From the NCBI GenBank assembly GCA_036339735.1, contig JAYZAL010000077.1:49810-113809 (forward strand): a stretch of 64,000 bases of DNA. Direction: 5' to 3'. Made by a program: the position numbers and the translations under genes. Shown piece by piece: positions 1 to 64,000 of the stretch. Below the pieces are notes generated by a model that saw only the letters and a program-made list of their open reading frames with translations, had not been told where the DNA came from and made no database searches. The DNA comes from Candidatus Poribacteria bacterium (GTDB lineage Bacteria; Poribacteria; WGA-4E; UBA9662). Positions within the stretch are counted from its first letter, which is position 1. Every line of letters starts with the position of its first letter.

Positions 1-1
1 C

Positions 2-538
2 CATTCAATCGCACATCATGATTTGGGATATATTTATCGTGTGCGAGGTAAATATGAACAGGTAACTGCTAAACTTCGACAGGTTATTGATATTCCCCCT
101 GACGAAGAAAAGATATTGAATTTCGGAAGTGATTTGCGTCCGTTTGCATACATCAATCTAGGAGATATTTATAGACAACAGGGTAAAGTGGAAGAGGCAC
201 TGGCAAAATTCCAACAGGAAATGCAGGTTGAGATTGCCCTTAGTATCGCACCTACATGGGTGAACGAGTGCCAGGGAATGATTTACCTTACACAAGGCAA
301 ACTAAATGATGCTGGCACCGAATTCCGACAGGTAATTGAGCTCGACCCCAACAATACAATGGTACATTACAACCTTGCCTGTGTGTATTCCCTGAAAAAT
401 GAACTCAAACTGGCAGTAGAATCCCTGCAGAAAGCAATTAAGTTGGATAAAAGTTATATTGAGTTGTCTAAAAAAGACCCTGATTTAGACAACATTCGAC
501 AAACACCAGAATTCCAGAAGTTAATCGATTCCTACTAA
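2..538 (+). CDS. Tetratricopeptide-repeat protein, 5'-truncated by the window edge
   Basis: TPR motifs (AYINLGDIYRQQGKVEEA, VHYNLACVYSLKNELKLAVESLQKAIKLD, DPDLDNIR). The frame is open back to base 2. Confidence 0.85.
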   Translation, partial: HSIAHHDLGYIYRVRGKYEQVTAKLRQVIDIPPDEEKILNFGSDLRPFAYINLGDIYRQQGKVEEALAKFQQEMQVEIALSIAPTWVNECQGMIYLTQGKLNDAGTEFRQVIELDPNNTMVHYNLACVYSLKNELKLAVESLQKAIKLDKSYIELSKKDPDLDNIRQTPEFQKLIDSY

Positions 539-1225
539 CTACTCTAGTTTCTTACTCTGTCGGAAAAAATCAGTGATCTGTGCACAATGGTATGCTTTCC
601 CTTTAGAGTTGGTATATCCCATCTTAAATAAAATGTTAGAGATCTCTTGGTTGGTATAAGCACCTGATTTGAGTTCTTTAACATGTTTTATCAGTTCGGG
701 TTTGGTTTCCAGTACCGATTTACGGCCACCGGCTTTACCCCGACCTTTCAAGTCAACAATACCTTTTTGCTGGTTTTGGGTTTTTCTCTGTAACTTAGCT
801 AACTGGTTCCCTAGTTTTTCGTACTCAACCACCACCTCAAACAATTGGTCGTCATCAGGGGTAGAATGTTGGTAACTCAGACTATCAAAGGTTCCAGTAA
901 TCGAAACCAGTGGCATATTCAGTTTCTCCATCATTTTCATTATTAACCTCTGTTGGAACCGACTGGTTTGACCGATACTGAGAAAGAAGTTAGGTTCGAC
1001 AATGATGCAATTAACTCCCCGTTCGACACCTTTAGTGAATGCCAACCGGTCCTCATATCTTCGAAATGCCCAATTCCCATCTCCTGGTCTCCAATCATAG
1101 AACCATTCACCTAGAACCTCGATTTGGTTCTGGTTAATGAAATGTTGGATAGGATCGGGGTTGTGATCGTCAGGGTTTCCTCGGACTAATACTACTACTT
1201 TTTTACCTGTTATATCTTGGTTCAT
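539..1225 (-). CDS. Divergent serine-recombinase (resolvase-like) family protein, probably lacking the catalytic Ser
   Basis: N-terminal KKVVVLVRG sits where YxRVS is expected. C-terminal GRGKAGGRKS...PELIKHVKELK...EISNILFKMGYTNSKGKAY resembles recombinase DNA-binding tails. It is paralogous to the pseudogene at 3069-3538. Confidence 0.6.
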   Translation of the reverse strand: MNQDITGKKVVVLVRGNPDDHNPDPIQHFINQNQIEVLGEWFYDWRPGDGNWAFRRYEDRLAFTKGVERGVNCIIVEPNFFLSIGQTSRFQQRLIMKMMEKLNMPLVSITGTFDSLSYQHSTPDDDQLFEVVVEYEKLGNQLAKLQRKTQNQQKGIVDLKGRGKAGGRKSVLETKPELIKHVKELKSGAYTNQEISNILFKMGYTNSKGKAYHCAQITDFFRQSKKLE

Positions 1226-1233
1226 ATTGTTTC
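1199..1233. repeat. Direct repeat A, copy 1 (5' end of the recombinase-like gene)
   Basis: 28/35 identical to 1596-1630 by hand alignment. Confidence 0.75.
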
Positions 1234-1252
1234 ATAATATTGCAGTACGTTA

Positions 1253-1579
1253 TCAGAAGCAACATCGGCATTCACCTTCCTTACCGTCAATTATTGAAAC
1301 TCCATCACAATAAGTTTTTTCACCCAACATAGAAGTCTTTACCCCAGTTTCATTATAAAACGAGATTTTGCAACCTTTATTATTATCAATATGTATTTCA
1401 CCTCTCTTTTTCCCATTTTCATCTTCGATTATGATTTCTCGACAGGTTATCTTTCCAAACTTCGTATCTATTGACCCCTTATCTGCATTAGCATCAGTAA
1501 CCAAAACCGAGTTCAACACCATTCCAGAAATAACTAGTAATCCCCCGATAACCAGAAAGACTAAATCTCTAATTTTCAT
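1253..1579 (-). CDS. Hypothetical exported/membrane-anchored protein, paralog of 1813-2319
   Basis: Likely start MKIRDLVFLVIGGLLVISGMVLNS at 1579. Shares the N-terminus and FGxITCxxIII motif with 1813-2319. Confidence 0.7.
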   Translation of the reverse strand: MKIRDLVFLVIGGLLVISGMVLNSVLVTDANADKGSIDTKFGKITCREIIIEDENGKKRGEIHIDNNKGCKISFYNETGVKTSMLGEKTYCDGVSIIDGKEGECRCCF

Positions 1580-1595
1580 TTCTTGCGTCTCATTC

Positions 1596-1630
1596 CTTTT
1601 TACCAACTATGTATTGGTTCATATTATTTC
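1596..1630. repeat. Direct repeat A, copy 2 (minus strand reads MNQYIVGKKE* versus MNQDITGKKV)
   Basis: 28/35 identical to 1199-1233. Confidence 0.75.
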
Positions 1631-1812
1631 CTACTTTCCACTTTTTTCGTTTTTTTATGAAAGTAACTGAAATAAATAACTCTATAGAAAAGGGTTGCTA
1701 AAACAGTAAAAATCATTCCAACTACAATTTCTATTCCGTGATTACTAAAAATTTCAGATGTTACTATTTGACCATATCCTTGGGCTAACCACCGTTTTTG
1801 TTTATTGATACC

Positions 1813-2319
1813 TTAATTTTCTTTGATCAAATCCGTAGGAGGAATTACTGAATCCGAAGTGTCTTCATTATTTAGGATTCTTTCTATTACACCACTACCA
1901 TCAAGACCCACTGTCAGACTAATAGCATTTTCTCCTGTTTTGTTAATACAATCAATACCTCCACCATTTTCGTTTATATACATTCTTACTTTTCTTTTAT
2001 CAGTTTTAGGTTTTGAGTCGAGAACAAGCAGCATTTCATTGTTTTCTCCCTGATTGCTACCTAAATATACAACTTGTTGACTTAGGTCATCACCAAACAT
2101 TGTCAGCATACTACTATTCCCACTTTCATCTAATCCAAAATATGCTTTTCTCTCATTTTCACCTTGAATTATAATTGCCTTACAAGTAATGACCCCGAAG
2201 TTCGCATCCTCTAAACCCACTTGTGCAACAGCATTAGTAACCAAAGAGTTTAAAACTATCCCTAGAACTACCAACACAGCACCAAATGACATATATAAAA
2301 TCTTGTCTCTAAGTTTCAT
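1813..2319 (-). CDS. Hypothetical exported protein, paralog of 1253-1579
   Basis: AAGGAG RBS, signal-like N-terminus MKLRDKILYMSFGAVLVVLGIVLNSLVTNAVAQ, FGVITCKAIII motif, Gly-rich beta-strand repeats. Confidence 0.75.
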   Translation of the reverse strand: MKLRDKILYMSFGAVLVVLGIVLNSLVTNAVAQVGLEDANFGVITCKAIIIQGENERKAYFGLDESGNSSMLTMFGDDLSQQVVYLGSNQGENNEMLLVLDSKPKTDKRKVRMYINENGGGIDCINKTGENAISLTVGLDGSGVIERILNNEDTSDSVIPPTDLIKEN

Positions 2320-2329
2320 TTCTAACTCC

Positions 2330-2363
2330 TTATTGTTTCAACATATCACCGATCGAGGGTGTA
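2330..2363. repeat. Direct repeat B, copy 1 (3' end of the recombinase gene; minus strand reads SIGDMLKQ*)
   Basis: attgtttcaacatatcaccgatcgagggtgta, 28/32 identical to copy 3. Confidence 0.85.
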
Positions 2364-2383
2364 TTGTTTGATTCTAACTTTTC

Positions 2384-2830
2384 TACATGTATTTACTCTG
2401 ATAACTAACAACATTAGCCTTGCTGGAAGTTACTTGACCTGTATCCGCATCAAATCCGGGTAGAAAACCTGTTACTGTCTAACGTTCTTTTTTGTCTACT
2501 CGCAGTATCAGTGCACCAGTAGTTCCAATGCCCACCTTCTCACGAGAAATATCGGTAAACATTCGATTGATACCATCATAAATCGGTTCTGATCTCCTTC
2601 TTTGACCATCTTCACCACAATAATAAATTAGAACAAAATACATTAGTCTTACTGATGTTCCTTTATAATATTCCCGACCTTCTTCTATTAAGATAATCTT
2701 ACCGTTTATATATTTCTTTTCACCTTTGGAAAGCAACTTTTTGTTCAAAAGGGATAACAAACGACCCCAAATTAACTTTAAACCCAAATAAAGGAACAAT
2801 TAATTGTTTTACGACTTCAAATAATCTCAT
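2384..2830 (-). pseudogene. Frameshifted hypothetical gene filling the interval between repeats B1 and B2
   Basis: GGAGG RBS and ATG at 2830 (MRLFEVVKQLIVPLFG...) stop early. Coding seems to continue in the 2479-2799 ORF frame, then in a third frame (FSTGFDADTGQVTSSKANVVSYQSKYM*). Confidence 0.5.
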
Positions 2831-2846
2831 CAACCCTCCATAGACA

Positions 2847-2880
2847 TTATTGCTTCACCATATCACTAATCGATTGTTTG
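2847..2880. repeat. Direct repeat B, copy 2 (minus strand reads QSISDMVKQ*)
   Basis: attgcttcaccatatcactaatcgattgtttg, 28/32 identical to copy 3. Confidence 0.85.
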
Positions 2881-3072
2881 TTGCTGAGTTGTTTCTTCTT
2901 CAGCATTGTCCCAGAATTTTCTCTTCACCACGAGAAACATTATTGAACCAATAAATGAAATAACAAATATTATCAAACAGATTCGGATAAGTCTCTTGCG
3001 TTTCTCTTTTCTGATAAAACCAAAAAACAGTAGAATCAGACAAATCAGAAGAGGAATTATCAGTTTTATCAT
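2866..3072 (-). CDS. Small two-TM membrane protein
   Basis: 68 aa, two hydrophobic helices with a basic loop. The ATG overlaps the recombinase stop (ATGA) and its stop lies inside repeat B2. Confidence 0.6.
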   Translation of the reverse strand: MIKLIIPLLICLILLFFGFIRKEKRKRLIRICLIIFVISFIGSIMFLVVKRKFWDNAEEETTQQQTID

Positions 3073-3102
3073 TGTTTCACCATATCACTGATCGATTGTG
3101 TA
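3069..3102. repeat. Direct repeat B, copy 3 (actual 3' end of the recombinase pseudogene)
   Basis: attgtttcaccatatcactgatcgattgtgta; the minus strand encodes TQSISDMVKQ*. Confidence 0.85.
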
Positions 3103-3538
3103 CTATATGGGTTGCCACGTTCGTTGAGGTAACCCATATCTGATAAATGTTTGGAGGTCTGACGCAAACTCATCCGTCTTTTGGTTTTCCAGTTCCGTTT
3201 TCGTAACCTCTTGACCACAACCTCACTAATTCTGGTTGCAGTTCCTTGTTCAATTTCCGACCTTCGCATTTACCCTCATCTTTCAGGGTAACATGGTTGC
3301 GTGTTGATTCTGTTTCTTCTTTCTTTCCCTACTTGACCGACAAGTTAAAAACAATTTCTTCTCTCTGGTATTCTGAAATGGCAGACAGGATTTGCCGGTT
3401 CCGTTAAGAGGTCTGATTATCTTCAAACCTACCATCAGTTACTGAAATCAGAGTAAAACCATCTTGTTTTAACCTTCGATATCCAAGTTCTAACTCAAAT
3501 GAATTAGGACTTAACCGAGAAATGCTTTCAAAACGCAG
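3069..3538 (-). pseudogene. Serine recombinase (resolvase/Pin-like) pseudogene, 5'-truncated, with stops and frameshifts
   Basis: Hand translation across frames: FESISRLSPNSFELELGYRRLKQDGFTLISVTDG...S*RNRQILSAISEYQREEIVFNL / VTLKDEGKCEGRK / KRLRKRNWKTKRRMSLRQTSKHLSDMGYLNERGNPYSTQSISDMVKQ*. Confidence 0.8.
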
Positions 3539-3872
3539 TATAAGCCCAATATACAATTGAGTTATTACGTAGATTACGTAGTGTTTTTAAATTGCACATG
3601 TAGAAAATATGTAGAAAGTAGAGAAGAGATGATTTTGAATGAAGTTTAAGACACTATTGCAGACACGGTAAGAATAAGTTAGTATTAGCATACCGATGTA
3701 AAAAACCAGACAGTTACTGGAAAAAATACATCAAAAAAGGTTCGGTGTAAAGTCGTATTCTTCTAGAAAAAACTCTTGCTCAACTAACGAGACTTGGGTA
3801 GAGTCTGATTTGGTTGGATGAGTTGAGAACTACACTAATAATTAATTATCAATTCGATATGAGGGTAGACGA

Positions 3873-4103
3873 ATGAATCTAAGGATCGAATACTGTACAG
3901 CTTGAAATTATTTGCCACGCGCCGTCAGTTTGGCGGACAAATTACTTGGCCATTATAAAACACAAATAGCTTCTCTTACACTGGTTCCTGGGGGTGGTGG
4001 TTGCTTTGAGGTTTCACGTGATAGTGAAATTTTATACTCGAAACTTTCTACCAAGGAATTCCCCAGCCTGACTCAAATTACCGACGCTCTTGGTAGTTCT
4101 TAG
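3873..4103 (+). CDS. SelW/SelT/SelH-like (Rdx family) selenoprotein, Sec at TGA 3903-3905
   Basis: GAGGG RBS and ATG at 3873 give MNLRIEYCTAU-NYLPRAVSLADKLL...GGGGCFEV...LYSKLSTKEFP, the Rdx signature with CxxU. A hairpin follows the TGA. Confidence 0.9.
3910..3942 (+). promoter_or_regulatory. Putative bacterial SECIS element
   Basis: Outer stem ATTTG/CAAAT, apical stem CGCCG/TGGCG, G-containing loop TCAGTT about 20 nt after the in-frame TGA. Confidence 0.7.
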
Positions 4104-4123
4104 TTTGTCTTTTGACAAACTTC

Positions 4124-5296
4124 CTATTCGAATGCGGCAGGTTCAACTACCTGTCGCATATCCCAGATTAGGATCTGTCCATTGGTTGTTCCAGTCGCCA
4201 AATAAAACAAATCATCTTGCTGACTAAATCTGAGAGAAAATGAACAGTAGAGGTCGAACAAGCCTAATTTTCGTGTAGATCCAAATCGTCGAAACGTTTT
4301 TTCTTCCATCGACCAGACGTAAATCTTGTCTGAAGTCTGACACAAGAAAAAAGCTTTGTTCGGGCCAAAAGACAGATTCCCACCTCGGCTAGAAACTTGG
4401 TTTTTAATTGGTGATACTTTTGATAAATCCCAACTTAATATGGATTGCTCTGCTCCAGAAGCGATCAGATAATTATCCGCTAATGATATTGAACCAATCT
4501 TCTCTTGGCCAGCCAATAACGTTTTCTCTAATTGTCCATTAGCTAAGCTCCAAAATCGGACAGTACCATCCCAAGAACCAGAGACCAACTGCTCTCCATT
4601 TTGAAAAAAATCTAGTGCGGTTACATTATCGGTATGCCCTCGAAAAGTATAGACTAATTTTCCCGTAATAATGTTCCAAAGAAAGATATTTCCATTTAGG
4701 GTAGCAATAGCTAGTAAAATAGGTTGATTAGGACAGAAAGCGAGAGTGGTTACCCACTCTCCCCGAGGTGAAGTTGTAAAAAAATCATCTTCATCATCCT
4801 CAAAATCTGTCTCTTTGTCGTCCGTCGATGGTTCAAAAGCAACTAAAGTACGTTCTATAATCCCGCTCTGTGGGTCTAAAATTTGAACTTGGCCATTGTA
4901 AGTACCATAAGCTACAGCTGCAGAATCAGGGCTCGCTACGACGGCAGTTATTAAATCTTCATTATTATCTTGAGTTGACCAACTAACTGTCCATTCCGAA
5001 TTATTTATGGAGCCAGGTGGTAGAGGGTTATCTATATCATTTTGGCTAACATTTCCTTCTTCCCAAAGACTAATTTGGTACCCCGTTGCAATTAACAAAT
5101 AAGCGCAGTCGTGTGAAAATGCTAAATCCGTTATCGGTGTACCGCTCGGAATATTCAAAATTTGTACGGGATCAGATGGAAGTTGGGGGAAATTAGTTTC
5201 AGCAACCACTCTCGTGGGTAAATAGCTGATAGCAAGATAAACCATTACATAATAGAATAAATTCAACAGCTGAAGACACTTAGTTTTTTCCGTCAT
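4124..5296 (-). CDS. WD40-repeat beta-propeller protein (start could be 5245)
   Basis: GHTDNVTALDFFQNGEQLVSGSWDGTVRFWS and further WD repeats; hydrophobic N-terminus. Confidence 0.85.
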   Translation of the reverse strand: MTEKTKCLQLLNLFYYVMVYLAISYLPTRVVAETNFPQLPSDPVQILNIPSGTPITDLAFSHDCAYLLIATGYQISLWEEGNVSQNDIDNPLPPGSINNSEWTVSWSTQDNNEDLITAVVASPDSAAVAYGTYNGQVQILDPQSGIIERTLVAFEPSTDDKETDFEDDEDDFFTTSPRGEWVTTLAFCPNQPILLAIATLNGNIFLWNIITGKLVYTFRGHTDNVTALDFFQNGEQLVSGSWDGTVRFWSLANGQLEKTLLAGQEKIGSISLADNYLIASGAEQSILSWDLSKVSPIKNQVSSRGGNLSFGPNKAFFLCQTSDKIYVWSMEEKTFRRFGSTRKLGLFDLYCSFSLRFSQQDDLFYLATGTTNGQILIWDMRQVVEPAAFE

Positions 5297-6158
5297 TGAC
5301 TTTTTTTGATGTCTGTTCGGCTACAATAATTCGGATACGATATTCGTTAGCCAATTGAACCAGTTCTGATGGTCGAATTAGCAAGACGCGTTTGGCTTCA
5401 ACAGCCAACACCTTTGCTCCTGATGTTTTCATGATTTCTAATGTTTGTCGTCCAATAGTTGGAGTATCTATCCGAAAATCGTGGTTTGTGGCCGCAGTTT
5501 TGATTACTGTGAATCCCTTACCTGCTAAATTACCAGCCCGAATAATAGCAGAGTCTGTTCCTTCGATTGCTTCAACAGCTAATACCATCCTATTTTTTAT
5601 TACTACTGTTTGACCGATATCTAAATCAGCTATTGACCGAGCAAGGGACAAACCATAGGTAATATCTAACCATTCTAATTGAGTCGGTTGTCTTTTTGTC
5701 AAAACACCAGCTGTTGGCAAAAAATCATCTAGATATTGTATTTGAGGTAGTACTCGAATACCTTCTGCTTCAAAATGATTGAGAACACTAGCCAAAATTG
5801 CTTGATCTCCACCGTGCCGGCTGCGAGCGAGAATTTTCAAAGCTGTCGTATCAAAGTGTAGTGGTTTCAATAATCTTTTTTTTTCTACTTTGCCGATAAT
5901 TGAAATTTCTTTTACATTTCGCTTTTGAAATGTTTTTGTGACTTTTTCGACTTGACCTACTCCAAGAGGGAAAACAGAGATTGTTGTAGGCAACCTCTGT
6001 TGTGCTAAGCGCGCTGAAGATTTAGTGATGGGAATGAACACAACGGGTCGTTCTGGAAAGTGTTTGAGTACTGATTCAACCAATAAAAAAGGGAGTTCAC
6101 CATCCCCAGCAACAATACCGAAAGGACTATTCGTTGGTTGATGGCATTGAGTGGCCAT
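5280..6158 (-). CDS. lpxI: UDP-2,3-diacylglucosamine diphosphatase LpxI
   Basis: GIVAGDGELP, DIGQTVV, AVEAIEGTD, DFRIDTPTIG motifs; lies directly after lpxA. Confidence 0.9.
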   Translation of the reverse strand: MATQCHQPTNSPFGIVAGDGELPFLLVESVLKHFPERPVVFIPITKSSARLAQQRLPTTISVFPLGVGQVEKVTKTFQKRNVKEISIIGKVEKKRLLKPLHFDTTALKILARSRHGGDQAILASVLNHFEAEGIRVLPQIQYLDDFLPTAGVLTKRQPTQLEWLDITYGLSLARSIADLDIGQTVVIKNRMVLAVEAIEGTDSAIIRAGNLAGKGFTVIKTAATNHDFRIDTPTIGRQTLEIMKTSGAKVLAVEAKRVLLIRPSELVQLANEYRIRIIVAEQTSKKVNDGKN

Positions 6159-6234
6159 GGCAGCTAACTGTCCAGAATCAACCCGATTTCTTACACAAAA
6201 CTTTCACTGTTCTGACAAACAATTAAAAACAAAA

Positions 6235-7026
6235 TTAAAGTGCAATACCCCTATCAGATGACTGAAGGAAATTTAGGAGATAGTTAACTTCATCATTGGG
6301 GGGACAGTCTTCTTTAACTTTTTCTATGGCCTGTGATAGCGAATTTTGAGATCGGAACAATATAGAAAAAACTTTTTTTAGTAAGCTAATAGTGTCGGGA
6401 GATATCTCGGCCATCGGATGATTGCTGGCTGTCTGCCGGCCTATCAAATTCAACCCTCGTATACGAGCCGGATGTCCATCCGCGACAGTAAATGGAGGTA
6501 TGTCTTTAACGAATTTGGAGCAAGCACCAGCCATAGCACACTTACCAATTCGTACGAAAGGGTGAATTGCCGCATGTGCTCCCAACCGAACCTGATCCTC
6601 TACTACAACATGTCCTCCCAAAGTAGCAAAATTAGCCATGATAGTTCGATTTCCAACCGATGCATCATGGGCAATGTTGACCCAGTTCATCAATAAATTA
6701 TCGTCCCCAATAACTGTAGCCGAATTTTCACTGGTAGCGCGTGAAACCGATACATACTCACGCAATATATTACGATTACCGATCAAGGTATAACTACGTT
6801 CATTTTGAGATTTCAGGTCTTTAGAGGGATTACCCAGCGTACAACCAAAAAAAATTTGACACCCTTCACCAATATGGGTGTATTGGCATACCTGAACGTG
6901 TGGCCCAATGATCGTCTCGCGACCAACCTGGACATCCGATTCTATAATAGAAAACGGTCCAACCTCAACACAATTATCGAGCTCAGCTTTTGGAGAAACA
7001 ATAGCGGTCGGGTGAATTTTTGTCAT
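6235..7026 (-). CDS. lpxA: Acyl-ACP:UDP-GlcNAc O-acyltransferase
   Basis: IHPTAIVS hexapeptide repeats, IAHD, GGHVVVED, KDIPPF, GLNLIG, C-terminal RGI. Confidence 0.93.
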   Translation of the reverse strand: MTKIHPTAIVSPKAELDNCVEVGPFSIIESDVQVGRETIIGPHVQVCQYTHIGEGCQIFFGCTLGNPSKDLKSQNERSYTLIGNRNILREYVSVSRATSENSATVIGDDNLLMNWVNIAHDASVGNRTIMANFATLGGHVVVEDQVRLGAHAAIHPFVRIGKCAMAGACSKFVKDIPPFTVADGHPARIRGLNLIGRQTASNHPMAEISPDTISLLKKVFSILFRSQNSLSQAIEKVKEDCPPNDEVNYLLNFLQSSDRGIAL

Positions 7027-7084
7027 TACCTACTCTTAGTCGTAAGTTAAGTCTTTTTTCTTCAGGTGATATCCACTTAATTTT

Positions 7085-8350
7085 TTATTCGGGTGGTGAA
7101 CCAATCATAATTGACAAGATACCTTCACTAGCGATAGAGTCCCCTACGTAGGCTTTACCTGCGAGTTTCACAAAGTTCCGGCGTTTGCGAACAACTTCTA
7201 CTTCTAGTCTCAACTGATCACCAGGAAGAACCGGGCGGCGAAATTTTGCCTCATCAATGGAAGCGAAGAACCCAATCTGGTTTTCGGTGTTTGTCTCTTG
7301 TAAGACTAGCCAAGCACCTAGTTGAGCTAATGCCTCCATCTGTAATACTCCAGGCATAACTGGTTCTTGTGGGAAATGTCCTTGGAAAAACTGTTCATTA
7401 TAAGAGAGATTCTTAATACCAGTCGCCGATTTACCTGTCTGGAAGCTTACAACTCTATCTACCATACACATTGGGAATCGGTGTGGTAGTTGTTGATAAA
7501 TTTCCTTGGCTTCCACAGGTTTCTGTTTGTTAATCAAGCCTTGGTCATCCAATAACTTGACCAATTCAGCATGTAACTGATGGCCTGATTTAACGGCTAT
7601 AACATGAGCCAGTAATGGTTGACCGATCACCGATAAATCGCCGATCAAATCTAAAATCTTATGCCGGGCAAACTCATCAGAAAAACGTAAATCACACTTT
7701 GGTACACCATCCTCTTTGACTACAACTACATTACTCTCGCTTGCCCCTTTGCCAATACCCAGCTGCAATAACGCCTCGATTTCGCTGGACAAACAAAAGC
7801 TTCTGGCTGGTGCAAGCTGTTCCAAATAAAGTTCTGGTGTGATATCAAATGTCGCAATTTGGGTCTGGATCTTTGGATGATCGTAGACAAATGTGACACG
7901 GAAGTTATCGGCAGGCAGTAACATCAACTGCTTGTCCCCTTGGTCAATAGCAAGCGGAGAATTAATCTTAACAACCGATCGGGGTATATCTTGTTTCAAC
8001 ACTCCAACTTGGGCGATCTGAATCGCATACGCTGAAGCACTACCATCCAGTGCGGGTGGCTCTGGAGCATCAAGTTGCAATAGCGCATTATCAATATGCA
8101 TACCAGCTAGAGCAGACAAGATATGCTCTACACTATTAACAGTAATAGATCCATCACCAATACTCGTACAACGTGGTAGGTCGTCCACCGCGTTTTCAGC
8201 GCAAACGGCGACGGACTGGTTGCCTAAGTCGATTCTTTGAAAGACTATTCCGTGGTTGACTGGTGCTGGACATATTTTGAGATTGACGGCCAAACCTCGC
8301 ATGAGGCCTTTACCACTAATGGTTATTTCATCTTTAATTGTCTGTTGCAA
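7085..8350 (-). CDS. lpxC: Bifunctional LpxC deacetylase / FabZ dehydratase
   Basis: MQQTI, VEHILSAL and RHKILDLIGDL (LpxC), followed by LPHRFPM, FFQGHFP and MPGVLQMEALAQ (FabZ). Confidence 0.95.
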   Translation of the reverse strand: MQQTIKDEITISGKGLMRGLAVNLKICPAPVNHGIVFQRIDLGNQSVAVCAENAVDDLPRCTSIGDGSITVNSVEHILSALAGMHIDNALLQLDAPEPPALDGSASAYAIQIAQVGVLKQDIPRSVVKINSPLAIDQGDKQLMLLPADNFRVTFVYDHPKIQTQIATFDITPELYLEQLAPARSFCLSSEIEALLQLGIGKGASESNVVVVKEDGVPKCDLRFSDEFARHKILDLIGDLSVIGQPLLAHVIAVKSGHQLHAELVKLLDDQGLINKQKPVEAKEIYQQLPHRFPMCMVDRVVSFQTGKSATGIKNLSYNEQFFQGHFPQEPVMPGVLQMEALAQLGAWLVLQETNTENQIGFFASIDEAKFRRPVLPGDQLRLEVEVVRKRRNFVKLAGKAYVGDSIASEGILSIMIGSPPE

Positions 8351-8424
8351 ACTACGCTCCGTTGTGATTTTATTTGTCCAATCGTCGATTTTGCTGTGTA
8401 CTAAGGTATTCTCGCCAATGCTAG

Positions 8425-9492
8425 TTATCGGACCATTCTTCGGTAGCGACGGACCATTCGTTGATGTTGAGCTAAAGTCTGAGAAAAATTATGGCTACCA
8501 TCACCTGCTGCAACAAAATAAAAAAAGTCCGTCTGTACTGGCTGAAGTGCAGCCATGATTGATGCGTGGCCAGGATTACAGATGGGTCCCAAAGGCAAGC
8601 CTTTTTTAAGATAGGTATTGTATGGAGTGTCAGTACGAAGATCCAACCGAGTTAGTGAGCGAGATGGGTTGCCCAAACCGTATAGGACAGTCGGGTCAGC
8701 ATCTAATTTCCACCCCTTCCTTAATCGGTTATGATACACACTAGAAATAATCTCCCGCTCTTTATCAACCTGAGCTTCTTTTTCGATAATCGAGGCCAAT
8801 GTTATGATTTCTGCTGGAGACATTCCCAAATTTTCTGCCTTTTTTGTCATTTCTGGAGACCATCGTTCAACAAAGTATTCTAACATGGTTTCGATTATCG
8901 TGGCTGCTGAACTACCATCGGCTAGCCAATAGGTTTCGGGAAACAGGTAACCTTCTAATGAGTCTCCGGATAAATCGTAAGCTCGTCTCCAGTGAATACG
9001 GTTGGCTTCGCTCAAAAAATCATCAGCAGAACCAAACTCTGATCTTTCCCATAACTGGGCAATCTGTTTAACTGTCAAGCCTTCTGGTATTACTAACTGG
9101 CGCAATACTACCTGACCCTTTTCCAGTTGATCGATAATTTCTCCCAATGTCATCGATGGATCAAACTCGTATCGACCAGCTTTTAGTTGGGTGCCGGTAC
9201 CTCGCCAATGAACATAGAATTTGAATAGAATTGAACTACGAATGACACCCGAATCTAACAGTTTTTGGCAAATAATCTGAGATGTAGAACCTTTTGGTAT
9301 CTCGACAAGTGCAGGCTGATATCCTTTCTGAACGGGAAGCACATTGTAAATATAAAAAGCAATAATGACCAGTAGCATCAGACAAAATAATGTGCCTGCA
9401 ACCCGCCGGTTATGGCTCACAATCCTGCGCCAATTCAATTGGTCAGATCCAAGCCAATTTTTAATCAACTGGTTAAACTTAGTTGGCTCCAT
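8425..9492 (-). CDS. mltG: Endolytic transglycosylase MltG
   Basis: LEGYLFPETY, LASIIEKEA, ADPTVLY, PYNTY, GLPLGPICNPG; N-terminal TM helix. Confidence 0.95.
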   Translation of the reverse strand: MEPTKFNQLIKNWLGSDQLNWRRIVSHNRRVAGTLFCLMLLVIIAFYIYNVLPVQKGYQPALVEIPKGSTSQIICQKLLDSGVIRSSILFKFYVHWRGTGTQLKAGRYEFDPSMTLGEIIDQLEKGQVVLRQLVIPEGLTVKQIAQLWERSEFGSADDFLSEANRIHWRRAYDLSGDSLEGYLFPETYWLADGSSAATIIETMLEYFVERWSPEMTKKAENLGMSPAEIITLASIIEKEAQVDKEREIISSVYHNRLRKGWKLDADPTVLYGLGNPSRSLTRLDLRTDTPYNTYLKKGLPLGPICNPGHASIMAALQPVQTDFFYFVAAGDGSHNFSQTLAQHQRMVRRYRRMVR

Positions 9493-9940
9493 TCATCTGT
9501 AAATGTTGTAGGTAGTCTTCCAAAATTAGTGCAGCAGCTATTTGATCGACTTTCTGCTTCTTTCTTTTACGCCGGGTTTTATTAGTTATCATTATTTCTT
9601 GAGCCTGAATTGTTGTACGACGTTCGTCCCAAAACACGATTTCGGCTTGTGCTTCCACGGCTAGTATACTTGAAAAGTCTTTGATTTTTTGGGCTTGAAT
9701 GCTTATTTGATCATCCCATGTTAAGGGTAAACCCACCACAATTTGGATTGGCTTATATTCGTCGATTAGTTCCATAATGGCTGATATATCAGCTGGAGTT
9801 GTTCGACGTTGGATGGTACACAATGGGGTCGCCATAATCTGATTTTGGCTGATTGCTGTGCCTATACGGACGTCTCCAATATCTAGCGCAAGCAATGATC
9901 GCTGCTCCTCTGATTGATTGCTAATAGTTTGACTTTCCAT
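9479..9940 (-). CDS. ruvX: YqgF/RuvX pre-16S rRNA nuclease
   Basis: LALDIGDVRIGTA, VVGLP, WDERRTT, VDQIAAALIL. Start placed at 9940 because a sigma70 promoter lies at 9966-9994. Confidence 0.9.
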   Translation of the reverse strand: MESQTISNQSEEQRSLLALDIGDVRIGTAISQNQIMATPLCTIQRRTTPADISAIMELIDEYKPIQIVVGLPLTWDDQISIQAQKIKDFSSILAVEAQAEIVFWDERRTTIQAQEIMITNKTRRKRKKQKVDQIAAALILEDYLQHLQMNGAN

Positions 9941-9965
9941 ATCAGTTAGCTTCCCTTCCATCGGG

Positions 9966-9994
9966 ATCATAACACCGGCAGCCAGTGGTGTCAA
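9966..9994 (-). promoter_or_regulatory. Sigma70 promoter of the ruvX-mltG-lpx cluster
   Basis: TTGACA-17 bp-TATGAT with TGn extension. Confidence 0.7.
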
Positions 9995-10029
9995 GTTCCC
10001 AGCAAGAACCAATGAATCGCAAAAGCCGT

Positions 10030-10057
10030 TTGTCAATATTACCGACTGTGATATAAT
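10030..10057 (+). promoter_or_regulatory. Sigma70 promoter of the TPP-enzyme gene (divergent from ruvX)
   Basis: TTGTCA-16 bp-TATAAT with TGn extension. Confidence 0.6.
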
Positions 10058-10119
10058 TAAAAAACTAATAGTTAGGCGAAAATTGAATCTAGAAGTATCT
10101 GGTTGAGCAGAGGGTAGTC

Positions 10120-11757
10120 ATGAAAGGTGTTGATGTTGTTGCGCATATTCTCAAAGAAGAAAAAGTAGATTATCTTTTTTGTTTCCCGGCTAATAAACTT
10201 ATAGACTCGGCTGCCAAAGTCGGTATTCGACCAATTATGACGCGTACTGAACGAACATTAGTCAACATGGCTGATGGATTTAGCCGTATTTCTAATGGAA
10301 ATCAGATCGGTGTAGCTGTTGTTCAGTCTGGTCCTGGAAGCGAGAATGCTTTTGCAGGTGTAGCACAGGCATTCGCTGACTCAATTCCGATTTTGATGTT
10401 GCCAGGTGGTGTAAGCCGAAGATCAGGTGACATTCCCACTCATTTTTCATCCGTCAAAAACTACGCTCATGTTACTAAGTGGGTAGCTCAAGCTAACTTC
10501 GCTGATCGCTTACCTAATATGCTAAGAAGAGCGTATAGCTTATTACGATCGGGCCACCCAGCTCCGGTTATGATCGAAATACCAACCGATGTTGGCGAAG
10601 AGGACGTCTCTGATTATGCCTATACTCCACCCAAACCGATTAAATCTATAGCTGATCCTGTTAATGTCAAGAACGCCGTAGATTCTCTACTAATGGCAAA
10701 AAGACCTATACTATTTATCGGTCAAGGCTCTTTATTCGCTGAGGCATCATCTAGCTTAATCAGATTGGCTGAAATGCTTCAAATTCCAGTGATGACTACC
10801 ATGGGTGGGAAAGGGGCGTTTCCTGAAAATCATCCGCTATCGGTTGGTGCTAGTGGCCTGACTGGTTCTAGGGTAGTCAAGCACTTTCTATCGAAAGCTG
10901 ACTTGATATTAGGTGTCGGATCTAGTATGTCCAAGAATACCTTTGCTCCACAAGTGCCATCCAATATACCAATTATTCACAATACAGCTTCCGAAACTGA
11001 TATTAATAAAGATTGTGTGGCGACAGTTGCTTTACTCGGTGATGCTCGATTGGTGACCGATCAACTGATCGATGAGATTGTATCTCGAATCGGCGTAGAT
11101 GGTAGAGCTGAAAATGTTACCCTACTACAAGAGATCGCTGAAGTCAAAGCTGATTGGCTCTCAGAATGGATGCCTAGATTAACTTCAAATGAAATTCCGA
11201 TCAACCCATATCGCGTTATCTGGGATTTGCAAAAGGCAATTGATCGAACCAATGCGATTGTGACACATGATTCTGGTAATCCACGAGACCAAATGGTTCC
11301 CTTCTACGAGACATTAATCCCCAATGGTTATATTGGTTGGGGAAAATCTACACAGTTAGGTTATTCTCTCGGTCTGATGATGGGAGCCAAGCTAGCAGCC
11401 CCTGATCGTCTAGCAATTAATGTAATGGGTGATGCAGCTTTTGGTATGTCAGGCCTAGATTTGGAAACTGCGGTTCGCGAAAAAATACCAATTTTAACGA
11501 TTGTCCTCAATAATTCAGCACTTGGCGGATATGAAAAACATATGCCAATTGCAACTGAGCGTTATAGGACTAAATTTTTAACTGGAGATTACACTAAAAT
11601 AGCTGAAGGTTTAGGTGTTTACAGTCAAAGGGTAGAGAAACCGGAGAGTATCATTTCCTCGATTCAGCAAGCATGTGAAATCATGAAACAAGAGCAGAGA
11701 CCCGCTTTGATCGAATTCATTACTTGTGAGGATGCCGTTTTTTCCTACGGTCATTAG
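10120..11757 (+). CDS. Thiamine-pyrophosphate-dependent enzyme (acetolactate synthase-like family)
   Basis: ERTLVNMADGFSR, QSGPG, and the TPP motif GDAAFGM...IVLNN. Confidence 0.9.
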   Translation: MKGVDVVAHILKEEKVDYLFCFPANKLIDSAAKVGIRPIMTRTERTLVNMADGFSRISNGNQIGVAVVQSGPGSENAFAGVAQAFADSIPILMLPGGVSRRSGDIPTHFSSVKNYAHVTKWVAQANFADRLPNMLRRAYSLLRSGHPAPVMIEIPTDVGEEDVSDYAYTPPKPIKSIADPVNVKNAVDSLLMAKRPILFIGQGSLFAEASSSLIRLAEMLQIPVMTTMGGKGAFPENHPLSVGASGLTGSRVVKHFLSKADLILGVGSSMSKNTFAPQVPSNIPIIHNTASETDINKDCVATVALLGDARLVTDQLIDEIVSRIGVDGRAENVTLLQEIAEVKADWLSEWMPRLTSNEIPINPYRVIWDLQKAIDRTNAIVTHDSGNPRDQMVPFYETLIPNGYIGWGKSTQLGYSLGLMMGAKLAAPDRLAINVMGDAAFGMSGLDLETAVREKIPILTIVLNNSALGGYEKHMPIATERYRTKFLTGDYTKIAEGLGVYSQRVEKPESIISSIQQACEIMKQEQRPALIEFITCEDAVFSYGH

Positions 11758-11764
11758 AGCAAAG

Positions 11765-12559
11765 ATGAGCCTGAAAAAAACAATATCGTCTGCAAAGCCA
11801 AAAATTTTGATAACGGGTGCTGCTGGTAGGATTGGTTCTACTCTCCGCTCAGCTTGGGTAAGTGAAGGTCGGTACGACCTAACCTTGTTGGATTTAAACA
11901 AAATCGACTCAGAAATTATACAAGCGGATATTCGGCAGGCTGACCAGATGAAGATAGTTTGTCAGAACCAAGACGTTTTGGTTCACTTAGCCAATATTCG
12001 TTACCAAGACATTCTAGAAGATCCAGCTCAAATGACAGATATTACCGCTTCTATGCTATTGTTTGAGACTGCTAGACAAGCAGGAATAAGTAAGATAATT
12101 TATGCAAGTACCAATCACGTTACTGGTTGGAACGAAAAATTGGCACAACCATCAGATGGCAGTTGGACTGGAGTTCCACCTGTGGTTTCTACTGCTGATC
12201 AATTTCGACCTGACGGTTGGTATGGTGCAATGAAGGGTATGGCGGAGTTAGCTGGCCGCTATCTAGTTGATGCGTACCAAATACAGTTTACCAGCCTTCG
12301 AATTGGTAGTTTTAATGGAACTAGTCAGCCAAAGAACATCCGGCATTGTTCAACTTTATTGACCCCCCGTGATTGTGTCCAGTTGTTTACTCTAGCTGTC
12401 GATTACGATGGACCTGTAAAATACATAGTTACCTATGGAACCTCGGGTAATACGGATGGTTATCAAGTCGGTTTTATGGACATTAGGCCAGCTGTGGAAA
12501 TTCTTGGTTATCGTCCTCAAGACAACCTGATAAAAACCCATCGTCATTTGTTTGATTAA
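11765..12559 (+). CDS. NAD-dependent epimerase/dehydratase (uronate dehydrogenase-like SDR)
   Basis: ILITGAAGRIG, YASTNHVTG, RPDGWYGAMK (YxxxK), LRIGS. Confidence 0.8.
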   Translation: MSLKKTISSAKPKILITGAAGRIGSTLRSAWVSEGRYDLTLLDLNKIDSEIIQADIRQADQMKIVCQNQDVLVHLANIRYQDILEDPAQMTDITASMLLFETARQAGISKIIYASTNHVTGWNEKLAQPSDGSWTGVPPVVSTADQFRPDGWYGAMKGMAELAGRYLVDAYQIQFTSLRIGSFNGTSQPKNIRHCSTLLTPRDCVQLFTLAVDYDGPVKYIVTYGTSGNTDGYQVGFMDIRPAVEILGYRPQDNLIKTHRHLFD

Positions 12560-12939
12560 TTTGATTTCCTAAGACTGTAGGCGTATCTCCCTATACCTAG
12601 ATTTAGAGTAGGTATGGCCTCTTGGGATTACTAAGTTCTGAGGTGGAGTTTTTCCGACTTCACAGTGTCAGATACTGGTTCGACTGGTATGAAATAATAA
12701 CATTTCAATTAATCTGACAGGTCAACTCCAAAAGACGTCTGCACCTTAAATTGTCTGATTTTTGAACAACTGTCGTCATATAAAATTAGATGGCATGTCT
12801 AACTCCTTTGTTAAAATAACAAAAAATTGCCAGCGTAAGACTTCCTATGCTTACTTCTTGGTTAGATTAATTGATCGTAGTATGATGGGCCTCTGACCCT
12901 TTGGAACCTTTTCTCTAGAGAAAAAAGGACTCTGATGTA

Positions 12940-14049
12940 GTGCAAAAAGAAATTTCTCCGCAAATTAACAATCGCCCTGAGGTAACAGCTAACTATACTC
13001 TACCTACAATAGATTTAGCTGGCCAGATTCACCGACAAACTATTGTAGACCGAGAGAATGGTCAATACTTAGGCCACGTATCTACCATTTTACTAGCGGA
13101 CCAGCAAACTATCATTGGAGTTTACCCCAAAGGCCATGGGGGAGGGGCCATCGTGATGAAAAAAAGTTTTGATGGTGGGATAACATGGACAGACAGACTG
13201 AAAGTACCAGAAAATTGGAAGACCTCTAAGGAAGTACCAACCTTACATCGTGTAACGGATAAGTGGGGCGTTGAGAGAATTATTATGTTTTCTGGCCTCT
13301 ATCCAATTCGAATGGCAATATCCGAAGATAACGGTTTAAGTTGGAGTAAACTAGAACCGATTGGCAAATACGGTGGTATTGTGGCAATGAGTGATGTCAT
13401 CCGCCTCAAAAACGGGAATTACATGGCTTTTTTTCATGATGATGGGCGGTTTCTCAATCTGACAAGCAAAAAGTCCTATCCTTGTTTCGAAGTTTTTCAA
13501 ACGATTTCAGCCGACGGCGGTTTAACTTGGGGACAACCAACAGTAGTTACACATCATTCATCTGCACACCTCTGCGAACCGGGGTTAGTTCGATCTCCAG
13601 ATGGCAATCAGCTAGCGATGTTATTAAGAGAAAACAGCCGTCAATTTAATTCGTTTGTGACATTTTCTGATGACGAAGGCCAAAGTTGGTCTACACCAGT
13701 TGAACTCCCTGCTTCTTTAACTGGCGATCGGCATACTTGTCGTTACACGTCAGATGGGCGTTTAGTAGTAGTGTTTCGCGATACGACTCGCCAAAGCCCA
13801 ACTAGAGGGGACTGGGTAGCTTGGATCGGGTATTATCAAAATATTGCTGATGGAAGTCAAGGACAGTATCGAGTACGGTTGATGAAAAATAACAAAGGGG
13901 ACGACTGCTGTTACCCTGGAGTTGAAGTGCTGCCGGATGACACAGTAGTTTCTACAACGTACGGGCACTGGATAGCGGATGAATCACCTTTCATTGTCAG
14001 TGTTCGGTTCAAATTATCCGAAATTGACCAATTAGCTAGTCATAACTAA
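12940..14049 (+). CDS. BNR/Asp-box sialidase-like glycoside hydrolase
   Basis: Four Asp boxes (SFDGGITW, SEDNGLSW, SADGGLTW, SDDEGQSW), LCEPG, DCCYPGV. Confidence 0.85.
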   Translation: MQKEISPQINNRPEVTANYTLPTIDLAGQIHRQTIVDRENGQYLGHVSTILLADQQTIIGVYPKGHGGGAIVMKKSFDGGITWTDRLKVPENWKTSKEVPTLHRVTDKWGVERIIMFSGLYPIRMAISEDNGLSWSKLEPIGKYGGIVAMSDVIRLKNGNYMAFFHDDGRFLNLTSKKSYPCFEVFQTISADGGLTWGQPTVVTHHSSAHLCEPGLVRSPDGNQLAMLLRENSRQFNSFVTFSDDEGQSWSTPVELPASLTGDRHTCRYTSDGRLVVVFRDTTRQSPTRGDWVAWIGYYQNIADGSQGQYRVRLMKNNKGDDCCYPGVEVLPDDTVVSTTYGHWIADESPFIVSVRFKLSEIDQLASHN

Positions 14050-14064
14050 GCAGACTTTCGACAA

Positions 14065-17000
14065 TTGAGCGGTTTCCCAAAGCTAAGTCCATTTTTAGAG
14101 CGTGCCGGCTTAAAACATTCAGACGTTTTTTTTAAGAGCGATGATGGTAATTTCGCTTGTTGGGTTGAACATGTTGATGGCCTAATTTTCAGACATTATT
14201 TCGAGGGTATTCATAATATTGATAGTGGTCATCCTCACTTTCTGATTATTGAAAAATTACTATCGGTACTTGAACAGCAATACCCAAAGCAAAAGTGTCA
14301 TTTCGTTTTGGATCTGACCAATTGGAATGGAGCTTTTGCCAACCCATATAAATTCGATCTCAGAAGACACCGTCAGTGGCTAAATCGTAACTACGGTTCT
14401 GTAGCGATTATCAATGCTCCACTATTGACAAAATTGAACATTCGACTTCTAAAAACAGCTTGTCCTGGCCTAAAGTTTAGCTTTCATAAAAGTGACCAAG
14501 AAGCTCTTTGCTACTTTAAAGATACTACACTGCAATTTGAATCAGATTGCTCACCAGACAGGAGTGATACTGATCCAACAAAACTTACCCACGGATCACC
14601 TCAGAAACAACAGCTCAACGGAGATTCATTTCTGGCTAGTATTGGTATAAGAAACGGTGAATTACATTTTGAAATGCCTGATAGAAGCCATTGTTTTGGC
14701 ATAGAACACATTGAGGGTTTTATCTTTCGCCACTATTCTTCAGGGGCTGCACAAAATCAGGACGCTGATACTCCCTATTTAGAACAGTTTGAACGGTTAT
14801 TAGATCAGATGGATTTACACTATCCAGATCAGGATTGCCACTTTATCTATGATATGACCGGTTGGAAAGGAGTTAGCTCAAAATCACGAAAGGTTGGAAT
14901 GAAGAAACATGGTGAATGGCTTGATCGAAATTATGGATCAGTAGCATTGGTCAATGCTCCATTTATGGCGCGTGTTTTTGCCAGGTTAGCGGCCTCTTTT
15001 CAACCGAATTTACAGGTTAGTTTTCATACTTCTCAAACGTCTGCTCTTTCTCACTTGCGTAAGTATTCTGAACAAATACCAAATCTGGCCTCCTCTTTAG
15101 AGTTGGGTGGCTCTTACCAACCAAATTGGCAACAAGAGTTAGGGGTAGAACAAGATCACCAGACAACTTCATCCTCCAACTTATTCGATCAAAGATCCTC
15201 GGATCAAATAAGATTAAATTTTCATTCAGCCACAAAAGAGGCTCTCGTCTCTCAAGTGCAAGACTTGACACGCCAACTCGAACTTAATCGGCATCATTTA
15301 GCACATCTTTTTTTTGCTATGGGGCAGATTTCGTGGGATGAAGATTATATCTTTGAACAACCTGATCTACCAAATAATAGTCCGTTCAAAGATCTTTTCA
15401 ATGCATTACAACTTATGCATCATGATATTCGGTCTTTATTAGCGGAACGAGACGAACAAAATGACACCTTATTAGCTTACCGTGACCAGTTGGAAGAGCG
15501 TGTTCAGAAAAGAACCAAAGAACTGTTCCTGGCTAAAGAATCAGCAGAAGTAGCAACCCAAGCAAAAAGTCAGTTTTTAGCTAATATGAGTCACGAAATT
15601 CGAACACCAATAAATACAATTACTGGTATGACCCGTTTGTTAAGACGAATGGATTTATCGCCTCGACAAAGAGATTATGCTGATACGATACAAGGAGCTG
15701 CTAATGGTTTACTCACCATTATCAATGATATTCTGGATTTTTCTAAAGTTGAAGCTGGAAAATTGAACCTAGAGGTGGTCAACTTCGATCTATATCGACT
15801 AACTGAAGATGTTGTTCGGTTGCTCCAACCACAAGCAGAAGAGAAATTGATTCAATTGACCTTTGACATCAGTCAGAATGTACCACGTTATTTAAAAGGC
15901 GACCCGATTCGTATTCGGCAAATTTTATTAAATTTAGTCGATAATGCGGTTAAGTTCACTTGGGAAGGAAATGTGAGATTACTGATTCAGCAAGGATCAC
16001 TAAGTACAAATACTAATGACGTAGAGATCATTAGGTTTGAGGTACACGACACGGGTATTGGTATTTCCGAAAACAAACAGAATCAATTGTTCGATAGCTT
16101 TTTTCAAGTCGATACCGGGCTGACACGCCAGAATAGCGGTACAGGTCTGGGGTTGACAATTTGCAAGCAATTAGTTGATATGATGAAGGGTGAAATTGGA
16201 TTAGAGAGTATACAAAAAGAAGGCTCAATTTTTTGGTTTACAATTCCTCTTATCATAGGTGAATGTAGTCAAATTGATGAGATCCACCAGAGCCAACTAG
16301 CTAAACTTCCAAAATTTGAGGGGAAAAGTATACTTTTAGTCGAAGACAATTTTACCAATCAGAAAGTTGCTCTAGAGTATTTATCATTGATGCAGGTTAC
16401 GGTTGATACGGCTTCAAACGGAAAAGTAGCAGTTGAAATGGTAACGAAATACGATTATGATTTAATTCTAATGGATTGCCGTATGCCGGTTATGAACGGT
16501 CTGGAAGCTACCCAGAAAATCCGGAAACTAGATAAAAAAAATAGGGTGCCAATTATTGCTATGACTGCTAGTATTTTGGATGATGCTCGTCAGGAATGCT
16601 TAGCTGCCGGTATGGACGATTATTTGCCTAAGCCATTTCAGGAGGAAGAACTGATTTTAACTCTCAACCGATGGCTGTACGATAAAGATAAACAATTAGT
16701 CACCGCAAGAGAAAATGGGAATTTATCAGTCAGACCATTGGTTGCCAAATCTAATTTAATTGACCTCAGCTTGATCAAAGGATATTGTGTCGGAAATCCA
16801 ACGTTCATAGTTGACATGTTGGAAACCTACCTTAGTCATATTCCTCAAGAGATCCAGAAGCTACAAACAGCATGGTTCAAAAAGGACGACGAATTGGCTG
16901 GCGTTCATGCTCACTCTATCGGTGGTTCCTCCACAATGCTAGGAGCGAGTATTTTATCCGGTCTGGCCCATCAAATTGAACAAGACATCAAAGAAAAGAA

Positions 17001-17097
17001 ATGGGCTTTGGTAAAACCTAAACTGGAAGAGTTAAAATCAGCATGGTCCGACTTGGCATCAGAAATAGAAGATCTACTAAAGTCCTCAGATTTTTGA
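14065..17097 (+). CDS. Soluble hybrid sensor histidine kinase (tandem N-terminal domains, HisKA, HATPase, REC, Hpt)
   Basis: [65 protein letters not shown]. Confidence 0.93.
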
Positions 17098-17297
17098 ACT
17101 TAATGGACTGTATATAGGCTATCACTTCCCATTTTGGTTTTTGAATCTTCATTCTCTTCTTGAATGTCGCACAAGAACACCTATTTCTGATCAATCAAGT
17201 GTTCTAATTATTAGAAACTCGATCATAATCTTTTTGGACTCGTCTTTTGAAGACATATCCTTATTTTGTCCACAGACACAAAAGGATAATAGAAAGA

Positions 17298-18932
17298 TCA
17301 ATAGTGCCGCCACTTTTGATCGTGATAATAGTACTGTAAAATTGGTCGAGTCAGGGTATTGGGTTTTGTGTTAATTGGACTGATATCCTTGCCGAATTGG
17401 AACATAGATGCTGCAACAGTCGGAGTTAAAAATTCGGTTGGTACAGTTAAGGTAATATCTTCGATGACTAGGTGGGATTTTGCTGACAAGTTAAATCCCC
17501 AGTCTCCCATTGATGGAACGTCTACGTGGTACGCATAGGTATGCAAATTTGCTTTCTGCATTGTGTGGTGAATACACCAAAAAGCATACCGAGAGAAAAA
17601 GGGCGAAGTGCTTTGGCTGACCAAAATCCCACCATCAGTCAACTTTTTCTCTAACAATACATAAAAAGTCACGCTGTATAATTTTGACAAAGAAGCATAG
17701 TTTGGATCCGGGAGATCAATAATTGCCACATCATAAGATCGATCGAATGCCAACCGCTCAACATATTGATAAGCATCTTGATTCAATATCTTCACTCTTT
17801 TATCGGACAAAGAACCTTGGTTAAGGCTAACGATTTCTGGGTGTTTAGCACATAATTCGGTGATTTCGGGATCAATATCGATTAGTGTCACGTGCTCAAC
17901 TGATGGATACTTCAATACTTCTCGCAAAGCTAATCCATCTCCACCACCTAAAATTAAAACCCGTTTTTGGTTTTTGGCTAAACCCATAGCGGGATGCACT
18001 AATGCTTCGTGGTATCGATACTCGTCGACCGAGCTAAATTGGAGGTTTCCATCAATAAATAACCTTACGTCATTTCGTCGTTTTTGCACGGAGATTTTAG
18101 GTGGCTTTGGCTCAATGGATCCAGGCTCTTCTACTTTGGTTTTCTGGTGTTCCGATGAGTTAGTGAATGGTTTCGTTAAAACGATTTTTTGGTAAGGACT
18201 TTGTTCAGATAGAATGATAGTATGTCGGTACAACTGATCTTCTAACCACTTTTCAATTTGGGGGGATAGGTAAGCAGATACGAATAAACCAATACCAATT
18301 AAGGCTAACATTGCCCCCCATAATAATAATCTCTCAATCTCTGACCGATAGTTTATCAGTGTTACCATTGCAACTAGGATATTAAGTAACGCTACAATAA
18401 AGTTAGTTTGAATAATCCCTGTATATTTTAAGAGAATAAGGGGAAAAGCAATTGAGCCTATTAGAGACCCCCCGTAATCAAAAGCCAGTACATTAGCTAC
18501 GGTCACTCTTAAGTTATCTTTTTGTTCAATAATTCGCATCAGAATAGGAATTTCTAGCCCTACCATTCCACCAATCATAATGCTAATTATGATCATTACT
18601 ATCAAATAGGCTTCTACTGACTCGAATGCAAGATAGGCCATAAACAGAGATACGGTCGAAATCCCACCTATTAAACCAATCAAGATTTCAATTTGAATAA
18701 ACCGTGTAATTAAAGAATGGTTAAAGTACTTAGACAGGAAAGACCCAAAGCCCATGGAACTCATGAAAAGACCGACGGTAATCGAGAACTGGTGAATGCT
18801 ATTTCCGAGTAAATAGGATGATAGGGTTGCGATGACCAGTTCATAGACGATTGCGCAAGCAGCAATCATGCAAACTGATATTAATAATAAGGAATCTGAA
18901 GGTCGTTTAAGTTTCGATAAATTCTCTGGCAT
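17298..18932 (-). CDS. speE: Polyamine aminopropyltransferase with N-terminal membrane domain
   Basis: Seven or so TM helices, then LQFSSVDEYRYHEALVHP, VLILGGGDG, IDLPDP, VPSMGDWGF. Confidence 0.9.
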   Translation of the reverse strand: MPENLSKLKRPSDSLLLISVCMIAACAIVYELVIATLSSYLLGNSIHQFSITVGLFMSSMGFGSFLSKYFNHSLITRFIQIEILIGLIGGISTVSLFMAYLAFESVEAYLIVMIIISIMIGGMVGLEIPILMRIIEQKDNLRVTVANVLAFDYGGSLIGSIAFPLILLKYTGIIQTNFIVALLNILVAMVTLINYRSEIERLLLWGAMLALIGIGLFVSAYLSPQIEKWLEDQLYRHTIILSEQSPYQKIVLTKPFTNSSEHQKTKVEEPGSIEPKPPKISVQKRRNDVRLFIDGNLQFSSVDEYRYHEALVHPAMGLAKNQKRVLILGGGDGLALREVLKYPSVEHVTLIDIDPEITELCAKHPEIVSLNQGSLSDKRVKILNQDAYQYVERLAFDRSYDVAIIDLPDPNYASLSKLYSVTFYVLLEKKLTDGGILVSQSTSPFFSRYAFWCIHHTMQKANLHTYAYHVDVPSMGDWGFNLSAKSHLVIEDITLTVPTEFLTPTVAASMFQFGKDISPINTKPNTLTRPILQYYYHDQKWRHY

Positions 18933-18997
18933 TGGTCAGGGTCAGAATCTTACATTGGTCGTACCAAAACTCAGATCGGAAAGCAAAAAACACAAAT

Positions 18998-20785
18998 TCA
19001 GCTAGTTTTTTGACTAAGATCACCAGCCCACAATTTCTGCATCTCAGAACTAGATTGCAATAAATCTTCTAAAGTACCCATTGCTTCGGCTTTTCCATCT
19101 TTCAGAACAAGGATTTTGTCAGCCCGCCGCAAGGCTGGTCGTCTGTGAGAAACAACCAAACAAGTAGCCGGCCGCTGATTTTTGTTTTTTGTATTAGCAA
19201 AGAGTCGCTCCCAGAGTTTTTGCTCTGTTTCGACATCTAAAGCCGAGGATAAGTCATCAAATATATAAAGCTCCGTTTGGCGCATGAACATACGAGCAGC
19301 TGCACTACGCTGCATTTGCCCACCCGACAGGATTACACCTCTAGGACCAACGATTGTATCCAATCCATTATGTAGGGTAGGCAAGTCATCTTCCATAACA
19401 CCTAATTGGATTGCTCTTTCTATGTCTGGAAGAGAATCGGGCATTCCCATCAATATGTTATCTTTTAAGGATTCACTAAACAGGCGTGGACTCTGAGGAG
19501 TATAGGCACATCGTGGTGGTATGAAAAAATCTTTGGGTTGAGTTATTACTTTTTGGTTCCAACTAATTTGACCAGCTTGAGTGGGTAGCATTCCTAATAA
19601 TGTTTTGAGCAGTGTGCTTTTGCCCGAACCAATTTGTCCTGTAATTACGGTAAAGGATCCGGCGGGTAGCTCCAAGTCTACATCTCTAATTCCATTAGAT
19701 GTGTTTGGGTATTGATAGGTTAAACCTTGAATACTCAGCAGTTCTAGGCGATCTGAAGGCTTCAGTTTGGAAACAGAAATTGCTGGCAAATCACCTGTGA
19801 GATAAATTGGTCCGTGCTCCACTAATTTGCTCGGAGTTAACTCCTCAGTGGTATTGACCATTCGTTCGAAGGACACCTCAGCTCGTTTATGTTGGGCTAT
19901 CAGTGAGCCAATCAAAGAACCACTTCGTGCGACAGAACCAACATAGGATATGAAGAGGTAAAAATCACCCACTGAGAACGATGATGAACGCATCTTTTCC
20001 ACTACCAAGACTAGAATTACACCAGTAAAAACTTGGCCGATATTGATATTGATAGACCTTAGTAAAGTATCGAACATATTGTCGATGATAGTCGATTTTC
20101 GTCGAGCCTCGTTCAATTCGGCATACGCATCGATCACATCTTGCTCAGCATTGTTAACTTTAATCGCCAATATAGATTGAAAAACTTCATTAATAAAATT
20201 GGTTGACCGTTCCGTTGCTTCTCTTTGTCTCCGACGATACTTTCCAATAAAACGCCGCGTTACATTGACAATTGTCACGATCATAATACCCGGTAGTACT
20301 GTAGCTAACATAATTTTCAGGTCAATCTTTGCCATCCAGTAGACAGCTAGGCCAACAAAAATCATGTTTCCCCATAGATGTATGTATTGCTCAAGGTAAA
20401 AAACAATCGTACGAGCATCGTCTCGAATACGATTTGTTACTTCCCCCGAAGAACTAGCTACCTGTTGTGGGTTAGGTATCTCCAAAACGGCCTGTATCAA
20501 ATTCTTTCGTAATAAGGTAAAAATCGAAAAAGCCCAACGAGTCCAAGGTAACATAGAAGATATTAAAATGCCTTGATTACCTAATTGGATGGCACAATAG
20601 AAGACAACGACAGTCCAAGCATTCAAACCTGTCCCACTGCTTTCTGATAACGCATCGAAAAATTGCTTCATCAATAAGCCAGTAATAAAAGGAACCAAGT
20701 CATCAATACCTCGAAGCAAAACGGTCAGTAAAAATAGCCCCGGTCGATATAAGAAAAGTTGCCAAGAAAGTTGTCTCGTGGTCAT
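18998..20785 (-). CDS. ABC exporter TMD+NBD subunit (degenerate Walker B)
   Basis: GQIGSGKST, LSGGQMQR, IFDDLSSALD, VSHR. Confidence 0.9.
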   Translation of the reverse strand: MTTRQLSWQLFLYRPGLFLLTVLLRGIDDLVPFITGLLMKQFFDALSESSGTGLNAWTVVVFYCAIQLGNQGILISSMLPWTRWAFSIFTLLRKNLIQAVLEIPNPQQVASSSGEVTNRIRDDARTIVFYLEQYIHLWGNMIFVGLAVYWMAKIDLKIMLATVLPGIMIVTIVNVTRRFIGKYRRRQREATERSTNFINEVFQSILAIKVNNAEQDVIDAYAELNEARRKSTIIDNMFDTLLRSININIGQVFTGVILVLVVEKMRSSSFSVGDFYLFISYVGSVARSGSLIGSLIAQHKRAEVSFERMVNTTEELTPSKLVEHGPIYLTGDLPAISVSKLKPSDRLELLSIQGLTYQYPNTSNGIRDVDLELPAGSFTVITGQIGSGKSTLLKTLLGMLPTQAGQISWNQKVITQPKDFFIPPRCAYTPQSPRLFSESLKDNILMGMPDSLPDIERAIQLGVMEDDLPTLHNGLDTIVGPRGVILSGGQMQRSAAARMFMRQTELYIFDDLSSALDVETEQKLWERLFANTKNKNQRPATCLVVSHRRPALRRADKILVLKDGKAEAMGTLEDLLQSSSEMQKLWAGDLSQKTS

Positions 20786-22659
20786 GTCAAGACTTCTCCT
20801 TGAGTTTCATTTATCGAACGAAAAAGGCTATTTTCAGTTTCTAATCCTGTTGCTAGGAGTTGCGAGAAGCGAGAGTTTGGATCATTAGCTAGTATTTGTC
20901 TTTGACCATGTTCTTGAATACGACCATCTTCTAAGATCATAATGTCATCGACTCTCTGGAGAGTACCCAATCGATGGGCTATTATAATACCTGTTCGATT
21001 AGCCAGCAGGCGTTGAACCGCAAAATCAACTCTCGCTTCTGTAGCTGGATCAAGCCGAGAAGACGGTTCATCTAAAACGACAATCGCTGGGTTTTTTAAG
21101 AAAATTCGGGTAAAAGCTAACAATTGGGCTTCACCCGCGGACAGACCTCCTCCACCAGCAGCCAAAACTGAATCAAGTCCGTTAGGTAATGATTTATACC
21201 ACTCTGTTAGACCAAGTTCTTCTATCACTGCTAGTAACTTACGGTCTTCAATTTGGTCATTGAATAAAGTCAGATTTTGACGAACTGTAGCATTAAATAA
21301 CTGTACGTTTTGTGTCACTAGACCGATATATCGACGCAAATCAGATACTTCTAACTGTTGAATAGATTTACCCGCGAGCCGAATTTGCCCCGAGTTAATA
21401 TCATATAGACGGAATAAGAGCCTGCTAATAGTCGTTTTTCCACTACCAGTTCGACCTAGCAAACCTAAAATTTTGCCTTCTTCCAACTCAAATGAAATAT
21501 TATCCAAAACAATTTCGTCGGGTACGTAGCGGAATGTAACTTGTTCAAAAGAAATTGCTGGTCTAGTATCATGAGAAACATTACGAGACAAAGATTGAGA
21601 ACCACTGATTAAACTAGACTTGGTTTGGAATAGCTCTTCGATTCGCTTCATACCTGCAGTAGCTCTTTGGAGTTCGTTAATTTGCTGACTAATCATATAA
21701 AGTGGAAATTCAAGCTGTCGCATATAATCGAGAATTAGTACAACTGCCCCCAAAGTAAAAGTTCCTCTTGTAAAAAGCCAAATGCAAACAGCCATTGCTA
21801 GGGTTTGTCCCAGGGCGAAGAGTCCTCGAGTTAGAGAGCGAAGGCATTCACCAATTACATCAGAACGAACATTTAGCTGAAAAACCTCTTGCACCACTCG
21901 GAAGAAACGGTTCATAGTATAAGACACACCACCGTTGGTGCGAATATCTTCAATTCCGCTGAGCCGCTCCTCGATAAACCCAAACATCTTTGCATATCCC
22001 TCTCGTTCTGCTGCATAGATTGGTACGGCGACCGAACGGGTTAAATGAAAAACGAACATGGCAACAACGGTAAAAGTAATCATTGCAAGACCGATTCTCC
22101 AATCTTCTCTCACAACGATCAACAAAATAAGTGTTAGCCGGAGGAGTCCACCAGCTACTTGTAGAATAAGGGCGGAAAAAAAACTGGCTAAAGTACTGGT
22201 ATCTCCATCCACACGTTCGACCATCTCACCAGGCGTTTTTTGATTGTGAAAGCTCATATCCAGTGACAGGCAATGCTGCGCTAAATCACCTCGCATCTGG
22301 TTGGTAGTTTTCCAGGCTACGTCCTGGGCTAAGTAATTGTGGATTAGTCGAACCAGTTGCCCCAAAATACTAACAGCAATAAACAAAGAGGCTGCTATTA
22401 TCAGTGGATCTTGTCCTAACACATTTGAGAGTGGAATTAAAAGTGGGCCTAAGGCATCTTTACTTTGATCTAGCTTGTTAGTAGCTGAGTCTATGAAAAA
22501 TCGAATAATCTGGGGTGAGAGTAAAGGTAAGGTATTGCTTAGCCCCATAAAAAAGGCCAAACCAACTAGGTGCCATTTAAGTGGCCGGAGATACTGTCTC
22601 AGTAGAGATGCGTATTCGCTGAAAGAAACACGTGCAATTTTTTGATCAGGAAGGTCCAA
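20782..22659 (-). CDS. ABC exporter TMD+NBD subunit (partner of 18998-20785)
   Basis: GRTGSGKT, LSAGEAQ, VLDEPSSRLD, IAHRL; ATGA overlap with its partner. Confidence 0.9.
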   Translation of the reverse strand: MDLPDQKIARVSFSEYASLLRQYLRPLKWHLVGLAFFMGLSNTLPLLSPQIIRFFIDSATNKLDQSKDALGPLLIPLSNVLGQDPLIIAASLFIAVSILGQLVRLIHNYLAQDVAWKTTNQMRGDLAQHCLSLDMSFHNQKTPGEMVERVDGDTSTLASFFSALILQVAGGLLRLTLILLIVVREDWRIGLAMITFTVVAMFVFHLTRSVAVPIYAAEREGYAKMFGFIEERLSGIEDIRTNGGVSYTMNRFFRVVQEVFQLNVRSDVIGECLRSLTRGLFALGQTLAMAVCIWLFTRGTFTLGAVVLILDYMRQLEFPLYMISQQINELQRATAGMKRIEELFQTKSSLISGSQSLSRNVSHDTRPAISFEQVTFRYVPDEIVLDNISFELEEGKILGLLGRTGSGKTTISRLLFRLYDINSGQIRLAGKSIQQLEVSDLRRYIGLVTQNVQLFNATVRQNLTLFNDQIEDRKLLAVIEELGLTEWYKSLPNGLDSVLAAGGGGLSAGEAQLLAFTRIFLKNPAIVVLDEPSSRLDPATEARVDFAVQRLLANRTGIIIAHRLGTLQRVDDIMILEDGRIQEHGQRQILANDPNSRFSQLLATGLETENSLFRSINETQGEVLT

Positions 22660-22663
22660 AATT

Positions 22664-23425
22664 TTAGTATAAAGTTATAAGGTTTTTTAGTGGGCTGGTA
22701 GGGTCTAAGAGTTGTTTTTTTTCATATTCGGGGCTGATCCATCTAGCACCAGATGGTCTGCCTGGATTTCGATAAGCATAAACCACAGTCCAACGAGTGA
22801 TACTTGATTCTCGCCTAGGTGTTACGGCATGTGCGGCATGTGTCCAAACTAGGATCACAGTGCCTGGCAACACCGATAGCTGCTCAATAGATAAGGGCTG
22901 ACCGGTTATCGGGTGATGTTTATCTTCCATCCATCCGGTTTTGAGTTCTGAATCAGACCGTGCCTGAATTCGAGCATCACGAAAAAGATGGCTACCCGGC
23001 ACAACTTTCAGTCCACCATCATCCACCTTAAATCCATTAACGTAAAAAAAAATGCGAACAAATCCCAAATTGGGATTATCTTCGGCGTAGCCGTGACTAT
23101 GCCAACCGATGCCACTATTTCCGCCAGGGCGGTTGAGGCTAACACAATGATCATAACGAATTTCTTCACCTAAGACTTTCACTACTAAATCAAGCATTTG
23201 AGGATGCGTTATGATTCCTTCCAGATAGGAATCATATTCAGCTGAAAAACGGTTAGGCTCATGCCCCTTTATAGCATCTAAAGAGTGAATGTGTTCTAGG
23301 GATTGGGTTAATTTCTCTTGTGCTGAACTGGTCAGTAAGCCTGGATAAACTAAGTGGCCGTCGTTATCCATTTGCTCGCGCTCAGCTTCGGTAAATTGAT
23401 AGGTGCGAAATAACTGGTGAGTCAA
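22664..23425 (-). CDS. Phytanoyl-CoA dioxygenase (PhyH)-family Fe/2OG protein
   Basis: GWHSH, GGLKVVPGSH, PGTVILVWTHAAHAV. Confidence 0.8.
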   Translation of the reverse strand: MTHQLFRTYQFTEAEREQMDNDGHLVYPGLLTSSAQEKLTQSLEHIHSLDAIKGHEPNRFSAEYDSYLEGIITHPQMLDLVVKVLGEEIRYDHCVSLNRPGGNSGIGWHSHGYAEDNPNLGFVRIFFYVNGFKVDDGGLKVVPGSHLFRDARIQARSDSELKTGWMEDKHHPITGQPLSIEQLSVLPGTVILVWTHAAHAVTPRRESSITRWTVVYAYRNPGRPSGARWISPEYEKKQLLDPTSPLKNLITLY

Positions 23426-23452
23426 AAATCTGCGCTGCCAAATAACCCGACT

Positions 23453-23480
23453 ATCATAACATGCTATCTGATTGTGTCAA
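23453..23480 (-). promoter_or_regulatory. Sigma70 promoter of the PhyH-ABC-ABC genes
   Basis: TTGACA-16 bp-TATGAT with TGn extension. Confidence 0.6.
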
Positions 23481-23514
23481 GTCAAAACCTATGGTGTGCT
23501 CTTACCGTTCGTAT

Positions 23515-24024
23515 CTATTGTTCTTTTAAATCCTTGTGATAGCGTTCATCTTGAGCTTTAAGTCTTCGCTTGAAGGCTGTCATGTTTGTCCCTCGTTCTC
23601 CGGACCAACCGTCAGATATAGACCAAACCCAAATCAAAACCACCTGCAAAAAACCTGTAATCTTAATTATCCAATTAGGTTTATACATTAGTTTTTGCTC
23701 TTCGTGTTCAAATAGTTCTTGGTGTGGTTTTTGCTCAATGCCTTCGGCCGTCTGCTTCAATTTATCTAGATCAATGTTGAAACCTTCTTCGTTTTTTTGT
23801 GATTCTATTATTGTTTGAGCTTCGTCAAATCTTATTAAATCTCGCCAACTAGTCAATGGTAACGAATTCAGATACACTAATAGAGCTCCCAAACTCACAC
23901 CCAAAAAATATAGAAACCCTTTGGCTGGTGTCCTAAGATAGACTTGGCCCAATCCAGGCAACAAAAGAGATAGGAAAGCCGCTAAAAAAGAATTTGTTGG
24001 TTGTTTTTTTTTATGTAAAGCCAT
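23515..24024 (-). CDS. Hypothetical membrane protein
   Basis: AAFLSLLLPGLGQVYL motif and three TM segments. Confidence 0.7.
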   Translation of the reverse strand: MALHKKKQPTNSFLAAFLSLLLPGLGQVYLRTPAKGFLYFLGVSLGALLVYLNSLPLTSWRDLIRFDEAQTIIESQKNEEGFNIDLDKLKQTAEGIEQKPHQELFEHEEQKLMYKPNWIIKITGFLQVVLIWVWSISDGWSGERGTNMTAFKRRLKAQDERYHKDLKEQ

Positions 24025-24031
24025 ATTTTAA

Positions 24032-24409
24032 CTAATCTCCAAACTCTCCCCTCGAAACGAGGTAGACACCAATACAGATTACAAAGCCGCCCAAGACACG
24101 AAGTTTGGGTACATTTTCTTTGAAAATCAGCCAAGAAAACAATATTGTAAAAACGTAGCCCAAGCTTATCATTGGATAAGCTACACTCAACTTAACACGA
24201 GATAGAATGACCAGCCAAATCAGTGTTGTTGAGCCATAGACACCGATACCACCAATAACGAATGGATTACTCAAGGCGTGAAATACCTTGGTAACGACTT
24301 CTGATAAGTCTCCTTCGATTTTTCCGACCTGATTCATTCCTTGTTTTAGTAGAAGTTGGCCAATTACCGAAAGGATAACATTACAAAATATGAGAAAGAA
24401 ATTCTTCAT
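24032..24409 (-). CDS. EamA/SMR-type small transporter (ArnE/ArnF-like flippase subunit)
   Basis: GQLLLKQG, LSRVKLSVAYPMISLGYV, four TM helices. Confidence 0.8.
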   Translation of the reverse strand: MKNFFLIFCNVILSVIGQLLLKQGMNQVGKIEGDLSEVVTKVFHALSNPFVIGGIGVYGSTTLIWLVILSRVKLSVAYPMISLGYVFTILFSWLIFKENVPKLRVLGGFVICIGVYLVSRGEFGD

Positions 24410-24415
24410 TTTTAT

Positions 24416-25438
24416 CTAATCCTGACATTTGATAATTTCTTTAATGACATAGATTGGTTTGTTTTGCGATTCATAGTATGTTCGAACGAGTAATTCACCA
24501 ATCAGACCAACAGATATAAGTTGGACACCTGTCAGTAGTAACAATACACCTAATACCAACATCGGCATTCGTTCGACCAAACTTGTTTCAGAAAATAAGA
24601 ACGATAGCCACCCATGGCTAACTCCAGATGGAAATAGAAGTTTGCCAATTGATAAATATCCACATACGAAGAAGCCTACCAAAAAAGACAGCAAGCCTAT
24701 CAAACCAAAACTTTGTATTGGCCGAGTAGAGTAGTTCATCAAAAACTTAATCATAATTAGGTCTAAGAGCACACGTATTGTACGAGAAATACCGTATTTT
24801 GATTGACCTCTGGTACGTGGGTGGTGTTCGACTTGTATTTCAGTAATTTTAGCTCCAATCTGATGACCTAAAACTGGAATAAATCGATGCAGTTCACCAT
24901 ATAGATTGATATTTTCAATTACTTCACGTCGATAGGCTTTGAGAGTACAGCCCAAATCATGTAATTTGACACCTGTCATTTTTGCAATCAGCCGATTGGC
25001 TAAAATAGAGGGGAGTCTTCGTAAAATGAAACCATCTCTTCGTTTAGATCGCCAACCACTGACTATATCGTAGCCTTCATCTAGTTTGTCTAGTAAACGG
25101 CCGATGTCATTTGGGTCATTTTGTAGATCAGCATCGATCGGGATAATCACAGCGCCTTCAGCCAAATCGAAACCAGCACTCATAGCCGCAGTTTGACCGA
25201 AATTACGACGAAACCGTACTACTTGAACTTTGGGGTCATTTAACGATATCTGCTTCAGGATATCAAAACTTTGATCTGTGCTACCATCATCGACGAAAAT
25301 AATCTGGTAGCTCTTTTTTAGTTTCTCTAAAGACCTGTCAAGCTTTTGGTAAAGTTCAGGCAGGTTCTCAGCTTCGTTTAATAAAGGAACAACAATTGAA
25401 ATTTCCAGTTTAGCTGTTTGTGTGATCTCAGTTGACAT
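24416..25438 (-). CDS. GT2 polyprenyl-phosphate glycosyltransferase (ArnC/GtrB-like)
   Basis: VDDGSTD, RRNFGQTAA, DADLQNDP, YGELHRFIP, two C-terminal TM helices. Confidence 0.9.
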   Translation of the reverse strand: MSTEITQTAKLEISIVVPLLNEAENLPELYQKLDRSLEKLKKSYQIIFVDDGSTDQSFDILKQISLNDPKVQVVRFRRNFGQTAAMSAGFDLAEGAVIIPIDADLQNDPNDIGRLLDKLDEGYDIVSGWRSKRRDGFILRRLPSILANRLIAKMTGVKLHDLGCTLKAYRREVIENINLYGELHRFIPVLGHQIGAKITEIQVEHHPRTRGQSKYGISRTIRVLLDLIMIKFLMNYSTRPIQSFGLIGLLSFLVGFFVCGYLSIGKLLFPSGVSHGWLSFLFSETSLVERMPMLVLGVLLLLTGVQLISVGLIGELLVRTYYESQNKPIYVIKEIIKCQD

Positions 25439-25461
25439 TAGTGTTTTGCATATTATAGAAT
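25432..25461 (+). promoter_or_regulatory. Putative sigma70 promoter of the Fe-S carrier gene
   Basis: TTGACA-18 bp-TAGAAT, overlapping the start codon of the divergent GT2 gene. Confidence 0.5.
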
Positions 25462-25485
25462 AAAAAAAATAGCGGAGCGTGAAAT

Positions 25486-25815
25486 ATGGTCGTGGTTACA
25501 GAATCAGCGGCTAAGAAAGCTGTAATTTTAATGGAAAATGAACGGCCCGAATCAGATAAAGAATTTGGGTTGCGTATGAAAGTAATCGGCGGTGGATGTT
25601 CCGGTTTTCAATACGAACTCGGTTTTGATGAACAACGCAATGGCGACCGTGTAATCGATAAAGACGGATTAAAAGTATTTGTCGATCCACGAAGCATCCT
25701 GTACTTGGCCGGATCGACATTAGACTACAAGGACGGTTTGATGGAATCTGGATTCAAAATTGAAAATCCCAATGCCAACTCCACTTGTGGTTGTGGCGAA
25801 TCTTTTAGCGTTTAA
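25486..25815 (+). CDS. A-type Fe-S cluster carrier (IscA/ErpA/HesB family)
   Basis: GGGCSGFQY and NPNANSTCGCGESF. Confidence 0.95.
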   Translation: MVVVTESAAKKAVILMENERPESDKEFGLRMKVIGGGCSGFQYELGFDEQRNGDRVIDKDGLKVFVDPRSILYLAGSTLDYKDGLMESGFKIENPNANSTCGCGESFSV

Positions 25816-26132
25816 CCTACATTTTCTCTAACCCAGTTTAGGTAATCCACATTTCCACTGATTATTGGTAATACCGTTACCTCGCAAACATCGTAGCTGT
25901 GTAACCGGCGGATGGTCTCTGTCAAGGACCCGACCATTTGCCGGGTGGTTTTTATGATCAGCTTGGACTCAGTTGCTGATTCGATGGCCTCCTGCCATCG
26001 ATAAACCGAGTGTACCGTTGGTATAATGTTGACGCAGGCGGCCAACTTCTCTTCTACGACTTTTTCGGCAATCTTTTTGGCCTCTGCTAGGTCACTAGTG
26101 GCCACGAAGGCGACCACGCAGTCTGATACCAT
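25812..26132 (-). CDS. cutA: Divalent-cation tolerance protein CutA
   Basis: LAACVNI, SVYRW, HSYDVCE, YLNWV. Confidence 0.93.
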   Translation of the reverse strand: MVSDCVVAFVATSDLAEAKKIAEKVVEEKLAACVNIIPTVHSVYRWQEAIESATESKLIIKTTRQMVGSLTETIRRLHSYDVCEVTVLPIISGNVDYLNWVRENVG

Positions 26133-26155
26133 TCTCTTTTTCCTTTCTGCTGTTT

Positions 26156-27355
26156 TTAAATGGTTAATCGAATATAAAACTTATTTTGCCCATAGCACAA
26201 ATCAACTCGGACTAATAGTAATTGTCGATCAATCCATGTCACCGACAAAGCATCTGTCTCCATGAGTCTCAAACCAATATGATCTCCCCAAATTGCAAAA
26301 CCGAATGGCATATTTTTGGCCGACTCAATTTCAATACTCATCCTCAATTCTAATCGACTACGCGAAGATTTGAAATCAATAATTGGTGGGATTTCGGATT
26401 CTTTTCCATCAAGTGAGCCAATTGGCGGTGAAATATAGTTATAGATTTCAACTGGCTCGGTTTGGCTAGAATCAAAGACTAACTGACAATTATCATCGTA
26501 GTAAAATAATCTAGATTGGTCTAAAAAGCAAGTCGGTGGAGTAACAGTGGGGTTGGTAGTTCGAAAATCATCGACTAAATGCCCTAGGGGTTGGATATTG
26601 ATAATTTCTTTCTGACTCAGACGAGCCAGAAATTCAGTCAAGAGATCCAACTGAGTGCCAACGCAATTGGCTAATCGTGTTACATCAGCTGTAAAAATCA
26701 GACTTGGGTTGGTATTAAGTTGATGATGAAAATTGAGATTATACAAGTGACGATCTAAATATTCATGGCAACGACCTTCGAGAACCATTTCTACTAAGCA
26801 GTCAGTGGTTGGTATGCCGACTACTGATCGATGAGGTTGATTCGCAAAATTGTGTCGTTCTTCTGAAGGATAAAAAAAGTCAAATGGACAGCCCATGTCC
26901 TTTCCACCTGCGTGATAGCCAGCGAGAGCATAAAACCCTGTACTTTCTAGTGCTTCAACTAAAATATGATTAATCGTTCCAGTTGTACTAGCGGTGTGAA
27001 GATTACCATCAGGAAAAACTTTTTGCAGTCGGTCCTTCTCTTTGGAAATATGGGTGAGTAGTTTGTTCCTAGAGGTAACAATCTGGTCTGCTCGGTTTAG
27101 ATCAACTTTATCCAAGTGGTTTGTATCAATAGCCAACACAATATCATCATTGAACTCAGTACGATAATTTGTTAGTTCTTTTTTGTAGGAATTAGCCAAA
27201 GTAGGCAAAAGTGCCCAGGATATCGGCAACTCACATTGATGGGCTATACTAGCCAGTAAATGTATTCCTTCCCGTGCTGATTTTTTATCATTTGCTGTTT
27301 CTTGATTCAAATGTACAATCAAGGCACAATTTAGCCGAGGTGTAGTTTCAGACAT
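26156..27355 (-). CDS. Hypothetical protein, possibly deacetylase-like barrel (DUF3863-like)
   Basis: Long ORF. PISWAL and GCPFDFFYPS motifs recall that family from memory only. Confidence 0.55.
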   Translation of the reverse strand: MSETTPRLNCALIVHLNQETANDKKSAREGIHLLASIAHQCELPISWALLPTLANSYKKELTNYRTEFNDDIVLAIDTNHLDKVDLNRADQIVTSRNKLLTHISKEKDRLQKVFPDGNLHTASTTGTINHILVEALESTGFYALAGYHAGGKDMGCPFDFFYPSEERHNFANQPHRSVVGIPTTDCLVEMVLEGRCHEYLDRHLYNLNFHHQLNTNPSLIFTADVTRLANCVGTQLDLLTEFLARLSQKEIINIQPLGHLVDDFRTTNPTVTPPTCFLDQSRLFYYDDNCQLVFDSSQTEPVEIYNYISPPIGSLDGKESEIPPIIDFKSSRSRLELRMSIEIESAKNMPFGFAIWGDHIGLRLMETDALSVTWIDRQLLLVRVDLCYGQNKFYIRLTI

Positions 27356-27369
27356 CTATTTCTGTACCT

Positions 27370-28380
27370 TCAGGATTGACTGCTTAGGTACTGAGACAAG
27401 TGGATTGTAGTGCCATTCTGCCGAGCTGATTCCCATCCGGCCAAAACAGGAGCAAGAGAAAGGATTCCATCAGAGTAGTCGCTCATCAATTTTTGGGGCT
27501 GTTCAGTAGCAACCGCTGAAATAAAGGCTTGATCTTGAGCCAACCAAGGGTCAAAATCGCTTGCAGTATAAATGGTTTCCCGGTTTACTTCAATTCGATC
27601 ATAACCATAAACTGATAGATACCCCCCCTCGAAAAAGATACGGAATCTGGGAACATCAGCCGGTGATTGTGGTGTAGTTGATAGAAATGTTGATGTCATG
27701 GTAGCACCAGTAGAAAATAGGTAATGGAATGAGCAAGATAGAGGCGTTTGGTACTTATTATCCATATGATAAAACGCTTGAGCTGAAACTATATCCAAGT
27801 CAGTCATAAACCTCATATAGTCAACGGCATGACATCCCCAGTCGAAGGCAGAAAATCCACCTTTTTCATAATTGGCCTGCCAACTATCGTTATTATGATG
27901 TTGTAAGCGAGGTAAACCACCAAAACTACTAAATTGAGAATGTACAATCTTCTTGTCGGACAAAAAGGACCTAGCGTGCTGATAGATCGGACGATAACGT
28001 TCCCGAAAACCAACAGTACTAATTACGCCTGACTCAATGATTGCGTGATCAATTCGTTGCGCTAAACTGAGGTCTATAGCTTGTGGTTTTTCACTAAAAA
28101 GGTGCTTCCCTTGTTTTGCGGCGGTAATTTCGACATCTGTACGTGCATATGCAGGCACAATAGAATACAGCGCATCGAAGTCTACTTCCGTTAACATTCG
28201 ATGACCATCGGTGAAAACATGGGGAATTTGAAAGGTTTCAGCCGTTGATTTAGCTAATGTCAAGTTGATATCACAGACAGCTACTACTTCAGCCAACTCA
28301 ATTTGCATTAAGTTGGGCAAATGCGTTTTGTTAGCGAAATCACCGGTTCCATAAATGGCTACTTTGACTTTTCGACTCAT
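27370..28380 (-). CDS. Gfo/Idh/MocA oxidoreductase
   Basis: VAIYGTG, HLFSEKP, VGFRERY, DWGCHAVD. Confidence 0.9.
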   Translation of the reverse strand: MSRKVKVAIYGTGDFANKTHLPNLMQIELAEVVAVCDINLTLAKSTAETFQIPHVFTDGHRMLTEVDFDALYSIVPAYARTDVEITAAKQGKHLFSEKPQAIDLSLAQRIDHAIIESGVISTVGFRERYRPIYQHARSFLSDKKIVHSQFSSFGGLPRLQHHNNDSWQANYEKGGFSAFDWGCHAVDYMRFMTDLDIVSAQAFYHMDNKYQTPLSCSFHYLFSTGATMTSTFLSTTPQSPADVPRFRIFFEGGYLSVYGYDRIEVNRETIYTASDFDPWLAQDQAFISAVATEQPQKLMSDYSDGILSLAPVLAGWESARQNGTTIHLSQYLSSQS

Positions 28381-28392
28381 TAGTCTTAAAAC

Positions 28393-30813
28393 TCACCAAT
28401 CAAATGTTTTTTGCCAGCTGTTTTTGAGATCAATAATTTCTGATTTCAGAATGGTTCTACCTGTAATACCTTTAATTATCAAAGTCGGTTGCTCAGTCGT
28501 ATGTCCAATTAAACCATTAGGAATTCCCTCAAGCAAACGCTCGAACTGGTCCTTTTTGTCAGGGGTAATCTCAATCACAAACCGACTATTAGATTCAGAA
28601 AATAGAATATTATCGTCTCGGTTAAGATCTGCTGAGCGTGGCAGTGAAGACATATCCAAATTCATACCGAAGCCACCTGAAAATGCCATTTCAGCAACAG
28701 TCACACCTATACCACCTTCGGAGCAATCGTGGCAAGCCACGACCATCCCTTGGTTAATAGCGTGACAAACAGACTCCATCACTGACTTACCTTCCGCTGT
28801 CCTAACAATAGGAACATTTTCTCCCAGTAATTCTTGTAAACTAAGATAGTGAGACCCACCCATTTCATCATAAGTTTTCCCGACGACATAGATCAAATTC
28901 CCGGCGGATTTAGCATCCATTGTCACTGCTTTGCGAATATCGTCGATAACTGTAATGGCACTGATCAATAGTGTTCCTGGAATTGCCATTTGTTCGCCAG
29001 TTTCATTGTTACGATACTCATTATAAAGGCTATCTTTACCGGAAATAAAAGGAGTGCGGTAAGCTATGGCGATATCGTGACAAGCCTGAGCAGCTCGCAC
29101 TAAACCGCCCAGCCGATCTGGTTTATCCGGGTTACCCCAGCTAAAGTTATCCAGGAGGGCGATTCTGTCGAAATTTCCACCAACAGCCACTGCATTCCGT
29201 ATAGCTTCATCAATAGCAGAGGCTGCCATGTGGTAGGGGTCAAGGTCACCATATTTGGGATTAATACCATTTGCGACTACTACACCTTTTGATTGACCTA
29301 GTACAGGAACAGTTATACAGGCGTCGCTGGGACCATCGTTAGTTTTTCCAACTAGTGGCTTGACAATCAATCCACCTTGAACTTCGTGGTCATACTGCCG
29401 AATAACCCACTCTTTACTTGCAACATTGGGACTGGATAAAATTTTGTGTAAGCTGTTAGTCAGATCAATGGGTTCGTTAAGTTGGGGCGTCTGAAGATTA
29501 TCAGGCCGTCGCCAAATTGCTTTCTTAGTAATTCTTGGAACACCATTATGAAGAAAATCCATTTCTAGGTCTGCCACCAATTGGTCGTCATAGTAGACCT
29601 GCAGTTTTTTGCTGTCTGTGAATGTACCAAGGACAGTAGCCTCAACAGATTCCGAATCACAAATCGCTAAAAGTGAAGGTAAATTTGGGGGGGGGACAGC
29701 AATAACCATCCTTTCTTGCGCTTCCGACAACCATATTTCCCAGGGCTCTAGACCATCATATTTAAGAGGGACCTTTTCTAAATGAACTTCAGCCCCGGTA
29801 TCTTGCCCCATTTCTCCGACAGCTGAAGAAAATCCCCCAGCTCCACAATCGGTAATAAAGCTGTATAAATCTGCATCGCGCGCTTTCATCAAAGCATCAG
29901 TAATTTTTTTCTCCACTATCGGATTACCGATTTGCACCACGCTACCCAAATTTTCTGAGGTCTCATCTAATTCTAGTGACGAAAAAGTTGCACCATGAAT
30001 TCCATCACGGCCAGTGCGTCCTCCAAGAGCAACAATCAAGTCTCCCGGTGAAATCTGTTTTTCGCAACGATTCTTGGGAATAAGACCAACATTACCACAA
30101 TATACTAGGGGGTTACTGCTATAACGAGTGTCAAATAAAATAGCCCCGTTAGCTGTGGGAATACCCATCCGATTACCGTAATCCCGGACCCCAGCCACGA
30201 CGCCTTTAAAGACACGTTTGGGGTGTAAAGTACCTTTTGGTAAGCTTTCTGGATCAGCTGACGGGAAGCCAAAACAGAAAACATTGGTATTGAGGATTGG
30301 CTTGGCCCCCAATCCAGTACCTAGAGAATCACGAATTACCCCGCCAATGCCAGTACCAGCGCCACCATACGGTTCGATAGCTGATGGGTGGTTATGAGTT
30401 TCAACCTTAAAAACAATATTGTAATTATCATCAAAAGCAATAATGCCAGCATTATCGACAAACACAGAAACACACCAGTCTCGGTCGAGTTTATTGGTTG
30501 CTTCGGCAATGGTGGTTTTGAGAAGGCCATCGATTATTACTGGTGCTTGGTCGTTTTCAATGTACTCTATAATGCCACGGAAGGTTTTATGTACACAGTG
30601 CTCTGACCAAGTCTGGGCTAATGTTTCTAATTCTACATCGGTCGGATCTCTGTCTTGACGCCGAAAATAATCTTGGATTGCCTGCATTTCGGTTAAATTG
30701 AGAGATAATAAGCCTTGTCGGCTAATTTCTTCCAATTCAGTGTCGCTAGCGAGGCAAATAGGTACAGTTTCTAAGTTCATACGGTTTTCTAATAACTTTT
30801 GGATATAGGCCAT
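28393..30813 (-). CDS. purL: Phosphoribosylformylglycinamidine synthase subunit PurL
   Basis: QTWSEHCVHK, KVETHNHPSAIEPYGGAGTG, DCGAGG, QYDHEV, ISGKDSLYN, HDCSEGG. Confidence 0.96.
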   Translation of the reverse strand: MAYIQKLLENRMNLETVPICLASDTELEEISRQGLLSLNLTEMQAIQDYFRRQDRDPTDVELETLAQTWSEHCVHKTFRGIIEYIENDQAPVIIDGLLKTTIAEATNKLDRDWCVSVFVDNAGIIAFDDNYNIVFKVETHNHPSAIEPYGGAGTGIGGVIRDSLGTGLGAKPILNTNVFCFGFPSADPESLPKGTLHPKRVFKGVVAGVRDYGNRMGIPTANGAILFDTRYSSNPLVYCGNVGLIPKNRCEKQISPGDLIVALGGRTGRDGIHGATFSSLELDETSENLGSVVQIGNPIVEKKITDALMKARDADLYSFITDCGAGGFSSAVGEMGQDTGAEVHLEKVPLKYDGLEPWEIWLSEAQERMVIAVPPPNLPSLLAICDSESVEATVLGTFTDSKKLQVYYDDQLVADLEMDFLHNGVPRITKKAIWRRPDNLQTPQLNEPIDLTNSLHKILSSPNVASKEWVIRQYDHEVQGGLIVKPLVGKTNDGPSDACITVPVLGQSKGVVVANGINPKYGDLDPYHMAASAIDEAIRNAVAVGGNFDRIALLDNFSWGNPDKPDRLGGLVRAAQACHDIAIAYRTPFISGKDSLYNEYRNNETGEQMAIPGTLLISAITVIDDIRKAVTMDAKSAGNLIYVVGKTYDEMGGSHYLSLQELLGENVPIVRTAEGKSVMESVCHAINQGMVVACHDCSEGGIGVTVAEMAFSGGFGMNLDMSSLPRSADLNRDDNILFSESNSRFVIEITPDKKDQFERLLEGIPNGLIGHTTEQPTLIIKGITGRTILKSEIIDLKNSWQKTFDW

Positions 30814-30907
30814 GCATTGGGGTTAACCCCAACAACGATGTAACAAACTGAAGGGCAACAAGTATACCATACAGAGTTGATGTCTACATGTTGAACCCGA
30901 CAAAACT

Positions 30908-33900
30908 TTATTTTAAAATCACCATTTTTCTTGTTTCTCTGTAATCGCCAGCCTGTAACTGATAAAAGTAAGTACCGCTGGCAACCGATTCTCCGTTTTC
31001 AGTTTGACCGTCCCAGTATATCGCCTGGTCGGGCTGGGCGTAGTTTCCAGCTGTCAAGCGACCCAAGTCTATTTTTCGAACCAATTGCCCCTCAACATCA
31101 TAGATATTTAGGGTTACTAATTCAACGTGGCCTAGTTGAAATGGTATCCAAGTTGACGGGTTAAATGGGTTTGGGTAATTGGCCAGCAATCTTGTTTTGG
31201 TTGGTTGTTTTTTTTCTTGTTGTATTTGCCTCAAGTTCAGTATACCAGAGCGGAACATTATTCTTTCTGTTTCCGAAACAAGAGGTAATTTGGCATTTGC
31301 CGATTGAATCCACTGTTCAATTAGCAAATCAGTATTAAAAATCGCAGGCGCAGATGATGACTGACCGAATTTTTGGCCGATCAGTATTAGATCAGTTAAG
31401 TTAATTAAGCTATCTTTGTTTACATCCAGACGATTTTCTCCAATTGATGAATGTTCTAATTTTTCGGCGACCATTATGAGATCAAAGATATTAATCTCTC
31501 CGTCTAAGTTCACGTCACACTCATCTGCAACCATGATCTTTATATGCTGCTCTATGAGTGTAGAACTAGTAATGCGCTGATCATTATTATTGATAATAAT
31601 CAATTGGCTTACTTGAATGGTTGTTGTTTCTGTTTTCTGACTTGTTATAAGAGAACGGAAAGTAACAGTTGCTAGTGTCCCGCTGCCACTACTAGCAATT
31701 GGATCAAGAGATGTTGCACCCAAACCAATAATTTGATTACTCTTGACTCGACCCGCCTGAAATAAAGATTGTGTTTTCTTTAGAAAGTCTCCTTCTTCAA
31801 CACTGACAACTGCTAATTTGTCAGCATCATACTCAAGATCTAGTTTCCAACTGACCAAACCCGAACAATTACTAAGCTGAATATGTGTTTCAAATATCTG
31901 ATTCTGATAAACATTATCATTTGATTGACTTAGAAAAAGATGGTTCGGCTGATCGGCCGGCGATTCTAATCTTAAGGTTTCAGTTGCTGATTGTCCATTG
32001 TCTGTAGTAGCAGTAATTTGAATTTTTCCAGCCTGCAAACCGGATTTGTAAGTCGTGTAATAGTTACCATCAAAACTATCTTGTACTGGATTCAGTTGAC
32101 CAAATTTGTCTTTGTGAGTAGATGCTATTGGTTGACAGCTAAACAAGTCTTTAAAAACAGATGACGGTTTGTGTTCATTACAACTACCTAAGATCAGTTG
32201 TAGTGACTGATTGGGCAATCCTCGGCCATTGCCGTCTAAAACGGTGATTTTGATGTCGACTACTGAAGTACCATCGGCCCAAGTGGTTGATTTAGAAAGT
32301 TCTATCGTTACTTTTTCTGCAGAACCCACTACAGGCTTCTTAATTTCTTCGCCTGTTACATTGATATGAACTTCAGACTCCAGTTGCACCTTATCACAAA
32401 AGGCTCGAATGATCTTTTTTCCGGGTGTTAATGGTGTCAAAAGAATTGTTGTCCGTCCATATTTATCTGTCGGCGTGTATCCATTTACTGATATGCCCTC
32501 TGACGGAAACGCTGTCAGGCGCACTTCCCGATTAGGCAAAGACATTCCATCTGAGCTAGTTAGTTTGATAAATAACCGAACAACTTCTCCGGTTTTTGCT
32601 GTATCTGAACGACTAGCCTTAAAAATCGATTTTTGACTAGAGGCGGAAACAGGACTTAAAACAAGCGAAGTATGTCCAACTTTTGATCTTGTACTTGGTG
32701 GTAAGTTACCAATTTCTACCGTCAGATGGGCTAGCCCAGGATCATTGAGTCCGTAAAAATGGGTGACATAGTTGCCACCCCCAACATTAGTTGCTGGTGA
32801 GTCCACACGACCTCGGTCTGATTTAACAAGAACTAAAGCCGTATTTATGGGTTGTCCGTTTTTATCCTTTACGGTAATAGCCACGGATGTTTGTGCCTGA
32901 GGGTGTGCCAGAATATTTGTTTCACTGGCTTGAACAAAGATGTCCCCAATTTCCTTAATACCAAAATCGACTGTTACACCTAACTTTTCTAGTTCACTGA
33001 CTTGTGTTTGAATAGTTGTGTGGCTCAATGGATTTCCTGATAGTTTAAGCGATTTTAGGGAAAGAAAGTTTTTCAGAAAATTAACATCAACTTCGACCAA
33101 TCCTAGAGCAGAAAAATCTAAATCGGTTATCGAAACCACATTTGATGGTGTGAGCCTCTCTATCTGAGATGATTCAGGTAAAGCGGCACGTACTCGGGAT
33201 TCGACGGCAGGTAGTGCGATAGGTATGACATCGTCTGGAATACGATCCAAATAAATCACTTGTAACCCTTCTGACTGGAGTTGTTTAAGGTCATGAGTAA
33301 TTGAAACATTGTTGAGCGGGTTTTGAGTTAGCCAAATTTGACCTGTTGACTTTTGTATCTGATTGTTTGTCGAAAGTAAGCTGTCTCGTAAAGGTCTGAT
33401 GTGACGAATAGAATTATTGGATAAGTCAAGCCATTTGGTGACTTGGGGTAAATGCGACAGTGGCCTGATATCGGAAATATAATTATGGGATAGATTAAGT
33501 TGACGTATCTGGTTCAGAGGCGTCAAGGGAACAATATCGGTCAGATAATTACGAGAAAGATCCAGCTCGACTAATTGTATTAGTTTTTCTAATGGTGTCA
33601 GGTCTGAGATGGTATTGGCACCCAATTTTAGCCTCTTGAGATTGGTAAGTTGAGTTAGTGGGTTGATATCGGATAGATGAAGTTGAATTTTTTGATTGTA
33701 GTTACCTGTCAGGGTTAGCGTTGTCAATTGTTTCAAATTAACCAACGCTGATAGATCAGTTATTTGATTGTGGCTACAATAAAGATTCTCTAATTGGTTC
33801 ATTTGTTGAAGAGGAAGTAGATTGCCGATTTGATTTCCATTGAGAGATAGAAATACGAGATTAGTCAATTTAGACAAAGGTGTTAAATCTTTGACTTGAT

Positions 33901-34933
33901 TGTTGTCTAAAGATAAATGCGTAAGTGTTGGAATTTTGCCAATAATGGATAGATCAGTTATTTGATTCAGAGATAAATTGAGTCGTTGTAAGTTAGTACA
34001 ATTGGATAAGCCGGCTAAATCGAAAATGCTCAGGTCTATAGCTCTGAGTTCAGTCAATTGGGCTAAATGGTATTCTGTTAAGCGAGATCCAGGAATTCTA
34101 TTACCCTGAGTCATTGCATTAGCAGTAATTTGGTTTCTCAAGGCTCTTTCTAAATTTGGATCTTTAAAAGCAACTACAGGAGAAACAATTGGCTGTATCG
34201 AGTTGTTCTCTGTCAGAATTAATTCAACCGGTTGCCGCAATTGAGTGGTTATATGCAAATCATCTAAACGACCATTTGCCACTTCGGTCGAGGATAAAGT
34301 GTGAGGCGCTGTTACTGTTTCGTTTTGATAGGGTTCGGTGTATGCTAGAATCGTATCTCCTGTAGAAACTAAAAAGCCTATTTGGTTGGTTATTACAACA
34401 GAGTAATATCCATCATGATTGGTGGTTGTTTCTTGTACTAGATTGTTAATTTTAACGAAGACCTTCAGGCCTTGACCAACACCTGAAACACCGTCACTCA
34501 GGTAAATTTTACCGCTGACCTGTAAACGATTCGCGCGAGCCAATAAGGCTGTTTTTAGGTCGACTGAAACTCGGCCACTCTTGATATGCGACAGATTTAA
34601 AACCAGATTCGTTTCTTCAATTCCTCCAGCTGAATCATCAATTGTGATCTTTAACTCGTCTCCCAACTGAGCCACTGGCTGTAATGGATCAAAAAAGGTG
34701 ATATTGTACCTACTATTTTCATCAGTCTCGACTGTTTGACTGAGATTTAATCGTTCGTTGTCTATAGTTGCCTTTAGGCCAGCAGGAGCATCAACGCTTC
34801 CATTCTCTAAAAAGACTTTGCCTTCTATGACCAGCACCGTAGTCAGAAGGGGTGGGTCGGCTGGCGCTTCTTCCCCTGAACCTTCAAAAGCAATGAATAG
34901 GAGATAGGCAAAAAACAGAAAATAGATTCTCAT
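30908..34933 (-). CDS. Large secreted protein: Ig-like repeats, internalin-type LRRs, invasin-like Ig domains, cohesin, dockerin, C-terminal FlgD/T9SS-like domain
   Basis: Signal peptide; LxLxxNxIxDLxPL repeats; WKLDLEYDADKLAVVSVEEGDFL; DVNLDGEINIFDL; LLANYPNPFNPSTWIPFQL...WDGQTENGESVASGTYFY. Confidence 0.85.
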   Translation of the reverse strand: MRIYFLFFAYLLFIAFEGSGEEAPADPPLLTTVLVIEGKVFLENGSVDAPAGLKATIDNERLNLSQTVETDENSRYNITFFDPLQPVAQLGDELKITIDDSAGGIEETNLVLNLSHIKSGRVSVDLKTALLARANRLQVSGKIYLSDGVSGVGQGLKVFVKINNLVQETTTNHDGYYSVVITNQIGFLVSTGDTILAYTEPYQNETVTAPHTLSSTEVANGRLDDLHITTQLRQPVELILTENNSIQPIVSPVVAFKDPNLERALRNQITANAMTQGNRIPGSRLTEYHLAQLTELRAIDLSIFDLAGLSNCTNLQRLNLSLNQITDLSIIGKIPTLTHLSLDNNQVKDLTPLSKLTNLVFLSLNGNQIGNLLPLQQMNQLENLYCSHNQITDLSALVNLKQLTTLTLTGNYNQKIQLHLSDINPLTQLTNLKRLKLGANTISDLTPLEKLIQLVELDLSRNYLTDIVPLTPLNQIRQLNLSHNYISDIRPLSHLPQVTKWLDLSNNSIRHIRPLRDSLLSTNNQIQKSTGQIWLTQNPLNNVSITHDLKQLQSEGLQVIYLDRIPDDVIPIALPAVESRVRAALPESSQIERLTPSNVVSITDLDFSALGLVEVDVNFLKNFLSLKSLKLSGNPLSHTTIQTQVSELEKLGVTVDFGIKEIGDIFVQASETNILAHPQAQTSVAITVKDKNGQPINTALVLVKSDRGRVDSPATNVGGGNYVTHFYGLNDPGLAHLTVEIGNLPPSTRSKVGHTSLVLSPVSASSQKSIFKASRSDTAKTGEVVRLFIKLTSSDGMSLPNREVRLTAFPSEGISVNGYTPTDKYGRTTILLTPLTPGKKIIRAFCDKVQLESEVHINVTGEEIKKPVVGSAEKVTIELSKSTTWADGTSVVDIKITVLDGNGRGLPNQSLQLILGSCNEHKPSSVFKDLFSCQPIASTHKDKFGQLNPVQDSFDGNYYTTYKSGLQAGKIQITATTDNGQSATETLRLESPADQPNHLFLSQSNDNVYQNQIFETHIQLSNCSGLVSWKLDLEYDADKLAVVSVEEGDFLKKTQSLFQAGRVKSNQIIGLGATSLDPIASSGSGTLATVTFRSLITSQKTETTTIQVSQLIIINNNDQRITSSTLIEQHIKIMVADECDVNLDGEINIFDLIMVAEKLEHSSIGENRLDVNKDSLINLTDLILIGQKFGQSSSAPAIFNTDLLIEQWIQSANAKLPLVSETERIMFRSGILNLRQIQQEKKQPTKTRLLANYPNPFNPSTWIPFQLGHVELVTLNIYDVEGQLVRKIDLGRLTAGNYAQPDQAIYWDGQTENGESVASGTYFYQLQAGDYRETRKMVILK

Positions 34934-34939
34934 TTCGAC

Positions 34940-37720
34940 TTATTTTATTATAACCATTGGCGAGTTCGCAGTAACTTCTTTGCAGTTGCCAACTACCAGA
35001 GTGCAGAAATAAACACCACTCGGAACCAATTCTCCACTGTTGGTTCTACCATCCCAGTATGCTGATTGGGCGGGAGATAAATAGGCTCCGCTCGCCAGCG
35101 GTCCCAAATCAAGAGACCGTATTAATCTTCCACTAGAGTCGTAAATAGTAATTGTCCCATCCTGACCGTTATTCTCGGGACTGATAGTAAAGGGTATCCA
35201 TGTTTCAGGATTAAATGGGTTAGGGTAATTAAGTAGAATTCGTGTAGAATTTACTTGATTCAGATGAGTTGAACATTTTAGTAAGCTAATTACGGTTTGA
35301 ATGTTTTTATCGGTATCAGTCCAGCTTTCTAATTGCTCAAGTAAGTGAATTAGTAACAGGTTTTGGTCATGGTCTAAATTGATTAATGAAGGTGCGGTAG
35401 TGGCTTCTTCGATTTTCCCATAGTACTTAGCAACCATCACCAAATCCAAAATATTAACTTGGCCATCTGCATTAACATCGCCGGGTAATTTGTCGCCTTC
35501 TTGAGAGAAATGACGGCCCACCGTAACTAAGTCGAGCACATCGACTTGTCCATCTCTATTAGCGTCTCCTGGCAGAATGCCAATGACTGTGATAACTGAG
35601 TTAGAAATTTGAGCTGGTAGGATTTGACCGTTTGGGGCACCCAATTGTGCATTTTTCAGCTCGAAATCACTTTTTCCAATACCAATCGTTTTGAAAGATA
35701 ATTCCACCAGTTGGCCTGTTCCTTTCGATCCGCCAGGAAACAAGCACGTTGCTAGCAGACGCCGAATAAGCCCCCGATCGTTATCCGGAATTCCCGGCTC
35801 GAAGTATATTTTATCACTATCAGCTCCCAAAAAATCGCGAATCGTAGCCGCCTGAAAGCTTAAAATTTTCGGATTATAGGAAACATCAAAAGACCAGCCA
35901 GCCGTTGAGGTTTCAGTTTCGATTGTAACCTCAACGGTCAGATTTTGTCCGAGATATACCATTTGAGGATGCACCAAATCAATTTTTGATTTAGGTAGAT
36001 TAGGCACACTAGGTGGAATTATCTTGTCTAGTACGGTCACCGTTGTTGATATTGGTCGAGCACTCTGGTTTTCGGATTCTGCCTGAAATAGTATGGTGTA
36101 AATGCCAATTTTCTCGAAGTTACTATAGACTAGCTCGTAGGTGTTCGTTTTGTCTTGATTTGTCTCGGTTTGAACTAAATCTTGGTTAGTAAAAAAATGA
36201 TCTATTTTATCGTAATTATCCTCTACGGATTCTATATCGGAACGCGGTGAAAAAATGGTAGCAAACACACGATCGGCTGACTGACCTGACACTTGAATGG
36301 GTATGATAGTATCATTGGTTTCGCCAGACCGAATCATAACCGGGTCGGGTGGATTTTCAAAAAATAAAGTTGGAGCAAGCGTCTGCGGGCTTAGAGATAT
36401 ACGTTGTTGTCCCAATTGACTGAAATCAGTCCATTCATTAGATTGACTATCCCCATCACTTGCCAACTGTGGTGATTGGCTTCTGTAGGGTGCTGGTAAA
36501 TGGCGTATGGTTTCAACTACATACTTGAAAGATTGAGCTATAGTATGGTTTTTCTTCAAATGTTGGCAAAATAAGGAAGTGAAGCCAAAAGACGAAAATG
36601 TATAACTCGGCTGGTCTGCTTGGCTACTAGTGATTATAGTACCGTTAGATACAGTAAGTAGTGGTTGTAAAAAACGCCCACTGTAGCTGGCATCGATAAT
36701 AACTGTCGTTGATTTTAAAGGGGAGATCCAAGAAGATAAATGCGATGGAGATAACTCGACTAATTCATTATTGTTATTAGTCAGTAAAATTTGCCCGCTC
36801 TCGTTACCTGATAACAAATACAAATAGAGAGGCTTATTTGTAGAAGGGTCAGACCATTCAGTAAGGGTTGATTTCAAGGTCTCGATCGTGGCTTCGGTCT
36901 CTGAAAGATCTGTTGGTATTGCAGATAAGAAACGAATGTCTTGATTTGAATTAAAACCACTCTCGAAAAAGGTTTGATATACAGTCTGACTTAGTTCGTT
37001 AAAAAACGGCTCATTCTTTTTTTCTAACAGGTGTCCTAACACAATAATTACTTGCCCAGCTTGGTTAACCACCATAAAATCAAATGTTTCTTGGACTGAT
37101 TGATAATTGGCGTCTCCAGACCAAGTCAATTTCATTTGCCATTGGCCGATTTGGTTAGGTGTGAGATTATAAGTGTAGGACCCGTTTGGTTGAGTCGTAA
37201 TCCTTTTTTGAATGTAGGCTCCATCAGGTGGCGTAACGACTAAATTAATTGGGCATGGTTCAGATATACTAGCTTGTAGGTACCCCCGAAGAATGGTGTC
37301 TTGACCAAGCTTAGTCACAGATTGACTGAGATTCAAAAAATGAGCCTGCCCTTTTTTCACTAACATCGAACTTTCTCTTTGTAGAAGTTTTAGGTTTCCT
37401 TTATTCCTAACTTCCACATCAATTAGCCAGACACCAACAGCATCCACTTGGTATTGTTTGCCAAGACTGAATTGGCCATCTGCACTTGCCGCTATCTCAA
37501 AGTTATCAAAATGGCCACTCGGACGGACCAGAGTAATGATAATAGTTTGATCAGTTAAATTGCTGTCTACCATACCTTCAATCTCCAAAGATTGACCGTA
37601 AGTAACAACCTCCTGTTCAAAGAGTGAGAAATAGATCTGAGCAGGCATTTCTACTAATTGTGCTGCAGCATAGTTAAGAAAAATAAAAGGGAGGATGAAG
37701 CGAAGTAAGCGCGAATTCAT
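34940..37720 (-). CDS. Large secreted protein: Ig-like domains, degenerate C13/caspase-like domain, cohesin, dockerin, C-terminal FlgD/T9SS-like domain
   Basis: Signal peptide; PLYLYLLSG, VIIDASYSGRF; WSFDVSYNPKILSF; GDANRDGQVDVLDL and GDVNADGQVNILDL; LLNYPNPFNPETWIPF. Confidence 0.8.
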   Translation of the reverse strand: MNSRLLRFILPFIFLNYAAAQLVEMPAQIYFSLFEQEVVTYGQSLEIEGMVDSNLTDQTIIITLVRPSGHFDNFEIAASADGQFSLGKQYQVDAVGVWLIDVEVRNKGNLKLLQRESSMLVKKGQAHFLNLSQSVTKLGQDTILRGYLQASISEPCPINLVVTPPDGAYIQKRITTQPNGSYTYNLTPNQIGQWQMKLTWSGDANYQSVQETFDFMVVNQAGQVIIVLGHLLEKKNEPFFNELSQTVYQTFFESGFNSNQDIRFLSAIPTDLSETEATIETLKSTLTEWSDPSTNKPLYLYLLSGNESGQILLTNNNNELVELSPSHLSSWISPLKSTTVIIDASYSGRFLQPLLTVSNGTIITSSQADQPSYTFSSFGFTSLFCQHLKKNHTIAQSFKYVVETIRHLPAPYRSQSPQLASDGDSQSNEWTDFSQLGQQRISLSPQTLAPTLFFENPPDPVMIRSGETNDTIIPIQVSGQSADRVFATIFSPRSDIESVEDNYDKIDHFFTNQDLVQTETNQDKTNTYELVYSNFEKIGIYTILFQAESENQSARPISTTVTVLDKIIPPSVPNLPKSKIDLVHPQMVYLGQNLTVEVTIETETSTAGWSFDVSYNPKILSFQAATIRDFLGADSDKIYFEPGIPDNDRGLIRRLLATCLFPGGSKGTGQLVELSFKTIGIGKSDFELKNAQLGAPNGQILPAQISNSVITVIGILPGDANRDGQVDVLDLVTVGRHFSQEGDKLPGDVNADGQVNILDLVMVAKYYGKIEEATTAPSLINLDHDQNLLLIHLLEQLESWTDTDKNIQTVISLLKCSTHLNQVNSTRILLNYPNPFNPETWIPFTISPENNGQDGTITIYDSSGRLIRSLDLGPLASGAYLSPAQSAYWDGRTNSGELVPSGVYFCTLVVGNCKEVTANSPMVIIK

Positions 37721-37746
37721 TAGATAAATATGTTTGGGTATTTTGA

Positions 37747-38193
37747 CTACTGGAATAAGGTATGTAAATACATACTATGTGGAAAAACAAAGATATGAAT
37801 TATCAGCCAAACGCAGGATGCTAAGCGTGCATAATTGACCAAAAAGGGGAAGTGTTGTCCAAGATAATATCCAATAACCAAGACAAAAGGGTCAGTAATT
37901 AGGCGATTCCCCCAAAACTCGATTCCTTGAAACCAGTTAGACACGGCAGAACCCATTAAGCCTGTTTCTAAGTAATGCTCAGTGGTTTCCCAGAAGTACG
38001 CTAAAAACAATACACCAATCAGATCAAAGTAATTAGTTCGAATTAATGATCGGTCTGATCCTAAAAGATTTGCGTAGATACGTTGGTGCAAGCTATTGAC
38101 AATTTTGCCAACTGAGATTCCACTGAGCAGATGTTCAATTGACCACACGTCTAAAAAGGCAACGGTTTTCAATCCCCACAAACATTCGATCAT
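37747..38193 (-). CDS. Hypothetical membrane protein
   Basis: FLDVWSIEH, YFWETTEH, EFWGNRLITD; hydrophobic helices. Confidence 0.7.
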   Translation of the reverse strand: MIECLWGLKTVAFLDVWSIEHLLSGISVGKIVNSLHQRIYANLLGSDRSLIRTNYFDLIGVLFLAYFWETTEHYLETGLMGSAVSNWFQGIEFWGNRLITDPFVLVIGYYLGQHFPFLVNYARLASCVWLIIHIFVFPHSMYLHTLFQ

Positions 38194-38215
38194 TAGGCTA
38201 TGGTATATTTTTAGA

Positions 38216-38833
38216 TCACAGCTTTTTTAAGCGGGCGAAAAGCTCTTTCCCGACACGTTTTTCAATCGAGTGTGGCGATACCTTCATCTCTATAACTTCA
38301 AACTTGTCCGAAAACAGAGATCGAACTTCATCCTCTGTAGTACCGAAGGGAGGACCTTGGTCGGGTGGTAGTAGATAAAAGACGGCCAGTAATATTCCCT
38401 TAGGCTTTAAGATTTTATGAACCATATTGACGTACTCTGGCCTTCGTGCTGGGTCAATCGCACAAAAACACGTATATTCGACGATGTAATCAAAAGTGAG
38501 AGCGTGTGACTGTGGCAAATCAAAAATATCAGCCTGTTGTAGATCTACCTGAAACTTCGTTGTTTGGATTTTTTCCTTAACCGCTTGAATAGCCGGGGCT
38601 GAGAAGTCGACTGCAGTTACTTCAAATCCCTTCTCAGCAAATAGCAGAACATCATTACCGCGTCCACAACCAATTACTGCGACCTGACCTGATTCTGGTG
38701 CATCTGATCGATCTAAGTAGGCAACGAAAGGTGGCGCTGGCTGACCAATGTCCCAACCGGGAATAACTTCTTCATCGTAAATCTGTTCCCAAAAACCAAC
38801 TTGATTGACATCATTTGCCTTTGTTTCTGTCAT
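38216..38833 (-). CDS. TPMT/thiol-type class I SAM methyltransferase
   Basis: FWEQIY, WDIGQPAP, VIGCGRGND, EYTCFCAIDP, GPPFG. Confidence 0.88.
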   Translation of the reverse strand: MTETKANDVNQVGFWEQIYDEEVIPGWDIGQPAPPFVAYLDRSDAPESGQVAVIGCGRGNDVLLFAEKGFEVTAVDFSAPAIQAVKEKIQTTKFQVDLQQADIFDLPQSHALTFDYIVEYTCFCAIDPARRPEYVNMVHKILKPKGILLAVFYLLPPDQGPPFGTTEDEVRSLFSDKFEVIEMKVSPHSIEKRVGKELFARLKKL

Positions 38834-38845
38834 AATTCAATTTTT

Positions 38846-39703
38846 TTAAAGCCGATAAAATTGGCCAGCATTTTCTCTATAAAGCTGTTTTTTTTGTTGA
38901 TTCGAAGCACCGTCGACAATTTCGTCCAAGGCATTGATCCACTGAGGGTATGTTGCGGCTAAAGTTGACACAGGCCAATCACCACCATAAACTAATCGGT
39001 CCCAACCAAAAGCCGATATAACGTCATCAACGTAGGGTGTCAAATCATCAGTGGACCAATTTTGATGATCGGCAGTTGTGACTATTCCTGATACTTTGCA
39101 GTAGACGTTATCAAACTGTGCTAATTTTTGTATTTGGACCGACCACGATTTTCGGTAATTATTAGCAATAAGGTCAGGTGATCCACCAATATGATCCAAC
39201 ATAAAACTAACTCTTGGGCATTGATCAACCAGCTGTACAATTTCCTCTAGTTGGTCATGCCGACAACAGATATCAAAGCTCAATCCGAAATCAGCCAACA
39301 TGTTGATTCCATTGACAAAATTAGAGCTCAAGCAGAAACCAGTTTCATTAATTACTTGCAATAATCTTCGAACGCCTTTGACCAATGGTACTTTCACTAG
39401 CTGATTTAGGTAAGATGGTAGTTGTTCCTGTTTTTCAATTGGAGCAAAAGCCACAATACCTTGAATGCGTGGATCCTTTTGAGCTAAATCTGCCACCCAG
39501 CGAGCTTCTTCAATTCCCTGCTCATCGTCACAATCGCATTGTACAAAGACCATTCGGTCGACATCTACTGGCTGACAATGTTGATCATAATCAGAAAGGA
39601 AAAATGAACGATTCAGTGATTCAATACTCTTTATCCAATTATAGTTGAGTTTCTCTGTATCCCAAAGGTGTAGGTGTGTATCAGTGATGGAAAAATTAGG
39701 CAT
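38846..39703 (-). CDS. Amidohydrolase-2 family protein (sugar-lactonase-like)
   Basis: DTHLHLWD, KGVRR, LDHIG, CKVSG, YGGDWPV. Confidence 0.88.
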   Translation of the reverse strand: MPNFSITDTHLHLWDTEKLNYNWIKSIESLNRSFFLSDYDQHCQPVDVDRMVFVQCDCDDEQGIEEARWVADLAQKDPRIQGIVAFAPIEKQEQLPSYLNQLVKVPLVKGVRRLLQVINETGFCLSSNFVNGINMLADFGLSFDICCRHDQLEEIVQLVDQCPRVSFMLDHIGGSPDLIANNYRKSWSVQIQKLAQFDNVYCKVSGIVTTADHQNWSTDDLTPYVDDVISAFGWDRLVYGGDWPVSTLAATYPQWINALDEIVDGASNQQKKQLYRENAGQFYRL

Positions 39704-39728
39704 CTATTGTTACCTCACTATTTAAAAT

Positions 39729-41015
39729 CTAAAATGCAGTACCACTAGTAAAATTGAAATTGTTGACCATTATCGGTGGTATATAGGTTGAACCGCTGGC
39801 ACGTTGAGGTTGTCCCATCATTTCAATATTGGCTAGTACATTAAGTGGGCTTTCGTTAAAACGAAGATTTTTAACACCATACTGGATTTGACCATTCTCA
39901 ATCCAAAACAGACCATCTCTGGTCATACCGGTCAACAACAATGTCATCGGATCTACGAATCGAACATACCAAAACCGAGTTACTAGCAGTCCTCGTTCTA
40001 CATCAGTAATCATTTGCTCAAGTGTATTGTGATCGCCATCCATAATCATATTCGTTGGCGACCCGGTATGCCTATGGCTAGTTTGATTGGCCCAAAAACG
40101 GTTATAGGCTAGATTTTCTAGTATGCCAGCCTTGATCCAGTGGGTTTTTTCAATGGGTAAACCGTTGAAAAAGAAGGGCGCATTTGGACAAGCAGGATGA
40201 TTGGACTGGCTATACAAGTCAACAGCTGATTGACCAATTTGTGTGCCTTCTTTGTCGGAGAAAGCACTCCTCCCTTCGTGTGCCGACCGGGCGTCTAGAC
40301 TGTAAAACATTGGTCCTAGAATACTTGCTACTGCGGACGGCTCTAGTATTACCTTATATTTACCGGGCGTAATATCCTTCGGAGACTGGGAGGCCGTAGC
40401 CTTTTGGCTAGCAATTTCGACAGCTCTCAATGGGTGGATCAAATCAAGGTTTTCTCCAACAGTCTCGGCCCACCCCGAACTTGTGTTACTCATTACTGTA
40501 TTAGTGTAGCTTGCATAGCTCTGACGGTGGTAAGCCAACAATCCATTAGAGTTAGCAATCGACCGAAAGTTCCAACCAGTTGAATAGTGTCCGGCTAATT
40601 TTAACCCCTTAGGCTCGCACTGTTGAATTGCCAATTGTACTTTCTCGGCTCTTGCTTGAGGGCTAGTCATGGCTGTTTGGTGATCATAAGCTGACACTTT
40701 GGCGTAGGTTTGGGTCGAAACAGGTGGAAGGTATTCACTATCTTCTGCTGCTGACTGGGCTATTTTTTCGGCACGAGAAACTACCTCTTTTAGCCCATCC
40801 GCTTGCAGTCGGTTGGTACTAGCCTGACCCACCTTTTGTCCAAAAGAGGCTATAACACTCAAGCCGCTATCCTTTTGGACTGTATTTTGAGTAATAGTAT
40901 TGTTAGCAAACCGAGTATTAGCTAATTCGGTACCCGTCAAAGATAATTGGAGGTGGTCGGAGTTTTGGTAAGATAGTACCTGCTCAAAAATCTGCTCGAC
41001 TTCTGTTTGTCTCAT
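39729..41015 (-). CDS. TldD/PmbA family protein (non-catalytic TldE-like partner)
   Basis: TRFANNTITQN, PGKYKVILEP, GLLVTRFWY, TGMTRDG, NLRFNES; no HExxxH. Confidence 0.88.
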   Translation of the reverse strand: MRQTEVEQIFEQVLSYQNSDHLQLSLTGTELANTRFANNTITQNTVQKDSGLSVIASFGQKVGQASTNRLQADGLKEVVSRAEKIAQSAAEDSEYLPPVSTQTYAKVSAYDHQTAMTSPQARAEKVQLAIQQCEPKGLKLAGHYSTGWNFRSIANSNGLLAYHRQSYASYTNTVMSNTSSGWAETVGENLDLIHPLRAVEIASQKATASQSPKDITPGKYKVILEPSAVASILGPMFYSLDARSAHEGRSAFSDKEGTQIGQSAVDLYSQSNHPACPNAPFFFNGLPIEKTHWIKAGILENLAYNRFWANQTSHRHTGSPTNMIMDGDHNTLEQMITDVERGLLVTRFWYVRFVDPMTLLLTGMTRDGLFWIENGQIQYGVKNLRFNESPLNVLANIEMMGQPQRASGSTYIPPIMVNNFNFTSGTAF

Positions 41016-41041
41016 TAATTTATCTCCGTTTATTTGGCAAA

Positions 41042-42478
41042 TTAACTCTGGCCGACATTAATTTGTCGAAAACGGGCTGGTGCAGCACCATGTGTCATTT
41101 GCGAAATTTGCATTGGGTCTCCCTTACCACAGTTAAGAATACCGTTTGGCACCCAAAATCTTTGGTCGCAAATCGCATCGCAAGCATTCCAGAAATCAGT
41201 AGTAATGGATTGGTAAGTGACATCCTTTAGCATACCAGTGATTTTACCATTTTTGATCTGCCAAAACGCATCTCCACCAAACTGAAAGTTACAACGCATT
41301 TGGTCAATACTAAAACTGCCCATACCTTCGATGTAAATCCCATCTTTAGTGTCACTAATCAATTCATCTAGAGTGAGATGCTTTGGGCCAGGTTGTAGGC
41401 TCAGATTAGGAATCCGCACAATTGGTGTATTACTCCAGTGTGAAGCTCGACAAGTTCCATTACTTCTTTCCAGATTAATTTCACTAGCTACCTCCCGGCT
41501 TGTGCCGTAACCAACAAACAATCCATCCTTAACAATATCCCATTTCTGTCCAGTTACACCGTCATCATCGAAACCATGCGTCGCTAAACCATGCCTGAGT
41601 GTATTATCGGCCACAAAATTGACCAATGGTGATCCATATTCTAAGTTATTTAATAGTTCTGGAACTGCAAAACTCCGACCTGCTAGGCTCTCCTCGTAAC
41701 CTAAAACACGATCCAACTCTGTTGCGTGTCCAACTGACTCATGAATAGTGAGAGCTAAATTGAGAGGATCTAGAATTAGATCTTTTTTACCTGTTGGGCA
41801 GGGGGCGGCCGTTAGATGCTCAACTGCTTGGTCGGCAACCCGCTCAGTATTTGACAATAAATCACCGGTATCGATGTTTTCATAGCCCATACTGCGAGGC
41901 GGTGGAGCATAAATTCTAGTTTTGGCCATCCCATCACCAACGGCGGTTGCCTGATAGCGAGCAGAGGTGGTGACAACCAAACTTTCTAACTGTGTACCTT
42001 CGGTATTGGCAAAGAAACGTTTCGTTTTACGTAAGTCCATCAAAGCATTAGCTTTCTGGACTTGCCTATTCCGTTTTAAAGCATTTGTAATCTCGAGCAA
42101 AAGTCCGATTTTCTGCTCAATATCAACGTCGAACGGATCGATACTGTAAGGTGTAGTGAATATGTCTTGATGTGATTGTTCAGGTACTAGTTCTATGGGT
42201 TGACGTAAAGTAGTAGCACTAGCCTGAGCAATGGATTTGGCTAAATGAGTAACCCGCTGAATTTCTTCAGCACTAAGGTCATTACTACTAGCGAATCCCC
42301 AAGCTCCATTAACTAAGACACGAACACCAAATCCGATGTCGTCTTTATCACTAATTTGGCTGACACGGTGATCTTCGGTGGCCAATATCTGCTGACGGTA
42401 GTTGGCAATTCGAACATCGGCATATTGAACACCGATTTTTTGCGCTGTATCAATAGCTAAATTTGTCAGCTCGTACAT
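41042..42478 (-). CDS. tldD: TldD metalloprotease
   Basis: YADVR, GFGVRVL, HESVGHATELD, FDDDG, CGKG. Confidence 0.9.
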   Translation of the reverse strand: MYELTNLAIDTAQKIGVQYADVRIANYRQQILATEDHRVSQISDKDDIGFGVRVLVNGAWGFASSNDLSAEEIQRVTHLAKSIAQASATTLRQPIELVPEQSHQDIFTTPYSIDPFDVDIEQKIGLLLEITNALKRNRQVQKANALMDLRKTKRFFANTEGTQLESLVVTTSARYQATAVGDGMAKTRIYAPPPRSMGYENIDTGDLLSNTERVADQAVEHLTAAPCPTGKKDLILDPLNLALTIHESVGHATELDRVLGYEESLAGRSFAVPELLNNLEYGSPLVNFVADNTLRHGLATHGFDDDGVTGQKWDIVKDGLFVGYGTSREVASEINLERSNGTCRASHWSNTPIVRIPNLSLQPGPKHLTLDELISDTKDGIYIEGMGSFSIDQMRCNFQFGGDAFWQIKNGKITGMLKDVTYQSITTDFWNACDAICDQRFWVPNGILNCGKGDPMQISQMTHGAAPARFRQINVGQS

Positions 42479-42862
42479 TTGGTTTGCTCCTGAACAGTGA
42501 AACGAGTACTTGGTTTCTTTGGGAAATTTTATAGACGTAGCCTAATCTAACAGAAATTGGGTTTGCAGGCAAGTATCAGTTACCAAGTCACAATCGCCTC
42601 CAAAAGCAGTAAACTTTTGTTAGAAGAATTGATTTACTCTCGGTATTACAAAGAGAATGATCGCACAAAAGCTGATGTTCAATAATCTTCAGATCATTGC
42701 TCAATTCAAACGCAAGAGGATGTGGTAAAATTTTCGAGTAATTTCACCGAAAAAAGAAGATTACTTGGATAGAAGTTCCGCCAACGACCACCTCGAGATC
42801 AACGAGATAGGGAAAAATCGTTCGAAATAGATCTGTAATTAAGAGGCGAAAATAGTCATCAA

Positions 42863-43672
42863 ATGCTGCTCATCGTATTTTTATTAGCTTCGATTTGGGG
42901 TAGTTTCCTCAATGTGTGCATCTATCGCATTCCACGAAATGACTTATCAGTTTTTTTCCCCTACCGTTCATTTTGTCCTAATTGCAAAAAGGTCATCAGT
43001 TTCTACGACAATATCCCTTTATTTAGCTATTTGTTGTTGGGTGGAAAATGTCGTTACTGTCGGCAGGCAATTTCCGCTCAGTACTTTTTAGTTGAACTCG
43101 GCACTGCCTTAAGTCTAGTTTTTCTGTTTACTTATTACCAACCTTTGTTGGAATTAAGCCAGATTACAACACTGTTAAGAGTTATTATTCTTTTAAGTCT
43201 ACTTATTCCGGTTAGTCTGATCGATTTCGAGAAATACATTGTACCTAACGATTTGATTATAGTTGGATTGATTGTAGGTTTTTTTGTTAATTTTGCTGAT
43301 TCGATTATTAAAGGAAATTTTTTGGTTTTAGGTCAACATGTTTTATGTGGCCTATCAGCAGGTTTAGGGCTGCAGAGTATTGCGATCGCTGGCAAACTAA
43401 CACTTGGCCGAACAGCCATGGGGTTTGGAGACGTTAAACTAGCAGTTGTTTTAGGATTGTTTTTGGGGCAATGGCAAAGTCTAATTTTAGTATTAATGAT
43501 TGCGTCTATCAGCGGAGCAATTATCGGAACTATAGCTCTAATTTGGCGACGAGGAAACGACCGTAATCGAATTCCCTTTGCTCCCTTCTTATCTTTTTCT
43601 GCTATGATAGACCTAGTCTGGCATGAGCAGATCTGGTCGACCTATATTGGATTAATTAGTTGGACTGTATGA
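42863..43672 (+). CDS. pilD: Type IV prepilin peptidase / N-methyltransferase
   Basis: GSFLNVCIYRIP, CPNC and CRYC zinc motifs, IDFE, MGFGDVKL, IPFAPFL. Confidence 0.93.
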   Translation: MLLIVFLLASIWGSFLNVCIYRIPRNDLSVFFPYRSFCPNCKKVISFYDNIPLFSYLLLGGKCRYCRQAISAQYFLVELGTALSLVFLFTYYQPLLELSQITTLLRVIILLSLLIPVSLIDFEKYIVPNDLIIVGLIVGFFVNFADSIIKGNFLVLGQHVLCGLSAGLGLQSIAIAGKLTLGRTAMGFGDVKLAVVLGLFLGQWQSLILVLMIASISGAIIGTIALIWRRGNDRNRIPFAPFLSFSAMIDLVWHEQIWSTYIGLISWTV

Positions 43673-43706
43673 TATAATTTTAAAGAGAAATTGAGGAGTC
43701 TTATTC

Positions 43707-44717
43707 TTGAACAGCATGAATAAATCAAAGAACCGTAGAGAGTTCATACAAATTGTCAGCTTAACCGCCGCTGGCATGACTATTCCTGTCCATTATTTAG
43801 GGGCGGAAAATGAAGCCAATACTGTTGTTGAGCCTGACACATTTATCACTGATAATGACGAATTTTATATTTTACAAATTGGAGAACCAAGAGAAATTGA
43901 TGTTAACCACTGGCAGTTGAGTATTACAGGTCTGGTAGAAAAACCGACCTTCTATCGGTACGATCAGATTCGAAAGATGCAATCAGTGACAACGAAGCGT
44001 ACACTCAAATGTATTGGAGATCCAATTGGCGTGGAGCAGATGTCTAATGCGGAATGGACTGGTGTACCTTTACGAAATTTGGTTGAACCAGCCAAAATCA
44101 AAAGTCAAGCTAAACAGTTCGTGTTTCAGTGTGCAGACGGGTATCATGCCAGAGTTCCTGTTGAGCGAGCCTTGCGGGAAACGGTCTTACTAGCCTACCA
44201 AATGAATGGCGAAGACTTACCTATGGAACACGGATACCCAGTTCGGTTGCTTAACCCAGGTCATTATGGAGTTAAAAATCCGAAATGGATTCTCAATATC
44301 ATGCTAGTGGAAAAGCATGTCGATTATTGGGAAAAGCAGGGATGGGACCCAATTGCCCGTGTAAAATTAGCGACGGTAATACGTTTGCCGGATGGTGAAT
44401 TGCCATTAGATGGTGGTCAAAAAATTACGATTAGTGGTGCTGCGTTCGATAGTGGCAACTATGGTGGCGTTCAATCTGTTGAGGTAAGCACAGATGGCGG
44501 GAAGAATTGGCAGCCTGCTGATATCTGGGCTAAAGAATCACCATTAACCTGGTATTTGTGGCGATTTGACTATCAAGTCCCGAAAGGTATAGAACAGTTA
44601 GAAATTTGCGCCCGAGCCATCGCGAATGACGGTACGGTACAAGGTGTCAATGGGATTGACGATGACCAGAAAGGTGGCATGATCGGTTACCATGTCATCA
44701 ATACACCAGTGAGTTAG
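43707..44717 (+). CDS. Tat-exported molybdopterin oxidoreductase, sulfite oxidase family
   Basis: NRREFI Tat motif, TLKCIG Mo-ligand Cys, SNAEWTGV, HGYPVRL..PGHYGVKNPKW, VEVSTDGG. Confidence 0.88.
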   Translation: MNSMNKSKNRREFIQIVSLTAAGMTIPVHYLGAENEANTVVEPDTFITDNDEFYILQIGEPREIDVNHWQLSITGLVEKPTFYRYDQIRKMQSVTTKRTLKCIGDPIGVEQMSNAEWTGVPLRNLVEPAKIKSQAKQFVFQCADGYHARVPVERALRETVLLAYQMNGEDLPMEHGYPVRLLNPGHYGVKNPKWILNIMLVEKHVDYWEKQGWDPIARVKLATVIRLPDGELPLDGGQKITISGAAFDSGNYGGVQSVEVSTDGGKNWQPADIWAKESPLTWYLWRFDYQVPKGIEQLEICARAIANDGTVQGVNGIDDDQKGGMIGYHVINTPVS

Positions 44718-45343
44718 TCCTCATCGGAACTAGATTGTTCCAAAATTTCTTGGATCTCTTCTACCGATGGTAAATCGGCTAAATTTCTCAGACCAAACTG
44801 CTCTAAGAACCGATTGCTGGTGGAAAAAAGTAGAGCTCGTCCCGCTTCTGGTTTGCGACCAGAGATTCTAACCAGTCCCTTTTCTATGAGCGAATTGAGA
44901 ACACTGTCGCTATTGACACCACGAATTTCTTCAATTTCGGTGCGAGTTACTGGCTGCTTATAGGCTACAATTGCTAAGGCTTCCAAAGCCGAAGGAGACA
45001 GCCGGACTCGAACTTGGCGGGTATGAAATTTTTCTATTTGACCAGCGTACTTAGCTCTTGTGTTTATTTGCCACCCATTAGCGATTTCCGTAAGTTGAAA
45101 ACTCCGTCCGTGTTGATCGTAAAACTGCCGTAGTTTGTTCAGTTGTTGACGGATGATGTGTCCCGACACTTCTTGGTCGAATATACGTCTTAGCTGCGAC
45201 ACAGAAATTGGCTCATTAACCGAAAACAGTACCGCTTCTAAAGCCAACTGGATTTCTGTTTCAGGTAAGTCAGTATGAATTGTATTTTCGCCCGCAGACT
45301 CTGGTGCAATTACTTCATCTAAAAGACTCTCTTGATTATCCAT
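44714..45343 (-). CDS. scpB: SMC-Scp complex subunit ScpB
   Basis: LEAVLF, LEALAIVAYKQPVTRTEIEEIRGV, FGL..LADLP. Confidence 0.95.
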   Translation of the reverse strand: MDNQESLLDEVIAPESAGENTIHTDLPETEIQLALEAVLFSVNEPISVSQLRRIFDQEVSGHIIRQQLNKLRQFYDQHGRSFQLTEIANGWQINTRAKYAGQIEKFHTRQVRVRLSPSALEALAIVAYKQPVTRTEIEEIRGVNSDSVLNSLIEKGLVRISGRKPEAGRALLFSTSNRFLEQFGLRNLADLPSVEEIQEILEQSSSDED

Positions 45344-45356
45344 TCTAATTTTCGAA

Positions 45357-46109
45357 CTAAGCTACTTGTCGTTGCAGGTAAATTTCGGCCAAATGATCCG
45401 ACTGAACAGTCGTTATTTCTTTCAGTCGGACCAGCTCCAAAATCGCTAAAAAGGTAGCGATTTTTTCTGTTTTAGAACTAAACTCCGAAAACAGTTCTGT
45501 GAAACGAAGAGTGTCATTATCAATTAGCATACGTTGTACAAATTCCATCTGCATTTCAACTGTGATGGGGTCTTCCTGAATTTCTTCGTAGTAGTCGTCT
45601 TCGTAATCCTGGTTGTTTGAGCGTACTGTAACCGACTCGAAAGCTGACATTAGGTCGAATAGTGTAGCAGAGATTTCATATTCTCGTTGACCACTGACAG
45701 CTTCTGGTCGACTGTAGGTTAAACACTTTTGGTCAGCGTACTGATCGAGTACTTGACCAGCTTCTTTAAACTGTTTGTACTCTAATAGGTGTTTGACAAG
45801 TTCTTGACGGTCTTTAAATTGTTGATTTTCACTAGTTTTAGGATGAATGGTTGGCAAAATTGACTGTGATTTAAGTTGAAGAAGAGTAGCAGCCATCACT
45901 ACAAATTCGGATGCCAGGTCCAAGTCCAACATTTCCATTAAATTGATATATTCTAAATACTGATCAGTAATGGCCGAAATGGAAACTTCAGTGATATCCA
46001 TTTCATTCTGCTGAATCAAGTGTAATAGTAGGTCTAATGGCCCTTCAAAAATATCAAGCTTGATTGCATAAGTAGAAGTGGTCGTTTCAGTCTGATTCAA
46101 CTGTTGCAT
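45357..46109 (-). CDS. scpA: Segregation/condensation protein A
   Basis: FEGPLDLLLHLI, EFVVMAATLL, TFLAILEL. Confidence 0.95.
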   Translation of the reverse strand: MQQLNQTETTTSTYAIKLDIFEGPLDLLLHLIQQNEMDITEVSISAITDQYLEYINLMEMLDLDLASEFVVMAATLLQLKSQSILPTIHPKTSENQQFKDRQELVKHLLEYKQFKEAGQVLDQYADQKCLTYSRPEAVSGQREYEISATLFDLMSAFESVTVRSNNQDYEDDYYEEIQEDPITVEMQMEFVQRMLIDNDTLRFTELFSEFSSKTEKIATFLAILELVRLKEITTVQSDHLAEIYLQRQVA

Positions 46110-46129
46110 AATATTCCCTATTACAAATC

Positions 46130-47092
46130 TTAGGCCAAGCCCATCGCAATTCTGGCGGATTCTAGTGTTGGAGTGATTTTCTCTTTGGCTCTTTCGGCTC
46201 CATCACTCAGTACGGATTCAACATAATCCAAATTATTCTGTAGATCTTCTCGCTTCGCACGCATAGGAGCAAAATGAGATTCGAACTTAGCCCACAATTC
46301 TTTCTTTGCATCGCCGTATCCCATACCACCAGAACGATAACGATCAGCTAGGTCTTGGGACTCGTCCTGATTTGCAAACAGCTTATAGAGAGCAAAAACA
46401 TTACAGGTATCAGGATCTTTTGGATCATCTAGAGTCTTACTATCGGTCAAGATTCTCATTATGCTTTTACGAATTTTCTTCCTGGAACCAAAAATTTCAA
46501 TGGTATTATCATATGACTTAGACATCTTTTGACCATCTACTCCAGGAATAACAGCAACATCAGGCTGAATCATGGCTTCAGGAATAGTAAAGGTTTCACC
46601 ATAATTCGCGTTGAATTTGATGGCTAAATCTCGAGTTACTTCTACGTGTTGTTTTTGATCCTGTCCAACCGGAACAAGTTGAGACTGAACCGCTAAAATA
46701 TCTGCAGCCATTAAAACAGGATAAGCAAACAATCCGTGATCGGCTGGCAAGCCTTTGGCAATTTTGTCTTTGTACGCGTGGCAGCGTTCTAGTAAGCCCA
46801 TCGGTGTAATTATTGACAAAAGCCAAGTAAGCTCAGTAACTTGAGGAACATCACTTTGCCTGTAAAAGACAGTTTTGGCTGGATCTAGGCCGCAAGCCAT
46901 AAAATCGAGAGCTACGTCTAAAGTTAATTCTCGTAATATTTTAGGATCCCTAACGGTCGTTTGAGAGTGATAATTAGCTATGAAAATATAGGCTTCGTGT
47001 TCTTCCTGTAATTGGATGGCAGGTTTCATCATGGCAAAATAGTTGCCAATATGCAATTTGCCCGATGGTTGAATTCCGGATAAAACTCTCAT
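46130..47092 (-). CDS. trpS: Tryptophan--tRNA ligase
   Basis: SGIQPSG, HIGN, YPVLMAADIL, VPVGQDQKQH, KMSKS. Confidence 0.97.
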   Translation of the reverse strand: MRVLSGIQPSGKLHIGNYFAMMKPAIQLQEEHEAYIFIANYHSQTTVRDPKILRELTLDVALDFMACGLDPAKTVFYRQSDVPQVTELTWLLSIITPMGLLERCHAYKDKIAKGLPADHGLFAYPVLMAADILAVQSQLVPVGQDQKQHVEVTRDLAIKFNANYGETFTIPEAMIQPDVAVIPGVDGQKMSKSYDNTIEIFGSRKKIRKSIMRILTDSKTLDDPKDPDTCNVFALYKLFANQDESQDLADRYRSGGMGYGDAKKELWAKFESHFAPMRAKREDLQNNLDYVESVLSDGAERAKEKITPTLESARIAMGLA

Positions 47093-47130
47093 AATATGTT
47101 TTTCGTCTCCTGTGTCTCTAGCCGGTCATC

Positions 47131-47802
47131 CTAAACTGGATAGCCCACTAGTAAGCCAAGTAGACTACAAATCCCCCTAGCTAGCAACGATAAAAGTCTC
47201 AGTGGGCTGGGAAGTCTAAATAGATGAGGAATAAAAATTAACCCCATTAAAATCGGCATTCCATACTGTTGGAATCTAGCGAATTTACGAGCTGCGGACG
47301 ATGGTAGCAAACCGTAGACCACACTGAAACCATCTAATGGATATAAAGGCAACATATTGAATACAGCTAGGATAACGCTGAAATAAGCCATTAAATTCAA
47401 CAATGATATTAGTCTCATTGCCTGCTGTGATACTAGCTGGCCGTCTCCTGTTATTAATCTTAGACATACATAAATCAGTACGGCACAGACAATATTAATG
47501 GCTGGGCCAGCACCAGCAATAAGCATCATATCTCGCTTGGGATTGATCAAATTTCTAGGGTCCACAGGGACTGGTTTTGCCCAACCGATCACAGGGAAAC
47601 CTGTTAAGGCCCCCACCAGTGGCAGGATTATAGTACCCAGGATATCAATGTGAGCAGCTGGGTTAAGTGACATCCGACCAAGATCTTCTGCTGTTCGGTC
47701 CCCAAGCATATTGGCAGATTTAGCGTGTGCCCATTCATGAAAAGTGAGTAAAACGATGAATTGAACCACATAGATAATCGCCAGAAAGATTTGGTTTTCC
47801 AT
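47131..47802 (-). CDS. Site-2 protease (M50) family protein
   Basis: HEWAH, SLNPAAHID, GWAKPVP, AGPAIN, FNMLPLYPLDG. Start set at MENQ (47802), directly after the cca stop. Confidence 0.9.
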   Translation of the reverse strand: MENQIFLAIIYVVQFIVLLTFHEWAHAKSANMLGDRTAEDLGRMSLNPAAHIDILGTIILPLVGALTGFPVIGWAKPVPVDPRNLINPKRDMMLIAGAGPAINIVCAVLIYVCLRLITGDGQLVSQQAMRLISLLNLMAYFSVILAVFNMLPLYPLDGFSVVYGLLPSSAARKFARFQQYGMPILMGLIFIPHLFRLPSPLRLLSLLARGICSLLGLLVGYPV

Positions 47803-47803
47803 T

Positions 47804-49024
47804 TTAGCAAGCTTTATTTTTGGCTTGGTCAGTTCTGGCTTCGTTGTCCAACTGTTGGGCAAAACGTTCCCATAAAATCTGAGCCAATTTCGGTCCAGCA
47901 CACCAACCTTCATCTATCAAATCTTTCCCATTAATATTGGGCTGGATGTGTCGTAATTTAGTTAAATATTGCTCAATTTGTGGTTGAGGTAAGTGATAGA
48001 CTAACGGTTCTAGCGAGTACGGCTTCAGCAATTTGTAAACATCGCTCGGTTTTGTTCTCCTTGTTAAGCTTCCTTCGAGCAATCTATGTGCCAGCTTTGC
48101 TTGTTCTGCCAATTTTCGTTGTAAATTTGGAGACAACGCGAGCATTTTTTGGGCCTGATTGGGCAAATCAAGTGCCATCCAGAAGAAGTCTTGGGAGTTA
48201 AACTGATAACTGGTTAGGTACAGAGAGGCCCATTCCAAATTCTTTCGAATTCGTTGCCATCTTTTACCTAGCTGGGGAACGATTTGCCATTCAGGACAAA
48301 GAATAGTTTCAAGCCCGAGATCGGATAATCTTTGGATGATTTGGACAGCTATTGGCTCTTCAAAAATGAGGCCAAATTCGTTCTGAAGTCGAGATCCACT
48401 GACCAATTTAATGTGAGCTAGGGCTGACCTGAGGAGTGCTTCCGTTTGGTTTTCAATTTGGAAATTATAACGACTAGCATAACGAACAGTCCGGAAAATT
48501 CGGGTCGGATCGTCGGTAAAACTTTCCGCATGCAATATTCGAATACGACCTTTTTTTAAGTCATCCATACCATCGGTTGGATCGGCAATCTGACCAAATT
48601 GGTCAGGTGTAATCGAAGCAGCAATTGCATTGACTGAAAAATCACGTCTCCACAAGTCATCCACTAAATTGCTGAATTCAACCTTAGGCAGAACACCTGA
48701 TTTCGCATAGGTCTCTCGGCGAGCAGTAACGATGTCAATTTTCCAACCATCACGACACTCCACCGTTGCTGTACCGAAAGGCAAGTGAGTCTTGACTTTA
48801 CCGTGCCAGTCCTGTGCTAATTGCCGCGCCATAGTAATTCCATTCTCGTTGTCGGTAGCGGTGACAACGACATCAATGTCGAGGCTATCTCGACCTAAGA
48901 GTGTATCTCTTACAAAACCGCCTACTACGTGTGGCTGCATATGCTTTGCCTGCTGGCCGATTTCTCGCAAAATCTCTAATGCAGGTGAATTTTTCAACTG
49001 ATTTAATATGCTGGGACTGCTCAT
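47804..49024 (-). CDS. cca: tRNA nucleotidyltransferase (class II CCA-adding/PolA family)
   Basis: VVGGFVRD, DIDVVV, FGTAT, DLWRRDFSVNA, SFTDDPTRIFR. Confidence 0.85.
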   Translation of the reverse strand: MSSPSILNQLKNSPALEILREIGQQAKHMQPHVVGGFVRDTLLGRDSLDIDVVVTATDNENGITMARQLAQDWHGKVKTHLPFGTATVECRDGWKIDIVTARRETYAKSGVLPKVEFSNLVDDLWRRDFSVNAIAASITPDQFGQIADPTDGMDDLKKGRIRILHAESFTDDPTRIFRTVRYASRYNFQIENQTEALLRSALAHIKLVSGSRLQNEFGLIFEEPIAVQIIQRLSDLGLETILCPEWQIVPQLGKRWQRIRKNLEWASLYLTSYQFNSQDFFWMALDLPNQAQKMLALSPNLQRKLAEQAKLAHRLLEGSLTRRTKPSDVYKLLKPYSLEPLVYHLPQPQIEQYLTKLRHIQPNINGKDLIDEGWCAGPKLAQILWERFAQQLDNEARTDQAKNKAC

Positions 49025-49031
49025 GGTCAAA

Positions 49032-49060
49032 AGTATAACATGCTAAAAAAATCGACTCAA
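49032..49060 (-). promoter_or_regulatory. Sigma70 promoter of the cca cluster
   Basis: TTGAGT-17 bp-TATACT with TGn extension, 7 nt upstream of ATG 49024. Confidence 0.6.
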
Positions 49061-49100
49061 TATCAAACCCTGAATGGTTAAAGGACAGTAGCTAGCAGCC

Positions 49101-49130
49101 TTGACACTAAGGGTTAGTATTTGGTATTCT
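49101..49130 (+). promoter_or_regulatory. Sigma70 promoter of the ABC exporter pair
   Basis: TTGACA-18 bp-TATTCT with TGn extension. Confidence 0.6.
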
Positions 49131-49232
49131 CTGCGGCTATCGCCCACGAACAATTTCTTAAAAGTACAACACTAGTAATACTTAACGATTTGTACCAATC
49201 AATAGATTCGACTGCTCTATTTCTCACCCAAT

Positions 49233-51023
49233 TTGTATCCCATTCTGACTCTGTATGAGGAGCCGTTTATCAAAAACCTAAAACGGTTAGCTCATTATGC
49301 CACTCAACACAAGTGGATGGTACTGGTTTGTGTAGTGATGGTTTTTTTGACCAACATCACCACCTTGGTTGCTCCAATTTTATTGAAATGGGTAATCAAC
49401 AAGTTAGAAGAAAATATAGAAATCATCACTCAAGCACAGATTTTCCCTTATGCTGCAGGCTTGTTAGGTTTAGCTGTTCTGTCAGGTTTTTTTCGATTTG
49501 GTTACCGGCGCCTAATTGGTGGCTTGGCCGTTCAAATTGAATACGACCTACGTAATCATCTTTTTCGGCATTTGCAAACAATGCACCAAGCATACTTTGA
49601 CGAAGAAAGTATCGGAGATCTAATGTCTCGGGTTACTAATGATCTGGAATCTGTCCGTCGTTTAGTCGGTTTCGCCATCGTATTTATGGTTGATTCTATT
49701 GTATTTTTCTTCATGGCACTTGTGATCATGTTACGAATCGATCCAATCCTAACCTTGTTAGTTCTCATACCTTACCCTATTTTGGCTATTCTGGTACAAC
49801 AAACTACCGGTCGACTTCATAATCTGTATGAAGGAATTCAAGAAAGCTTTGCCGAAATGAACAGTAAAGTACAGGAAAATTTATCAGGTGTACGGGTAGT
49901 TAAAGCTTATAATTTGGAACAAAGAGAAATAGCTGATTTCGACCATAAGAACCATCAATTTATAGAACTTAACCGTCGTTTCTACCGTTTAGAAGCTCTT
50001 CTATTCCCAATTTTTCGCCTGTTACCTGGTGTTGGTGCGATGGTTTTACTCTGGGTAGGAGGTATTCACGTAGTCGAGGACAAAATTACTATCGGTGATT
50101 TTGTTGCTTTTACGGCTTATCTGGCAATGTTGACCAGGCCTGTGGTAATGCTTGGTTTTATCGTCAATCGTTTCGCTCAAGGTGCAGCCTCCATGGATCG
50201 AATATGTGCTATTTTGGACACTCCACCTTTGGTTAAAGACAAACCTGATGTTCGCCGGGATATTGAACAAATTCAAGGAGAAATACAATTTCGAAATTTG
50301 AGCTTCTCCTATCCCAATTTGCCACCAACACTAAAGAATATTAATCTCACTGTACCGGCCGGTTCTACGATTGCCATTGTTGGTGGGACTGGTTCAGGTA
50401 AGTCAACAATAGTCAACTTAGTTCCTCGAATATTGGATGTGGAGCCAGAAACTTTGTTTGTCGACGGGATAGACATTCGGCAAATTCCATTACAAACATT
50501 GCGCTCCCAAATTGGTGTAGTACAACAGGAAGCCTTTCTATTTTCTGATTTGCTTAAAAATAATATTGCTTTTGGTGTCGAATCTGCTTCCTCTGAACAA
50601 ATTAAGACTGTTGCTCATCATGTGGATTTACTAACGCAAATTGAGGAATTTCCGGACCAGTTGGAAACATTTGTTGGTGAAAAAGGAAAAACGTTATCTG
50701 GAGGACAAAAACAGAGAACCGCGATCGCTCGAGCTATTTTAACTCAACCTAAGATACTAATTCTTGACGATGCTTTTGCAAGTGTAGATACACACACTGA
50801 AGATATTATTCTTCAGCGATTAAGGGAAGTGATGGCTGATAGTACTACGATTATTATCTCTCATCGGATTTCAACGGTAAAGTCTGCCGATCTGATTATA
50901 GTTTTAGATGAAGGGCAGATCGTAGAGAGAGGAACACACACACAACTCTTAGCTGAAGACGGTTTCTACGCCAGCATTCACCAACGACAATTACTTACCG
51001 AAGAAATTGAGACCATGAACTAA
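49233..51023 (+). CDS. ABC exporter TMD+NBD subunit (degenerate Walker B)
   Basis: GGTGSGKST, LSGGQKQR, ILDDAFASVD, ISHR. Confidence 0.92.
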   Translation: MYPILTLYEEPFIKNLKRLAHYATQHKWMVLVCVVMVFLTNITTLVAPILLKWVINKLEENIEIITQAQIFPYAAGLLGLAVLSGFFRFGYRRLIGGLAVQIEYDLRNHLFRHLQTMHQAYFDEESIGDLMSRVTNDLESVRRLVGFAIVFMVDSIVFFFMALVIMLRIDPILTLLVLIPYPILAILVQQTTGRLHNLYEGIQESFAEMNSKVQENLSGVRVVKAYNLEQREIADFDHKNHQFIELNRRFYRLEALLFPIFRLLPGVGAMVLLWVGGIHVVEDKITIGDFVAFTAYLAMLTRPVVMLGFIVNRFAQGAASMDRICAILDTPPLVKDKPDVRRDIEQIQGEIQFRNLSFSYPNLPPTLKNINLTVPAGSTIAIVGGTGSGKSTIVNLVPRILDVEPETLFVDGIDIRQIPLQTLRSQIGVVQQEAFLFSDLLKNNIAFGVESASSEQIKTVAHHVDLLTQIEEFPDQLETFVGEKGKTLSGGQKQRTAIARAILTQPKILILDDAFASVDTHTEDIILQRLREVMADSTTIIISHRISTVKSADLIIVLDEGQIVERGTHTQLLAEDGFYASIHQRQLLTEEIETMN

Positions 51024-51041
51024 GATTATGGAGAGAATCTG

Positions 51042-52844
51042 ATGCAAGATGCTCTACACGAATATAGTGAAGAAGAAGAAGAGCTTAGTAAGATTTACGA
51101 TCGTGCTCTAATGCGACGGTTACTGACTTATCTTCATCCGTACCGATGGGAAGTAGTGCTAATTATGTCAGTCACAACTCTGGCAACTGCTGCTCGTCTA
51201 GCTATGCCTTACCTGACTAAGCTTGCTATAGACAACCACATTCGTCCTAAACAAATAGATGGACTAGAGAAGATTATTAGTTTCTTAGTTGGCCTGACTG
51301 TTCTGGGATTTTTCTTTGGTTACATTGAAATCTTCCGTTTAGAGATGCTAGGTAAGAAAATTACCTACGATTTGCGAAATGAAATTTTTAACCACTTACA
51401 AAAACTAGAAGTTGCCTTCTTTGATCGGACTCCAGTTGGTCGTTTGATGACACGGGTTATGGGCGATGTTACCCGTCTAAACGATTTATACTCCGAAGGC
51501 ATTATTGCGACCTTCGCTAATCTACTGACCATTTTTGGTATTATCGGAGTGATGCTGTATATCAATTGGCAGTTGGCAGTAGCTACTTTTTTGGTTTTTC
51601 CTATTATCTTCGGAATGACTATTGTCTACCAAATTTACTCTCGTCGAGCTTTTCGAGATCAACGTAAGTTTTTAGCTCAGATCAACGCTTTTTTGCAAGA
51701 AAGTATCAGTGGTATGACAACTATCCAATTATTTACCCGCGAGATGCGTAATTTCAAGCATTTTCAGGAACGAAATCGTTCCTATTTCAATGCTAGCTTG
51801 CGATCGATATTTTACTTTGCTGTCTTTTTCCCTATGATTGAGATTACGGCTGCACTTGCAACTGCCGTTGTCATTTGGTATGGCTGTGGGCAAATCATAC
51901 AAAATATGCTGACCTTCGGTGATTTGATAGCCTTCCTGCAGTATGCACAGCTTCTTTTTTGGCCAATCAGGGAGTTAAGTGAAAAATACACAATTTTTCA
52001 AAACGCGATGGCCTCTTCTGAACGGGTCTTTGATTTACTAGATACAAAACCCAAAATCGATGTGCAACAAGCTCAAAACCTTCCAAGTGGGAAAAAAGAT
52101 CATGAAGGTGTTATTGAATTTGACCATGTTTGGTTTGCATATAACGAAGGTGATCCAGTTTTACGAGATATTTCTTTTGAAATCAAGGCTGGTGAAAAGG
52201 TGGCAATTGTTGGTGCTACTGGTGCAGGAAAGACCTCAATTATCAATCTATTATGTCGTTTTTACGATATTGACCAAGGGCGGATTTTGCTTAATGGAAA
52301 AGATATTCGGTCAATTCCACTGCCTGAGCTACGTCAGCAAATCGGTCTTATTCAACAAGATATTTTCCTTTTTAGTGGAAAAATCGAAGATAATATACAT
52401 CTCAAGCACCCTCAGATTTCTACACAACAAGCCATTAAGTCAGCCAAAGAGGTTCATTTAGATCACTTTGTTTCCAAGATGGCTCATACCTATCAGACCG
52501 AGATTAAAGAAGCAGGTAGTGGCTTGTCTGTTGGTCAAAAACAATTGGTTTCGTTTGCCCGTGCATTGGCTCACGATCCATCTATTTTAATCTTGGATGA
52601 AGCTACATCTAGTGTTGATACTGAAACCGAGCGATTAATTCAGGATGCACTGAGTCGATTAATGAAAGGAAGAACAACGATTGCCATTGCTCATCGTTTA
52701 TCAACTATCCAAAACGCTGACAAAATTTTGGTCATGCACCGAGGGAAGCTGAGAGAAATCGGGACTCATAACGAATTGATCAATCAGCGTGGCTTGTACT
52801 ATCGACTCTATCAACTTCAGTATAAAGATCAAGATATTGGATGA
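51042..52844 (+). CDS. ABC exporter TMD+NBD subunit (partner of 49233-51023)
   Basis: GATGAGKTS, LSVGQKQ, ILDEATSSVD, IAHRL. Confidence 0.92.
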   Translation: MQDALHEYSEEEEELSKIYDRALMRRLLTYLHPYRWEVVLIMSVTTLATAARLAMPYLTKLAIDNHIRPKQIDGLEKIISFLVGLTVLGFFFGYIEIFRLEMLGKKITYDLRNEIFNHLQKLEVAFFDRTPVGRLMTRVMGDVTRLNDLYSEGIIATFANLLTIFGIIGVMLYINWQLAVATFLVFPIIFGMTIVYQIYSRRAFRDQRKFLAQINAFLQESISGMTTIQLFTREMRNFKHFQERNRSYFNASLRSIFYFAVFFPMIEITAALATAVVIWYGCGQIIQNMLTFGDLIAFLQYAQLLFWPIRELSEKYTIFQNAMASSERVFDLLDTKPKIDVQQAQNLPSGKKDHEGVIEFDHVWFAYNEGDPVLRDISFEIKAGEKVAIVGATGAGKTSIINLLCRFYDIDQGRILLNGKDIRSIPLPELRQQIGLIQQDIFLFSGKIEDNIHLKHPQISTQQAIKSAKEVHLDHFVSKMAHTYQTEIKEAGSGLSVGQKQLVSFARALAHDPSILILDEATSSVDTETERLIQDALSRLMKGRTTIAIAHRLSTIQNADKILVMHRGKLREIGTHNELINQRGLYYRLYQLQYKDQDIG

Positions 52845-53384
52845 TTACAATTGTATCTCTGCAAGAAAAAAGCAGATCAATTCCTTGATGTTGAGTAGAT
52901 GACTAAAAGAATTGAAGCAGAAAGCGGAAGGATTTTGCGATTCACACATGGCTATCCAGAGCGGTATTTCATCTAGTCATGACAAATAATAGAATAGACC
53001 TGTTCAATAATCAAAAAAGACCATTCCGCCAGTTTGCATAATAAGCATAATGTGTACCCTATTTCTCGACCTTCTGCTTGTTACCAGTTTCCATTGGAGA
53101 GTTTTCCTTCAAGCATTCAAATGTTTTTTAATAACATATTTTGACCTTTTTATTTAAGTAGCTGGATTTGGGTCGTACTTGTTATTAGTTCACTGATTTA
53201 TGTGCCTTCCTAACGCAGTATTCGAAATTTTATGTCTATTGGTAACGAGGGATTTGAGATTGATCAAGTGTTTGGTAATACTATCTTAGAAATCCTGAGA
53301 TTAATTCAAAAAACTATTCTAACAATACCAAGCTATTAGAATTCAAATTTCAAGCTTTAATTTCTGTTTAAGGCGACGTATAAA

Positions 53385-53858
53385 ATGATGAAGCGCTCAT
53401 TCTCAATTTGCTTGATCGTCATCTCTTTAGTCGCTTGTGACAAACCATCGCCACTTGATGGGACACGAATCAAAATTAGCCCTCGAATACATCTAGAATT
53501 AAACCATAATTCCGTAACTGGAAATCTGAATATCATTACAATTGAGCCTAAGTCTAGGAAAAGTATTCCGATCGATCAACACACCATTGATGTACAGATT
53601 TTTACTACTGTTATTACAACTAAACCAATTCAAATTACTTTGGATAGTGTGACCAATAGCTATTACAACGTTCAGACCGATGAACTAGTCGGTGTCTACG
53701 AGTTTCGAGGTTGGATCGAGCAACTTCAAATTCACGGGCAAACCTACCGACAAATTCGATTTATTCATCCTGAAGTCAGATGGTGGGAAACGACTCGCAC
53801 TCGGGATAAGCGATTACGCAAAGAGCTGAAACGACAACTGAGTCAGGAAAGACTTTAA
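53385..53858 (+). CDS. Hypothetical lipoprotein
   Basis: Basic N-terminus, hydrophobic core and LVAC lipobox. Confidence 0.6.
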   Translation: MMKRSFSICLIVISLVACDKPSPLDGTRIKISPRIHLELNHNSVTGNLNIITIEPKSRKSIPIDQHTIDVQIFTTVITTKPIQITLDSVTNSYYNVQTDELVGVYEFRGWIEQLQIHGQTYRQIRFIHPEVRWWETTRTRDKRLRKELKRQLSQERL

Positions 53859-54177
53859 GTGCCAATTCGACGAATCGTAATCGTGATTTTTCACATAACA
53901 TCAGAACCATAATTTGATTTAGTTAAGTGAAAAATGTCAAGTTTTGTATTCTATTTACTAAAATCTTTAATAATTTAGTTGATGTCAGAGAGAATTCTAA
54001 CCACTACAAAATAGATCCAGTTAAAATTAGGGATGAACTAGTATTGGACTTGACTCAATCTATTAGTTAATGAATATATAGCCTATTGATTTCATCCATA
54101 TCTCAAGTTTTAGGATTGCATTTATCCTTACACTAATTAATGTCAATAATCACAAATTAACATGCTTCTCCCAAGCC

Positions 54178-54238
54178 AGAAAGGACTAGATGTCTCCTCG
54201 CAGAAAACTCTTCTTTGAGGGGATATCTAGTCCTTTCT
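54178..54238 (+). repeat. Long inverted repeat/hairpin (23-bp stem) between convergent genes
   Basis: agaaaggactagatgtctcctcg pairs with tgaggggatatctagtcctttct: 20 Watson-Crick plus 3 G-U pairs on the + strand. Confidence 0.8.
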
Positions 54239-54459
54239 TTCACACTAACTAAACCATTCTATAACTCTTCTCTTGTCGTACATAATGCTTCTTCTCTTTG
54301 TTTTAATGGATAAAGACTACATTTTTACTGAGTAAAAGAAGAACGAATTCAATTCAATTGAGATGTATGTGCACGAATCGAAAAAATTAGCTTGGCGGGG
54401 AACTGAAAGATCGAGGCGTTGAGGTTTTCTTCAGAAGGGAAGAGTCAATTTATTGATTC

Positions 54460-55746
54460 TCAGGTGAAATGACCAAGTATATGTTTCCTAGCTAGGAGAG
54501 TTAACGTCAGACCACGAGACAATGTAAAAAGCATTAGGGCTGTCCAAAGGCCATGATTACCGAATCGAATTAATAAGTAATAAGTAGGAAAAAATATTAC
54601 AACAGCCGAAAAAATCATGGCATTTCTCATTGGCTGTGACGCGGAAGCTCCCAGGTAAATCCCATCCCAAACGTAAGCCGCAACGTTAAGAATCGGAGCG
54701 ATAATAACCCAAATAAAGTACTGACTGGCTTGTTGGATCAAGTTTGGTTGATCAGTAAACAAATATAGAATTTGTGTGCCAGTCAACCAGAAAACGAAAC
54801 TGAAAAATAAGCCAAAAGCGTAGCCCCAAAGAAACGTGTAGTGAATAGCTCGATTAAGTTGCGATTGATTGGCCTGCCCCTTATATTTGCCTATTAGGCA
54901 TTCGGCAGCAAAGGCAAAGCCATCAACGGCAAAGGCCAAGAGAGAAATAAATTGTAGTAGCAAGGTATTGACAGCTAAAATCTGGTCGCCAAGAGACGCG
55001 GATTTGGAAGTGAAAAAAGCGTGACAAAGAACCAAGCTAAGGGTACGAATGACAATATCTCCACTGATGGAAAAAAAACGCCGCCAAAGTACTCGATGAG
55101 AACTGCGATACTGCCATAGATGACGATAGTGATACCAGAATAAAATTATTGCCACTATTAATCCAATATACTGTGAAATTACTGTACCCAAGGCAACGCC
55201 ATCTACTTTCATTCCTAAGCCCATAACTAGTACTAAGTTGAGTATGATATTAGATACATTCGTAATGATTACTAAAAACATGGGGATACGGGCATTCTGC
55301 ATACCCAAGAACCAGCCGTGAAAGCAGTAAAGCATCAAAGTTGCGGGAGCAGCTAAAATACGGATGCCAAAATACTGCTTAGTTAGATACTCCACTTCGT
55401 TGCTGGCTTCTATCAATCGAAAACTGACCACCGAGATAACTGGTTGTAGCAAAATTAGGAGAAAGCCACTTACCAAAGCTACTTTTGAAGCCATTTCTAA
55501 CATGGCAATGGATTGACTTTGCTTTTTAGCTCCAGAAACTTGCGCCGTCATTCCCGTAGTGCTCATTCTAAGAAAACCAAATCCCCAATATAAAACATTA
55601 AAAATCGTAGCCCCGACAGCAATGGCACCTAATTCCTGCGTTGATGCTAGATGTCCCATCAATGCCACATCAACTGCCGATAGAACTGGTACGGATATGT
55701 TGCTTATGATATTTGGGATAGCTAGTCGTAATATTTCTTTATTCAT
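54460..55746 (-). CDS. MATE efflux transporter, DinF-like
   Basis: LAIPNIISNISVP, GFLRMSTTG, GWFLGMQN, DGFAFAAE, WDGIYLGA; about 12 TM helices. Confidence 0.92.
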   Translation of the reverse strand: MNKEILRLAIPNIISNISVPVLSAVDVALMGHLASTQELGAIAVGATIFNVLYWGFGFLRMSTTGMTAQVSGAKKQSQSIAMLEMASKVALVSGFLLILLQPVISVVSFRLIEASNEVEYLTKQYFGIRILAAPATLMLYCFHGWFLGMQNARIPMFLVIITNVSNIILNLVLVMGLGMKVDGVALGTVISQYIGLIVAIILFWYHYRHLWQYRSSHRVLWRRFFSISGDIVIRTLSLVLCHAFFTSKSASLGDQILAVNTLLLQFISLLAFAVDGFAFAAECLIGKYKGQANQSQLNRAIHYTFLWGYAFGLFFSFVFWLTGTQILYLFTDQPNLIQQASQYFIWVIIAPILNVAAYVWDGIYLGASASQPMRNAMIFSAVVIFFPTYYLLIRFGNHGLWTALMLFTLSRGLTLTLLARKHILGHFT

Positions 55747-55942
55747 TTATTTGTATTCATAGAAATCTAAATTCAAACTAGATTTTGAGACTTTGAGGAA
55801 TAGGTACTACCGGACTTGAGATTTTATAAGTCTCCTTTAGTATATTTGAGAGAGAGCCTGAAAATCTGCAATGGCATGTGTAATGGTCTTGCTCGTGGTA
55901 TTAATTTGTGTTCTAGAGGACAGAGGCCATCAATTCAATCTG

Positions 55943-56377
55943 CTAAATAGCACCCATAAAGTCAAAATAATAACAATAAAACCAAGCAAAATGTGCCTAA
56001 ATTTAATCTTATTATCAGGTCGACTTTTCGTAGCCGTATAAGATTTTAAAAAAATTTCAATGTCTGGAGATTGTAGAGTTCTCTCTGAACCATTCGGTAG
56101 TCTTTTGCATGAGTTGTATTCTACAAATGACTTTCTGAGTTCAGGTTCGGCACAATATTTACAAGACTTTTCTTCTCATAGCCAAGCTTATATAGACGAC
56201 ATGCTCTACATATCATTAGAACCCCGGTGGGGTGTTTGTCCATTCTAGAAGCTCATTCTGAGGAGGGACAAAATCTTTCTCGCTGCAATTAGGACAATAC
56301 TTTTTACTTATTGCAATAGGTTCCTTGCCACAATTTTCACAAAACACTTTCTCGTGTTGTAGAGTTGTATTAGGCAT
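55943..56377 (-). pseudogene. Frameshifted multi-zinc-ribbon membrane protein
   Basis: Four CxxC motifs in order across shifting frames (FCENCG, YCPNCS, ICRACR, SCKYCA), then a TM segment RHILLGFIVIIFDFMGAI*. Confidence 0.55.
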
Positions 56378-56455
56378 TTTCGGCTCTAATTATTCTAAAT
56401 GGGCTGATTCTGAATTAGCCTGATCTTATGAATCTTGGATGTTTTGTCAATTTTA

Positions 56456-56507
56456 AGCGAAAATGTGATGCGAGCCAAGAAACTTTGCTGCGTATCACAT
56501 TTTCGCT
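56456..56507 (+). repeat. Inverted repeat/hairpin (17-bp arms)
   Basis: agcgaaaatgtgatgcg pairs with cgtatcacattttcgct (one G-U pair), with extra inner pairing. Confidence 0.8.
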
Positions 56508-56765
56508 AATATCTGTTGAAGGTTTACTCAGATGTAGAATAGAAAAATATTAATCACTCTACAGCCAGAAAGACAGAAATGTAATGGCGGTTTATACAGT
56601 AATATTTCTATTGATATCTACAAAAAGCAGAAAACCTTTGAATATCTTACCGAAGGGCTGTGCAATCAAGATTTAATTGGTGAACTACTGGACGGAATCA
56701 ATTGTAAATAAATGAAATATTATTCACAGATTAATTCAATTAAGTAATATGGAGTTCAGGTAGGA

Positions 56766-57237
56766 ATGACTAGAGGAGATATTATTGCTTTGTCAATATC
56801 GGCCTTACTGGGCATCGCGATATACTCAATTATAGACAGTATTTTGGAATGTTTTTTCTTTCATAGTCCTAACTATGATGGGGGCTCAAAATTTCAACAT
56901 ATTTTCCCAACATGTATTTTTATTGGTCATTTATGCTGTTATCTGCCATTGGTTTTACTTCCATTTGCTGTCAACATTGGGTGATAACTTTGTGGTCCAT
57001 GTGGTTATGTCCTGTGTTAGAAGATTTATTATTTTTCATCTCACTGGGGTTATGAAATATCCATTTCCAGTCTCCAACTGGTAAGACAAGGCATTTTGGG
57101 TAACTAAAGTTTTGAAATTGGGTCAGCCAACAACATTTTTCCCTATACTCCTAGTTTCTATATGGGATTACCACTCATCTACCTATTTGGGATAGTATTG
57201 TTAATTAAGTTCCAAATACGAAAACAAAATATTTGAT
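56766..57237 (+). pseudogene. Fragmented membrane-protein gene
   Basis: AGGTAGGA RBS and MTRGDIIALSIS..., then hydrophobic segments continue over several frameshifts and stops (LWSMWLCPVLEDLLFFISLG, KYPFPVSNW, FYMGLPLIYLFGIVLLIKFQ). Confidence 0.45.
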
Positions 57238-57309
57238 AGAGAACGGATATGTAATTTGTTTTTAATGAATTATAGTTGTTACTACCAGATTTTGTATATA
57301 ACGAGATAT

Positions 57310-57930
57310 TTAAAAGAGTTCATCTTTTTCTGCTTGGGTTTCTACCGGGGGCGAATCTTTAACCTCAAAACCATATAATTCAATTTCATGGACAAATGGT
57401 GCCCCTCTCTTAACCGTCTGTCTGTGTATACCAACTCTAGAGTGAGTGAATTTCTCGGCAATTCTTTGATCGTCCGAAGTTGCACCGATTAGAATTCGGA
57501 TTCTTTGAGCGTTGAAGACTTTACGAATTTCGAAGGTAGATTCTCGATTGCTATCGATTTGCTCCCATTTCATCCAATCATTCTCATCATCATTATTTCT
57601 GTCGATATAAAGTGTCAAGTTCTGAATATTAGTTTGCCGAAAGACCAGTCGGTGAACAGTCTTTCGCTCGGGTAAGTTAATCCTAATTTGGTGCCCAGAA
57701 CTACCAACTGTTTTTATATCACCATCAATCATTTCCCGAGCGGAACAAGTAACACCTTCTATCAGGGCATAATTTTGACTCCATGCCTGAGCAGCAAATA
57801 ATATTGATGTAAATTCTGATAAGCGGCAAGATGAAAAGAGCGACATGGATACGATTACATGAAGGATAAAGAAAACCTTGAATTGGCTAGTCTTTAGAAA
57901 TAAAAACGTTGGCTGTTCTTGAAGCTTCAA
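57310..57930 (-). CDS. Hypothetical exported protein (start uncertain)
   Basis: 206-aa ORF with hydrophobic N-terminus; IDGDIKT and EIELYG suggest a discoidin-like beta sandwich. Confidence 0.6.
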   Translation of the reverse strand: MKLQEQPTFLFLKTSQFKVFFILHVIVSMSLFSSCRLSEFTSILFAAQAWSQNYALIEGVTCSAREMIDGDIKTVGSSGHQIRINLPERKTVHRLVFRQTNIQNLTLYIDRNNDDENDWMKWEQIDSNRESTFEIRKVFNAQRIRILIGATSDDQRIAEKFTHSRVGIHRQTVKRGAPFVHEIELYGFEVKDSPPVETQAEKDELF

Positions 57931-58571
57931 ATCTCTCCTCTTACTAACTAGTTATTAGTTTCAACTCTAGGTGTGATCGGACTTATTCTGGGGGGTAACC
58001 TTACTTAGTTAGAAGAACCCATTCATAAAAAATTGATAGATAAGCCTCGTTGCCAATAATGTTAGCATCGAATTGAAGGCTAGGCAAAAATTTTGCTCGT
58101 CATACATATCTGTTGTGCCCAATAGAGTCGTGGCTATCATCAATAAAAGATTGAAATGCGGCAATAAATACTAATAAGCCGAAAGTCGAGATTTTGTCCC
58201 ATTTTGACATGAGAAAAAAGTATCGTGGCTAGATACTGCTGTGCCTTATCCCTCAATAGAAGTCTGATGAATGAATTTGTCATAACAACCTAATCAATCA
58301 GTGTTATTTTAGGTTTGATTTATGTGAAACTAAGGGGAAATATTCCTATTTAAATGGAATGTGAAACCATGAATACCAATAAGGATTTCTTGAAGCAATC
58401 GTGAATATGAAATGGAAAGTCATCACAGATTAGATTACAATTTCTGGAGTGAATTACTGGAAAACAAAAGTTAGGGGAAATTTTAAAAAGAATTTGATTG
58501 ACAATCTAAAATTTAGATGTTTTTTCTTCAAAGGATCTAATCTCTAAACCAGTGTGAAATTTCAAAATCGA

Positions 58572-58853
58572 ACCCAAGTCAGAATATGAACAAAATTCCG
58601 TTGAAAGACTCTGTCCAAGCAGTCGCGCATAGATTGATTATGGGTTTTGTCTTTATCTTAAGGAACTTACAGGTAAACCGGATTTAGTGTAAAAAGTATA
58701 AACTAGTTATATTTGCGTATTGATGTTCTAAAAACGAATTGTCATTTCTGGCTAAATAAATTTGAGCCCTATGTAGGACGAGACCTGAATGATTATCAGA
58801 AGTTAGAAAAGTCAGTTTGGTATATTGCTACGGTATGAGAATACTTAACTAAA
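58572..58853 (+). pseudogene. vsr: Very-short-patch repair endonuclease (Vsr) remnant
   Basis: Hand translation: SQNMNKIPLKDS / GFCLYLKELTGKPDLV* / KYKLVIFAY*C / KTNCHFWLNKFEPYVGRDLNDYQKLEKSVWYIATV*E, matching the order of Vsr motifs (NM..I..KDT, LPGKPD, IFVHGCFW, FW..K, GW...VWE). Confidence 0.75.
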
Positions 58854-59054
58854 AGTCTGTTCGATTTACTGATGAAAATAAACGAAATATTCTGTGAAGG
58901 CATTGCTATTTTAGAAGAGTCCTTTCAGGAAGCAGAGAGTAGTCAAATTTAATAAATGAGATGGATGCTTATGCCAACTGGTAGATCTTGCTAATACGGG
59001 TATTTAGTTTCACTTACATTTATGGTTTACTCTTTCTGAAGTGGCTAGTGGAGG

Positions 59055-59570
59055 ATGTTGTTAAATATGAAGAACCCAATTATAGTTTTTTTGATATGCG
59101 TTACGACTTTATTTGGAAAGACCAATATTAGTTCAGCTAAAAATGCCGTTTATTTTGAGTATGCGGGTACTGCTTTAAATTCTTCCGTTAATTACGAATT
59201 TCTTTTTCGAAATGATATCCCTATTCGAGTTGGTTTGGGCTATATTAACGCTGAACAATCAGTGAATTTCGGTGATAAGTTTTCAGATAACCAAGAGGCA
59301 TCTTTAGTGCCAGTAACGATTGGGAAATTAATTGGTCGGAAAGGACATAATCTTGAATTAGGAGCAGGATTTGTAATTAAGTATTTTCATAGAGAGAGCC
59401 AATTTGAAAATGAAAAAAACGGAGCACTGTTAAATGGCCTGATTGGTTATCGTTATCAGAATATTAAAAATAGGGGCTTTTTAGTTCGTCTGACGCTAAG
59501 CCCAATATACCAGTCGATTGATGAAGGGTTTACAGTTTACACCGGTGTTAGTATCGGCTATTTATTTTAA
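59055..59570 (+). CDS. Hypothetical outer-membrane beta-barrel-like protein
   Basis: Signal peptide, alternating amphipathic strands, C-terminal GVSIGYLF beta-signal. Confidence 0.65.
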   Translation: MLLNMKNPIIVFLICVTTLFGKTNISSAKNAVYFEYAGTALNSSVNYEFLFRNDIPIRVGLGYINAEQSVNFGDKFSDNQEASLVPVTIGKLIGRKGHNLELGAGFVIKYFHRESQFENEKNGALLNGLIGYRYQNIKNRGFLVRLTLSPIYQSIDEGFTVYTGVSIGYLF

Positions 59571-59601
59571 AAAATCAGCATGTTAGAGATTAAGCCGGCA
59601 T

Positions 59602-59749
59602 AAAGATAGAGTGAGCCAAAGGTGTTTAGCCCACCTTATAGAAGTCAGCATTACCATCTTATTCAGCTAAAAATTGACCATAGGTACAAAAAAGAGCGTT
59701 TTATTAGCCCACTTTTTCATCACCTTCTCGTGTAAGATAAATATTTCAA
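59602..59749 (-). repeat. Dispersed non-coding element, copy B
   Basis: Shares collinear blocks with 61312-61481 (GTGAGCCA..CCCACCTTA.AGAAG, TACCAT, TAGGTACAAAAA, GTAAG.T.AATAT.TCAA). Confidence 0.7.
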
Positions 59750-59973
59750 TTCGCTTTATCTGTCTCTTGTTTTGGGTTAGAGCCTCTGTTTGTATAATAG
59801 TCAATTAGCTAATCAATAACGAATTTATCAACTTTTTTTATCTAAGAACTGGGAAGAGATTCCGTAGGCTTAGCATGAAAATAGTTGGTTATACTAGACG
59901 GGAGACGACAACAGTTCCGCTACGAGAATATATGCTGAAGATTAATTAGTCTGGGTACTAAATATTTTCAGAG

Positions 59974-60345
59974 CTATTTCGCTTCATTTTGCGTAGCTTT
60001 TAATTCGTCGGCAGTTTTACCCCCATATTGGCGTAATAGATTCTCGATTTCTGGGTTTTTGGCTCTATCAACAGGTGTTTTCCCCCAACAAATTGGGTTT
60101 GCCTGAGCGTTGTTCACTAATAGTAATTGTACGATTTCTAGGTGTCCCGCAGACGAAGCGTTATGGAGTGCTGTTTCACCATCCCAACCTTTTCCATTAA
60201 CGTTAGATCCAGAGCTTAAAAGTTTAATCACTTTCTGTATATTACCAGTGTGTGCTGCTTTGTTAAGTCCGATATCTGTTTGAACTCTATCACAAGATAA
60301 TCCGATAAAAGCAACAAAAATCCAAATGAACTTTTTATATTTCAT
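59974..60345 (-). CDS. Ankyrin-repeat lipoprotein
   Basis: IGLSC lipobox; GETALHNASSAGHLEIVQLLL, GKTPVD. Confidence 0.88.
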   Translation of the reverse strand: MKYKKFIWIFVAFIGLSCDRVQTDIGLNKAAHTGNIQKVIKLLSSGSNVNGKGWDGETALHNASSAGHLEIVQLLLVNNAQANPICWGKTPVDRAKNPEIENLLRQYGGKTADELKATQNEAK

Positions 60346-60365
60346 CTTTGGCTTGTATCCATCAA

Positions 60366-61217
60366 TCAGTTTAAGTCAGCTACGCATCTAAAACCTGTGT
60401 AGTTGTTTTTCATTTCTGGGTTTTGGTAATTTCTTAATGCAACTCTCAGGAAGTGTTTGAAACTCATCCAACTTCCTCCTCTAATCACTCTTCTTTCGGT
60501 TTTGGTTGATTCTGGCCCCTTAGGGTTTTCGATTTCTGAGACTAGATAATAGTTTTCATCATATAAATCTTGACACCATTCCCACACATTTCCCATTACA
60601 TCAAATAACCCATAACTATTGGGTTCAAAACTTGCCACTGGTGACGGAGTCTCCCAGATATCTGTACCACCTTTACCTTTGAAGTTTGCGTCTGTGTGTT
60701 TTAGTTCATCACCATGAGAAAATCGTTTTCCAAGTAACCCACCTCTTGCGCTATATTCCCATTCGGCTTCACTTGGTAAACGCTTGCCAGCCCATTTGGC
60801 ATAAGCTTGAGCATCAAACCAATTAACCCCGATTACTGGATCATTATTATTCGGTGTGATTTTTTCTACCCAATTGGGCAGTGGAGGGTGTTCCGTTGAT
60901 TTCAAGAATCTTTTGTATTGGCCCAAAGTTACTTCACAACTATCTATATAGAACGCATTAAGGCTAACTTTATGAGTAGGACGCGAAGTGCCCATGAATT
61001 CTTCAGGCTCTTCTAACGCATCTCCCATCTGAAAACTACCCTCTGGAATTAGTACCATTTTGGCACCGTCAATTGGCCATATGATTTCTTTTGCAGGTTC
61101 GTTATCGGCAGATTTGGTCTGGGTTTGACCTATATTCACTGGCTTAGTTGGATTTTCGCCACATCCAAAAAGTAGTACTAAGGTAAATAATAAGCCAGAA
61201 ATGAAATACTTATACAT
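60366..61217 (-). CDS. FGE-sulfatase/SUMF1-like domain lipoprotein
   Basis: LLFGC lipobox; MVLIPEGSFQMG, RLPSEAEWEY, GLFDVMGNVWEW, RGGSW, GFRC. Confidence 0.92.
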   Translation of the reverse strand: MYKYFISGLLFTLVLLFGCGENPTKPVNIGQTQTKSADNEPAKEIIWPIDGAKMVLIPEGSFQMGDALEEPEEFMGTSRPTHKVSLNAFYIDSCEVTLGQYKRFLKSTEHPPLPNWVEKITPNNNDPVIGVNWFDAQAYAKWAGKRLPSEAEWEYSARGGLLGKRFSHGDELKHTDANFKGKGGTDIWETPSPVASFEPNSYGLFDVMGNVWEWCQDLYDENYYLVSEIENPKGPESTKTERRVIRGGSWMSFKHFLRVALRNYQNPEMKNNYTGFRCVADLN

Positions 61218-61311
61218 AAAGCTAGCTAATTCCCGGGTGAATAACCGAACGAAGTCTTAATCATTTATTCACTTTCTGATTCGAAGGCTGAAAATAAAAC
61301 AATATGGTGGT

Positions 61312-61347
61312 AAAAAAGAAGGTGAGCCAGAGGAGTTGACCCACCTT
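61312..61347 (-). terminator. Intrinsic terminator
   Basis: Minus-strand stem AAGGTGGGTCA/TGGCTCACCTT with a 7-nt loop, followed by CTTTTTT. Confidence 0.7.
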
Positions 61348-61481
61348 ACAGAAGGAAGTTTTGAAGATACTACCATTATCGCCTGTTTTTACTTGTTCTT
61401 TAGCTTTAGGTACAAAAATGACGACCTGTACATTCGCCTGGATTTTTCTTCTTCACTTCCTACGTAAGTTTAATATGTCAA
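61312..61481 (-). repeat. Dispersed non-coding element, copy A
   Basis: Collinear similarity to 59602-59749; begins with TTGACA on the minus strand. Confidence 0.7.
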
Positions 61482-61548
61482 CACATCTATTCTAAGCTCT
61501 ATTTTAGGATCGTATCTTGACTTGTGGGTTTAATTAACTTAAATATGA

Positions 61549-62832
61549 TTAGTCTTTCCAATCAAGACTATCATAGACTATTCGTTCAAAAGAGGTAAAC
61601 AAGTTATACGAATTCATATCATTAAACGGTAGAATTTGTGTCATATAAATCAGAGCGAATTCATTCTCAAAATCGATAGTAAAGTAAGTATTAAAAAATC
61701 CTGCCCAATAGGCTGTGCCTTTTGGTCTAACAACTGAGTTTTCTTCGTATGCCCAAGCCAGAGTCCAGTTATCGTAACTATCGAAAAAATTGTCTTTATC
61801 CCCCCTCGGTTTCGTATCAACATCTTTGACTGCAACGTATCTATGGATTATCTTAAAATTATCAAGCTGAGGTGAATTTAGTAAATCAAAAGTACTTTCC
61901 TCTAAAATTGTTACTCCATTAAAAGCACCTTTATTTAGCATACAAGCCAAAAACCTGCCATAATCTTCGGGCGAGCTTAATAACCCACCACCCCCATTAA
62001 AATCTTCCTTAGGATTCATTTTTTGATATTCATTTTTAACAACAGTGCCATTTTCATCATCTCTATGGGAAGAAGCAACCACAAGATGTTCTAATTCATC
62101 TGGAACGTTATACCAGGTACTATCCATTTCTAATGGTCCAGAAATATGCTGTCTAAAATATGCTTCCAAATTGATGCCAGAAATTTTCTCTACTAATTTG
62201 CCAACCCAATGTAGATTCGTTCCATACATAAACGACGTACCTGATTCAAAAAGTCTGGGTCGATAGTTTTCTGTCCAGTTTATCTCAGATTTTAATTCAT
62301 CCCATTTCCCAAGTTGTGGGCTAGTAAACCAATAACCAAAACCTGCAGTGTGCGTCAGCAAATGCCGAAGAGTAATACTGTTTTGGGGTTCAATAATTTG
62401 GTTGTCTTGATTCAGAATTAACCTTTTAGACATCTCTGGTAAATGCTGGTCAAGAGGCTCGTCTAAGGTGATTTTACCTTGCTCAACTAGCTGTAACGCC
62501 GCAACTGAAGTCAGAGCTTTGGTCATTGAAGCAATTCTAAAAATATTTTTTTGACTGATAGTATCATTTCTGTCCCATCTGGAAGGCCCATTGGAATAAA
62601 AGGACATTTCACCGTTTTTACGTATTTTCCCCATCACTACAGCAGGGATATCAGTATCAGAAATTTCATTTTGGATTTTTATTTCAATTTGTTGTTCTAT
62701 TTCTACGATTTCCTGATGAGTCTCATTGAGTGCATCAGCTTGAACGGTTAGTTTATTAGTCAACAAAAAACAAAATACAATTAAAACGATTTGGTGAATC
62801 TTAGCAACTTTAAAAATTCTCAATTTCAACAT
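61549..62832 (-). CDS. Secreted serine hydrolase, beta-lactamase (class C/esterase) family
   Basis: FRIASMTK (SxxK), LLTHTAG, YG, GGGGLLS, WAGFFNTYF; signal peptide. Confidence 0.9.
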   Translation of the reverse strand: MLKLRIFKVAKIHQIVLIVFCFLLTNKLTVQADALNETHQEIVEIEQQIEIKIQNEISDTDIPAVVMGKIRKNGEMSFYSNGPSRWDRNDTISQKNIFRIASMTKALTSVAALQLVEQGKITLDEPLDQHLPEMSKRLILNQDNQIIEPQNSITLRHLLTHTAGFGYWFTSPQLGKWDELKSEINWTENYRPRLFESGTSFMYGTNLHWVGKLVEKISGINLEAYFRQHISGPLEMDSTWYNVPDELEHLVVASSHRDDENGTVVKNEYQKMNPKEDFNGGGGLLSSPEDYGRFLACMLNKGAFNGVTILEESTFDLLNSPQLDNFKIIHRYVAVKDVDTKPRGDKDNFFDSYDNWTLAWAYEENSVVRPKGTAYWAGFFNTYFTIDFENEFALIYMTQILPFNDMNSYNLFTSFERIVYDSLDWKD

Positions 62833-62974
62833 CTACTTTTTCTCCTACTAAATTTAACATCTAGTTCTCATTTTATTTTTAGCCGTAATATTTCCAGGGA
62901 ACCGTATATTCATACAAATTCATCTATCAGCCTTGAGTATGGTCCTAATTGATTTTTACTAATGGTTGATTCTA

Positions 62975-63112
62975 TTATCCCATCTCAAAGGAGCGAGCAG
63001 GAATCAGAGCCATCTCCGACCCATCTTTGTTCCAAGTAATCTTCTCTTGCCCCATCGTCAGCAACGGCAAACACAAAACCAAGCACAGTAATCTAGATAA
63101 CACTTTCATCAT
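62975..63112 (-). pseudogene. 5' fragment of an FGE/SUMF1-like gene
   Basis: MMKVLSRLLCLVLCLPLLTMGQEKITWNKDGSEMALIPARSFEMG* matches EIIWPIDGAKMVLIPEGSFQMG of 60366-61217. Confidence 0.75.
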
Positions 63113-63477
63113 AATTACCTTTTGATATAAAAACTAAAACCGCCCAGCTAGCGGAAGAGTCGGACTGAGCCTAATAAATTCATGCTGGCCTGAAGATAGC
63201 AAATTAATCCTTTTTGTACAGTATCTGCCAGTTCGATAATGTCCCATAGGGAAATTATCGGTTGTTATTGCTCCCACTGGCATAACAAACCACACCATAT
63301 TGGGCCATCACTGCTACTTTTTGAAGACTTCAACCCGAAATAAATGTCCGATAATCGTGGCAGGCTATGCCATTCAGTTAATTAGTACCTCGGGGAGGAA
63401 TACTATGGTGTTAGTTATCCTTCATATCCCCTATGCTTGTTGATTTTTTGATTCAGATGTTTAAGTTAGAGCGTTCT

Positions 63478-63999
63478 CTATTTTCTTTGATTAGGCCTAA
63501 GATTATAAATGGTAGTAACCAGTAGAGATAAACATGTGCCCACCAGCCCAAATCCCAGCAGTGTAAAAGGCATGTGCCAAGTGATAAAGTTCATGTGGGT
63601 ATGGATGTAAGAATGCCCTTTGAATATGACCATCCATGATACGGGGGCTAACAATGAGAACCAGAGGGCTATAGATAAGGCCATCAGTTTGTCTATTGAG
63701 TCTTCTAGTTGAGGTAATTTGCCCTGTTGAAATAGAAAGTGGCACAACAATACTAAACAGGAAACGAGAGCAAAAACGACAATTACCGTTTGGTACTTGA
63801 CTTTTAAGTCTGGATTGGAACTAGCTAGCATCTGATTAAAATCAAAAATATATCCATTTAAATATTTCTTGATTACCGTTATCACATCCGCTTTCAGGCT
63901 GTTAGCATAAACTTCTGGATAACTGCCAGCGTCTCCATGCGTTCTTTTACCTACCGAGTAGACAAAAATATGATGGAATCCAGCTTTCAATCCACCTTT
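63478..63999 (-). CDS. Polytopic membrane protein, 5'-truncated by the window edge; possibly GtrS/YfdI-like glucosyltransferase
   Basis: Frame open to the edge; TM helices and LAPVSWMVIFKGHSYIHTHMNFITWH motif. Family recalled from memory. Confidence 0.55.
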   Translation of the reverse strand, partial: KGGLKAGFHHIFVYSVGKRTHGDAGSYPEVYANSLKADVITVIKKYLNGYIFDFNQMLASSNPDLKVKYQTVIVVFALVSCLVLLCHFLFQQGKLPQLEDSIDKLMALSIALWFSLLAPVSWMVIFKGHSYIHTHMNFITWHMPFTLLGFGLVGTCLSLLVTTIYNLRPNQRK

Positions 64000-64000
64000 G

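Follow-up and report, generated by a model that had tools for sequence, protein, structure and literature searches.

Integrons are the main known case in which single genes are captured serially at one site; in them a tyrosine recombinase, IntI, acts on attC sites that are folded and only imperfectly palindromic. Resolvases and invertases act on symmetric res- or hix-type sites, where they resolve or invert DNA, and are not known to stack genes. Stacking at the 3' end of a gene by serine recombinases is known for the large SCC and ECC elements. One report describes how the CcrAB serine recombinases integrate such elements into the 3' region of a gene, whose end is kept, the flanking direct repeats being the att sites, and counts 16 ECCs out of 32 with multiple attR sites, a feature they share with complex SCC elements (PMC6222049). 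A literature search returned no description of a system like the one considered below and no serine-recombinase counterpart of integrons, which is a weak negative.

The locus lies near the start of the window, the whole stretch of 64,000 nucleotides that was analysed, and had been proposed in an initial annotation to be an integron-like cassette array driven by a small serine recombinase. The data fall short of demonstrating an integron-like system that works and drives itself. Instead, we somewhat favour reading the block 539-3556 as the decayed, chromosomally fixed remnant of a phage-like module whose end-duplications are insertion scars, past site-specific capture being possible. Every feature of the array lies on the minus strand:

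539..1225, minus strand: rec228, intact, 228 aa, resolvase-like, featuring a long helix and a C-terminal helix-turn-helix
1226..1246, minus strand: possibly a fourth, degenerate copy of the 3' part of the repeat (15/21 match, hand count), abutting the ATG of the 228-aa gene
1253..1579, minus strand: cargo gene e, 108-117 aa, with an ATG at 1579 (the listed ORF starts with TTG at 1606)
1597..1633, minus strand: remnant D, a copy of the RBS region and codons 1-9 (MNQYIVGKK) of the 228-aa gene that then reaches a stop
1813..2319, minus strand: cargo gene c, 168 aa, N-terminal signal/anchor (MKLRDKILYMSFGAVLVVLGIVLNS)
2332..2370, minus strand: repeat copy C, 27/32 over the core with likeness to 39 nt, TNTPSIGDMLKQ followed by TAA
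2386..2799, minus strand: cargo gene b, homologue of a 138-aa protein, between copies B and C
2849..2880, minus strand: repeat copy B, 28/32 against copy A, stop TAA
2866..3072, minus strand: cargo gene a, a 68-aa predicted membrane protein, between copies A and B
3069..3100, minus strand: repeat copy A, the last codons of rec231 itself, QSISDMVKQ and TGA
3069..3556, minus strand: rec231 pseudogene, a small serine recombinase (tblastn with the intact homologue P0058)

The repeat consists of the last ~32 nt of the recombinase pseudogene (3069-3100), found again at 2849-2880 and 2332-2363, and repeat finding likewise returned three copies (family D1; 2332-2370, 2849-2887 and 3071-3109). As initially annotated, duplicated recombinase 3' ends bound small genes: all three copies retain a stop codon, and small co-oriented genes sit between them. 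The 28/32 identity given for each extra copy holds for copy B (4 mismatches over 32 nt) but not for copy C, which differs from copy A at 5 positions (27/32). Allowing up to 3 mismatches, a 29-nt consensus matched 3071-3099 (0 mismatches) and 2849-2877 (2 mismatches), against 0 matches in 100 shuffles. Read in the recombinase frame, copy A gives QSISDMVKQ-TGA, copy B QSISDMVKQ-TAA, its in-codon changes all being synonymous, and copy C PSIGDMLKQ-TAA. Behind copy C come the Shine-Dalgarno sequence and the ATG start codon of gene c, which starts 13 nt past the copy. The long recombinase remnants that had been considered as a sign of simple duplication and decay do not flank the copies, the internal rec231-end remnants measuring 30 and 39 nt. 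No dyad symmetry above chance was found in the repeat, its best inverted match (7/12) being matched by 59% of 2000 shuffles, and no terminator-like site was found inside the array.

The other side of the array is duplicated as well. Remnant D represents a second duplication, missed in the initial annotation (family D2; 81% over 37 nt, 7/9 by tblastn), and also precedes the last cargo gene in four related loci (L036, L037, L047 and L054). The element at 1226..1246 may perhaps be merely the RBS region of the 228-aa gene. In L037-type arrays and in genome G001, the last cargo gene ends in ...VKQ-TAA or ...IKQ-TAA on a GGTAAAACAATAA-like motif abutting the rec228 start. Cargo units in the window's clade are in this way separated by short duplicates of the rec231-stop / rec228-start joint: the final 30-39 nt of rec231 bound units a and b, and the initial ~27-40 nt of rec228 bound unit e/f.

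About 78 residues, the catalytic serine among them, are missing from the N-terminus of the rec231 pseudogene, which also contains in-frame stops and a frameshift. In tblastn, P0058 covered it only with residues 79-183 and 183-231 of 231. The retained part (E-helix and C-terminal helix-turn-helix, homologous to the family) is 74-78% identical to P0058, while a catalytic domain bearing the nucleophile serine (R-x-S) and the D/S-R-x-x-R motif is absent from the window's pseudogene. An orthologue of the pseudogene (L044:1008-1430) matches the Pfam Resolvase family PF00239 with 23.7 bits at a cut-off of 23.3, over profile positions 87-144 only. The catalytic N-terminus is missing in 11/11 loci of the window's clade, and 11 of the 12 sources with a rec231 match miss at least residues 1-57, L051 alone being complete. 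The intact 231-aa relatives, on the other hand, carry the RTSS and SRxSRD catalytic motifs in 10/10 cases together with a long E-helix and a C-terminal helix-turn-helix, and P0058 ends in SISDMVKQ, the same peptide as the repeat. No tyrosine recombinase was present in the ORF list for positions 1-6000.

The plan of the module can be read from L051, the one relative in which it is found with an intact rec231: a small serine recombinase (residues 1-231, 66% identical to P0058), a few variable small cargo genes (here four, co-oriented) and the resolvase-like paralogue rec228, with a DUF5906 primase-helicase-like gene upstream of rec231. In two further loci, L070 and L071, the rec231 frame stays open as far as the contig start; identity between these two is 97% up to 52 nt beyond the rec231 stop, after which they are unrelated, L070 carrying a sulfotransferase-TPR protein and L071 a superinfection-immunity + SHOCT protein and a TET-associated glycosyltransferase. 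The initial annotation had looked to intact homologues for repeat-bounded arrays, which did not materialise: no rec231-end repeat was found in the cargo of these loci (the whole interval in L051, 2-2.3 kb downstream in L070 and L071). The rec231-like genes in 34 viral contigs are 27-38% identical over most of their length, with one 60% match to the C-terminal part only.

The cargo genes are predicted to encode small proteins that are secreted or anchored in the membrane. Gene a begins with an ATG that overlaps the stop codon of the recombinase (ATGA) and terminates within repeat copy B; its Pfam matches are to membrane families only, all sub-threshold, and it was found in no other locus among the 24 sources compared. 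In metagenome runs X1 and X3 it forms a separate unitig of 199 nt (2873-3071). Gene b belongs to no Pfam family and aligns with the 138-aa ORF of L037 over residues 3-137 (79%, tblastn), an in-frame TAG at 2479-2481 cutting the 138-aa gene and leaving a 106-aa ORF. Gene e, likewise missing from the initial annotation, is a paralogue of gene c, the two having the N-terminal signal/anchor in common, and c, e157, e, d, f and g are all paralogues with a conserved 5' end. Paralogues of c without the repeat occur in G003, G005 and G000:C40. Genes a and b share no relationship, and neither is related to the c/e family.

The block is closed by rec228, annotated initially as a second recombinase-like gene, a reading that its active site does not support. 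It is homologous to the rec231 pseudogene (26% over 137 aa, E 4e-5, tblastn) and gave no Pfam match at E<=0.1, with weak profile matches to a DNA invertase (phrog_125, E 0.004) and a YneB resolvase-like family (E 0.029); the one CcrB signal is a weak NCBIfam match of the C19 paralogue (E 0.0034, 16 bits at a cut-off of 900). The AlphaFold2 model (mean pLDDT 87.8) displays a beta-alpha core, a long helix and a helix-turn-helix, and the best Foldseek matches are the catalytic domains of a serine integrase, IS607 TnpA and TP901-1, all weak (E 3e-3 to 1e-2, TM 0.3-0.58) and intermixed with unrelated alpha/beta folds. The nucleophile column is occupied by K17/N7/E7, with serine in 0/31 aligned family members, and the SRxSR positions are replaced (IGQ...). 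From these residues, rec228 is predicted to be a catalytically dead resolvase-like paralogue, rec231 being the putative active enzyme of the module plan. A rec231 paired with a serine-less paralogue to bracket variable cargo was found in 0/40 other loci (34 viral, 6 genome). Signs of decay extend beyond the rec231 truncation and the nonsense codon in the window's gene b: rec228 starts with ATT instead of ATG in L036, L037, L047 and L054, and gave split HSPs in 8 further loci.

Comparison of related strains, which had been proposed as a check, revealed variable arrays, with at least seven cargo sets among the sources covering the interval between the two recombinase-like genes: a-b-c-e in the window, c-e157-e in 4 loci, b-d-f, d-f, a b-f-like set in G001, a c-like gene alone, and g. 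The breakpoints between strains fall at the repeats and where the cargo paralogues share their conserved 5' ends. Unitigs break at 1227/1228, 2873 and 3071 in four metagenome runs and near 1587-1603 in two or three of the four, and run X17 contains an in-register hybrid repeat joint (3094 to 2364). No circles were seen in the assembled contigs of public metagenome runs. A fixed cargo order had been named beforehand as evidence against capture, and the order is indeed collinear wherever strains can be compared, though content differs. An extra repeat copy follows two cassette types only, a and b; the window, L037 and G001 have orthologous copies behind b, and the total of events is two repeat duplications and one rec228-start duplication. 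Neither a nor b is present in the closest relatives (L035, L038, L040 and L042, about 90% nucleotide identity), whereas b occurs in more distant strains; pure vertical decay would then require losses placed precisely at the repeats.

Outside the window, the repeat was expected to recur in arrays. It does so more than once per locus in G001 and L037 (two copies each, compared with three in the window), but it is absent from G002, G003, G005 and G006 and from the viral contigs searched. In G000 and G001 it is restricted to the array locus. A 19-nt core with up to 3 mismatches gave three off-locus matches in the window's own genome. As about 1.1 are expected from base composition, and as the 40-nt flanks are unlike those of the repeat (7, 7 and 13 of 40 positions identical), these matches are probably due to chance.

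On the favoured reading of a decayed phage-derived module, the duplicates would be recombination scars from the addition of cargo at the rec231-stop / rec228-start joint, at a time when either an active enzyme of the rec231 type or Campbell-type integration by short homology was available. Later, rec231 would have died across the clade, with rec228 now dying in many strains, and the present strain differences would stem from deletion or exchange by ordinary recombination between scars, from exchange through the ~100-nt conserved signal-peptide-coding 5' ends of paralogous cargo genes, and from replacement of the whole interval through the conserved flanks. Three observations count against such a fossil, one being the distribution of a and b among the closest and the more distant strains described above. 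The remnants are short, and in each of eight different junction types the repeat's 3' edge comes directly behind the stop codon, an exactness that a fixed-site mechanism predicts and random deletion in tandem modules does not; moreover, intact rec231 relatives ending in the same peptide, such as P0058, could act in trans. This nucleotide-precise boundary also speaks for an attachment site, in which the 30-nt recombinase end would allow single-gene cassettes to be captured and excised by a rec231-type enzyme, acting here in trans, perhaps with rec228 as an accessory DNA-binding partner. Units a and b are each repeat-bounded with a tight fit, their presence or absence between strains maps to the repeats, and both the hybrid joint in run X17 and the motifs of the intact homologues agree with it. 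Copy A is of the resident type (32/32 identical to the single copy of L038) and copy B differs at both ends, so the A/B pair did not come from a crossover inside the repeat, though a resident A and a foreign-type B fit a crossover at its 3' edge. We nevertheless regard this model as doubtful, since the repeat lacks dyad symmetry, the local recombinase is dead throughout the clade, only two cassette types carry the site and cargo order is collinear. The third duplication, furthermore, is of the other piece of the joint, the 5' end of rec228; L051, the sole complete rec231 locus, has no repeat of the rec231 end in its cargo; L070 and L071 diverge 52 nt past the stop and not at it; and searches of 6 genomes of the family and of viral contigs gave no repeat outside this locus. 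The copy that follows b is also about as conserved as the adjoining cassette (27/32 by hand count against 81.5%, window and L037). A broader version, which we rate as unlikely, is that rec231 and the serine-less rec228 form a phage- or satellite-borne cargo-exchange module that captures promoter-less single genes at the recombinase's own stop, the final 30 nt of its gene serving as an arm of an asymmetric attachment site whose crossover lies at the 3' edge of those 30 nt.

The same scars could also have arisen if several whole rec231-cargo-rec228 elements had integrated in tandem and internal deletions had left only the recombinase gene ends. The purely synonymous changes of copy B relative to A are expected for the end of another once-functional copy, remnant D is joined to a stub aligning with the repeat's last bases and RBS region (families D2 and D3), and L037 retains a longer, 25-codon remnant beside unrelated phage-like genes. 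Such accretion is nonetheless quite improbable, for three independent deletions must each leave less than 45 nt, the two rec231 remnants are at most 40 of about 690 nt (random end-points would give ~(40/690)^2, about 0.003, as a rough estimate), and no intermediate with a longer internal remnant was found in the 24 sources. More improbable still, in our estimate, is that the repeat was kept for expression, the last codons of rec231 holding an RBS region (GGTGA, with an ATG 4-13 nt on) that was copied with paralogous cargo by tandem duplication. The overlap of the gene a ATG with the copy A stop, the repeat's 3' part and the same GGAGTTAGAA-ATG leader preceding c, e157 and e, the conserved 5' ends of these and of d, f and g, and the lack of a terminator-like site inside the array are all in line with this. 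Duplication of a single unit, however, cannot explain a and b, since a, b and the c/e family are mutually unrelated, and the repeat reaches about 20 nt upstream of any plausible RBS.

Even as a fossil, the locus offers a clean natural case of end-duplications and conserved signal-peptide-coding segments making a small islet a gene-content hotspot among co-occurring marine strains. Like SCC and ECC elements, it has direct repeats that duplicate a gene's 3' end, several per locus. The target there, however, is the host gene rlmH and here the recombinase's own end; the enzymes there are the large CcrA/CcrB and here a 231-aa resolvase/invertase type and a 228-aa protein; the elements there span 21-78 kb, whereas the units here are single genes of 0.2-0.7 kb; and the att repeats there are about 50 bp with inverted repeats, in contrast to the repeat here, which has no dyad symmetry. 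The intact rec231 homologues resemble the small serine recombinases of PF00239 in their 231-aa size, RTSS and SRxSRD motifs, E-helix and helix-turn-helix. With integrons the locus shares serial, co-oriented, tightly packed single-gene units at one site beside a recombinase gene, with content that varies between strains, but it differs in having a serine-type recombinase relic, an asymmetric coding-sequence repeat and only two units that carry it, and the integron-like cassette array of the initial annotation is supported in part. Should the cargo-exchange module be real, it would be a serine-recombinase analogue of the integron, with the window holding a stranded array. A mini-cassette array linked to a 231-aa resolvase-type enzyme, with a dead paralogue bracketing it, would then provide a compact site for engineered gene stacking, and would carry the logic of integrons and of SCC/ECC elements over into marine phage-like elements and a new class of enzyme.

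The array occupies positions 3556 to 539 between convergent host genes, with a TPR gene ending at 538 on one side and an Rdx-family gene and a WD40 gene on the other. All of its features lie on the minus strand and are given below in the 5' to 3' direction, from 3556 down to 539.

Features of the array (minus strand)
3556-3069, minus: rec231, small serine recombinase pseudogene
3072-2866, minus: gene a, 68 aa
2880-2849, minus: repeat copy B
2799-2386, minus: gene b, 138-aa homologue with an in-frame TAG at 2479-2481
2370-2332, minus: repeat copy C
2319-1813, minus: gene c, 168 aa
between gene c and remnant D: spacer, 180 nt
1633-1597, minus: remnant D, derived from the rec228 start
1579-1253, minus: gene e, 108 aa
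1225-539, minus: rec228, intact 228-aa resolvase-like gene

A terminator scan found no terminator-like sites inside the array, an arrangement that is, by its sequence, compatible with co-transcription. Promoter-like sites in the region numbered 6 (11.9 expected), and an Rfam search of positions 1-6000 at E<=1 gave no matches.

The initial annotation had noted that the end of the recombinase pseudogene recurs as direct repeats, and this was borne out: copy A (the end of rec231 itself), B and C were grouped into one family by a direct-repeat search, and the 29-nt consensus had no match in 100 shuffles of the window. The copies do retain the stop codon, as had also been proposed, with copy B reading QSISDMVKQ-stop in the recombinase frame (all in-codon changes being synonymous) and copy C reading PSIGDMLKQ-stop. 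An identity of 28/32 to the original, claimed for both, holds for copy B (4 mismatches over 32 nt) but not for copy C (5 mismatches). The proposed search for the repeat in this genome and its relatives, on the other hand, turned up no convincing copy outside this locus and its counterparts. In the window's own genome, 3 off-locus 19-mer matches at 3 mismatches were found (approximately 1.1 expected from base composition), and since their flanks resembled chance, the repeat appears confined to one locus there; five further genomes of the same family lacked it, except at the locus of the sister species G001 itself, and its exact degenerate pattern had no match in viral contigs.

A second duplication, absent from the initial annotation, lies at 1597-1633, where a segment spanning the rec228 ribosome-binding region and its first nine codons is repeated (81% over 37 nt). 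This remnant D reads MNQYIVGKK and then a stop, just ahead of gene e; in it, the start of rec228 is attached to a short piece of the rec231 end and a common leader (repeat families D2 and D3).

The pseudogene itself is, judged from its sequence and that of its relatives, a genuine serine recombinase relic. Metagenomes contain full-length relatives of 231 aa, and the RTSS nucleophile motif and SRxSRD are present in 10 of 10 of these sequences. The closest intact ones are P0054 and P0058, the latter ending in SISDMVKQ. An unbroken orthologue in locus L044 passes the Pfam Resolvase threshold, the match being confined to the C-terminal third of its catalytic domain. In the window, residues 1-78 are gone, and the copy is interrupted by stops and a frameshift. 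Of the 12 sources in which rec231 was matched, 11 have no catalytic N-terminus, which is not an assembly edge in L044, L047 and L049, as the contig runs on upstream in these. Matches were obtained in 5 of 159 genomes of the order (E<=1e-10) and 3 of 176 of the phylum (E<=1e-30), all within the window's own family. The single intact genomic copy, in G003 (a different genus of that family; contig C249), is 46% identical; the gene after it, of 274 aa, is unrelated, and no array was seen in the ORF list. Relatives were also present in 34 viral contigs. The DNA-binding module of rec231 appears, from sequence comparison, to move between proteins. On a 47.7-kb viral contig (L094, 5455-6273), a 272-aa protein combines the C-terminal DNA-binding part (60% identical over residues 142-231) with an unrelated N-terminal domain, and is adjoined by two DNA methyltransferase-like genes. 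At L044 1008-1991, a 327-aa ORF results from the in-frame fusion of the rec231 relic, minus its last codons, to a cargo gene of c-like type.

The gene closing the block had been described as a second recombinase-like gene; it is indeed a distant paralogue of rec231, but the nucleophile-serine column holds K, N or E in all 31 members of the rec228 family, and the active-site arginines are lost. Given these missing residues, we infer that rec228 is a DNA-binding protein and not a recombinase. A Pfam search with rec228 gave no match, its C-terminal half matched DNA invertase and YneB resolvase-like models only weakly, and its confident AlphaFold2 model (mean pLDDT 87.8) had serine recombinase catalytic domains as best PDB fold matches, again weakly (E about 3e-3). 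Decay is seen at four loci, with ATT instead of ATG, and at eight others with split matches, part of which may be assembly errors. Scans anchored on the rec228 family found no relatives in genome contigs or viral contigs, and none of 40 loci with rec231 relatives (34 viral and 6 genomic; flanks up to 6 kb) had a paired second resolvase-like gene nearby; the nearest ESM Atlas clusters were mostly viral, to be taken as leads only. Elsewhere in the window's genome (contig G000:C19; L002 1492-2217, minus) is a third paralogue, a 241-aa resolvase-like protein that also aligns without the nucleophile serine. It has a host oxidoreductase-like gene on one side and, on the other, a primase-like gene containing a zinc-finger motif, and its position may be the boundary of a further integrated element.

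Intact or open-frame rec231 genes have neighbours of phage or satellite type, among them a DUF5906 primase-helicase-like gene, a superinfection-immunity and SHOCT protein and a TET-associated glycosyltransferase; in locus L037, a Siphovirus Gp157 homologue adjoins a 25-codon rec231 remnant. In L051, a complete rec231 is followed by four small genes and then a rec228 homologue. Based on these neighbours, the 34 viral contigs and the primase-like gene beside the third paralogue, the window block is read as a fragment, left stranded, of a mobile module organised as rec231-cargo-rec228. L051 also contains a 16-nt inverted repeat (6483-6498 and 6531-6546, 94% complementary, 32 nt apart) beginning 9 nt after the rec231 stop, a candidate for the real rec231 recombination site, or else a terminator.

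A rec228-anchored search retrieved 22 metagenome loci and a syntenic contig of the sister species (G001:C269). The 24 sources were annotated with one protein panel, the window being compared by blastn, and at least seven kinds of cargo set were distinguished between rec231 and rec228.

Cargo sets (R, rec231-end repeat; D, remnant of the rec228 start; lower case, small cargo genes)
Window: R-a-R-b-R-c-D-e
L035, L038, L040, L042 (about 90% nucleotide identity to the window): R-c-e157-e, with D between c and e157 by blastn
G001: R-b-R-f-like
L037: R-b-R-d-D-f
L047: R-d-D-f
L036, L054: d-D-f
L049: R-c-like
L044, L045, L055: c-like
L041: g
L046: inverted c-like gene

The boundaries of these differences are either the repeats or the conserved 5' ends of approximately 100 nt common to c, e157, e, d, f and g. 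Unitigs from four public metagenome runs break at 1227/1228, 2873 and 3071, as well as near 1587-1603 in two or three of the four, and gene a forms a stand-alone 199-nt unitig in two. The cargo differences and the breaks at repeats together establish that the array varies in nature, as the initial annotation had anticipated. Cargo order was collinear wherever comparable among the 24 sources; the c-like gene at L046 155-676, opposite to rec228, is the sole inversion. The 24 listed runs consist of assembled contigs, in which starts, circles and rare forms are not visible, and gave one contig joint from 1228 to 2426 (run X3, side 30; n=1) and one in-register hybrid repeat from 3094 to 2364 with 8 other letters (run X17; n=1). 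Both could be variant chromosomal arrangements in a co-occurring strain, and speak neither for nor against excision. In both sister species the assembly is interrupted at the block or within it (the end of G002:C24, matching window 3512-6198, and the 2.8-kb G001:C269), which would fit heterogeneity between strains at this locus in the source samples.

The c, e157, e, d, f and g proteins have a common N-terminal signal or anchor and differing C-terminal parts. Among the latter, in L037, are a BamE-like domain, which passes its cut-off at 24.8 bits, and a DUF4177-like one, which at 21.2 bits falls short of the 25-bit cut-off. Paralogues of c occur elsewhere in the family without the repeat, and the ESM Atlas clusters nearest the 168-aa cargo family, again leads only, have no Pfam family. 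Gene a encodes a small predicted membrane protein and gene b matched no known family; the possibility that these 68-aa and 138-aa genes are diverged c/e copies was rejected, no similarity to that family being found. Within the spacer, 1651-1755 (105 nt) is 86% identical to G003:C89:1-105, compared to 65-84% for other G003 matches to the window, and overlaps a 30-aa hydrophobic ORF (1624-1716, minus); it may encode a small membrane peptide missing from the annotation, or else be conserved as a non-coding element. Beside the block, the Rdx-family (SelW-like) gene at 3873-4103 (plus strand; PF10262, 45 bits on the part past an in-frame TGA) reads MNLRIEYCTA*NYLPRA from the ATG at 3873, which places the TGA at the CxxU position and makes it a candidate selenoprotein; no SeC label was found in the aragorn output for this 92%-complete genome.

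As for the origin of the repeats, the last cargo gene of G001 ends in ...KQ-TAA on the repeat's final bases, its stop overlapping the rec228 ATG (TAATG), and in L037-type arrays the same motif abuts a mutated rec228 start (ATG changed to ATT). The arrangement suggests that, in an ancestral operon, the stop of rec231 lay directly against the start of rec228. All three duplications correspond to segments of this joint, one running from -30 to 0, one from -39 to 0 and one from about -12 to +27. Extra repeat copies were found only after a and after b in the 24 sources, the one following b being orthologous in three lineages, and the arrays thus record two repeat-duplicating events and one duplication of the rec228 start. 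Copy A matches the resident type throughout, and copy B departs from it at either end, so that any crossover lay at the repeat edge, unless B stems from the end of a different copy of the gene.

Three possible origins were tentatively ranked. Decay of tandem modules was placed last: random deletion would leave two remnants of at most 40 nt with an estimated chance of only about 0.003, and insertion at a short site is favoured over it by the short, similar-sized remnants and by a 3' repeat edge that is nucleotide-precise in eight junction types. Site-specific capture by a once-active rec231 was placed first, ahead of Campbell-type integration through approximately 30 nt of homology. Several observations limit the integron-like reading. 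Resolvase and invertase crossover sites have dyad symmetry, but none above chance was detected in the repeat; the cargo of L051 contains no rec231-end repeat despite a complete rec231; L070 and L071 are 97% identical until 52 nt past the rec231 stop, and only there continue into unrelated cargo; only two repeat-duplicating events are recorded; and cargo order is collinear. The duplicates also do not all span the same extent, and this, like the make-up of remnant D, fits less well with a single fixed crossover site. On balance we lean, by a modest preference, towards reading the array as a fossil that grew by accretion within a two-resolvase module of phage origin. The integron-like capture system originally proposed is partly supported, in that repeats bound genes and the array varies, but the enzyme is a relic, the repeat lacks dyad symmetry and the order is collinear; a serine-recombinase capture system, working or once-working, is rather improbable, and would be of high interest if true.

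In a full-text literature search, covering article listings and abstract openings, no comparable cassette array with a serine recombinase was found. In form the array resembles an integron, but two of three features compared differ, namely the tyrosine recombinase and the dyad symmetry of attC. The nearest serine-recombinase precedent is SCC/ECC, where CcrAB integrates elements into the 3' region of rlmH, leaving direct repeats of approximately 50 bp and accumulating multiple attR sites (PMC6222049).
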